DNA of 61,108 nucleotides, counting the filler, from Dugesia japonica (lineage: Eukaryota), in NCBI GenBank assembly GCA_001938525.1. It is 5 parts of 5 records of this genome, joined end to end, with 100 filler letters (N's around TTAATTAATTAA, not from the genome) between each part and the next. Parts side by side here need not be neighbours in the genome. Positions count along the whole stretch, not along the records: positions 16,813 to 27,919 come from MQRL01637862.1; 4 more parts are not named here. One strand, 5' to 3'. The position numbers were made by a program, and so were the translations under genes. This document shows, piece after piece, positions 1 to 61,108 of this stretch (position 1 is the stretch's first letter; every line of letters begins with the position of its first letter). The notes beneath the pieces were generated by a model. The model did no database searches, was not told where the DNA came from, and was given only the letters and a program-made list of their open reading frames with translations.

Positions 1-12300: not shown

Positions 12301-13105
12301 AAAAAGGTAACTTACGATAAGATGATTTCCCTCCAGCTAAATATTGATACTTTGATAATTCAATTTTAAAATCAACTATGTAATTTAAATTCCATCCACT
12401 TTCATTTCGATCTTCATCTTCCATAAATCTTTGAAGTTGATTTAAAATATCAACAACACCTTCATTAATTTCACTTGCTAATGTAAATTGTTTATTNNNN
12501 NNNNNNNNNNNAAAAACTCTTTCAACATTTTCTCCGTTTATATCTTTATTATAATTACAGTTGACACTCATTTGAACAATAATCTTTTTCCTATAATTGA
12601 AATACTTGGTAATTATTTCTAAGATTTCAGATTGAAATTCATTAATCATTTTTACTGGTCTTTCGAAAGTTTCGAGATTTCTGGTCAATTCAACTTTACT
12701 TTCTTTAAAATATTCGATTTCATAGTTTTTGTATATTCTGAAGATGTCACGAATTTCTGGATCGAAATCAATTACTTCTTCTCCAGGTAATTCTTTAAAT
12801 AATATTTTGTTGACCATTTCTTTGTTTATTTGAATTGAAATATACTTTTGCATGATTTTGTCTTGCAAACATTTTTTGGCAAATTTCACAAAATAATGGA
12901 ACTTTCTCTGAATTACCGCAATTAGTAGCATTCAAATGTTCTGTTAAACCCCTTGTTGATCTAAAGGTGTTTAAACATTTGGGACAAGTAAATATTGCCC
13001 TGTTTAAAAGACAACATTTCGATCTAACATGAGCTGTTAGACCCGATTTTTTTAAAAAACCTTTTTGCAAAGATTATTAGGACAAATTAATTGATTAGTA
13101 GACAT
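9334..13105 (-). pseudogene. Protein-primed family B DNA polymerase with N-terminal zinc fingers, terminal-protein region and EndoVII-like insert
   Basis: Three C2H2/C2HC fingers; ESGW and IENKDDKCF; ExoI IYADFE; DHDHFNGEFRG; ExoII FHNASGYD; ExoIII Y..LDVIILAD; motif A YLDENSFYASCM; motif C YLDTD*; C-terminal SLTGYDDKR; many frameshifts. Confidence 0.96.
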
Positions 13106-14334
13106 TTTAAGTACAAACAATTTAGTTAAACAGTTTTTTTCCTAGTTTAAGCTGGTTAATTTCTCATTTACGGTATTATATAAAAATGTTTATTTAAATT
13201 TTACTTGTAACTGAATTTTATTAGTTATCATATTTTTATTTCCATTTGTATTTTTACTTACAGTTGTGGTTTTAGGTGTTGTATTTTCTATTTTTGTTGA
13301 GCTTGTTTATTTTCTTTATACTTGTCATTTTCTCATTTTTACCTTAAAAATCCCAGAGNNNNNNNNNNNNNNNNNNNNAAAAAACGACTCGACGCCAGTA
13401 TTTTTATTTTAATATGCATTGGCATTATAATTACATAGCAAATACCAATAACGTATGCCTTACGCTTGGAGCTAGCTACCATAGTGGCGTCAAGTCGTTT
13501 TTCCCCATTACTCTTATAGGTAACAAAATGTTCAACAATATTATTTAGACCGTGTATTAGGTTAACATATGTTATATATCTATCGCAAAGGTTTTCACTA
13601 AGATCTGAGATTAGGTAGATACTGGGACACTGCACCACCTCTCCAACCCTTGGTGCTAAAATTTACTGGTACCGAGATATATTGAGCTGAACTTTGTCCT
13701 GGTGCTGAAATTTGTATATAGAAATTCATTCTCGGGAGTTCAAACTTTGGTATTGACTTTCCATATGGCATCGTACAGGTATCACCATGATATAGTTGGA
13801 TGCGTAATGGCACGACATATCTTATGGTGCACACTTCTGTTCAATCAAGCGCGACGATAAAAAGTCATTAAAGATCAAAGATTGATAACATGCTTTGCCC
13901 ACAATTTTCGGATAAAAACAAGTTGATTTTGGTATCATTCTGTTGGAAATTACAAACTACATATACATAGTTTAATGAACCCTGGTCGTATAATTCTTTG
14001 TTCTCGAGATAAACGGCGTGGTTCACTGAACCAATATAATGATAATAGTTATATATACTATTAGTATTGAGAAATAAAACTAATTCAAAAAAATAATATT
14101 ATAATAAATGTGCCAATTAATTATCAATTGAGTTCTTAAATATGGAGAATATGAGTGATGCAATGATTCGAGAAATATATTATATCGTTCATTCACAATG
14201 TTCATCAATCAAAACATACATATGAGTCAAATAAATCACAGCATACATACGGGTCAAATTACCATTTTGTTTTCATAAATATATCCTACCCACATCTCGC
14301 CTGTCCGATATGGCCTAAGCCCTTCGATATTTCG

Positions 14335-14870
14335 GAAAATTTCAGTACCATCAGTTTTTTTAATTTTATAGCTTCTATTGTGTAGTTTATCAATTATAGT
14401 ATATCGACCATCGTATCGTTTTTCTTATTTATTTCTAACATCAATTTTATTCCAAACTTTGTCACCAATTTTTAAAACTACTTTCTGCATTATTGTCCAT
14501 TTGATTCAATAAATTCTCATTGGTCAGAAATTAATCCTAGCTTTCAAATTTTTGTGTACTTAGCTTTTTTCCAAAACTTATTTTTGCAGAAAATATTTTA
14601 ATAATTTTATGAATTATCAAAATCATGGTAAATTCTATTTGAGGTAAACATTCTTCCCAATTTCTCAAGAATTAATCTTCGACAGACCAATATATCCAGT
14701 CTCTAATCGTTCGAAATTGCTTTCTATTTGACAAATTTCTTGATGGTGGTATGGACTAGAATATTCTATTTTGAAATTAAATTTCTTTGCCATATCTTTG
14801 AAATTTGATGATAAAATATATCTTCCATGGTAAAAATGAATAGATCTCGGCGAACCAAACTTCAATAGCC
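14335..14870 (-). mobile_element. Ty3/Gypsy integrase C-terminal fragment
   Basis: KFGSPRSIH, YSSPYHHQ..QIE and a degenerate GPY/F-like tail. Confidence 0.8.
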
Positions 14871-14879
14871 AACATCAAA

Positions 14880-15942
14880 GCAATGTTTTAAGCTTTGGTG
14901 GATTTCAACTTTTCACACATGCTTGATCACATCAATTTTAACGAGCTCAAAGATCTCCAGAATTCGCTTGAACCTGCAAAATTAGCAATTGAGGTTTTAA
15001 GCCGAAACAATACGACTCTGCATTCGGCTGATATTACATTGGAGTATATGAAAAGCAAAATTTCGAACTGTAAAAGTAAAATAGCGTTCGAATTATTAGA
15101 TAATATAGAGAAGAGAATTATTGAGCGAGTAAATTTAAATTTAATAAATTTGTTCAAAGCGCATAAAGATCCAAAATGTGTACCTTCTAAACAGGCTTTA
15201 GACTTAGCTACACAATTATAAAAAGGACTTTACCAAGTAGATGATAATAATGAATCAATGACAACTTCGCCAGACCAAGACTTAATAATAGTTGAAAATC
15301 AAAACGCTAAAACTTTGACAATGAAGGAAGAGCTTGAAATAATTTTGAAAAACGCAGCTGAGCCTCAATCTCCAAAAGAGTCCGCGATTTATTGCAAACT
15401 AAAACAAGAATTTTTTGCTTTTCAGAAATACTGGATAACGAACTAGTAATCTTGATGAACTGTGCAGCGCACTTTCGTCTATAAAACCGACTTCAATTTC
15501 TAATGAAAGAACGTTTTCAATTAGTGTCAACTCCTGCACTAAAATCAGATCAAGACTTGCTGACAAATCTATAAATTCATTGGTTTTTTTGAAATATTTG
15601 TACCTTAAACCAAAAAAATAAAAAAAGTAATTAAAAAAAATTTAATTAAATGATTACCTAGATTATGTTAATGATCAAATAGTTATATTATGTATCTAGT
15701 TTGAAAGCTTTTAAGTTTTGAAAATAAATGAATTAATTAATAAATATGAGTAAAGTTTCTTTTTAATTTCTTGGCAGGCCATTAAATCACAAATTTCAGT
15801 TGAATTGAAAATCATATAATATTATTTTATCAGATTCTTGAAATATTTTTTGCTAAAGACAACAGACTCGGATTCGACGAGTTTTTTCAATTTTGAAATT
15901 GGACTCGTCGAGTCTTAAAAACCCGAGTTATCAGAAACTCTA
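14880..15942 (+). mobile_element. hAT DNA transposon, 3' half with right end
   Basis: LEPAKLAIEVLSR; dimerisation-domain motif SIKPTSISNERTFS...RSRLADKSINSLVFLK; GACTCG/CGAG subterminal repeats; ends ...AAACTCTA (TAGAG-type TIR). Confidence 0.88.
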
Positions 15943-16712
15943 AATTTGTTGTACATTAAAATACTTTTTTCGTAACTAATTTGTAAATAAATTATTTAAT
16001 TCTTCATATTCCAGGTTCCTTTAATTACTATTGCTATTGATTGATTTGTTACTTATTCAGAATGTTTCTTATTTAATTTCTTTAAACCTAATATNNNNNN
16101 NNNNNNNNNNNNNNNNNNNNNNNNNNNNNNNNNNNNNNNNNNNNNNNNNNNNNNNNNNNNNNNNNNNNNNNNNNNNNNNNNNNNNNNNNNNNNNNNNNNN
16201 NNNNNNNNNNNNNNNNNNNNNNNNNNNNNNNNNNNNNNNNNNNNNNNNNNNNNNNNNNNNNNNNNNNNNNNNNATTTATTTGCTATCAATTTCGACGGAA
16301 TAACCGTCAAAGTCAGGATATTAAACAATATTAAAACAAACTTTTTACAAAGTTTAAATGATTATATAATTTCAATTATGCAATTTCAATAAAAGATTTC
16401 AATAAAATAATTTTAAGAGCCAGGTTGAATCCGTCAACTGAACATTAATTTTAGGATTTAATGTCCTTATGAACAAAGTTTCGCACATGACTCTCTCCCA
16501 ATAATTATTAAATCCACTGCACAGAATTTTAAAATCAGAACACCCTATAGATTTTGTACATTTTCTTCGATGCTTAACAATATTACTGTGAGTATCGATT
16601 CATGAATTTTGGATGTCTGAGATTTTTTAATTTTTATTTTTAATATTAAGATTGGTTTTTTTGAAATTTTTAATATATAAAACTTTAAAAATTATAAGGT
16701 TGAAAAATAAAT

Positions 16713-16812
16713 NNNNNNNNNNNNNNNNNNNNNNNNNNNNNNNNNNNNNNNNNNNNTTAATTAATTAANNNNNNNNNNNNNNNNNNNNNNNNNNNNNNNN
16801 NNNNNNNNNNNN
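16713..16812. other. Artificial scaffold linker
   Basis: Exactly N44-TTAATTAATTAA-N44 (stops in all six frames). Confidence 0.97.
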
Positions 16813-16814
16813 AT

Positions 16815-16950
16815 AAATATAGAGACTCCCCCCATCTCATGCAAAATATAGAGACTCCCTCCATCTCATGCAAAATATAGAGACTCTTACCATCTCATGC
16901 TAAATATTGAGACTCCTCTCATCTCATGCTAAATATAGAGACTTCCCTCG
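16815..16950 (+). repeat. 29-bp minisatellite, about 4.5 copies
   Basis: Unit approximately AATATAGAGACTCCYYCCATCTCATGCWA. Confidence 0.9.
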
Positions 16951-17042
16951 TCCCTTGTGTAATAAATTAATTAAATTTAATTTAATTATATTGAAAAGAT
17001 TTCTCCCGATTGAAATGAAAAAAATTTCCAACCAAAATATTA

Positions 17043-17146
17043 CTTTTGAATTTCCCACCAAAAAGATTTTTTTGAATTTCCCACCAAAAAGATTTTTTTT
17101 GAATTTCCCGCCAAAAAAAATTTTTAATTTCCCGCCAAAAAATTTT
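17043..17146 (+). repeat. Degenerate ~22-26-bp tandem repeat
   Basis: TTTGAATTTCCC(A/G)CCAAAAA repeated four times. Confidence 0.8.
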
Positions 17147-17452
17147 TGAAAAAAAATTTTTAAAAAAAAGGTAAAAAAGATAAAAAAAAGATAAAGAATA
17201 AAAAAATAGATCCGATCAAAAAAAATCTGATCCTATCAAAAATCAATAATCAATGAGATCAAAAATCAATAATTATCGATTAAAAAACGCAGCTACATTT
17301 ATACAAAATTCCTCTTGGAGAATAAACACATTCTTAGTGGTACATCCAGCAAAATACTGATTGCAAAAAAATAATTTTGATAATTTAAAACAAACTTTCA
17401 TGGTTATAAAAAGTCCTTTATATTTAAAATCTAGAAATCATTTTTGGCAATA

Positions 17453-17663
17453 CAGGATGTGCCAAAAGTTGTTTACTTCCTACCTAAAGTCCAAAATTGT
17501 GAACGCTCTGTCGCACAGTATTTAAAAGATATAACTTACAAAATGAAATCGAAATGATTACGGTGCAACTGAAATGTGATATAATAAAGGTTTTTTTTAA
17601 CTTTTTGTTACGTTTTGACATTTGTTCAGAAATGAGGTAGGAAGTTACTTTTGACCCACCCTT
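17453..17663. mobile_element. Tc1/mariner-type MITE
   Basis: TA-flanked imperfect TIRs: CAGGATGTGCCAAAAGT..ACTTCCTACCT and AGGTAGGAAGTTACTTTTGACCCACCCT. Confidence 0.7.
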
Positions 17664-17879
17664 TATAAATTGTTCTCTTCATTCTACACAATATATAAAC
17701 TACATATAATTCTTAATATAATTTGCATCATGTGGTTTTAATTTATTACGATTTATTTCACCCATTTGCAATCGATGATTTTCTGAAGACAATTTATATA
17801 CCTTACCGACGAAAACCGACTACAAATATTCATTTTCTTTGGAGTGAATTTTAAAATATATAATAAAAACAGTAAAACA

Positions 17880-19045
17880 CAATTTTTTCCTGAATGACTG
17901 AAATAACATTTATTAATGTATTGAAAATCTTTTCTATTTTCTTAATTTCAGCTACAGATAAACCAGTATTGAATTTATCTTTTAAATTAGAATCCAACGC
18001 TTTAAAACATTTGTTATATATCAGGGCCAAAAGTTTTTCCGACATGAGCTGAAAATCTTAAACACAAAATTTCGAGAACCTCAATTAGAGAAATGTTTTA
18101 ATTGTTTAATAATATTAAGTATAAAAATCTACGCGTATTTATTTATAAGCAATAAATACATGGTATAAAACTGAATACAATAGTTATTCTTGTGAGCGAA
18201 GGGTTGTATTTCGTAAATTAAATTTTTAACTATGTTTTTGCCAGAATGATAAAATGTTTTTGGCTTTAGTTAGAGTCGCATTGAAGACACATAAGAGCCG
18301 CAATTTGGCCACCATGGTTATGTACATTTGAAAACTAATAAAATCTACAAAACAATTATAATACTATTTAATAAAAAATTTAGTCAAGTTACAACGCTAA
18401 TTTAAAAATTCGATAATAAAATTATTTGTTACACAAATTCCAAAATTTAAAATTTACCTAACGTTTTAATCAATATTTAAAGAACTGCATATTATTAATT
18501 TACACCAAAAAGTCTGTTGGAAAATACTCCTTACAGTCATAATCTTGTAAATCCAAATATATCGTATCTTAAGATATTTTAAAAGAATTTATGTTTGATA
18601 AGTAGTTAAGTTTTAAAAATAGGTTTTTTGTTATAACATTTAATCAACTGTTTTGTAATAGTTTATCAGTATATATTCTATTTTTTAAACATGCAACAAA
18701 AGTGTAACAATTGATCCAGGATCCATATATTGTTGTATATTGATTTATACTAATAATGCATTAGCAAAAAGAAAAGTGAAATTAGTTGTGTGGGGGAAGA
18801 GAATCAAAGAACATATCCTGGAACTGTCTACTTATAAGTTATTTCAAATGTTGAATTACATAATAAAAACCAAAACTGATTCAAACATTTTTATTGAATA
18901 CCTGAGAAAATTCATAACAAGCGGTATACTGTATAAAAAGAGGACGAAAAGATTTTGTAGAGAAATGTTGAAAAAACTTGAAATTTTTTCTTAAAATATA
19001 ATGAGAAGAGTCTTACAATTTCTCAGTAGGTTGAACTCTTGACAT
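17880..19045 (-). CDS. Possible multi-exon host gene of unknown function
   Basis: AAAATG first exon MSRVQPTEK followed by a GTAAGA donor (19016); TTTTCAG acceptor at about 18050 opens a 55-codon exon; the middle exons could not be phased confidently. Confidence 0.3.
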
Positions 19046-20439
19046 TTTATATTTTAGTAATAATTAAATAATTTCTGATTTAATTCTAAATAAAATAATT
19101 AAAATAAATCAAGTAGTTTGCCAAGAGTTAGATTTATCTATAATAAAAATGCTCTATTTTAGATGGAAGTTTTGAAACATGACAATTTGCTTAAATGATN
19201 TAAATTGAAAAGAGCATCTTATTTTTTTAAGATGGAACTTGAAAAATGTTTTCATTTTTTCATTTAAATAAATTCAATTGAAAGATTAATTATAATATTT
19301 CTTGTTTAGGGAACCGTAAGCTATCATTCAGTTGATTATTAATGGTAAGAAATTATATGACATTCATTATTTACACGTCACTATTTATTTTGATTCTTTC
19401 GCATCAGTGGATGTCTAGCTCATGTATTTAATAATAAATGCTCTATAATAAATCGTTATTAATTTACAAACTTTAACTTTAGCTTCCTAACTTTAGCTAA
19501 AGAATATCCCAATTCATTTACAGTCAAATAAATGATTATTAAATAAATGATATTAAAATTCTATTTAATAACAAAGTTTTGATGATTTAGTTTAGTGTTG
19601 TCCAAACATTTTCTTGTTGCGATACACTTTGTAAAAAGAAATGTATTATCAAAATGAATTGTAAGTGTACAGAAAAAATATATAAATGAAAAAAGAACTA
19701 AGTATACAATAATTTCTCAAAAAAACATTTAAGTGAAATTTTAAAATTTAATTCTTAAAATTTTTAGTAATGAAAAACTTTATATTGATATTGACAAAAT
19801 AATTTAATTGTTTAAATACATTAATTTAAATAAAATTGAAATGTAAATAAAGCATAAGTATGTGTGTGATTGAACATTTGGAAAATGCAAATGTTTAGTA
19901 ACTACTTTATTATGTTTGTATGTTAATAAATATATGAAAGTAAAAGTTAATTCTTTGGAAATCCAAATAAAAATTGCATTTGTTGTATGTTACATATTTG
20001 AATTATGTTTGTTAAAAAATCAATATAAACTTAGTTATCACTCAGAAAATGAATTGATTTATTTTTTTATGTAAATGACTTATTTGTTAACGCAAAAATA
20101 AGAATTGGATTTTGTTTTAAAAATAAATGTATTATTTTTTGTAAAATTTTATTTTCTAAACATTGCGGCTAAATCGACCAAACAGAAAGTAATAGGTTTG
20201 CAAGTCAACATAGCAGAATTCATATTTGATGACTTATACAGTCTATACGGACCCTTACTTGATTGTTAGAGTAAGCTTTGTGCCGTGTTTACCCCGACAA
20301 TTTCATCTTACGAACCTTTGTTGTGTTCCCAACATAATTAAAGAAGATTATTTATTATTTCAAACAAATTCAACTGAACATAAGAAACTAATATTAATGT
20401 GAAAAATGAGCCTTTTTCCTTAGCGAATTATTTGTATAC

Positions 20440-20770
20440 AAGTCTGGATTGTTAAACATATTCGCATTTCTTCACCTATCTTTTTTGATTTTATTTTATT
20501 TGATTTCAATAAATTTCTGTCAGTGCTGATAAACCCAATTCACAAATGTACAACAATTCAAATGGCTGCACGTTTTTAATGACTTCGTAACTTAATTCAG
20601 GATATTGATTATGAAGTAAGATCCGAAGTTCTGATGATTCCTGCTGAACTAATGATCTTTTTAAAATTAAATCATTTTTCAAATCAATTAATACTTCTTT
20701 TTGTACATTTGTCAAATTGAAATCTGTGAAATGATAGATTTTCTGATAAAGAGCACAAAACAAAGAATTT
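20440..20770 (-). mobile_element. hAT (Buster/Charlie; ZBED5/SCAND3-like) transposase C-terminal fragment
   Basis: LIDLKNDLILK...QYPELS...PF...YICELGLSAL. Confidence 0.8.
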
Positions 20771-21584
20771 GAAGAATTATAAATTTCATACTGATTTGAA
20801 TTTTATTTCTTTTAAGTAATATTGTTAGTTTATTTAATAAATTTTCAATAAATAAATAAATTCGATACATAAATTTTTCCCGGACAATATCCCCCCGGAC
20901 AATTTCCACCGGAAAATTATTTAATTATACACTTGACACAAGCTCTTGCTGGCCACGCATCTCAACCTGGAAGAAAGACTTATTCAGACATAAAGGCTTG
21001 AATCTTCACTGTTGTACAAGACGTTGGAAATCGTAACAAATTGAACTATTTACGTGGCATTGCTCATAATTTAGGGTTTTAAATAGATTTTTGCATGCTT
21101 TCTTTTCTTTTATAAAAAATATAATGTAATACTAGTGTTGGGGTGAAACACCCGGTTTGAGAAGAAAAAGAAGGCCAGATGCCAAATCTGAAAATAATAG
21201 GGAAGGGGGGTCAAAAGGAAAATTTAAAATATAATGACTACAATTAATATAAAGATCAATGGAAAAGAAAAATGGAATGAAAAGTACGAATAAACGAATC
21301 CAACTCTCATCAATTCCAATAATTAAAGGAAATTATTAAAGTATTAATAAAAGATAAGAAAATGATCAGAAAATAATAATTAATTAATGAAGAAAAAGTT
21401 AATAAATTTATTGAAAAAAATAATTAAAATTAGGCAAAAATCAATTTTGGTAGAATATCTCCGCCCAAGAAAATCATGAAGACTAGGAAAAAGACAATAT
21501 GAAAAGCAAAGATTAAGGGGCAATAGGATTGTCTAACAAGAAAATTTCATCATTACCAGGAGATCCCCTACAAAGATTTGAAGT

Positions 21585-21845
21585 AGGAGCCAATAAGGGG
21601 CCAGAAAAGAAAAATAAAACAAAGACCGGAAAATCACATGGTGACTTAAAAATAGACACCAATAGAAGTTCTAAAAATCTTGGAAAAAATCTGAAAATTG
21701 GCACCATCGCCTATGAGAAGCAAGAATTTCAAATTAAAAATAGCAGGCCAATAGCGATGATGCCGGATTGTATCAAAAATGGTATACAAACCCCCCAAAA
21801 TTTAGAAGAAAAAAAGTAAAAAAATTTTCATTTACTCAGTGTAAA
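21585..21845 (+). promoter_or_regulatory. Putative Pol II promoter inside the 4.4-kb element
   Basis: Three CCAAT boxes (about 21590, 21659, 21749), TATA-like GTATACAAA at about 21782 and TCAGT at about 21836; the same CCAAT x3 + TATA layout is in the scaffold D relative. Confidence 0.45.
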
Positions 21846-22061
21846 TCATTGCGTAAAACGTTAACTCCGTTGCATAATACGACTTGTTGTGAACATAATT
21901 TGAGAAACGTTCAACAAAACATAAAAAACTTCAACACTTTCAGTGGTTTATTTATTGCGCGAAATTATTAAATACATTTTTGAAGATAAAAATCGTGACT
22001 TTCGGACCAAAAGGATAAATTATTCTATTTGAATTTTGCACTGTTATTATTCCCGTTGTAG

Positions 22062-22082
22062 CCAAAGGAAAATTATCTAAGA
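22062..22082 (+). other. Putative 21-nt leader mini-exon ending in A
   Basis: TTCCCGTTGTAG|CCAAAGGAAAATTATCTAAGA|GTAAGC. Confidence 0.45.
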
Positions 22083-22719
22083 GTAAGCATGTGTTATTTT
22101 ACTTTGTTTTCTAATTTCACGTAGAAATTTGTTTTATTTTGTAAAATTAATTATCAATAAATTAGTATCCACAATTTCTTTTATTTATTTGATTCACATA
22201 TTAAATGTTAAATGTGCTATTATAATGATTCGACTAACGATTTCCAATAATTTCAACAGGTTCAGATATTTATCGTTTTTCCCTATCTGTAATCGTGCCA
22301 CGAGAACTGCAGCTATAAATAGTTATTAATTAGTAACATCTAGCAGTCAACTCGATCTCGAAATTAACAATGAATCATCAATGAAACTTTATCACCAAAA
22401 TAGATGTTCTATCAAGTCATGTATTTACATACAGCTAAAAAGTAGAAACATCTCAGTTGAAATGCAGTATTTCATTAAGAAGAGACGCACTCACTAATCA
22501 CACATAGAGCTGGAAACATACACACATATTAAGGAATAGTTGAAATAGCCACATAAATTGTTCTTTTGTCATTGTGCCACGAAATAGTCCGAATTATATC
22601 ACTGATGATGCTTATCAATAAAGCGAGCGCTGATTATATTAGATCTTATCTCTAGGCGTTACTGAAAGCAATTTTTAATATCATTATTATATCTTCGGTT
22701 TGAACTATTAATATCCTAA

Positions 22720-22799
22720 ATATCATTATTATTATTATTATTATCATTAAATATTACTATTATCACTACGGATATCTTGTTTGATTTTATTGCTATTAC

Positions 22800-22852
<53 letters not shown>

Positions 22853-23410
22853 TTATTAACATCCTTAGAATATGTATTCTTATTGATTATCATCATTGAT
22901 TAATATTATTATTATATAACCATGTTATTAATATTACCAAGAGTAGTACGATTATGATAATTACTCATTAAAATGAATTATCCACACTCTTTATTCATAA
23001 TATTACCGCTATTTATCATTATCAACATTACTATTATGTCTTTTATTATTAAGGTTATGAGTATTATTCTAATTATTATGGAAATTATTTTAGTGTTATT
23101 CTTCAGTTTTATTATTGGTATTAGAAACACCACAGTTATTTATATTTCTGTTCACTAATATTGTCACTAATACTATTACTTTTACTAACACTATTAATTT
23201 TATGATTATTATTATTATCATTAACTGTTATTAGCAATGGGATCGTCATCAATTGTTATTATTGTTGTTATGGTTAGGATGGATGTGGGTATTATCCTTC
23301 TTATTAATATTCCGAGTAGTGTTTTTATTATTAGTATTCAAAGCACTGCTAGAATCATTCTCTTTAATACTACGAATTATCATTAATCTGACCATTATTT
23401 CTAGTATTGC
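22720..23410 (+). repeat. (ATT)n microsatellite and degenerate ATT-rich tract
   Basis: Pure (ATT)n at 22801-22850 inside a longer degenerate tract. Confidence 0.92.
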
Positions 23411-23535
23411 TAATACACTTTGTGTTCCTAACATCAGCGCATGGTGATTCAATAAGTGTCTTAATTTTTTGCAAGTGTCATCTGTAAATTTGTACATTAA
23501 AAAAATTATGATTTAGGACTCCAATTTTCATTACA

Positions 23536-23706
23536 ATGCCCGCTCTCTTGTTACAAACGTTAAGACTAATTTGTAGAGAGAGACGTAAAGCCTGGCGAAA
23601 GCAACTTTTAGCTCACATTCTCTCCATGGGAGCTATTGAGCATCCCTACGAAACGGATTTGCAGTGTTTCGCGAGATGTTCCCTTTGGAATACCAAGTTA
23701 ATTTAG
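23536..23706 (+). CDS. Cassette 1: 56-aa hypothetical protein
   Basis: ATTTAG acceptor at 23516; MPALLLQTLRLICRERRKAWRKQLLAH...KLI*; AATAAA at 23753. Confidence 0.4.
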   Translation: MPALLLQTLRLICRERRKAWRKQLLAHILSMGAIEHPYETDLQCFARCSLWNTKLI

Positions 23707-23814
23707 ATGACACTGAATAAGTTTTACTAATTTCTCGTAATGTGTTAAATTAAATAAACTTTATATATTTAGCAACTTAATGTCGATGTTTTTTCTTTTA
23801 TTCCAGCATTATAA

Positions 23815-24239
23815 ATGGAATATAAATGGGAGCTGCTTTTAGATCGGCGCACTGGTAGATTAATTTTCAAAAGATATAGGAACCCCCATGACAGAGATGC
23901 TGGGGTGTTGACAGGCTATTCCAATTTAACTATGAAAGAGGCCGATAATGAGTGACAATGGAATGAGGCAGAGCGTCGAGCTTTTTACGAGTGGAACGGC
24001 CCTGATCGAGCGCGAGAGGTGTACCATACCGCTACAGCTTTCCCCCCAATTAACAATGAGGAGATTCGAACCACAAATGAGTGGCGTGACTGTCCTTCTG
24101 TCGTACCAATATCTTCTGCCCACCTGCCCCCTTTCTCCGGTTTAAAAGCGTTGATAAAAACACTCTGTGGGATTTGAGGAATGATGCGAGTGGTGGTGCT
24201 TCTGAAAATGTCACTTCAGAGGACAATACTGAATCTTAG
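23815..24239 (+). pseudogene. Cassette 2: hypothetical protein with one stop and a possible frameshift
   Basis: Strong TTTTTTCTTTTATTCCAG acceptor at 23806; MEYKWELLLDRRTGRLIFKRY...DNE*QWNEAERRAFYEW...; AATAAA at 24280. Confidence 0.45.
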
Positions 24240-24453
24240 TATTGCTGAGTTTATTTTTTTGTGTTGTTTGTTTTGTAGTAATAAATACATATGCGTTTGA
24301 TTAAGTATTAATTAGTTCATTGTTGTTCTCACTCTAACAGCGTAATTCGGTACCTATTAGTTGTCTGTTGGGCATTCAGCTTATGGGATTGACATGAGTT
24401 TCTCATATTTTATTCTTTTAAACATAAACGACCTTATTATTTTGTCTTTTCAG

Positions 24454-24833
24454 TGCATTTTTCCTTAAATCGTTCCGCCGCTTCCACTAAAAAGCTGAGA
24501 GAGACGAGCAAAGACTCCGAAATGACGTGGGACCTCTACCGTCTCGCGAAGCCCCATTGGGAAGCTGACACCGCCTCGACTGAAAGTAAGGTAAGAAGGT
24601 ATAAAAGAAAGTGTGTGGCTTTCTGCAAAGAAATTGAAGCTTTGCATACTCAGGAAAGGCTGTGGAAGAGCCAACTGGAGTCTTTCGCCGAAGTTATCCG
24701 GTCCCTCCATGACCGTGAAAATAAACTGGTAAATTATATTATGGCTTTGAGGAAGGCAATGCTCTTGAGCCGCTTTTGGTTGATAAAGGCACCCAAACCT
24801 CACGGCCGTGACTTTTCAACCCTTCATGTTTAG
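24454..24833 (+). CDS. Cassette 3: ~126-aa coiled-coil protein, terminal exon starting TG
   Basis: TTTTGTCTTTTCAG acceptor ends at 24453; frame is open from TG-CAT to the stop; heptad-like segment. Confidence 0.55.
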
Positions 24834-24949
24834 TGTGTAAATACAAGTCTTCTCGAGTTGTACTGATTTGCTTTACAATAGTTATTAATTGATTGAATTT
24901 TAAAAGTGGTTAATCTCTCTTACATTTTAAAGGTTATTTTATTTTGTAG

Positions 24950-25266
24950 TGCCACAAATTCGTCTCCCCACAAGTCTTCGTAGGTGTCATCGTTTAATAC
25001 AGAAACTCTTACTAGAAAGACATATAAAACGTCGAAACGAGAGGGCCTTACTACGACATTTGACCCAGAGAAACCGCCTGATTAAAAAACTAAACCTCGT
25101 CGTCAAGAAACATGGCGATCTAGCTGAGAAAACAAAGCAGATATTGCAACACAAAATCCATTTCTTGCAAAGCTATATATTGGACTTATCTAGTCAATTA
25201 GAAAACGAGACGTGGATTCGTTTGGACGACAACGATGATGATGCCGCGTTTAATTTTTTTACCTGA
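24950..25266 (+). CDS. Cassette 4: ~105-aa basic coiled-coil protein with acidic tail, terminal exon starting TG
   Basis: TTATTTTATTTTGTAG acceptor ends at 24949; frame is open from TG-CCA; AATAAA at 25323. Confidence 0.55.
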
Positions 25267-26687
25267 AGAGCCTACCCAGTGGTTAGACCCGGGTGCTCTC
25301 GACTATATGTAATTTCAAATCAAATAAATTTTAGTTTTAATGAATTGTTATTTTAAGTGACGAATAACTGTAAAGGGAAAACATTGAACCCGAACCAAAG
25401 GTATAAGTGTGGATACCTCAAAAAAATGTTGGAGGTAAACCCCTCTATACCAAAATCTAAATAGGGACTTTAGATTAAATTCTTGAAAGGGTCACCTGAG
25501 GACTGTCTTTTCCCCAGCCACATTTTTCTAACTCAAACTCAGGTAGGACCCCAACACTAGAATAAACAAACAGCTTTTTCAGTAAAATTTTATTTTTATA
25601 TTTCAATTTTTATAAAGTTCTATTTTAATGTATAATATTTAAAATATTTTACTTTAATATTTATTTCGTCCGTGAAAAATTGTCCTAGAATCATTTTGTT
25701 TATTAAAATTTACTGATAAAATTTTTTTTCGGTTTTAATATTAAAAATAATCATTTAAAATAATTATAACTTGCAATTGAAAAGAAATAATAAAATAATT
25801 TTCCGGGGGATATTGTCCAGGGGAAAATTGTCCTAGAACCAGTTATTTTATTGCAAATTTCGAATTTTCTTCGCAACAAACCTGGAAATTTTCTTGACAC
25901 AGTTTGGACATCACTAATTTAGTTAAATTGTAATTAAACTAAGGAAATTAAAGTATAAACTATATGTTTCTAAAGTATGATCCTCAAAACTTAAAGTATT
26001 CGAATTTTTATTATATAGAAAGTTCTTAAATCCTTTAACTCTAGTTGCTTCTTTTATTTGGAAAATATGTATAAATACCACAATTATAAATACTATAATG
26101 GTATTTGTACAATGCTAAGCAGTTTAGCTTCAATAAGTTGTTTGCTGAGAACGTAAAAATATTTACTGTAAAATTAAACTTGACTTCGAAATAAAAAAAA
26201 GAAATATTAATGAAGTAAATAAATAAAATAAATAAAATAAATTTTTCTTAAATTTTTAATGTTTTTCCTTGAAGAATTTCTGCTATAAATTTAGTAGTTT
26301 CAATAATGTTTACTTGTGCAATAAAAGGATTTACAAAAATTGTAACCACAGGTTTAATAATAGTAAATCGCTTAAAACTACTTTCAAACGGTTCCAAAAG
26401 ATTTTTAAGATGAAGGATAAATAATATTTTCTTTAATTTGAAAATTTAATTGTTTTCATTATTTCAACACTTTCTCGCGGGACAAGGTTGATAATCCCTT
26501 GGTTAGAGTATATAAAATAAAAAATGTTTGTTGAAGTGTACAATAAATAAATCCAATAAATTTCTAGTAAAACCCAAAATCGTTTTTAAGAAATTATTTA
26601 ATTTTAATTTATTCAGATGGAATTTTAAAATATCGTTACTAGAAATGAAAATTAGATCCAGTTTGATAACGTTAACAGGAAATGACA

Positions 26688-26844
26688 ATGCGAGAATAAT
26701 TGTTGCACGTAACCATTAATCGTTTTTCAGAATTCATTTAAAATAAAAGCTTCGATCAAAATTTTGTTTTTTTTGTTTTTGATAATTAAATTATCAAAAA
26801 TAAAAAAAACAAATTTAGATCGAATCTTTAATTTTAATGAATTC
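26688..26844. repeat. Penelope pseudo-LTR fragment forming an imperfect palindrome
   Basis: 26730-26844 is self-complementary; the sequence matches 48672-48725, 50350-50580 and 39180-39232. Confidence 0.75.
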
Positions 26845-26924
26845 TTAATTATTTATGTTATAACTAGAAATTAGTAATAGTCAACTTTTATTAATAATTA
26901 TTAAAATTTATTAATTACAGAATT

Positions 26925-27075
26925 ATTCTCTATTTCTTTCTCTCTCTCTCTCATTCTTTTCTCTTCTTTCTTTTATCCTCTTTCCTTCTCCCCTTTTCTC
27001 TTTTTCCCTCTTTCTATTCTTTTCCGTCTCTCCTTCTCCTATTTTCTCTTTGTCTATTTCTTCTTCTCTTCTTTC
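26925..27075 (+). repeat. CT-rich low-complexity tract
   Basis: About 150 nt of almost pure pyrimidines. Confidence 0.9.
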
Positions 27076-27919
27076 AGTTTAAGTTTAACAAACATAACAA
27101 TCATTCCAATATCCCGCAATATCTATACAAATTTGTTTTAATTAATTATGTTTATTTTAATTTAGAATATGAATACTTTTAATAAAAACCAAGTAAACTA
27201 TGTTTGAAAAAAACTATATTATATCTCATTTAAATGGTTTTATGAAAATAATATGATAAATTTATATGCTTTTATAGCAACAATATAGAAAATNAAATAA
27301 TTATGAAAATAGGTCAATTTATTATCAATGTAAAAGTTAATTTAATGGTTTCTTTTGATTTAACCACTTGGCCTGTAGTAATGTGCTATGTACGTCCGCT
27401 GTTATATGTTCCAAATTTTGATACGGCGTGTAGAGTAAGTAGCTATTTTTAGTAAGTTCATTTTACAAACTCCAGTTAGAAAACCTATTCTACTACAAAA
27501 TTTATATAAAAAATATTTCAAATGTTTTCTCACTGAAAATAGCGTTGGATGTTTTTTGCCACGAAAAAATGACAATTTTTTGCGATGCTAGGTGGTTAAT
27601 GGTAATTATTTTATAAATTAAATTTTACAATTTAAGTTTTAAAACTATTTAATTATTTGATTTAAGTTAGGTTTTATAATAATTTAATAAAAATTTATTT
27701 ATATATATCCATCAATTATAATTCATTGATAATGATTTTATTTAATGATATAACATGTTTTTAATATTTACTAGATATCGATGAAACTTTTCAAATATTG
27801 ACTAAACATCTATGAAATTTATCAAAAATTATAATTCATATGCAAAATGAGTGCAATATAAAACATATGTACGTAACAGAACAAAGAAATGCATGAAATG
27901 TAGTAGTAGAATAGGTAAA

Positions 27920-28019
27920 NNNNNNNNNNNNNNNNNNNNNNNNNNNNNNNNNNNNNNNNNNNNTTAATTAATTAANNNNNNNNNNNNNNNNNNNNNNNNN
28001 NNNNNNNNNNNNNNNNNNN
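27920..28019. other. Artificial scaffold linker
   Basis: N44-TTAATTAATTAA-N44. Confidence 0.97.
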
Positions 28020-28340
28020 CTTTATCTTATATATGTTCACCCTTCTGTATTTCTTCCGTTCCTCGTCTGATTTTGGGTGTTCCAGCCCAACACATGTAAA
28101 ATATAATAAAACATCGAAACTCAACCATAATCCAAGAGTTATATTTAAAACACAAGCACCTTTGGGCATCCAATTACAGAAACAAAGACAAAACTTTTGT
28201 GGTCCCAAATGCATTTGTGATGGTAGAAATATATGCAATAAGAAAAATGATACTAATAAAATAAGATGGGCTTTATTTAAGGATACATATATAGGGAAAA
28301 CATGTAGAACCATGGATACAAAATTAAAGAACATCTTAAT
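28020..28340 (+). mobile_element. Penelope-like element GIY-YIG endonuclease fragment
   Basis: CGPKCICDGRNICNKKN...DTYIGKTCR. Confidence 0.65.
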
Positions 28341-28649
28341 TATTATTATTATTGTTATCATTAATAATAAAATAAAATAAAATATAATAACATTAATAAT
28401 AATAACAATAATAATAAATAATATTATTAATAATATATTAAAATAAAATATAATAAAATTATATATTAATAATATAAAATATAATATAATAAAATTATAT
28501 ATTAATTATAATAATTATAACATTTTTGAATAGGCTATTTTGTCTTGGGCTATTTTGGTGGGGTGCCACTAATTGTACATCTCAAATTTAATAAAAATCC
28601 AAAGGGAGTAGTTCGCGGACTTCACTTTATTATTAATGAACAAAATTTC

Positions 28650-28964
28650 TTATTCAACAAAATCAAAATTATAAATTATTATTTTTCTTAATAACTTACT
28701 TTGAATTCTAAAAACAAATGGTTTAGAAAAGTTAATACGTTTATCAAAACTATAAAATGTTTCTATGAAACAATTACAGGAATAACTACCGGCATTTAAA
28801 ATATACTCAAATCTAAGTGACTGTGAGTCGACAAGAATAATATTTTCCAAAAAATTGATATTTTCTTGAAATATATTTTTGTCATATTTATCTTGATTTG
28901 ATAAAATAGTTATTGAGGCACCATTCCTCATTTTACATAACCATTTAAAAATAAATATCCTGTC
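28650..28964 (-). CDS. Possible host exon, unknown protein
   Basis: About 104 open codons in very AT-rich DNA; 5' end in gap; no motif recognised. Confidence 0.3.
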   Translation of the reverse strand, partial: DRIFIFKWLCKMRNGASITILSNQDKYDKNIFQENINFLENIILVDSQSLRFEYILNAGSYSCNCFIETFYSFDKRINFSKPFVFRIQSKLLRKIIIYNFDFVE

Positions 28965-29909
28965 NNNNNNNNNNNNNNNNNNNNNNNNNNNNNNNNNNNN
29001 NNNNNNNNNNNNNNNNNNNNNNNNNNNNNNNNNNNNNNNNNNNNNNNNNNNNNNNNNNNNNNNNNNNNNNNNNNNNNNNNNNNNNNNNNNNNNNNNNNNN
29101 NNNNNNNNNNNNATTAATGAATTGGAATAAAACTGTAAATAAAAGTAAAATTTCATTTATTAATACTAAATTAAAAAAAAGTAAATAAATATTATAAAAA
29201 TAATAAACTGTTAAAACTATGAGATTAAAATGATTAAAAAAAAATTTAATTTTTAAAGAATTAATGGAAAACTATATCAAAATTTAATTATATTTTATTA
29301 GGGTATATCAAAAATAAATGGTGAAAATTATAAAAGAATTATAACCCTAATAGATATGTGAAAATAATACAGAAATTTAAAATATAAATTCTAAATATAA
29401 AAGTCAATGTTACAGAGTTATTCTGAAATATAAAGTTTTCAATTCGAAAATATTTTATATTTATTGTAACAAAATCAATTTATTGAATTTATTTTATTTT
29501 TCCTATATAAAGTGATTATATTCGCAGTGGTAGTTTAAATAAATTATGTTTGATTGTTTGTGTATCTCTATTTGTTTGTCTGAGTCCCATATTTTTATGT
29601 CATTAATTTTTCCCCAGACTGCTTGCGTCCAACAGAACATCTACTTTTTAATAACATTTCATTAAGTTTACTTTAATTTTTATTGTTAATCCTAACATAA
29701 ATAAAATAGAAATCGAAAGAAAAAAAAGAACAACCACCTCAAAAGATATTATTAGCTTATTCACCAAACAAATTCAATTTGGAAAATCAAATAAAGAAAT
29801 TTCATAAATAATAAATATTTCATATAACACGGTTCTCATCGTAGGAAATCAAATAACCGCCGGTGAAAAGAAGAAAGAGAAAAAGAGCAATGTGAATAAT
29901 GTGAATATC

Positions 29910-30150
29910 CAAATAAATTGACTCTTATTTAATCCTTTCAATTGAAGAAAAGTCACTAATTTAACAATTACGTTTGTAACATGATCGAGTTTAGAAATAT
30001 TTTTGCATAATGCAGTGTGTGTATAATGTTATGATTCGGTTCAATTCATTTAATGAAACCGATATGTTTTCCAATAATATTTGATGATCCATCTGTTGTT
30101 AAATTCACCAATATTTTCCAGTCAATATTGTATTCCATATGTACAAATAT
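29910..30150 (-). mobile_element. hAT (GTF2IRD2/SPIN-like) transposase fragment
   Basis: WKILVNLTTDGSSNIIGKHIGFI then, after a frameshift, KLDHVTNVIVKLVTFLQLKGLNKSQF. Confidence 0.7.
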
Positions 30151-30869
30151 ACAATTGTATACTGATAATTATTGTATTATACATTTCTTTTGTAATATTC
30201 CATATTTTCATCTCTTCCATCTTTATCAGTATCTTCTTTATTATTATCTTGAATCCAACCGGCAGATTTTTCAAATTCTCTTTTATATGTTTGCTTTGTT
30301 AGTACAAAACTTAACATTGTAGATATTGTTCCTGGAGTATTAATACATTCTAAATCTATTGATCCTAATTTTAATTTCATTGATTTGAATAAACTTAGAA
30401 AGAACTAGATTTCTAAGGCTACTTCATCTAAATTTGATAAGTCTATTAATATTCTATAATATAATTGTGCATTACAAAAATTTATAGTGTATTTGATGAT
30501 TGTAACGATTAAAAAACAATACCCTAGGTTTTCATTAAATTAGAAATTATTCTTGATTATAGTGATATTTTAAGAAAATTATTCTTAATTATTGAATGAC
30601 TAAGATCTATTTTATTATCAAGATCTAATTTTCACATCGCTCTTTTTTAATATATTATACTTTTCTATTGATTTTTTAAAATTTTTAAATTAATAATTTT
30701 ATTTTGTTTTTTTAAAACTCACTTTAGTTAGTTATTTCTTCGTGTTTTTAACGTTTACAGGGTAGAGGCTTTGTTTGTGTTTAATTGTACCTATTGTTTA
30801 CAATTAATAATAAGAATAAGAAAAAAATTACTAATAACAATAATAGTTTAAGATAATTAAAAATGCATT

Positions 30870-31175
30870 TTAAATATGTATCATCAATACCATGGAATGC
30901 TAAGCTGATAAATTTTGAAACACTCATATTAGTCTGTGACAATACAAATTTAACAAAGATTTGAAAAAATCCATTTTTACCATTAATACTGTTATCAATC
31001 TTTAAAATATATATAGGTACTGATTGGTTTTCATAAAGAAATTTCTCAAAATTATTTACCGAAGTCCAAGTAACATTTAAAATGGTTAATTCATCAGGAA
31101 ATCCTATTTCTATATACATATAAATAGGATCTTTAAATCTTTGAATTTTATAATTCGAAGCTGAATATTTGTAAC
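30870..31175 (-). CDS. Possible host exon, extracellular beta-rich domain
   Basis: ATTTTTAG acceptor at about 31176; about 100 open codons with three N-glycosylation sequons (NVT, NQS, NMS). Confidence 0.35.
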
Positions 31176-32289
31176 CTAAAAATTATTGTAATCGTTATGA
31201 TTGGATAAATATGTATATTATAAACACTAAAATGAAGTATTTGAATTATCAACAGCAATCATTAAAAGTTAAAGAAAATACAATATAAAAAACGAAAAAA
31301 CTAAAACAGACCTTTAACTCAGTTTCAGCTTCAAATTAACTTTTAAGCCTACTTGTAAATTAATGAAATTAAATCAAATTGTTCTTATATAATTGTAAAG
31401 TCCTTTATATGTTAACTGTTTTTCACTTTTAACCAGTTTTTGACCAATTTTTGGAATAATTCCGCATTTTTCGATTCCCATGGTTTACCATTATTTACCC
31501 CTAATTAGCCATATTTAGCTATATTCTGCTTATTTTCTACTATTTTCTATTATTTACCTTTATTTAGCTACATTTCTCTATATTTTCTATTTGGTTTTAA
31601 TGCATATTTTCACGTCATATTTTCATAGACCTAACTTCATTTATCTTTAAAGAGTGACATTAGATGTAAAAGAATACAATAAGACTTAGTGATAGTGAGT
31701 AAAATTTGATATGGCACGCTTCTTAATTAAAATAGTATAAATATTTCAGTGTATTTTCATAATGTGATTATCCTTCTGCATATTCCTTTGCTCTTAGGTT
31801 CCCTTCTTGCTCATTGGCAACCCTGCTTGGTATTTGGTTTTAGGGATTTCTTTTACTTTTTGATATCCAATATTCAACTAGGAAATAAGAGTTTGACATA
31901 AAAAATACGGATCTCATCATTAGAAATACTTGATTCATCACTAAAACTACTTGACCTTAACATTGAAAATATATGTTTATCAAGAAAATATTGGTTTTAA
32001 CAAGAAAATAAGTCTTTTAAAGCTGATGCATTCAATAAACCAATTGTTGTAAGTATACCCACTACTATATTATAACTACTATATTTTTCATTTAGACCAA
32101 TACATCGACAAGCAAACAAGTATTCAATCATTTCTTATCCAAACTACGTTTCAAGTTATACTTTAGTATGTTTCTTTGCTTTAGGTTAGCGAAATGATAA
32201 ATAAAAAACAAGAGGAAGAAGGATCAAGTGAGAAAGGATAAGTGCGAGATGTCAAGAATAAGAGATAATAAGAGACACTATAAATAGTA

Positions 32290-32590
32290 AAAATGAAATA
32301 CTTTTCTGACATTACTAAAAAATGACACAACCTTTTAAAACATTGTTGAAAAATGACAGGAACATTTTTATCATCACTGAAAAATGACACAAAATTTTCC
32401 AACACTGTTCAAAAGTGACACAAACTTTTTAATTTTCAAAGTTCCTGTGTAAAATAATGGGAAAATAAATCTAAAATTTACCAGAACGTTTTTTAGTTCA
32501 TTGAAAAATAACAAAAATTTTACTAAAAGTTGTTAAAACTTATTATAACTTTTCTAGAACTGGTTAAAATTGCCAAAATCATTTCTGTAA
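32290..32590 (+). repeat. Degenerate ~31-bp tandem repeat
   Basis: Recurrent AAAATGACACAAAATTTT motif. Confidence 0.6.
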
Positions 32591-32636
32591 TAGTGATTCT
32601 AATATTGTCAAGATGTATGTCCTGATAATTCATTCA

Positions 32637-34850
32637 TGTAAGAATGATTCATAGATTTTAATATCTGAGATATGTTTTCAAAATATTTTATGAATTCATT
32701 ATGCAAAGTAAAATATTTCGTAAAAAATAAAATCGATATTTTTAAAATATTTGATTGATTTCTCAGATTATTTGCTTGATTCCTATATATGAATTACTCT
32801 TCATCATTATATTATTTTAATCAAAAACACTTGAATTAATAAATACAAATTTATGGAGAGTTGTTAGGTTTTGAAATTAATTAATATGGCGACTAACACA
32901 CTTGTTGAATGAAGTATCCCAAAAAATTGCAGTATTACTAATTATATTAAAAGTAGTATAAATAATGATATAAATTAAAGAAAGGAGTAGATGAGTACAA
33001 TGATGTAAAAGAAAAAGTTAACAAGTTTGTTAAGAAATAATTGTTTAGAGGCCAACCAGAGATAATCAATGATATAAATGAAGAAAACGAAAGTGGAATT
33101 CTGACGATAAAAGAGATAAAGCGACAAGATTTAAATTATGACAAGATACAAGGTAGACCAAATATAACGGTTGAAATACAAAACGTAAAAGTTGATTGCT
33201 TGTTAGACACTGGAGCAAGAGTTAATGTTATGAGTTGAGAATTTTAGAAAGATTAGGAAAAGTCAATATATTAAAAAGTAAAGATAGTTTAAGATGTGCC
33301 AATAATAGTCCACTCGAAATAGTAGATACGATAAAGGCAGAAGTGGAAATTTTGAATGAAAGCGAAACAGTTAAGTTCGCTGTGGTGAAACACATACATC
33401 CAGATCTAATAGGGTGAATAGAATTACAGAAACAGTTTAGATTCCAACTGCTGAAAGAGACTAAATGTGATAACAACGAAATTTATCTTTATAATATGAA
33501 AGCAAATTATGAACGCAGTACAACAAATAAAGAGAGAGTACAGATAGCAATAAAAATATTGATTAACAAGCTAAACGAGAATTTGAAGAAAGTTATAATG
33601 ATTTATAAAGTAATATTCATAGCAGACAACTTAGATATTGGCAGAACATCAAATAATCACATATGGAGAACCAATAAATACGAAACTATGGAGACAACCA
33701 ATGTATATAGAGAACAAGATAGATGAAGCTATCATGAATTTGTTTGACAATAACATTATTAGAAAGTGTAATTTGCAATGGAACTTTCCGTTAATATGTG
33801 TTTTGAAAAAAGAAAGAAAAGACGATAAATTATGATTAGATTTTAGAAAATTGAATGCAATCACAGAAAGACAGGCATTTCCGATGCCAAATGTAGAGGA
33901 AATACCAGACAATTTGAGTGGCGCAAGATATTTTAGTACTATTGATTTTGGTAATGAATATTATCAAGTTCCGTTGCATAAAGATTAACAAAAGAAAGCA
34001 GCATTTTCGACGAAAAATGGACAGTATTGTTTCACAAGAATGCCTTTTAGTATATCTGCAGCATCTGGAAAGTTTCAAGAATTAATGACAAAAGTATTCA
34101 GAAAATTGAGAGGAACAATGGTATACATAGATGATATATTGATACTTTCAGAAAAATGTCATTTATTGTGAGCAGAAGTCAAATTTTAGGACATGACATA
34201 GACAAGAATGGAATTCGAAGAAGCTTTTGGGGAACATGAAATTACTATAGACGGTTTATCAATAATTACTTGAAGAAAGCAAGAAGCTTGGGAGAGCTAT
34301 GTAAAAGTAATAATACAAATCTTGTGTTGTCGCAAATTTGTGATAAAGCTTTCAATGAGATGAAAGAGGCATTAATTAAAAAGAATAAAAATTGGACAGA
34401 GTTAATAACAGAGATTGAATATACACTAAATGCAACAATCCATAGGATTTTGAGCATAAGTCCAGCAGAAGTGATATTCGGTAAGAAAATGCATAGAGAA
34501 AGATGGTTCAATAATGGAGAATCCGGAGAGTTGAAATCAACAAAGAGACATTTTCAAGGTAGAAAACAGATCAAAAGACAAAGAAAGAAATACAGGTCTA
34601 TACGAGGTGATAAAACAGATTCATGAAAGACGATACCTGCTGAAGAACTCAGAAGGTAAGATTTTTGAAAGAAATGTGGAAAAGATTTTAAAAATATTTA
34701 AAGATGAGGGATATAAGAATCATTTATATATTTAAATATCTAAGATGTTTTTTTGAAATATTTTATGAAATCATTATGTAAATCTTAAGTTAAATATTTC
34801 GTAAAAAAATCAAATCGATATTTATCAAGTATTTTATGAAATTATTATGT
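32637..34850 (+). mobile_element. Ty3/Gypsy LTR retrotransposon, internally deleted, both LTR starts present
   Basis: 5' LTR from TGTAAGAAT 32637; PBS-like TGGCGAC 32887; protease LLDTGA; RT DFRKLN..YIDD; IN tail; PPT AAGATGAGGGA; 3' LTR copy from 34712. Confidence 0.9.
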
Positions 34851-36129
34851 ACATTTTATTATTTGTTCAATAAATTATTTTAGTTATTTTCAATAAATAT
34901 TTAAATTATTTCAAATTATCTAATGCTTAATAAAAATTTCAATTATTATAAATTAAACTTTGAAATTAACTATTTTTATTAAGGTTAAAGATTGACGATT
35001 TTTAACAATGTTATCTTACCATCAAATTCTCTGTTGAATAGTTACTGTGATGCTTAAATTTGAGTGAAGCTTTTATTTTTTATTAATTGACTCTAATTTA
35101 AAAGTATAGTGTTTACTATTTATTTGAAAGATTTGTCTAAAATCCATGTGTTTTCACGAAAATTCAAGTTATATGTACTTTTGCTGATAATTATTTAAAA
35201 ATTATTAAATCTATCATACTTAATCCATTCAATCAATTATATGGGTTATTTCCAATAAATGTTTAGAAATTATTTCAATTAATTAATTCTTAATAAAGAT
35301 TTTCTATTATGAATTAAACATTAATTAAAAAATACACGTAAAGTCTAATTTGATTTAAAATGATTTCAAAATTTCATCAATACTTAATAAACATTTTCTA
35401 TTATAATTTTAATTGAACCGTAAAATATTTTAAATTTAATCATAAAAAGATTTACATAAAATCTTATTTACTCTCAAAATTATGTTTAAAAAACTTTATT
35501 CATAACATAATTCAATTTACCTACAAAATCATAGTATTAATCAAATTACACATTGAAAATTAATCAATTCACCATACTTGATTTTATCAATCAGTTATAA
35601 GAGATATTTTCAATAAATAATTACAACTTTTTCAAAATTACCAATACTTAATAAAAAGTTCCTATTATAAATTAAACTTTTATTAAATTTTTATGATAAA
35701 AATAGATCTCAAATTAAAATAAACCCAAAATCTAATTTAATTTCAAAATTACAAGTAAAAATATTGAACAGGTTAAATAATTTAAAATTAGTTAAACAGT
35801 AAATTTACCTCTAGTGAAGATAGAATACCATCAAATAGCGAAAGAAAACCAGCTAATGATAGAGACAACCTTCAAATAGTGGGGAAAACCAGTAATTGTG
35901 AGAAAAAACCAGCAATGATCGAGAAAACCAGTAAAGAGTTAAAAAAACCAGTAATGAGTAAATACCAGTTCACAGCAGGCAATCTATTGATGTCTGAGAT
36001 TCAGTGTAAAATGCACCGAATATTGATGTTCGAAATCCAACGCACAGTATGCAGAGCACTGATCACTGAAGACCAGCAAACAGTGAGAAAAACTCATTAT
36101 TCAAAATTACAGAGACATTTTTGATAAAA

Positions 36130-38795
36130 AGATTTATAATACAACAATAACAAAGATATAACATTTCATAGTTCATTTATTATATTTCTATGTATCAAAT
36201 TTATAGTCCAGTAATAATATTTCTTTCTTGATTTACAGATTTCTATCATATACAGTATGATTTAATGAGACAAACTACATTATTGTATTGTAATTGTTAG
36301 TTACAGAAAGACTTTCGGAAAAGTTCATTAAATTCAATAAAATTTTATTTATTAAACGAAATTTCAAATTTTCCAATCTTCAAAAACTTATTTTTAAAAG
36401 CTGAATATTTAAACAAAGTTTTTAAATATTTTAAAAAATTTTTGAAATCATTTATAACATTTTCTACTTCAAACTTTCAATTGTAATTTTCAATTTTTGA
36501 TTCTTACATTCCTCTCGATTAAAATAATTTTTAAAGATTTTCTAAGTTCCTTTCTAGCTCTTTTCCATTTGCATATCGTATACAATATATTCTTTCGTGT
36601 ACCTTCTCCGTGATCTTGTACGGGCCAGCGTATATTTCATTGTCTTTGTTCTAGTTTCTAGTTTTATCAATACTTCGTCTTCCACTTAGAATTGTCTTTT
36701 TGTAAATATTTCTTCCACCGACTCTCTTTTTTCTTGGTTGTCTAACTATTGTTTTCTGTGAATTCTCCTACCGAATATTAATTCTGCTAGTGATATCCCC
36801 AATGTCTTTTGTCTTGTTGCATTTATCATGCATTTGACCTCCGGTATCTTGTTACTCCCATCCTCTTTTCTATCTTTCTTTGCGACAGCGTTAATACGGT
36901 CTCTGATTGTGCGGAATTCTCTCTTTATAATCCCGTTCGTATTGTGACGGTATGAAGTTGAGAAACGTACTTCTATATTCAACAATTCCACCAGATTCTT
37001 GGCGTTTTTCGATTCAAATATTTTACCACTGTCCTCGTGAACTTCTCTCGATGCTCTAAATCTCAGAATCCATTTTTCTATTATCACTTTTTTAATCGTC
37101 TCGTCATCTTGCTTGCTTATTGTCGTTAGGCTTACATATCGACTGTATTGATCTATTATTCCACATATTTATCTTTGTCTGTTCACAGTCTCTAGAAAAG
37201 ACCCACATATTCCCATATATATCTATTCAAATGGATAATTTGCGCTTAATTTTACTGTTNTCTCTTTTATTGCCACAATATTAACTTTGTTCTTTTGGCA
37301 ATCTTCACATTGTATTATCACTTCTGTAATTGTCTTCTACAGTTCTTTCATGTCGTAGTTAGTGATTATGTATCTGATCAATTTCTCTGTTCCTGCATGT
37401 ATAATTATTTTGTATCTCTTTGATCATTTGTATTCTTTTCTCTTTTGGAATCCAAATTTTTCCATCACTTGTTTTCACTATATTACTTTCGATTATATAC
37501 TTTGAATCCTTTCCTTCTTGAATATCTCGTTTGATTAGTTTGATTTCCTTTATTTCCTCTTGCTATTTACATCTCCCTATCTTTATCATCTGATTTGTCT
37601 GTTTTGTTTGCATCTTCCCCATCTTTGGATCTTTATGTTGCATTTGACAGTGTGTACACGTTCCACATTTCATTCTTGAGAGAATATCTGCGTTTACATG
37701 TTTCTCGCCTTGTCTATATATTANTTCTATGTCTAAGCTGCCAATATAATTCATCCATGTCTGAAACTGAGGTGTTATCGGTTTGTTCGTCTTTTTCATG
37801 AATACTATAGTTTTGTGATCTGTCCTCGTTATGAATTTTTCCCATACAAATAATGTTTAAAGTGGTTTCAGACGTAGTAGATTGCTAGTAATTCGTTTTG
37901 TGTGATATAGTTACCCTTCTCGTGTGATGTCATTGGATGTAAGCCGTGAGAAATAACTCTTTCTTTTTCATCGTCATTATTTTGTGATGGAACCGCTTCT
38001 ATTACGTCGAAGTTGGCTTCAGTATCTAAAATAAATGTCTTCTTTATATCAGGTAATCCTAGAAAAGGTGCTTGTTTCATTTCTGAGAAAGCTTTCTCAC
38101 ATCCATCTGACCATATTAACTTAGTCCTGTTGCTTCCACATAATTCTTCTAGGGCTCTTGATTTCTTTAAATAATTTTTGATGAATCTTCTGTAATAATT
38201 GCATATTCCCAGGAAGCTTCTCAGACTCTGATTTAAAAACATTTGAGTTTCTCAGAACTCTTGATAGCTTCGATTTTTATCGGATAATAATAATTTATCC
38301 AATAATAATAATAATTTTAATAATTTCGGATTATTAAAATGAAGAAATAAATTTAAATCAATATTATATCTTTAAATGAGTATAATTCAAAATGTTTTAA
38401 AATTACTTCTTTATCTATTCTGTGACCAAGAAATTTCACTTCTTTGAGTAATAGGCAACATTTTTCTGGAATCACTCGCAGCCCTGCATTTTGAATATTC
38501 TTTAATACTTGATCCAGAGTTATATAATGCTCATTTTAGTCCTTCTGAGAATATCATTGTCATCTATATGCACCATTGCTTTATCTAGACCGTTCAATAC
38601 TTTTCTCATTAGTTCTTGAAATGTTCCTGGATTTTCTGCTATGCCGAATGGCATTTTTGTGAAGCAATATTGTCTATTTTTAGTCAAAATGGCGGTTTTT
38701 CCTTGTGACTCTTTTTCTAACGTTACATAGTAATACGCGTTTCCCAAGTCTATGGTACTGAAATATTTGGCCCCATACAAATTGTCTAACATTTC
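36130..38795 (-). mobile_element. Ty3/Gypsy pol (RT-RNaseH-IN) with start of 3' LTR
   Basis: YFSTIDLGNAY, MPFG, FLGICNYYRRFI, HVNADILSR, IN core, GPY; PPT CGAGAGGAA then TGTAAG at 36508; LTR far end not resolved. Confidence 0.92.
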
Positions 38796-38799
38796 AAAA

Positions 38800-39130
38800 C
38801 AAACGTAAAAATGTTTTTTCTATATTTTCATCTTTTCCAATTCTTTTACCTTTCTTCTCGGGATTGAAATTTATTTGCCATTCACCAAATAACTTTTCTT
38901 TTTCTTTTAAAATTCTTGAAATGACGCATTGATTAAAAAACCATATTTTTCTGCCAATTTATTTGACTTTCATTACTTAAAAATGTTTTATGTACATCAT
39001 TGCTTTTGCGTAGTATTAATTTTACACTTACATTTTTAAGTCATTTTAACAAAAGATTAATATTTTTTAATTAATTCTACTCAAATATTTTTAATCTAAC
39101 AAAGGACAGAACGATTAAATATTTTTACTG
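38800..39130 (-). mobile_element. pogo/Tigger transposase 5' fragment
   Basis: KLAEKYG...ISRILKEKEKL...KRIGKDENIEK (psq and CENP-B HTH-like). Confidence 0.7.
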
Positions 39131-39232
39131 GGGTAAAGAAATTCACATTTCTAGTATAAATATGGTCTACTTATTATTTTACAATTGCAATTATTGCGAG
39201 AATAATTGTTGGACTTAACCATTGATCGTTTT

Positions 39233-39332
39233 NNNNNNNNNNNNNNNNNNNNNNNNNNNNNNNNNNNNNNNNNNNNTTAATTAATTAANNNNNNNNNNNN
39301 NNNNNNNNNNNNNNNNNNNNNNNNNNNNNNNN
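39233..39332. other. Artificial scaffold linker
   Basis: N44-TTAATTAATTAA-N44. Confidence 0.97.
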
Positions 39333-39339
39333 TAGACAA

Positions 39340-39738
39340 TATCAAGGTATTGTACATACATAGAATTTTCCATTAAATTATGACAGAACTAAATATTAAA
39401 ACTGGTTTAGAATTTATATTAAATGACATAACAAATAACAGCCTTCATTACACAGTAAAAATAACAGCTTATCATACAGAAATTCGATTAAATCCTAATA
39501 CCTATTTTCATACAGGACCAAGAGAAAATATAGTTAATGAATTTTTTGACTAACTAAATCATATTTTACAATCAGCTAAAGAAATCGATGTTGATACAAT
39601 AAAATTTGAATTTCTTCTTATACGTATGCCATGGACAGGTCAAAATAATCGTATTTATTGCGCATCTAAATCATCTAATCAAATATTACAAAACTTTGCT
39701 TCAAGTTCGGTTAATATGGTTTAAAATACAGACTTATT
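39340..39738 (+). pseudogene. Fragment of another Polinton pPolB N-terminal (terminal-protein) region
   Basis: LNHILQSAKEIDVDTIKFEFLLIRMPWTG...SVNMV*NTDLL resembles the LQS...MPxG...IxNxDxLC pattern. Confidence 0.55.
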
Positions 39739-39739
39739 A

Positions 39740-41486
39740 TAAAGAGGGTGATATAAGAAAAGGAAATAAAGAAAACGGAAAATAGAAGGTCAAAGAACAG
39801 TTAATGAAAGGAATAATTAAAGACAAAACGGAGATANGTNCACTAAACATAGGATATGATCACTAAATTCTTGAGTCACCAAAGAAGAACAGAAAGGATG
39901 GAAGACACAAACAGACTTAGAAAACAAAGAAAGAACAATTTATAACGAAAGAAAGTAATTCATTAAATGAAAGAAAGAAAATCAAATGAAATCAATAATT
40001 AACATACAGGAAATAAATGAAATAAATTAATTATTAAAGAAAATTAAAATTAGATTAAATTTCGGCTTAGAAATGAAAAATGTCATTGTAATTAATAAAT
40101 TAAGAAGAAAAGAAAAATAAATAATTAATTTTTTAAATAAAATAAATCGGACGAATTAAAATGATTTTTTATGAAAATAAAATTAAATTTATATGAAAAT
40201 ATGACAAAACGAGGACTTCCCAGTAAAAAAAAAACTAATGGTTAAGACAATTCTAGTCAAGAGAAAATCAGGAATTTCAAAAATTTAAATTAGAAAATCG
40301 TAGTTAAACCAATAAAGAAGTTACAAGGGTTTTAAAATTAACCAATCGGATTCCATCAAAAACGCATATTAACCAATAGAGAGGAAAACTGGTATAAATA
40401 CCGTTTTAATTTCAGAAGAATTAATTAAGAAAAAAGAAAAGTCAACCNGTTAACTGAATTAATAAACGATAATTATTTGACATATTTTGTTTTATGCAAC
40501 GGTTTCCGACACAGCAAATCAAAGAATTTAATATAGAGACCCCCAGAAACCTATTATGAGTTTACAGTGTATACTAGAAGGTGTAATGGACGAATAATAC
40601 TGGGGTAGGTGTGAAAACAAATTAGTGGACATAACGATTACGCTCATGGGTACATAAGGCAAATAAATGCTAGTAGAAATTGATCCAATCGGTTGCCATG
40701 GTGATTCAAATCATACGATGTACCTGATCTGGATCGATTTACAGCTCATGTAAGTTCTGATTAGTTATGCAATTTAAAATTTACTGTAATCTATCTTAGT
40801 AATATAATCTTCCTCAATGAATCTTTGATTATTGAATAATTGCATAATTTTTGTAGTTGCAGTAGGTAATACCTTCATGAATTACCAATTTAGTAATTAT
40901 GAATTTAACTGTTAAGAAAATTTAAAATTAGATAGTTATTGGATGATTTCATTTTTGTTAGTAACAATGAGTTAGTAATATTTACAATGAAATAGTATTG
41001 AGCTAACTAATAAATTAGATTAATGATTTTTGTAACACCTTGTAATACTATTAGTTAATAATTACATTGAAAAATGATATACTGTGAGTAATAAGCCATA
41101 ATAACATAGAGTCAAATAAATGATGATAGGAATTAATAAAATAAATCTAACTATTGATGATTCTAATTAGATCAAGAACAAATAATTATTAAATAAAGTA
41201 ATAACTAATAAAGTAATAACTAATAGAGTATTGACTAATCAAGTAATAACTAACAAATTAATAACTAATAAAATTTAAGTATGCCTTACAAAATTACGTG
41301 AGTATTATAAAATATGAACCCAAACCAAAGGGATGCGAGTATGCACTCGAACTATGAGTTGCGAGTCACCGGCTCCATTCCGAAAATCATGAAAAGGGAT
41401 ACTAGATTTAAATTCTTAGCGGGGTTTCACTAGGACAGACCACTCTAGACATAAATTAAATATAAACGCCCTAGAAAACCCAAACA
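39740..41486 (+). mobile_element. Shorter, 5'-truncated relative of the 21136-25556 element
   Basis: A-rich region, three CCAAT boxes plus TATAAATA (40393); TGAACCCAAACCAAAGG and TAGATTTAAATTCTT blocks at the same distance from the ACCCAAACA end. Confidence 0.7.
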
Positions 41487-41704
41487 ATACAACTAATATC
41501 AACATTCATTGATTACGATAATTTCAATGCTTGATTATAATTCATTTATGTAAATGTATATTAAGATTACTAAAATTTGTTTACGGTTATTGAAAATTAA
41601 AATCTTAATTATGGATATGTATACTGTGTTAGATGCGTTTGGAGAACTCATATGATCATAAATAACAAAACTCGATTCCACAGCAAAATTATTTCACGAA
41701 AAAC

Positions 41705-44700
41705 TGTAACATCTGTATTTGTTTATTCAAACAAATTAAAACCCATGCTTCAATTGGAAATTATTTTCTAAAAAATTTAATATTTTAGATAAAATCTTAA
41801 TTTAAAATAATTCGAAAATTTAAAGAAATTACAAAACTGTTTTCATTTTTAATTCCTAAATTTTAAAACAAACAATCATTTGCTGTTAAAATATTGTTTT
41901 TTAATTTCCAAAATTTTAAAACAAAATTTTCAATCAAAGGACAAAAATTTCAATTTGCTTTTCAAAACACACTCACATTCCCCTTTTCAAGAATTTTTTT
42001 TGATCTTCTCTACGTTTCTTTCGAGACTTTTTCGTTTGTATCTTCCAGGATGTAATGTCTGTTGTGAACTTTCCTCTTGATCTTATAGGGTCCTTTATAA
42101 TGATCTAGGTTCTTGTTTCTTGTTTCAACTTTCACTAAGACCTCATAACTAACTTTGAATTGTCTTTTGGATAGTATCTCTTTATCTTGCTCTCTGTGTA
42201 CTTTCTAAATATTTGTTTCGTACCTATTTTCTCTGCTTATTCTCTTCCCAAATACGATTTCAGCAGGGCTTTTTCTAATAGTTTTCTGTTTTGTAGTATT
42301 TAAGATAAATTTTTTTATGGCAATACATCCGTCTAATCTGAGGTTTTCCTTTCTTTAAATGTCACATTTATCATATCCCGCATAGTTCTAAACTGTCTCC
42401 CAATCTGTCAAGTATGTTATGATGATATAGATTCAAAGACCTGATGGTAATTCCATGTTTAGCTGCAAATTCTTTCATTGGTTTAGACTCAAATGTTCTT
42501 CCACAATCGACTCTAAATTCTCTGGGACACCCGAATTTTAATATCCACTTCTCCATTATTGCTTTCCGTATGGTATCTTCATCTTATCTTGCCATTGCTA
42601 CCAAGGCTATATACTTACTGCATTGATCTATTATGCCGAGAACATATTTTTTCGGACCTCTTGTCTCCGGCAAAGGTCCACACACATATATAAATATCAG
42701 TTCAAATATTTCGGATGGCTGCATCTTTTTCGTTTCTTCCTTCGTTTTTGTTAACACTTTAGCTTTTTGGCATGTTATACAACTTTGGACAACCTCTTGT
42801 ACTTTGATCCACAAATGTTCCACGTTATATTTATGCTTCATATACGCTGCTACCTTTTCTGCTCCAGCATGACACAAAAGATGGTGTATCCTCATTATAA
42901 CTTCTTCTACTTTATCATCAGGTATCCATATTCCTTCATCATTCTCATTAAAATTGCCTTGTTTTTCTTGAATATCTACTCTATTTAAGATCCTTGTTTT
43001 TAATTTTCCACTTTTGGGATCCTCATGTGACATTAGACATTGTGCTCATGTACCGTATTCATGCCTTGACAACATATCCGCATTTGTATGAAACGATTCT
43101 TTTCTAAATTACAAATTTATATCTAAATTGCTCAAATAATTAATCCAAGTTTGAAACTGTGATGTGATCGGTCCATTGTTGTCCCTTTGATATAGTTCTT
43201 CACCAACCGTGTCTTTACTCGCATCCGTGTTCAAAATAATTTCTCTATTTATATCTGGAAAACATAATATTGGAGACATCATTAATGCTTCTTTCATTCC
43301 ATTAAAAACGTCTTTTAATTCGTTCGCCCATTCTATCTTCTTGTTACTCGGCCCACTAAACAGTTGTTCCAGCAATGTAGCTTTTTCGAATAATCTTTGA
43401 AAGACTTGCTATATTAATTGTAAATTCCGAAAAAGCTTCTCATTTTCTTAACGCATTTTGGTTTACCAAAGTTCTTAATTGCTTCTATTTTAGTTGTGTT
43501 AGGTTTATTTGTTGGTTTCATTTAAATCAATTAAAATAAAACTTTCGATTCAATACTTTATTAAAATACAAAACACTCATTTAGAAAATTATTCTTGCTT
43601 CTGAATGCTTTTTCCCAAAATTGCCTTACGCTATTTTTTATAGTTTATTTAAACAAATTATTAAAAATATTTTTATTTAAATTATGTAAATTATATAAAA
43701 TATAAAATTATTTAAAAATAAAACAATTCAAATTTATTAATAATTTTCAAAATTTTAAATTAAATTTTATATTTACAATAAAGAAATTTTCAATTATAAA
43801 TTTGAATAAAAAGTTTTACATTACGTATTTATATCTAAAATTCTTTTAATTAATTTAAAAAATTTAAACTATTAAGTTCAACAATGAAATTCTAAATTAA
43901 TATTTAAAATTTCTTTTTCATAATTTGCAATTTTACATTTAAAGGAAATTAAAATTTACACTTTTTAAAAATAACTGATAAGTTAGATCTGTTTTGACAC
44001 CTTCTTTACTGATAACATGTCGCGAAAATTTGATCTCCTTCTGCATGAATTGACATTTCTCTGGATTAACTCTTAGACCAACCTTCTTAATTTCTGTCAA
44101 CACTTTATTGACTATTTCATATTGTCGCTCCTTTGTTTCGGTAAATATGAGAATATCGTCTAGATAAACCATCGCTCTTTTAATTTTCCCAATCACTTTA
44201 TTCATTATTTCCTAGAACGTACCTGGTGCTGCTGCAATTCCAAAAGGCATTCTTTTGAAACAAAAATGCCTTTGTTTGGTCAAAAAAGCCGTTTTCTCTT
44301 GAGAATCTTCACTGAGTTCCACCGATGGTATGCATTTTCCAAATCGATTGAGCTAAAATACTGCGTACCTTTCAAAGCATCTAGCATTTTATCCGCATTT
44401 GGCATAGAAGAAGCTTGTCTTTCTGTTATTGCATTGAGCTGCCTAAAGTCTAAGCATAATCGTATATCCTTTTTATCCTTTTTCCAAACGCAGATTAATG
44501 GCGTATTCCATTGAGAATTACACTTCCGGATTATACCGTTATCATACAGGTTCTTGATTGCCTCTTCAATCTTCTCTTCTAGATTTATTGGTTGACGATA
44601 CGGTTTTATGTTTATTGGACCTCCTTTAGTGATTATTCGATGCTTGGTTAAATGTGTGCATCCTATGTCTCATTTATCCGCCATAAATACATTTTCATTA

Positions 44701-44870
44701 TTCTGAATAATCGCAGTTAATCTATGATCTTTGATAATTTCTAGAATCTCTATTGCATGTCTCAATCCTTTGACTGTCTTTATCTGCTTTTCAAACTTTG
44801 CCTCATTGTTGCAAACAAATTTTTCTCGATGATTATTTACCGATATATGTTAGTCTTTTGTTAATTCCTT
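41705..44870 (-). mobile_element. Ty3/Gypsy pol with 3' LTR, containing a ~480-bp insertion (about 43496-43980)
   Basis: RT YLDD, MPFG, IN HHCC (H..LCH..C..C), PPT AAAAGGGGAA next to LTR 41705-41977 (TG...CA). Confidence 0.92.
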
Positions 44871-44879
44871 CTTGGATGC

Positions 44880-46430
44880 TACGAAAAAATGTGAATATTA
44901 CTTATTTATTGCAGAAAGTTGCATGATTAAATTTCTAAAATGCACCGATTGTTTGATAAAGAATTTAGTTTCACCCTGATACAAGAGAAAATGTGAATAC
45001 AGATATAGTTATCACAACATTGAATCAGGATAAATTTATCTATAGCACCTAATGTTACATGTGTGAAAACAAGAGTGGAAAGCTGGTTTGTGATCAAGAT
45101 CTCTTTACCGGTAAATAATTGGAAGCAGCATTCAATCAGTGTAAATTATTATGAAAGAACCGGATAAAATTACCTGCTGTGTCTCATAACTTTATAAGTT
45201 ATGATTTATTTCATATAAAAACATACTCTCAAACAATTCAAGCATTGAGAGCTCAAACTGATAATATAAATCACAGAAAGATTCACAACATTGTTTACAT
45301 ATTTTGATGATGGTTTCATATTAAAATTCATAGACTAGTTTCAGTTCTAGCATCATGGGCTACAGACATTGTAATATTTTATGAGATACTCATCAATCAT
45401 AAACCATTACTCAAAACATGGCCAGAAATTACATAGTATGAATATAAAATGACAAAGTCACCATGAATTGAATCGGGAAGCAATAATTTACTGGAACATA
45501 TGATGTATTATATGAAGTTTGATATTTATTGGTCGAATTATTCTAGAAATTCAAGAAAGAGTATTTGAAGAGCATGAATTGGAGGCTGCTTTGATTCGTA
45601 TAATTACCAAGATTTTGCTAGTTAAGTGCTTTAAAAACCATGGACAAGTTAATAGAATTGTTACATGATGCAGAAAAGCACAATTTATTTGAATCTAGAA
45701 TTCGTGAGGGAATGACATTTATTAATCGTCATTATGTACAGGCGGATAAGAATATCCACCTGCTCTATATCAATGCAAATAGTATATATGGTTAAAACAG
45801 TTTTTTCCATATAGAGATTTTGCATTTTTAGTTAAGATTTAAAGAATATGAGAGAAGATATTGTCAGGTAACAGAAACAATTATGGAATTGAATATTTAT
45901 TAGAAATTGGTTTTGGAATACCTATAAAACATCAAGATTGATTAGATCAACTATCATTGGCTCCAGATCACAAGTGATCACCAGGATTGAACGTAAGTTT
46001 AACGAGACATGAGCCAAAACGTTATCACTTTATATATTGGAGATTATTGAAATCACATGTAAAACTGGGAGCTCGTGGGACTGCTGTACATCGAATATTA
46101 ATATTTAAAGACACAAAATACTTGCCAATTGTATCAACACTAATTCATCAAAAAGAGCAGCATCAAGCATAAAATTTAAATACGATTTTTATATTGTTCT
46201 AGAATTTGATTGGTAGAAATTTTTTAATGTCAACAGTTCAAAATTTTAAGTGATTTGATTAACCGAAATTTTATGTGCGTTTTGATGACGTATTCGCCAC
46301 ATGTCAGTTACATAATCATTACATAACATTATGAAATCCTCGGATATTGAATTTTTTAAAAGTTAAATTAAGTGAAATTGTTAATCATATAGATTACTTT
46401 CATGTAAAACCACTGGAAAAGCCTATTTTT
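44880..46430 (+). pseudogene. Highly decayed Polinton pPolB fragment
   Basis: CYMC..VCDQDLFTGK*LEAAFNQC (EndoVII-like), SHNFISYD, KFIDS-like, LLYINANSIYG (motif A), LAPD, KLG...VHRILIFK. Confidence 0.8.
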
Positions 46431-47266
46431 GTTTAAATTAAACAAATGTTTGTAATTAAGTGAACTTATCCCGAGCACGTGTTGGTCCCTGGCAATATTA
46501 ATGTTAATATTAGTCGCTCCACGGTGATATTAATGTTAGTATTGGCTATCCGGACAACTTTAAAATTCATGTAACTTACTATCCAGATGGTAATTAATAT
46601 TAACATCACTTACTTCTCATTTGGTTATTAACATTATTTGACAATATTAACAATAATAATAATATAAAAAACAAATCAAACGCTAATCACAATAAAATAT
46701 TTATTAACATTATTTAATTNATTTTTCAATGTTTTATTTAATTATTTATATATTTTAATTTAAATTTAGATTACTTTTGAATCAAATGAAATTAATTATA
46801 TTATGCTAAATAGACTTTAAAAATATGACTTCTATGCGTAATTTATTTTATGAAAATGTCTAATGGATTTTATTGAAATGATAAACATTTTAATGTAAAT
46901 ATTATGTAGAGGTTTGATCTATTTTATGTTATCGATTTGATTTTAAGTTATTTTGAAGTCAGGTTTGAAGTGTAAAAGTTTAGGCTTTAAAAATATAATG
47001 TGAAGTGTGAAAATTTACACCCCAATAAAATTAATAAGGTGTGAAAATCTCCACGCTTAAAAATTCAATTGAAAAATTCATTGTTCATAAATTGGCGGAA
47101 AAGTTGTGAAAATCCACTTATTGTTGTTTGTATTATGAGGCGTGAAGCGACGTGTCAATCATCTGTTCTCAAAATTACGTATCCTTTTAATAATTACTAG
47201 ATATATTCCAGAAAATAACGTTTGAATCTACTCTCAAATAGTTTCTCTGGATGTTCATGTAATATA

Positions 47267-47837
47267 TTAGGTGNCCTAAAAAGTTTCCGCGGTTTTGTCA
47301 TAGGTTAGTTTAAGTTTATATTACATATCATATATAAGATTAAAATTAAATTTTAAGACATATTAATAAAATCAATTTCTTAGAATAAGTAAATTAATTT
47401 TTTTATTGATATCATTTGTTTATACGAATTAGAGATGTCGCAAAAAATTCAAAATAAAGAAGAAATAATATGTGTTATGAAATTTTATTTTTTGAAGAAG
47501 GACTGGAAAGGAATCGTCCATTATGAGCTATTGGAACCTGGTCAAACAGTTGATTCTGTATTCTATTGTGATCANNNNNNNNNNNNNNNNNNNNNNNNNN
47601 NNNNNNNNNNNNNNNNNNNNNNNNNNNNNAAAAGGTGTCGTGTTCCATCACGACAACGCTCGACCACATACCTCTATAATGACTCGCAACAAATTGAAAG
47701 AACCTGGTTTGGAGGTGCTGATGCATCCAGCATATAGTCCAGACCTAGCACCATCGGACTACTATTTGTTTTTGTCTCTGCAAAACTTTCTTAATGGAGT
47801 TACCATGGCTTCAAGAGAGGACTGCGAAAGGTACCTG
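47267..47837 (+). mobile_element. mariner (DD34D) element, internally deleted
   Basis: TA-TTAGGTG..AAAAGTT left TIR; WKGIVHYELL, FHHDNARPH, HPAYSPDLAPSDYYLF. Confidence 0.93.
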
Positions 47838-47937
47838 NNNNNNNNNNNNNNNNNNNNNNNNNNNNNNNNNNNNNNNNNNNNTTAATTAATTAANNNNNNN
47901 NNNNNNNNNNNNNNNNNNNNNNNNNNNNNNNNNNNNN
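47838..47937. other. Artificial scaffold linker
   Basis: N44-TTAATTAATTAA-N44. Confidence 0.97.
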
Positions 47938-48400
47938 TCGTGAAATGGCATGGAAGTTCAAAGATTCCAAAGATTATAAAAAAACTAAACATTTTTTATC
48001 ATTGAACTATCAAGATTATCTCAACAAATTCAAACTTGTTGTGGCTGATAATTTGGAAAATGTGTTTAATCTTGAACCATTTGTTGATGCAATGAAGGAA
48101 ATTTCAAATAATGAAATATTACTATATGGGTATCAGTTGGAAAAGACATAGAAAACTGGTTTACAAGCTCTTATTCAAATTCAATTCCTGGATAGTCTAG
48201 TGATTCTTAGAAGATTAGAATTTATCGAAAAACTTGAATTCAACACAGAATTTTGGGAAAATACAGCTTTCATAATAAATAATCTAGTAAAGTTTTACAA
48301 GTTGAATCTACCAATAGTTGCAAACGAGTTTTATGAAAACGAAAAACAAACATTAACTAATAATATCAAAGAAGATTTAAGTTATTCAAGTCCTGAATAA
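47938..48400 (+). pseudogene. 3' part of an unknown intronless gene with one in-frame stop
   Basis: ORFs 47945-48151 and 48200-48400 share a frame separated only by TAG 48149-48151. Confidence 0.45.
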
Positions 48401-48723
48401 ATAAATCAAGTTCAAATTAATATCAAACTGCAATTGCTCTAAGACAACAACGTCAATTTAAAACCGAAAGAGATCCAAGTACTATAAGTAATTTTGTAAT
48501 TTTTATTGATATATTTTAAGATTTTAATTTCAGTTGACAAATGTCATACAAATCAATCGCTGGAACTTTGAATACACTGAAATTGAATCTTTTATAAATA
48601 AAATTTTGATAAAATTGACTTTGTTTTAAAAAATTTTTTATTAAAAGTAATAACTAAGTAAAAGTAATAAAATTCATTTAAAATAAAAGTTTCGATCAAA
48701 ATATTTTTTTTGGTATTTGATAA

Positions 48724-48760
48724 CAATTCGATATTTTGACTTAGTCTTCTTCAGGAATTG
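48724..48760 (-). ncRNA. Minimal type I hammerhead ribozyme relic
   Basis: CAAUUC-CUGAAGA-A-GAC UAA GUC-(A)AAA-UAUC-GAAUUG; perfect stems I and II; GAAA mutated to AAAA. Confidence 0.75.
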
Positions 48761-50395
48761 ACTTTTTAATTTATTCTATATTTATTCTTATAAGAATTAT
48801 TTTCTTTGAATTAATTTATTTTTACTAAATTTTAATTGGTTAATTTTAATTTTTATTTAAATTTAATTACTTAATTATTATAAATTACATTTATTTTAGA
48901 GTTGTCTTCTTTAACTAGTAATTCTTCATGTTTCTGTCTATGTAAAGTAGAAATGTAGTCTGTTCCTAGAGTTTTCCATGTAATGTGATATTGTTCTGGT
49001 GAAATTTTATGTTTATGTTGAAAATGTTTGAAGATTTCATTTTCTTTTTGTTTCAAAATATTTTTTAATTCTTATTCGGATGGTTCTGCATGTTTCACTT
49101 ATATATTTTTCTTGACAAATGGTGCATGTTATTTTATAAGTGACATTTTTCTTATTGTATATATTTTTATCATNNNNNNNNNNNNNNNNNNNNNNNNNNN
49201 NNNNNNNNNNNNNNNNNNNNNNNNNNNNNNNNNNNNNNNNNNNNNNNNNNNNNNTTCTTGGATTGTGTTTGAGTTTAGCATTTTTTATTATATTCTGCAG
49301 GATTTGGCTACATTTCTCATTAATAAAAAGTTATTTAATAACTGTATTTCTTTTTGGCTTGATTTTATTTTATTTTGTATTTAAACATAAATATTTCGAT
49401 ATAATTTTATTTGGGTAGCCTTTATTTAAGAATTTTTTTTTATAAACTTGAGAGAAATCAATTTCATTTCTTTATTTGAAAATAGTCTCTCAGCTCGAAT
49501 TCTTTCACCTTTAATTATACCAATTTTTTGGCTGGTGGTCATATTACTACACCAAGGTAATATGTTAACTGTGAAATGGTTTCATATATAATTGGGTAGT
49601 TAATTTTTCACCAGGTTTCTTTTAGCTTAAAATGTCCAGAAAATAAATCTGAAAGTCAATTGTTTTCTCTAAAGTGAGTTTAATGTTATCATTTATACTG
49701 TTGGCTAATTCTAGAATGGTCTCTAAAGGAGAATTAGTTACAAAGAAAATATCATCTATGTATCTAAAACATAGATGAATTTTCTTGTTTGATTTAAGAA
49801 TTATTTCATTTTCAAAGAAGTTCATAGAAATTATTGCTAGAATAGGAAATAAATTATTACCCATTGCAAGACCATCTTTTTTTTAAAANNNNNNNNNNNN
49901 NNNNNNNNNNNNNNNNNNNNNNNNNNNNNNNNNNNNNNNNNNNNNNNNNNNNNNNNNGTGATCTCTGGAATATCTGTATGTTCTTTGTATTTTTTAAATA
50001 AGTCACTTACAATATCAATGACATTTTTAGGTCTTTTAATTGGAATTGATACATATAGATTTGTTACATCCTATGGACTGAATTCATCATCACTCTTCCA
50101 TTCATAATTTTTAATTCGTTCGATAAACTCATAACTATTATTTAAATGTGCCGGAATGAAACTTAATAGTAGTTTTAATATATCTGCCATAAGTTTGCAT
50201 AATGCAGTAGAAGGAGTGTCAGAAGCGTTTACAACAGGTCTTTGTTTCATTGTTTCTTTGTAATCTTTAGGAACACAGTACATCGCGGATAAAACTGGTT
50301 CATGATATTTAACTGTTGAAAATAAAGATTTTATTGGGTTTCATTTAATATAAAATCTTTGATCAAAATTTTGGTTTTTATATTGATATTAGATC

Positions 50396-50430
50396 ACAAT
50401 TCAATAATTCGATCTTGTCTTCGTCAGAAA
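50396..50430 (-). ncRNA. Degenerate hammerhead ribozyme copy
   Basis: CUGACGA-AGACAAGAUC-GAAU-UAUU-GAAUUG. Confidence 0.5.
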
Positions 50431-50432
50431 GT

Positions 50433-50469
50433 CAATTCCTGACAAAGACAAGGTTGAAATATCGAATTG
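50433..50469 (+). ncRNA. Minimal type I hammerhead ribozyme relic
   Basis: CAAUUC-CUGACAA-A-GAC AAG GUU-GAAA-UAUC-GAAUUG; one core G mutated. Confidence 0.7.
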
Positions 50470-50912
50470 TTATCTAATATCAATAAAAAAACCAAACTTC
50501 TGATCAAAGCTTATATATAAATTGATTTCTATAAAACGATCAATGGTTATGTCCAACAATTATTCTCCTAATAATTGCAATTGTAAAATTTTATTGGATC
50601 TTTATATTTTTCTGCTATTTGATTTAATTGTTTGTTGAATTTTATTTCTTCTGTTGTTCGTAGTCTTTTGTGAGCTATTGTTTCATAATTATTTAAATGT
50701 TCAGAAAAAAATTCATTGTAAGTTTGTTCAGAAAGAGCTACCAATTTATTTGTTTTATTTGTTGATGTAACGATAATTGATTTTAAATTTTTAATTTCTT
50801 TTATAATTTGATATTCATTACTTTTTTATTGTTATTCTTGTTGTTTTTATATGTTTGTAATAGTTTAAATTGAAGGTCCTCAATGTTTTTATCAATTTCC
50901 ATAATAGGAGTA

Positions 50913-53900
50913 TGAGGAAATAATTATTAATTAATAATCTCACCCAACAGGAATTGAGATATCTAAATATTAATATTTAAGTACTTGTATTTAATAATTA
51001 ATTATCTTATGAAATATAGTTTGTAGTAGTAAAATAAAAAATGTCTAACAATATGAATTAACAATTGAAGATCTACCTAACATGGTGGCAGCGGTAAATA
51101 CTGATTCTTTTAATGAGAGGTTATCACTAAAGATGCTCTGCAGACGAGATGATATTGAGAAATTTATCAAAAGGTGTGAATTGTATTTTGAAGCTAAAAA
51201 CATCACTCATGTGAAACAACAGTAGAGATTAGTCTCTTGTTTGTTAGATGAAGATTTGTTGGAAGAATATGCAAAGACGTTGAAAAAAGTTGAAGATATT
51301 CAGGATCGATTGAGTTTGGCATTTGAGAAAGAGAAAGATGTTATCAAAGATTTTCAAAATTTGATTAACTACAAGCGTGGAAATGAAGAGATTCGAGTTT
51401 ATTTTAAAAATCTAAAAGATATAGTGGAAAGATTATTTACAAATAAAGATTTTACTAAGGTAAAAAGGGTTGCAAAGATGCTAGTATATTGTTCAGATAA
51501 CAAAAAAGTTGAAGAAGAAGTGACTTTGCGGAAACTAGAGAATATAGAAGAAATTGAAGAAACAATGACGTTAGTAGATCGAGTATAGAAAAACCGAGAT
51601 CGATTTGATGCAGTTAGAAGTTACGCGAGAGTAACAAGTTGAAATTATCAGAAACGAGTAAATCATACAGTGAATAGACATGTGGAACAAAGAAAGGTAA
51701 AACAAAATATCGAATGTTGGCCATGTCATAAGATCGTCATACTAAAGCAAGTTGTCTGACAAAAAAGGGGTAGAGTGCTGGAGTTGTAACAATACAGGAC
51801 ATATAAGTCAAGATTGTAAAAATAAAAAACCAACAAGATGTTTTGGTTGTGGAAAGGTTGGCTATAAAAGAAGGTTATGTCAAGAAATGAGGTGTAAACG
51901 ATGTGATAATGGTGGACATAGAGCAGAAGAATACTACACAAATTTGAAAAGGAAACGAACCAATGAGAAATTTATGACTGTAGAAAGATCAGGAAACNNN
52001 NNNNNNNNNNNNNNNNNNNNNNNNNNNNNNNNNNNNNNNNNNNNNNNNNNNNNNNNNNNNNNNNNNNNNNNNNNNNNNNNNNNNNNNNNNNNNNNNNNNN
52101 NNNNNNNNNNNNNNNNNNNNNNNNNNNNNNNNNNNNNNNNNNNNNNNNNNNNNNNNNNNNNNNNNNNNNNNNNNNNNNNNNNNNNNNNNTAGGAAAAGTT
52201 ACAGAAAAAGTATACAGGTTCTTAAAGAGGGAAAATTTTGCGGATGATAGAAAAGTTGAATGAGTTGGAACAGTTGAAGCAGAAAAGACAACAAATATTT
52301 CGTACCATAAATTGCAAGGCAGACCATGTGTGACAGTCGCAATTCAAGGAAATAAAGTCGAATGTCTATTAGATACAGGGGCTTGAATTAACATGATGAA
52401 TTCGAGTTGTTTTAATAAATTACGAGAAGTAAATTTAGAAATGAGTGATGAAAGATTGCGTTGTGCAAGTACACTTGAAATTGTTGGNAAATTTAAAATT
52501 GGAGTGATAATTGATGAAGTTTGCAAAGAGATTACTTTCTTAGTTGCTGAAAGAGTGGCACCAGATCTTATAGGACGAATCGATATGCAGAGAAATTTTG
52601 AATATCAGCTTATGCAAAAGATCTATAGCAAAACGGATGAAAAAGTAGAAAATTACATTTGCAATATTGAAGCCAAATTCGGAAGACAAATTTAAAAAGG
52701 AGAGCGATTGATAAGAGCCTTAAATATTTTAAAGATTAAAGAGGATCAACGGTTATTTAAAATAATTGAAAGTAAAGAAGATGCTTTTATGGCAGATAAA
52801 TGGGATGTAGGATGCACACATCTGACAAGACACAAAATGATCACAAGTGGTGAACCAATCAATGTAAAACCGTACAGACAACCAATGAATTTAGAAGCTT
52901 AAATTGAAGAAGCTATCCAAAACCTTTTCGAGAACAATATTATCAGGAAATGCAACTCTCTATGGAATACCTCATTGATCTGTGTTTGGAAAAAGGAAAA
53001 GAAGGATATAAGAATAGGCTTGGATTTTAGACAATTGAATGCAGTAACAAAACGACAAGCCTTTCCGAAACATGGATAATATTGTTTTAATAGAATACCA
53101 TTTGGCATCGCAGCAGCACCAGGGATATTTCAAGAGATGATGACAAAAGTGGTTGGCGGAATCAATGAAGCCATGGTTTATCTTGATGACATTCTGATAT
53201 TTATGAACAATAAAGATCAACACAATGAAGTAATTGAAAAAGTATTGATGGAAATACTGAAGGCTGGTCTAAGAATTAATCCGGAAAACTGTCAGTTTCT
53301 TCAAAGTGAAATCAAGTTTCTTGGACACATAATTAGCAGGGATGGTGTTAGAACTGATCCATCTAAAATAGAAGCTATAAGAACATTTGGCAAACCTAAC
53401 TGCGTGAAGAAGTTACGAAGTGTTTTGGGAATTTTTAATTATTACAGGAAATTTATAGAAAACTACGCAAGAAAATCAAGGATATTAGATCAGTTGTGTA
53501 GCGGACCAAGCAACCAGAAATTAGAATGGATAGATGAAATAAACGATACTTTTGAGGGTCTGAAAAAATTTCTAATGACTGCACCAATATTGTGTTTTCC
53601 AGACANNNNNNNNNNNNNNNNNNNNNNNNNNNNNNNNNNNNNNNNNNNNNNNNNNNNNNNNNNNNNNNNNNNNNNNNNNNNNNNNNNNNNNNNNNNNNNN
53701 NNNNNNNNNNNNNNNNNNNNNNNNNNNNNNNNNNNNNNNNNNNNNNTTATTGGCTGTTTATTATTTCTGTATGCATATCAAACATTACTTGTACGGTAGA
53801 AGATTTACTCTTAGAACAGATCACAAAGCTCTAACTTTCATTATGACGACAAAGAAACCAATTANNNNNNNNNNNNNNNNNNNNNNNNNNNNNNTGAGCA

Positions 53901-54977
53901 GTTTAGACATGGTTTTGGGATAAAGAAAATGAATTCAACATAGTAATGCAGATATGTTATCTAGACTAAGATGTGAGGTATGTGTACAGTGTCCAATGTC
54001 ACATGAAGATACCAAGAAAGGGATTTTAAAACAAGAATACTGAACATAATCGAAAAGGAAAAAGAAGATCAGTTAAGCATTTCTGAGGAAACAGATTTGA
54101 TCAAGAAAATGAAAATTCCAGATGACAAACTACATGAAAGAATAGAAGAAATACATAAATTATTGTGTCATGCAGGAGTTGAAAAGGTTTACGAATATAT
54201 GAGAAACAAATATATTGCAAAGAATTTGTGGAGCCAATTACAGAAAATAGTTCGTAGTTGTAAAATTTGTCAGAAGATCAAAGTAGTTACAACAGCAACT
54301 AAACAGAAGATAAAGAAATTAGAAGCTAATAATTTGTTTGGAGTGATATTCACAGATATATGTGGGCCAATGCTATAGACAAGGGAACGATAAAAATACA
54401 TTCTTGGAATAATCGACCAGTACAGTAAATATCTAGTTCTTATACCATTGCCTAGACAAGACGAGGAAACAATACGAAAAGCTATTTTTGAAAAGTGGAT
54501 AGTGAGATTAGGATGTCCAAGAGAGATAACATTAGATTGTGGAAAAGCTTTTGAATCCAGAGTTATGACCGAGTTTGCACTGAAGTTAGATATTAAACTT
54601 TGCTTTTCGAGTCCATATCATCATAATCCAAACGGAAAAATTGCGAGACAGTTCAGGACAATTCGAAATTTGATTAATGCAACTATACTATCAAAGAAAT
54701 ATTAAAATACAATAAAATTCCATTTACAGAATGTAATAAATTATATATTTGTAGAAATTAACTTTAATTTTAGTTTTAAATATTTTCTGTTCTATCTGTG
54801 TATATTTTATTTATTAAATACATTGATGCGTTTAAACAATTGATTCTAGAACATTCTTATTGAATTTAATTTAAATTCAATTTAATTTAAATTCAATAAA
54901 ATCAAATTAATGTTGATTTAAATTTTAATTAAAATAATGTTAAAAAACCACAACATTTAATTTACAGAATGTAATAA

Positions 54978-55025
<48 letters not shown>

Positions 55026-55780
55026 ATATATATATATTTGTAGAAATCAACTTTAATTTTAGTTTTAAAGTATTCTCTATTCTATCTTTGTATATTTTAT
55101 TTAGTTATATTTTTAAAAATTAAACACCACTTTTAATTTATTTTTAAAAAATTAAAAAACACTTTTAATTAATTTTCAAAGATTTCACTCAAATTAACAT
55201 TATTTTTTAAAATTTTTTAAAAGAGGTATTTTTTTGAGATTTTTTAAGAGAGGTAAGATTAGATTGTGGAAAAGCTTTTGAATCTAGAGTTATGAGAGAG
55301 TTTGCACTGAAGTTAGATATTAAACTTTGCTTTTCGAGTTCCTATAATCATAATGCAAACGGACAAATTGAAAGACAGTTCAGGACAATTCGAGATTTGA
55401 TAAATCCAACACTTCAGGAAAAGAAGACAACAGATTGGGCAGATCTTTTACCGGAAATAGAATTTACAATGAACGCAACAGAAGACTACTGGAATGAGCG
55501 CAGCTGAGATTGAATTTGAATAGAAGATTAGCAGAGAAAAATGTTATGAGTCAGATGTTTCAGATAAAACTAAAGAAAACACTTCAGATGGGATTACAAA
55601 TAAAGAATTCAAAGTGGGCGATTTGTACTCATCAAAATAGAAACAAGAAATTAAAGCTAAGTTAGATTTGAAGGTCCTTTATCAAATAATTGAGAAAAGT
55701 CACAAAAGACGGTTTAGGTTCTTGTTGTGTAAACGATAGAAGCTCTAAAATGATGTCTTTTAAAAAGAAGGAGAGAAATA
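50913..55780 (+). mobile_element. Near full-length Ty3/Gypsy element (gag-pol), decayed and probably chimeric
   Basis: LTR-like 50913-51082 ending CA; PBS TGGTGGCAGCGG at 51083; Gag with several CCHC knuckles; LLDTGA; YLDD; RNaseH; HHCC-IN; PPT near 55762. Confidence 0.93.
54978..55037. repeat. (AT)n microsatellite
   Basis: Interrupted AT dinucleotide run. Confidence 0.95.
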
Positions 55781-56069
55781 ACGATATAAATATTTATTAC
55801 ATTTAATATAACATATGATACATAAAATAAGTTTCAGTTCTAGTGATGAGAATGCGAATTCACTTATCTGTTTCGATTCGTATGTGTGAGAGCAATATAT
55901 CATTATAGATTTTTTTGAGAGCATTACATTGTTATCAACATTTTTGAGAACAATATATCAAATAGTTCATCAGTTTTCATTTATCGTATGGCAAATCATT
56001 CATGCGTGACCTGAATACATATGCTTTATTTCATTGAAAGGAAATAAGATTAAAAAACTTGTTTAACGA

Positions 56070-56430
56070 CGATTAAGCATAATGAACTTGTTTAAGCGTA
56101 TATGAGCATATCTGCGAATCTTGGTATATATCTGAGTCTACTGAGTGTATTAAAAATATTTTTATATATCTGAACATAATCAAATACATAGAAGACAATG
56201 AGCACATTCAAACTGATCTAATGATGTTAGAATATCTCTGATAATATTTAGTCTATCGAAGACCAACTGAGCTTATGATAACTGAGTCTATTGAGAATTT
56301 TTGAGAAGGTTTGAGTAGATCTGAGTTCAGCTGAGTGTAGTGAGCTTGCTCAATCATATCTGATCATGTTTGAATACATCTGAGCATATTAAGCTTCTTT
56401 GAGCATATCGGAACACATTTGAGTTGATTT
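56070..56430 (+). repeat. Degenerate ~10-bp periodic repeat
   Basis: Recurrent TCTGAGCATA/TTTGAG-like units. Confidence 0.55.
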
Positions 56431-58394
56431 GCAAAATAATTAGGTCACTTAATTTTGGATTTAGTATTTAAGAATTCTTTTTGGAATTAAAAAGAGTTAA
56501 ATTTTGAGAAATTAAAATATTTTGGGATAGAATGAAATCATGTGAATTAAAAATTTTGAATTAATTTGATATTGACAAATTGCGAATTTTGAGGTAATTT
56601 TTATTTGCTTTCTTTTACATTGAAGTTTTGATAAATCAACTCCTTAAAAAATTGTATTTGTCACTTATTAGAATTTAATTTTATTTTTGTTGAAATTCAT
56701 TTATTGCTGCTCCTACAAAAGTAGACAAATAGTTAATTGATTATTTATTTATTGAAAGTTTAAAATCACTAAATCCTTGTTGGTACTGTAACTAAACAGC
56801 AGAGATTCAACATTCCATTATATGTATATATAAATTCAGCGATTCCCAAAAATTTTAATCCTTGTTTATTAGGATTTGACTGATGATCCTAAAGGTTAGT
56901 AAGCAATACTAAAACATATTTATCTAAAATTAAATAGTATCGACTTATTACTTAGTACGTCCCCTAAAATCAAATCAATTGTTTAGATTTTTTTGATTTG
57001 TATTAAATTGTATTTAATTGTTATACTTCACAAATTTTTTATTAAATAAACTGTCTTCGTCTTAATTGATATATTGTTATCTATTATATTTATTATTTAT
57101 AATAAATATATAAAACCTACGCGCATTTTTAGTATATTGGAGTCAGAATAAAACCATTGTTAGGTGTCTTTACCTACGAGAATCCAACAAAAGAAGGAGT
57201 CTGTGTGCTTTTCTAGAGATGCAGAGTCACCAGGATGTCTTTGAAAACTAACATGGTACAACCGTAAATTCTCACTGTTTTGACGAAAAGCTTCTAATCA
57301 TGGAGTAACCTATATTGCAGACTCAAAGTATTGGAAACCCAACAATTTTTTTGTTTTAAATTTTAGTTAAACATGTTTAATGATACTCTTTTATGAAACA
57401 AATAATGATACTGAATTATCGAGTGTTGACTCAAAATGTTTTTTATTTGTTAAATATTACTGTGTATGTATTGCATCATATCAGCAAATTGTGATTTTAC
57501 GAAAAATTTCTTTGAAATATTGCGATTAAATATGCATATGCCTTAACTTTTTAAAATTATTTTATTTTCGTTATGCAAATGTTGTTATTATCATTTTAAT
57601 TCTCAAAAATGTTATTGGACATCAAGACTAGTGAATACAATTACTCAAGAATTATACTACCCATGTTATCGAGTTACTCGAAATTTGCCCATTACTAAAG
57701 ATAACCAGGATTTTATCCCTTAGACACCAGAGAAAAACTGTCCAACTTTATTTGGCAATACTTGTTAGGGCTATCTAGTAGCTATTAGTGGAATTTAACA
57801 CCAAAGACAACTACATAATCCCAGAATGTGCTGTTAATTTTTGTTTATTTTAACATAAAATTTATCAATGATGTTGTTAATGTACCCTCGCGAGTATCCT
57901 GCAAAATTCCCGAGTTATCAAGATACCCGGGATTGCATTTCCTATTGAAGACTATTATTATAAAAAGTAGTTTTGTAATTGGTATGATAATTGATAATAC
58001 TAAAATGCTAACAAATTATTTTGGATACCTTAAAAAATAAATTTCACATTAAAAAAATGTAAATATTATTACGCAAAAAGAAATCATATTACCTAATATT
58101 TTATAATGAAAAAATAAAATTAAAATGAAAATATTTTAAAAGTAAAACAATAAATTAAACTGTAGCCTTAACGAAATAAATGTTACTCAATTAATCGATT
58201 ATATTTTACAAAAATATTATATAAATGATGAAAATGTGACAAATATATAAGAAATATTAAGTTGGAATTTTCAATGGAACTAATGTTTTATTAGATCAAA
58301 TAAAAATAATATATGTGTTTGATTTTAAAAAAATAAGGATGAAAATTTTCAAGTTTTAATAAACAAAATTTTAAATAAATTATATTTTAAACTA

Positions 58395-58895
58395 ATGCAG
58401 CCTTTTAATTTTCAAAATTATCAAGGATCGTCTAGCAGTACTTTCAATTTTTCCAAAACCATATCCGATGTTTTCAGTGATACTGAAACTATTAAATGTG
58501 AATATTGTGATAATCTTATAGATAAAAAAGCATCTAAATGTCAAGTTTGTAATTCTTCAATTCATGAAATGCCAAGTAGAAAAGTTTTTGTAAAAAATGA
58601 AACATCCAAAGGATTTAAAGCAGTTCAGATGAGTAATATGGGAAAACAAAACCCATTTAATAAATTGCTAACCAGCAAAAAGGATTGGGAGTGTCATAAT
58701 TGCCACACTATCAATTCGAAAAATGTTTTATATTGTGAAAAATGTTCATGTAAAAAACGCTATTCGAAAATAGAAAGCACCATTCCAATTAAGAAAGCAA
58801 GATTAGATTGTGAGTGGACATGTAGCATGTGTAGTTTTGTAAATAGGAATTCTTATTATAACTGTGAAATTTGTTTCCAAGGTCGGAGTAGTTAA
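58395..58895 (+). CDS. Small RanBP2-type (zf-RanBP) zinc-finger protein, 166 aa
   Basis: Intact ORF; WECHNCHTINSKNVLYCEKC and WTCSMCSFVNRNSYYNCEIC fit W-x-C-x2-C-x3-N-x6-C-x2-C; a third C4 finger CEYC-x10-CQVC. Confidence 0.85.
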   Translation: MQPFNFQNYQGSSSSTFNFSKTISDVFSDTETIKCEYCDNLIDKKASKCQVCNSSIHEMPSRKVFVKNETSKGFKAVQMSNMGKQNPFNKLLTSKKDWECHNCHTINSKNVLYCEKCSCKKRYSKIESTIPIKKARLDCEWTCSMCSFVNRNSYYNCEICFQGRSS

Positions 58896-59889
58896 TTTGT
58901 TGATGATTAATATTCACTTATTTTTCATTGTATATTTAATTGATGTTAACATGACTGATTCTTACAAACACTTCATATATTTGTTTTTCAATATATTTTT
59001 CTTGATTAATGTTTAAGTTTGGAGTATAAAATAATAAAATCAAAGTATCTGTTTTAGGAGCTCTCCGTGAGTGATGCCACTGATGGCACCATGTATTTGT
59101 GATGATTGGGTGAGTGGCTCTGGTAATGTGACATCACAAAAAAGTACTAATTCCAGCGTATATCGATATTATTGTATATTGTTTGATATGCGTTGTTCTA
59201 GATTCTAAAATCTGTTCATATTAAACGTTTTTTGAATGATTTAAATTTTATTATGACGCAGGTTTATCGACTAATTTTATCGTGTTCAAATCCTTGTCAA
59301 TACAAATAACAAATTCCTTCTTGAAACTGAAATCGAAATTTATTTTTTATATAAAGCTTCCATTTTTCTGGGTAATTATTTTTAAGTTATTAAAATATAA
59401 GAAATAACAAATATATTATCTGTCGAAGAAATAATAATAAATAAAAAGAAATTTAATTGATATATACAATTTGGATTTTAACATCTTATTATAAAAATAT
59501 TTTGTAAAGAATTATTGTGACGTCATATAAGGGAGTCTGAAGTTATGTAACGAATTGTAACAAAAGTGGATTTTAAATTTACCGAAATTGTATGATGTCA
59601 TTTATGAATTTCATTGAAATAATATTGGAGGAAAAGCAATATTTCTTTCAAATTTATACTATGAAGCAATTAAAAATTTATTATTTATTTACGTGCATCA
59701 TAGGAAAGTTAAAGAAAAAAGATAAATTCAATGTTTTTTAAGGTTTATCAAATTTATTGTTATTTTATGCTTTTATTACTGATTGTTTGAAAATTTTAAT
59801 TGATTGTTAATGTTATACTGTAATAATATTAATTATATTATGGCTAGATTAAATTATGAAATCTGAATTAACAAAATATGAAACAGTTT

Positions 59890-60743
59890 AGTTATTTCTA
59901 ATGAATGACCGGCTAGTTTATTCCAATCGATCAATAACTGTTGATTTTAATTTAAAATACTCGCAGACGAACTTAATTAACCAGACAATTGGTGGCAGGC
60001 CAATGAAATAGATTACTAAGAAACAGGAAGTGTAGACGATAAACCTCGAATATGATTTCAAATACGTCTAGGAAAACTTGCTCAATTGACAGGTATTAAC
60101 AGGAAGTCTATCCCGTAAATTCTTATAAAACATTATTTTCATCCATCTAAAGTGCAACTCGTTTAAGAATTGCATGATGATGATATTGATTGTCGTATGA
60201 AATTCTGAATAGTTCGTAAAACAGTGAAACCTCATCTCTAACATTTTCTTCACTGACGAAGTGGCATTTCAATTTAGTGGTCATTTCATCAGGGGTAAGT
60301 ACTGACGTAAATCCTCTTTAGATGAAGGCAACTCATTGGCAATATTACCCTAAAGTAATGATATACGCCACATTGTGGTGAGAACAGCTTTTTTGAAATG
60401 TATGTCACGGGAGAAAAGTTTTTGCAAATGTGGCAATTGTAAAAACGAGCGAATATGTGTTTCATGCATAATTGTGTACCTGCACATTTTTCTTTAATTA
60501 TCCACAATTTTTTGAATGCTTCATCTCCGAAAAAGTGAGTCCTCAACTTCTTTCTGTAGGACCGCCTGAATTCTGTTTTGTATATAGACCGCATGAGAAA
60601 CGTCTTAGAATTTAAAAATACAAGAATATTGGATTTCGCCAATATCAATATTTAAGTGTTANAGAATGTTCAGACTTCATGTTTGCGTCGAATTGAAGTG
60701 TTTAGAGGTTCAGAGTCATCAATTTGAACATTTATTGCAATAA
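59890..60743 (+). mobile_element. Tc1/mariner-superfamily transposase relic (maT/rosa-like)
   Basis: FHPSKVQLV*EL.DDD, FTDEVAF, PKVMI, CFMHNCVPAH, ends HQFEHLLQ*. Confidence 0.8.
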
Positions 60744-61108
60744 ACTGCTATTTTTATTATTATATAAAATTTCCTATAGTGCGGGACTTTTCATTTAATT
60801 TTTGTTAATTTCGCTTCATGATTTATTCTAAATATAACAGAATTAATATTATTACAGTATAATTTTATTATAGTAATTCAGTGTTCTTCAGTTAGTTCCG
60901 GCGGTGGTCACAAGTGACTCAATGCTTATACTAGCATATCGGCGATTTTTTGGTCTCATTTTCCCTGATCTTATGTGAGCTGCTTTTTCTGTATTTCATT
61001 CCTTTCTCTAAATTCGGTTAGTTTAGTCTCAAGCTCTCGGATTTGTATATTTTTACCGTTGTTTGTCATAAGTGATCCAACATGATTCCATATTGGTGCC
61101 TAATTCTA

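Follow-up and report, generated by a model that had tools for sequence, protein, structure and literature searches.

Complex retroviruses carry open reading frames in their LTRs, as with sag of MMTV and the overlap of nef in HIV. Planarian Burro elements exceed 30 kb and occur in thousands of copies, with an internal part of up to 25 kb (available part of PMC6431247), and from these lengths it follows that their LTRs are multi-kb. The same part of that source gives 1.9-6.5 kb for the LTRs of Ogre elements. Burro1 has been reported to aid stem-cell survival via a captured domain (work cited in the accessible part of PMC13465017), and GLT and GLT2 are silenced by PIWI and transcribed upon knock-down (accessible part of PMC8532177, with the probes in its Table S1). 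Gypsy LTR elements produce target-site duplications (TSDs) of 3-6 bp (PMC10045372). The TGTNR terminal pattern is documented in PMC2836005, which describes such termini and a 4-bp TSD for Ginger1 and Ginger2, for Ginger1 a CCGG or CCGT target and terminal inverted repeats (TIRs) of about 40-270 bp, and for Ginger2 an RTATAY target and TIRs of about 50-180 bp. A gene-bearing LTR would allow the purpose of the long LTRs of giant planarian Gypsy elements to be tested directly; accessory genes within such LTRs are undescribed in the portions of the literature examined.

The window analysed is a 61,108-nt stretch of Dugesia japonica DNA (GCA_001938525.1), of which the part from MQRL01637862.1 contains an element of 4421 bases (21136-25556). 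The element begins with TGTTGGGGT (21136), ends with ACCCCAACA (25556) and is flanked by CTAG on both sides (21132-21135 and 25557-25560). The TG...CA ends and 4-bp TSD recorded in the earlier note are thus confirmed, and contigs with the empty target agree with them. The insertion is proven by DNA contigs that jump exactly 4425 bases (the element plus one CTAG) in two DNA runs, although these contigs may stem from further copies of the host transposon, which is itself repeated; in a third DNA run a contig stops at the target duplication. The host is a small inverted-repeat DNA transposon (20869-25846) of about 553 bases minus the insertion, with 60-base arms at 82%, and it is repeated in the DNA runs. 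As both flanks consist of this transposon, no internal region adjoins the element. One contig (n=1) joins at exactly 21136 from a different, AT-only flank lacking a terminal CTAG, pointing to a second insertion. In the AT-rich window, six pairs of 9-bp TG..CA repeats come with a 4-bp duplication, so this combination alone is not rare; the pair of the element is the only GC-rich one.

We consider it probable that a giant Gypsy retrotransposon of the Burro type, probably a planarian one, left the element behind as a solo LTR, and that this LTR carries a predicted spliced accessory unit. The TGTTG..CAACA ends with nine perfect bases and the 4-bp duplication are compatible with Gypsy LTRs. An integrase would have produced the four-base target duplication, and the internal gag-pol part would later have been lost through recombination between two giant LTRs. 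In line with the previous description of an element devoid of mobility genes, transposase, gag and pol frames are all absent. Against the LTR reading, no paired copy, primer-binding site (PBS), polypurine tract (PPT) or connection to gag-pol was observed, and viral, metagenome and prokaryote collections gave no match to the element.

At the left end (21136-21180, plus strand), the 9-bp perfect inverted repeat continues imperfectly to about 41-45 bases. Over bases 10-45 the ends are alike in 23 of 39 columns, a value reached in 1/2000 shuffles, and identity vanishes past base 45. This imperfect extension had been overlooked in the earlier note. The 3′ end (25340-25556, plus strand) is U5-like and, by depth in the DNA runs, common to many relatives; it includes the right inverted repeat and an 8-bp hairpin near 25452-25475, while folding of the region as a whole showed no excess over shuffles (z -0.34). 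No direct repeat exists between the two ends, so a TRIM-like element was ruled out.

Of the giant solo LTR and the Ginger-like vehicle, a choice previously left undecided, the solo LTR probably fits best; the element departs from the target sequences published for Ginger1 and for Ginger2, and from the TIR length of Ginger2. We hold it unlikely that the locus is a non-autonomous DNA element which a Ginger-like transposase, related to Gypsy integrases, moved by cut-and-paste, with orphan genes as cargo between degenerate TIRs. TGTNR termini and a 4-bp duplication are shared by Ginger and the element, and the imperfect inverted repeat of about 41-45 bases exceeds the usual length at LTR ends and counts against the LTR reading. 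GingerRoot elements carry gene fragments (PMC6839031), and a promoter at one end with a poly(A) signal at the other would suit any self-contained element. The target sequences differ, however, being CTAG and one other unlike site here rather than the CCGG/CCGT of Ginger1 or the RTATAY of Ginger2, and the TIR, perfect over only nine bases and imperfect to about 41-45, differs in quality from those of Ginger and falls short of the 50-180 bp of Ginger2. Neither the integrase-like transposase nor a remnant of it is present, though a non-autonomous copy could do without one. Coding-type conservation of the cargo across distant families would also be easier to account for within an autonomous element.

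Returning to the solo LTR, the element belongs to a repeat family in which three blocks, namely the CCAAT cluster, the core of ORF3 (24696-24730) and the 3′ end, are common to very many relatives. Summed contig depth, which is not a copy number, reached thousands at these blocks vs. about 10-100 elsewhere in four DNA-like runs. The element is thus repeated and not single-copy, a point on which the earlier reading depended; within the window no second copy was found. A G+C content of 26%, CpG at 0.79 of expectation and the repeat landscape are compatible with a dugesiid planarian.

A predicted promoter at 21316-21755 (plus strand) contains four CCAATAR boxes (21316, 21590, 21659 and 21748). Four such boxes within the first 700 bases of the element were found in 0/5000 shuffles, and a depth peak at 21556-21719 places the middle of the cluster among the sequences common to many relatives. 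Of the CCAAT/TATA-like region proposed before, the CCAAT part stands; there is no canonical TATA box, since the sole TATAAA close to the start, at 21248, precedes the CCAAT boxes. A leader exon is predicted at 21836-22082 (plus strand), with TCAGT at 21836 and 21940. ATG is absent from 21782 to 22088, and the last base of the leader is an A, followed by the best donor, GTAAGC (22083). An ATG-free run of the leader's length occurred in 40/5000 shuffles when the leader was fixed and in 436/5000 when it could lie anywhere in the 5′ region. The predicted first intron would include the long ATT microsatellite noted previously, an ATT-type array at 22721-22915 within a T-rich zone reaching about 23250 (22721-23250 in all). 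An AT-rich microsatellite was reportedly found by Grohme in 2018 within the Burro1 LTR. A predicted poly(A) signal, AATAAA, followed by a T-rich stretch, lies at 25323-25328 (plus strand), 229 bases from the element's end; like the CCAATAR cluster at the 5′ end, it falls in a block common to many relatives.

Four blocks are richer in G+C (36-55 per 100 bases) than the spacers (21-34), and each is preceded by a T-rich AG, the acceptors having been chosen after the ORFs had been seen. At least two plus-strand open frames of at least 100 codons arose in 1.45/100 block shuffles. Of the four ORF cassettes described in the earlier note, the GC-richer blocks are all present, and only ORF3 is intact and well supported. 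ORF3 (24454-24833, plus strand) follows an acceptor at 24453, starts with TG and has 125 open codons, with an ATG at 24522 that would give 103 aa. Its predicted product is basic and is predicted to form one long coiled-coil helix (residues 21-89 of the structure model, mean pLDDT 83), with hydrophobic residues at 14/16 heptad a/d positions vs. 7/40 elsewhere (0/2000 shuffles). When distant relatives were set against this copy, third codon positions accounted for 14/23 and 9/13 differences (P 0.006 and 0.009), as read by eye from loose contig ends in DNA runs. Judged from these sequence features, ORF3 is a credible protein-coding frame, and a coiled-coil protein of 103-125 residues is the best-supported predicted product of the accessory unit.

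None of the other three frames showed positive coding evidence on the level of ORF3. ORF1 (23536-23706, plus strand; 56 codons) has a weak acceptor upstream and an AATAAA at 23753; its coding is unsupported, the eight differences among those listed being two synonymous, five non-synonymous and one stop. ORF2 (23815-24177, plus strand; 120 codons) has a strong acceptor (23806) and an AATAAA at 24280, is interrupted at codon 47 by a stop in frame and gave no match in a Pfam scan. ORF4 (24950-25266, plus strand) has 105 open codons beginning with TG after an acceptor at 24949 that is below both scoring cuts, lacks an ATG of its own and is predicted with low confidence to be helical; its heptad pattern is reached by 276/2000 shuffles. 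Preservation of the ORFs among copies, on which the cassette idea also rested, holds for ORF3 in the form of coding-type conservation in distant relatives.

Searches with these frames gave little. For ORF3, no homologue of near length was found, and among longer proteins 0/91 candidates qualified; none was detected by HMMER over 1.84 billion representatives or in viral and prokaryote loci. Its best matches reached only E 0.25-0.46 in the PDB and E 8.9 among viral folds, and its Atlas matches were nameless and under the Atlas recognition line; ORF4 had no Atlas match. All Pfam matches of ORF3 and ORF4 were below the curated cut-offs and of a kind typical of coiled coils, and PHROGs gave nothing better than E 0.024. 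Motifs of the element's DNA were absent from metagenome and viral collections, no tRNA genes or Rfam families were found, and the homologue search for the neighbour gene was empty.

An own multi-gene transcription unit, as claimed in the earlier note, is represented by signals only: three partly read RNA runs (6, 25 and 25 in 100 read) contained no spliced joints of this decaying copy, and showed no RNA start or end that would place the promoter and poly(A) signals in U3-R-U5 order. The RNA reads placed showed only a partial fit in 51/51, 194/197 and 56/56 cases in the three runs, and 7/304 were at least 99% alike to the element. These results, together with the missing homologues, the state of ORF1, ORF2 and ORF4, and the predominance of non-synonymous changes among close copies (in the listed subset of 16 differences, 3 synonymous, 12 non-synonymous and 1 stop), would also suit a giant solo LTR that lacks a spliced unit, its GC-rich blocks being captured debris or regulatory sequence and ORF3 at most having once been coding. 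We regard this as improbable in view of the heptads and third-position bias of ORF3, the rarity of two long plus-strand frames in shuffles and the T-rich AG ahead of each block. That the element is an artefact of assembly, or that its ends pair by chance, is most improbable and is largely refuted by the empty-target joints: the window is rich in gaps, its six TG..CA pairs are at chance level and no single contig spans the element, but the element contains no N's, its interior is covered by identical pieces in contigs of independent runs, and such contigs skip the element plus one duplication exactly.

For a solo LTR with an accessory unit, we propose that the CCAAT boxes would drive a leader that is free of ATG and has A as its last base. 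This leader would be spliced to the TG-starting acceptors of ORF3 and ORF4, its final A and the acceptor's TG forming a start codon at the junction. ORF1 and ORF2 would each start at an ATG of their own and end at closer poly(A) signals. ORF3 may have been selected in replicating lineages, this copy having decayed after it inserted. More tentatively, and with considerable doubt, the giant LTR may be a complete multi-gene unit in which the splice that joins the ATG-less leader to a TG-starting exon both builds the start codon and selects the gene. Flatworm trans-splicing can supply a leader ending in AUG. That the start codon comes from such a leader was rejected here, as phase 0 past the ORF3 acceptor closes after four codons.

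If LTRs do carry selected spliced genes, solo-LTR formation, usually an element's end, would leave expressible cassettes behind, and repeat annotation that calls such LTRs non-coding would overlook an orphan protein family. Were the multi-gene unit real, each solo LTR would offer orphan coiled-coil regulators as a ready cassette that does not depend on gag-pol, and across the genome solo LTRs would supply new genes controlled by PIWI.

Among known systems, the dugesiid giant Gypsy elements Burro1-4 and GYPSM1 resemble the element in their multi-kb LTR class, TG..CA ends, many copies and accessory coding capacity; they differ in that their accessory ORFs lie in the internal region or polyprotein, with none described inside an LTR in the available part of PMC6431247. 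By eye, the GLT2 probe (PMC8532177 Table S1) shows the same order, in which an AT-rich spacer leads to a T-rich acceptor and TG is followed by a GC-rich open frame, and the GLT probe of the same table has a CCAAT box preceding a GC-rich block. GLT2 has a donor some 150 bases upstream of the acceptor, an arrangement that would suit an ordinary short intron equally well, and two 13-base motifs of the element are not present in the first 400 letters of the GLT and GLT2 probes. With complex retroviruses and Ogre elements the locus would share coding or very long LTRs and accessory genes accessed via splicing. Those systems have one or zero LTR ORFs, in contrast to the up to four cassettes here, with separate acceptors and poly(A) signals.

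The 4421-base element, N-free between its junctions CTAG-TGTTGGGGT (21132-21144) and ACCCCAACA-CTAG (25548-25560), has a G+C content of 33% vs. 26% outside. Inverted TG..CA pairs of 9 bases that carry a 4-base duplication are in themselves no rarity in the window, which has six, and in five of these almost every base is A or T. Proof of the insertion comes from DNA contigs of three sequencing runs. Contigs of X1 run from 21126 straight to 25552 and those of X2 from 21130 to 25556, in both cases leaving out 4425 bases, the length of the element and a single CTAG; an X4 contig departs at 21135 with the letters found after the right duplication. The TG..CA ends with a 4-bp TSD, proposed earlier from the sequence, are thereby confirmed, with CTAG on both sides. 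One X1 contig reaches exactly 21136 from another, AT-only flank, and so represents a second insertion in a different target.

The insertion lies within a small inverted-repeat DNA transposon (20869-21131 and 25557-25846; inverted arms 20869-20928 and 25787-25846, with internally repeated GGACAAT-type arms), which without it measures about 553 bases. As this host transposon is repeated in the DNA runs, the empty-target contigs may derive from its other copies; they fix both boundaries of the element despite this. A short remnant in the host transposon resembles the C-terminus of MULE transposases.

Perfect inversion between the element ends covers 9 bases only. Alignment of end bases 10-45 gave 23 of 39 columns alike (1 in 2000 shuffles was as good), and the likeness fades beyond. 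Neither a direct repeat between the two ends nor a further copy of the element within the window was found. At 25427-25475, 130 bases inside the right end and in a block common to many relatives, a sequence closely resembling the left terminus (TGTTGGAGGT) is followed by an 8-bp hairpin.

Contig depth summed over the element was very uneven in the DNA-like runs X1, X2, X4 and X7. For X2 the sums, which are no copy number, were approximately 3400 at 21556-21719, 12300 at 24672-24835 and 2300-3200 at 25164-25491; over the greater part of the interior, microsatellite excluded, the depth was about 1-130, with 10-23 for identical pieces. A single-copy element would have refuted the earlier note; the element is instead repeated, this copy belonging to a rare subfamily that has three blocks in common with very many relatives.

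Four CCAATAR boxes occur in the first 700 bases of the element, a count that none of 5000 shuffles reached and that compares with 0.19 per 700 bases elsewhere; the motif was picked after being seen, and for plain CCAAT the figure is 78 of 5000 shuffles. The CCAAT half of the suggested CCAAT/TATA-like region holds; its TATA half is in doubt, as the sole nearby TATAAA (21248) lies upstream of the boxes. TCAGT at 21836 and 21940, which we take to be an initiator motif, could mark start sites. ATG is absent between 21782 and 22088, and of two good donors the better one (22083) is preceded by an exon ending in A. The long ATT microsatellite is present at 22721-22915 and is predicted to fall within the intron. 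Acceptors ahead of ORF3 and ORF4, selected after the ORFs were seen (that of ORF4 under both scoring cuts), are each followed by TG in reading frame, so that splicing to a leader ending in A would form a start codon at the junction; alternatively, ORF4 might be reached from the same-phase donor at 24586 within ORF3. AATAAA stands behind cassettes 1, 2 and 4 (23753, 24280 and 25323, respectively).

The RNA runs X11, X12 and X15 placed 51, 197 and 56 reads on the element. Partial fits made up 51, 194 and 56 of these, and a likeness of at least 99% was reached by 0, 7 and 0. No splice joint of this copy is listed in the 6, 25 and 25% of these runs covered. X12 has a few reads over the CCAAT block and ORF3 core, a weak signal that may come from relatives. 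The element's own multi-gene transcription unit, as earlier envisaged, is predicted from promoter-like, splice and poly(A) signals and receives no support from RNA for this copy.

The four GC-richer blocks described as ORF cassettes are real, but ORF3 alone is convincing as a protein. Block shuffling yields two plus-strand frames of at least 100 codons in 1.45 of 100 cases. ORF1 (23536-23706, 56 codons) shows 2 synonymous changes, 5 non-synonymous changes and 1 stop among the eight differences listed in relatives, and near 23671 this copy differs from most of them by one base in length. A stop at codon 47 interrupts ORF2 (23815-24177). ORF4, 105 open codons ending at 25266 without an ATG, differs in homopolymer length near 25254 from part of the relatives; its predicted structure is helical at low confidence, its heptad pattern is not significant (276 of 2000 shuffles) and an Atlas search gave zero matches.

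ORF3 (ATG 24522) encodes 103 residues, or 125 open codons counted from the acceptor at 24453. Its heptad a/d positions are hydrophobic in 14 of 16 cases vs. 7 of 40 elsewhere, which none of 2000 shuffles matched, no tandem DNA repeat was found beneath it, and the predicted model is a single helix (residues 21-89). The majority letters of relatives, tallied by eye from contig loose ends, depart from this copy at third codon positions in 14 of 23 differences on both sides of the conserved core in X1 (P 0.006) and in 9 of 13 on the upstream side only in X2 (P 0.009); each cell is a majority over unlike contigs (agreement 0.61-0.73), and the cells lack independence. These loose-end differences in X1 and X2 bring no stop or shift. 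Preservation of the ORFs, which had been put forward as decisive, is seen for ORF3 in distant relatives but not in close copies, where the 16 differences listed, a subset, comprise 12 non-synonymous changes, 3 synonymous ones and 1 stop. Genes of mobile elements usually show selection between distant lineages, with recent copies decaying neutrally. Searches for an ORF3 homologue with HMMER over 1.84 billion representatives, in viral and prokaryote loci and in PDB gave none, a Pfam scan gave ORF3 and ORF4 sub-threshold coiled-coil matches only, and the element sequence had no match in viral, metagenome and prokaryote collections.

Base composition, weak CpG loss and the surrounding repeats would fit a planarian genome; no homologue was found for the neighbouring gene. 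By motifs, we take 467-12931 to be a decayed Polinton/Maverick-like element, with presumed integrase-like (2461-3111), cysteine-protease-like (6458-6889) and, on the minus strand, family B polymerase-like (10034-12931) frames, and 47393-47885 to be a Mariner-like transposase fragment. Several pol fragments of ordinary Gypsy elements, decayed and lying in either orientation (33000-34626, 36746-38251, 42584-44826, 51226-54617), account for long 70% inverted arms and show no likeness to ORFs 1, 3 and 4. A 188-codon frame at 58329-58895 carries three CxxC..CxxC zinc-ribbon repeats with weak Pfam matches only; no longer homologue was found. The linkers at the four gaps (16713-16812, 27920-28019, 39233-39332, 47838-47937) are all the same, 44 N, TTAATTAATTA, 44 N, and are assembly marks appearing as false palindromes. 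A 29-base tandem array (16814-16964) adjoins a gap. A stretch of 177 bases is duplicated exactly at a distance of 388 bases, adjoining N runs (7906-8470), and is possibly an assembly artefact.

Of the two origins offered in the earlier note, a solo LTR is the best fit, being consistent with the short perfect repeat, the unspecific target, conservation that runs in blocks and an ORF under selection. A Ginger-like non-autonomous vehicle is an unlikely alternative, kept in view by the imperfect 41-45-base inverted repeat at the element ends. In the available text of PMC2836005, TGTNR ends are common to Ginger1, Ginger2 and Gypsy LTRs, Ginger1 has TIRs of 40-270 bp and targets CCGG/CCGT, and Ginger2 has TIRs of 50-180 bp and targets RTATAY; as the element's targets resemble neither, we do not file it in these groups. 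GingerRoot duplications are 6 bp (PMC6839031, available part) and IS481EU comes from parabasalids (PMC10045372, available part).

Taken together, the element is real and repeated. It is probably a solo LTR, now decaying, that derives from a giant Gypsy element and carries one or more orphan coiled-coil genes under selection, possibly together with a multi-gene unit expressed by splicing. Giant planarian LTRs are already known, and Grohme 2018 reportedly describes AT-rich microsatellites in those of Burro1. Coding cassettes inside such LTRs may already be in print; our literature searches gave no description, nor did the available sections of PMC11410931, PMC13465017, PMC13238120, PMC10954484, PMC6884822 and PMC6238403. 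Burro elements, according to the accessible part of PMC6431247, are longer than 30 kb, of which the internal region takes up to 25 kb; they encode an env-like domain and number in the thousands. The GLT2 probe in the supplement text of PMC8532177, a partial source, has a spacer-acceptor-TG-open-frame layout that, by eye alone, is like that of the element.

Follow-up and report, generated by a model that had tools for sequence, protein, structure and literature searches.

The window (the whole stretch of DNA analysed, 61,108 nucleotides from Dugesia japonica) consists of five AT-rich scaffolds chained by N-linkers, and the splice motifs described here lie in the piece at 16813–27919. This piece holds a 4,421 bp inserted element, with a short leader exon and several small ORFs inside it, that is flanked by the two parts of another, shorter element. 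The features that define the insertion are:

20869–20928 (no strand assigned): left inverted-repeat arm of the older, short host element, 82% complementary to 25787–25846 and of high summed depth in DNA contigs
20925–21079 (+): broken coding remnant whose translation ends in YLRGIAHNLGF and a stop, which we take to resemble the C-terminus of a MULE transposase
21132–21135 (+): left copy of the target-site duplication, CTAG
21136–25556 (+): inserted element, 4,421 bp, with ends TGTTG...CAACA
21136–21169 (+): left imperfect terminal inverted repeat
25448–25533 (+): subterminal block common to many copies, with a summed depth of related contigs (which is not a copy number) of 24,184 (25448–25490) and 15,687, against 459 in 25534–25576
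25523–25556 (+): right imperfect terminal inverted repeat, pairing with 21136–21169
25557–25560 (+): right copy of the target-site duplication, CTAG
25787–25846 (no strand assigned): right inverted-repeat arm of the host element, the pair of 20869–20928

Two contigs from DNA run X1 represent the empty site. In one, just 12 letters separate 21119 from 25556 and CTAG is present once; in the other, 21126 is joined to 25552. These contigs, the element ends and the CTAG duplication bear out the original prediction that the site lies inside a mobile element. The first 9 bp of the terminal inverted repeat are perfect and 28 of the 37 aligned columns match; the score of this 34-bp repeat was reached in none of 500 shuffles, and short direct terminal repeats within the element were not above shuffles. 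The flanking parts, 20869–21135 and 25557–25846, belong to an abundant, short element of roughly 550 bp, the ends of which are present in poly(A) reads. The 4.4-kb element jumped into this older, short inverted-repeat element. A mitochondrial origin of the segment 21080–21860 was rejected, as it has no open frame under table 5. No Rfam match was found in 16813–27919, and the start of this scaffold is occupied by short tandem arrays with 29-bp units (16814–16964) and 26–27-bp units (17022–17125).

Other mobile element remains are found elsewhere in the window. The segment 467–13662 is a degraded element that we take to be Polinton/Maverick-like, with an integrase (Pfam rve, E 3e-8) and fragments that are presumably PLA2-like, protease-like and polymerase-like. 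Between 33981 and 54698 there are several decayed pol fragments on both strands and on different scaffolds; they are about 70% alike and presumably Gypsy-like. A fragment at 47496–47885 with the motifs HHDNARPH and YSPDLAPSDY is, we assume, part of a mariner-like transposase. On the minus strand, a 188-codon frame at 58329–58895 has repeated Cys pairs that we take to resemble RanBP2-type zinc fingers, with weak Pfam matches.

The ends of the 4,421 bp element are compatible with more than one kind of carrier. Gypsy-type LTRs have TG...CA (TGTNR) ends with a short inverted repeat and generate a 4–6 bp target duplication, and the element shows each of these. According to the available part of their description, the DNA transposons Ginger1 and Ginger2 are also defined by TGTNR ends and a 4-bp duplication, are 2.6–7 kb long and may hold introns (PMC2836005). 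The element resembles them in its ends, duplication and size, and its inverted repeat extends 34 bp, such that the same gene layout could be the cargo of a non-autonomous Ginger-like transposon. We consider this improbable. The same source gives Ginger TIRs of about 40–270 bp and targets of CCGG/CCGT or RTATAY (PMC2836005), whereas the repeat here is shorter and imperfect, and the target is CTAG, from a single site. None of seven scanned ORFs of the element matched a transposase or rve in Pfam, unlike Ginger with its integrase-like transposase, although non-autonomous copies would equally lack one. The termini are also among the least shared parts, with a summed depth of 459 compared with up to 76,270 for internal blocks. 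As Ginger TIR length and target preference are not matched, a transposase is absent and the termini are less shared than internal blocks, we read the element as the probable solo LTR of a Gypsy-type retrotransposon. As to the carrier alone, we hold the solo LTR to be the probable identity and a Ginger-like element a possible but distinctly weaker one. No PBS, polypurine tract or internal gag-pol was seen beside the element ends among the matches listed.

Within the element, the features that bear on gene expression, all on the plus strand, are:

21849–21964 (+): likely promoter, a CpG-rich patch in which we take TCAGT at 21940 to be initiator-like and other motifs to be bZIP-like and E2F-like
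22062–22082 (+): leader exon, 21 nt, non-coding, following TAG, with last base A and the donor GTAAGC at 22083
23536–23706 (+): ORF D, 56 aa, with its own ATG, matching no family
23807–24177 (+): third candidate exon, behind a strong acceptor at 23806, with ORF C, which has its own ATG at 23815 and is interrupted by a stop at 23953–23955
24454–24833 (+): exon and ORF A, with acceptor AG at 24452–24453 followed by TG, 126 codons from A/TG
24586–24591 (+): donor-like AAA/GTAAGG in ORF A, phase 1, score 7/9, for which the exon would end in A
24950–25266 (+): exon and ORF B, with acceptor AG at 24948–24949 followed by TG, 105 codons from A/TG
25323–25328 (+): AATAAA behind ORF B, likely a poly(A) signal

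The 21-nt exon with its acceptor, GTAAGC donor and final A at 22082 was found as the original prediction described it, and the ORF at 24950 indeed contains no in-frame ATG. There is no ATG in 21830–22082 and the frame upstream of the donor at 22083 is open for just 21 codons, so the leader itself is non-coding. It lies in a region, 21736–22335, with a CpG o/e of 1.4–1.6. Two strong acceptors followed by long ORFs had also been proposed. Both acceptors are followed by TG in frame, but the one at 24949 is less clean than proposed, with a rival AG 17 nt upstream at 24931–24932, and "long" is generous for products of 126 and 105 aa. The further statement that unspliced RNA would lack these starts holds for ORF B but not for ORF A, which has in-frame ATGs at 24522, 24741 and 24759, the first well placed with A at -3. 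Because the third strong acceptor, at 23806, precedes an ORF with its own ATG and an internal stop, the element may hold several small genes as a cassette served by a single leader. A further AATAAA is found after ORF C, at 24280.

When both strands of the whole window were screened with a loose acceptor filter, 226 acceptor-like YAG sites were returned. TG follows directly in 15, and a frame of at least 60 aa from A/TG in only two, which are those at 24453 and 24949. A stricter filter retained 24453 only, the 24949 acceptor being dropped because of the other AG 17 nt upstream, and when the element was resampled 2000 times under a local Markov model, one resample gave such a site by this filter. 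Both acceptors look real. Trans-splicing of a flatworm-type leader with AUG at its end onto the 24453 and 24949 acceptors was considered and rejected, as the resulting frames stop after 4 and 15 codons.

Comparison with related genomic copies revealed steps in similarity at both acceptors. In DNA run X2, at 80% likeness, the summed depth increases from 44 at 24437–24446 to 161.5 at 24460 (about 4-fold) at the ORF A acceptor, and from 19 over 24889–24931 to 299–460 at 24956–24966 (about 15-fold) at the ORF B acceptor. The same steps are present in DNA run X16, from 14.6 to 91.6 and from 5.3 to 105.5, respectively. By this measure, the sequence that genomic copies conserve starts within a few bases of each acceptor. 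The leader and promoter region is likewise more shared, with depths of 31.8 and 56.8 over 21844–22191 compared with 4–9 over 22192–22713, in the intron. The TAG that precedes the leader reads CAG in all three contigs, which keeps the YAG, and no difference in 22060–22109 was seen among the 40 of 419 matches listed. Nor was there any difference at the junction bases A/GT or AG/TG among the 40 of 419 and 40 of 280 matches listed.

The relatives of ORF A differ in the manner of coding sequence. Their 40 differences comprise 10 at first, 6 at second and 24 at third codon positions and include no gaps (p=5e-4), in a count made by eye over three non-overlapping 30-letter flanks around the most shared block of the ORF (24674–24716, summed depth 76,270). 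These flanks represent three of six X2 matches; of the remaining three, one overlapped and two lay outside the ORF or were not in register. The excess at third positions is as expected under purifying selection. Of the 12 listed differences in which the relatives nearly unanimously depart from the window copy, 11 fall at positions 1 or 2 (p=0.054), which suggests that the window copy is decaying. The 16 differences listed for ORF B are even across codon positions (5, 5 and 6), so the evidence for constraint on this ORF is its depth. A T-run near 25254 differs between copies, and the C-terminus of ORF B is therefore variable among them.

A reading in which AT-rich, decayed repeat DNA has produced the splice signals by chance and the ORFs have no function appears very unlikely in view of the third-position bias in ORF A relatives, the conservation edges at both acceptors and the enrichment to two of 226 sites. 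In its favour are the absence of homologues from all protein collections searched and of RNA on the window subfamily, the latter at near-zero coverage.

Other shared blocks are present in the element. One, at 21496–21843 (depths 3,951 and 1,127), overlaps a 100-codon open frame that has no family match. Another, at 25233–25318, is highly shared (5,521 and 10,928) and covers the part where ORF B ends in an acidic stretch. In contigs it is connected with the conserved ORF A block at a different distance, a hint that there are related families with another set of genes.

The ATG at 24522 introduces a different way of reading the same exons, in which A/TG is incidental or internal. ORF A would begin at 24522, and ORF B would be entered in frame from the donor at 24585/24586, or from some other upstream coding exon, to give a fusion protein. 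This ATG has a good context and sits in a block shared about 8 times as widely as the opening codons of ORF A (1,992 versus 235), and the AAA/GTAAGG donor, being phase 1 and ending in A, could feed ORF B in frame. However, conservation begins at the ORF A acceptor, 68 nt ahead of this ATG, and the fusion would cut out 24674–24759, the most shared part of ORF A. TG is in phase after both acceptors, and apart from the 24586 donor there is no donor scoring at least 6/9 and ending in A that has an upstream in-frame ATG. On balance, we regard a fusion or internal A/TG as somewhat unlikely. Its bearing on what had been predicted is twofold. The view that one promoter and leader license several proteins retains the shared, ATG-less leader region, the conserved acceptor edges and the coding-like ORF A in its favour, but the 24586 donor rivals the leader as a source for ORF B. 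A longer upstream coding exon, named in advance as the finding that would make the ATG internal, is not provided by the leader, which is non-coding, but the 24586 donor could provide it by making the ATG of ORF A the start.

RNA from this subfamily is scarce. Three raw RNA runs (X8, X9 and X12) compared with the whole element contain neither a 22082–24454 nor a 22082–24950 joint, with almost no coverage: 51, 197 and 56 reads on the element from the 6%, 25% and 25% of each run that was read. The depth in these runs was 0–0.2 over 21844–22713 and 0 over both 23932–24627 and 24802–25323, and the element subfamily is close to silent in these samples. At this near-zero coverage, no RNA starts or ends were detected at the promoter or poly(A) motifs. 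The contig run X15, which may be of RNA, includes just two records on the element. In the poly(A) run X10, queried with a reference that excludes the leader, there are 59 partial reads, in both directions, which peak in ORF A and reach ORF B. Distant relatives of ORF A and ORF B are thus transcribed at a low level, while the window copy is likely decaying and near silent.

No homologue of ORF A was found among proteins near its length, among longer ones or in a HMMER search of 1.84 billion sequences, and none of ORF B in the protein collections searched. Metagenome and viral loci, phages and PHROGs also returned no match; a metagenome pattern match (L001) covered only 10 codons, with an E of 0.06, and was rejected as chance. 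Sequence matches in the PDB had E values of 0.1–0.4 only, and all Pfam matches were below curated cut-offs, the best being a generic coiled-coil match to BRE1 (23.8 versus 27.9 bits). A single-sequence model of the ORF A product is dominated by one 73-residue helix at residues 40–112, with pLDDT of 92–98 for 51–110 and a pTM of 0.42. The products of ORF A and ORF B are both basic, and on the model the former is likely a basic long-helix (coiled-coil) regulator or adaptor. The two show no detectable similarity, and comparison did not support paralogy of ORFs A and B or of B and D. A conserved, previously unrecognised protein family in an abundant repeat is a firmer result than the two-way start-codon switch.

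The switch is nonetheless plausible. The arrangement that we place at about even odds is a solo-LTR element in which the leader, ending in A at 22082, is spliced to TG at either 24454 or 24950 and so makes the start codon of either protein. Under this arrangement, transcription would start from a promoter near 21940 and yield a non-coding leader, the donor after 22082 would join one or the other acceptor to generate an AUG with A at -3, and the transcript would end by polyadenylation near 25323. The choice of acceptor would set which small accessory protein is made, the likely purpose being economy and control, and genome-length unspliced RNA could not initiate ORF B at all. Should the unit be the U3 of an LTR, the introns would be passed on in genome-length RNA that is left unspliced, and the accessory proteins would come from spliced transcripts of the internal promoter. 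A more far-reaching version, which we put forward only tentatively, is a high-copy giant-LTR family with a virus-like accessory unit that contains introns, in which at least two unrelated small proteins would receive the A of their start codon from the same non-coding leader, an adenovirus- or EBV-style switch run by a retrotransposon inside its LTR, with proteins that are absent from the collections searched and kept even in solo LTRs.

If this arrangement is correct, splice-made start codons would be extended from single genes to a switch between two proteins, and a very abundant repeat would have carried an unannotated, conserved protein family across an animal genome. ORF B would be missed altogether by gene finders that rely on an ATG in the genome, and it would have to be asked how a terminal repeat that passes through reverse transcription keeps its introns. 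Our literature search, which did not extend to Repbase or most subscription journals, found neither a description of this element nor a case in an LTR or transposon where a single donor provides the start of two different proteins.

Genes inside LTRs are known from other retroelements, namely MMTV sag, the lentiviral nef that overlaps U3 and the accessory genes of foamy viruses, and accessory protein genes carried in LTRs survive in solo LTRs. The element differs from these in that its 4.4-kb unit, whose identity as an LTR is itself inferred, contains introns and as many as four ORFs.

LTRs of this size have precedents. Plant Ogre elements have LTRs of 1.9–6.5 kb, and the planarian Burro elements are giant Gypsy elements that exceed 30 kb overall, of which up to 25 kb is internal sequence (PMC6431247), from which, in the accessible part of that account, multi-kb LTRs are implied rather than stated for Burro. 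Compared by description only, the element is like Burro and Ogre in its probable multi-kb LTR, thousands of copies, accessory ORFs and AT-rich host, but the same text, as far as it is available, does not describe an ORF inside the LTR for either (PMC6431247).

The principle of a start codon made by splicing is already known, from gypsy env and from EBV EBNA-LP. The suggestion that the switch might be undescribed can thus apply at most to the two-protein layout, as both splice-made start codons and acceptor choice have been published. In Drosophila gypsy, as outlined in the available part of the source, the env start codon takes AT from the donor and G from the acceptor (PMC2585583), and the env start codon is also splice-made in errantiviruses of the springer subclade, according to the available portion of a preprint (bioRxiv 10.1101/2023.08.03.551782). 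As in gypsy env, the end of the leader and the start of each acceptor exon spell ATG in frame with an ORF, and we propose that here too a retroelement gene has a splice-made start codon that unspliced RNA lacks. From what these sources describe, the element differs in that the split is A/TG and one donor serves two small candidate ORFs. The ORFs are also not env-like, as neither matches a family and ORF A is predicted to be one long helix, and the TG...CA unit is without gag-pol.

The choice between acceptors has its counterpart in EBV, where the AUG of EBNA-LP is made by W1/W1' acceptor choice, as reported in the available sections of two accounts (PMC12451641; bioRxiv 10.1101/176099). There is no sequence relationship between EBNA-LP and the element. 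In the arrangement proposed here, as in EBNA-LP, the 3' splice choice from a promoter exon would decide whether an AUG is formed, and hence the protein. While EBV, on those accounts, makes the AUG with one of two acceptors, both acceptors of the element would make one, in unrelated frames about 500 nt apart.
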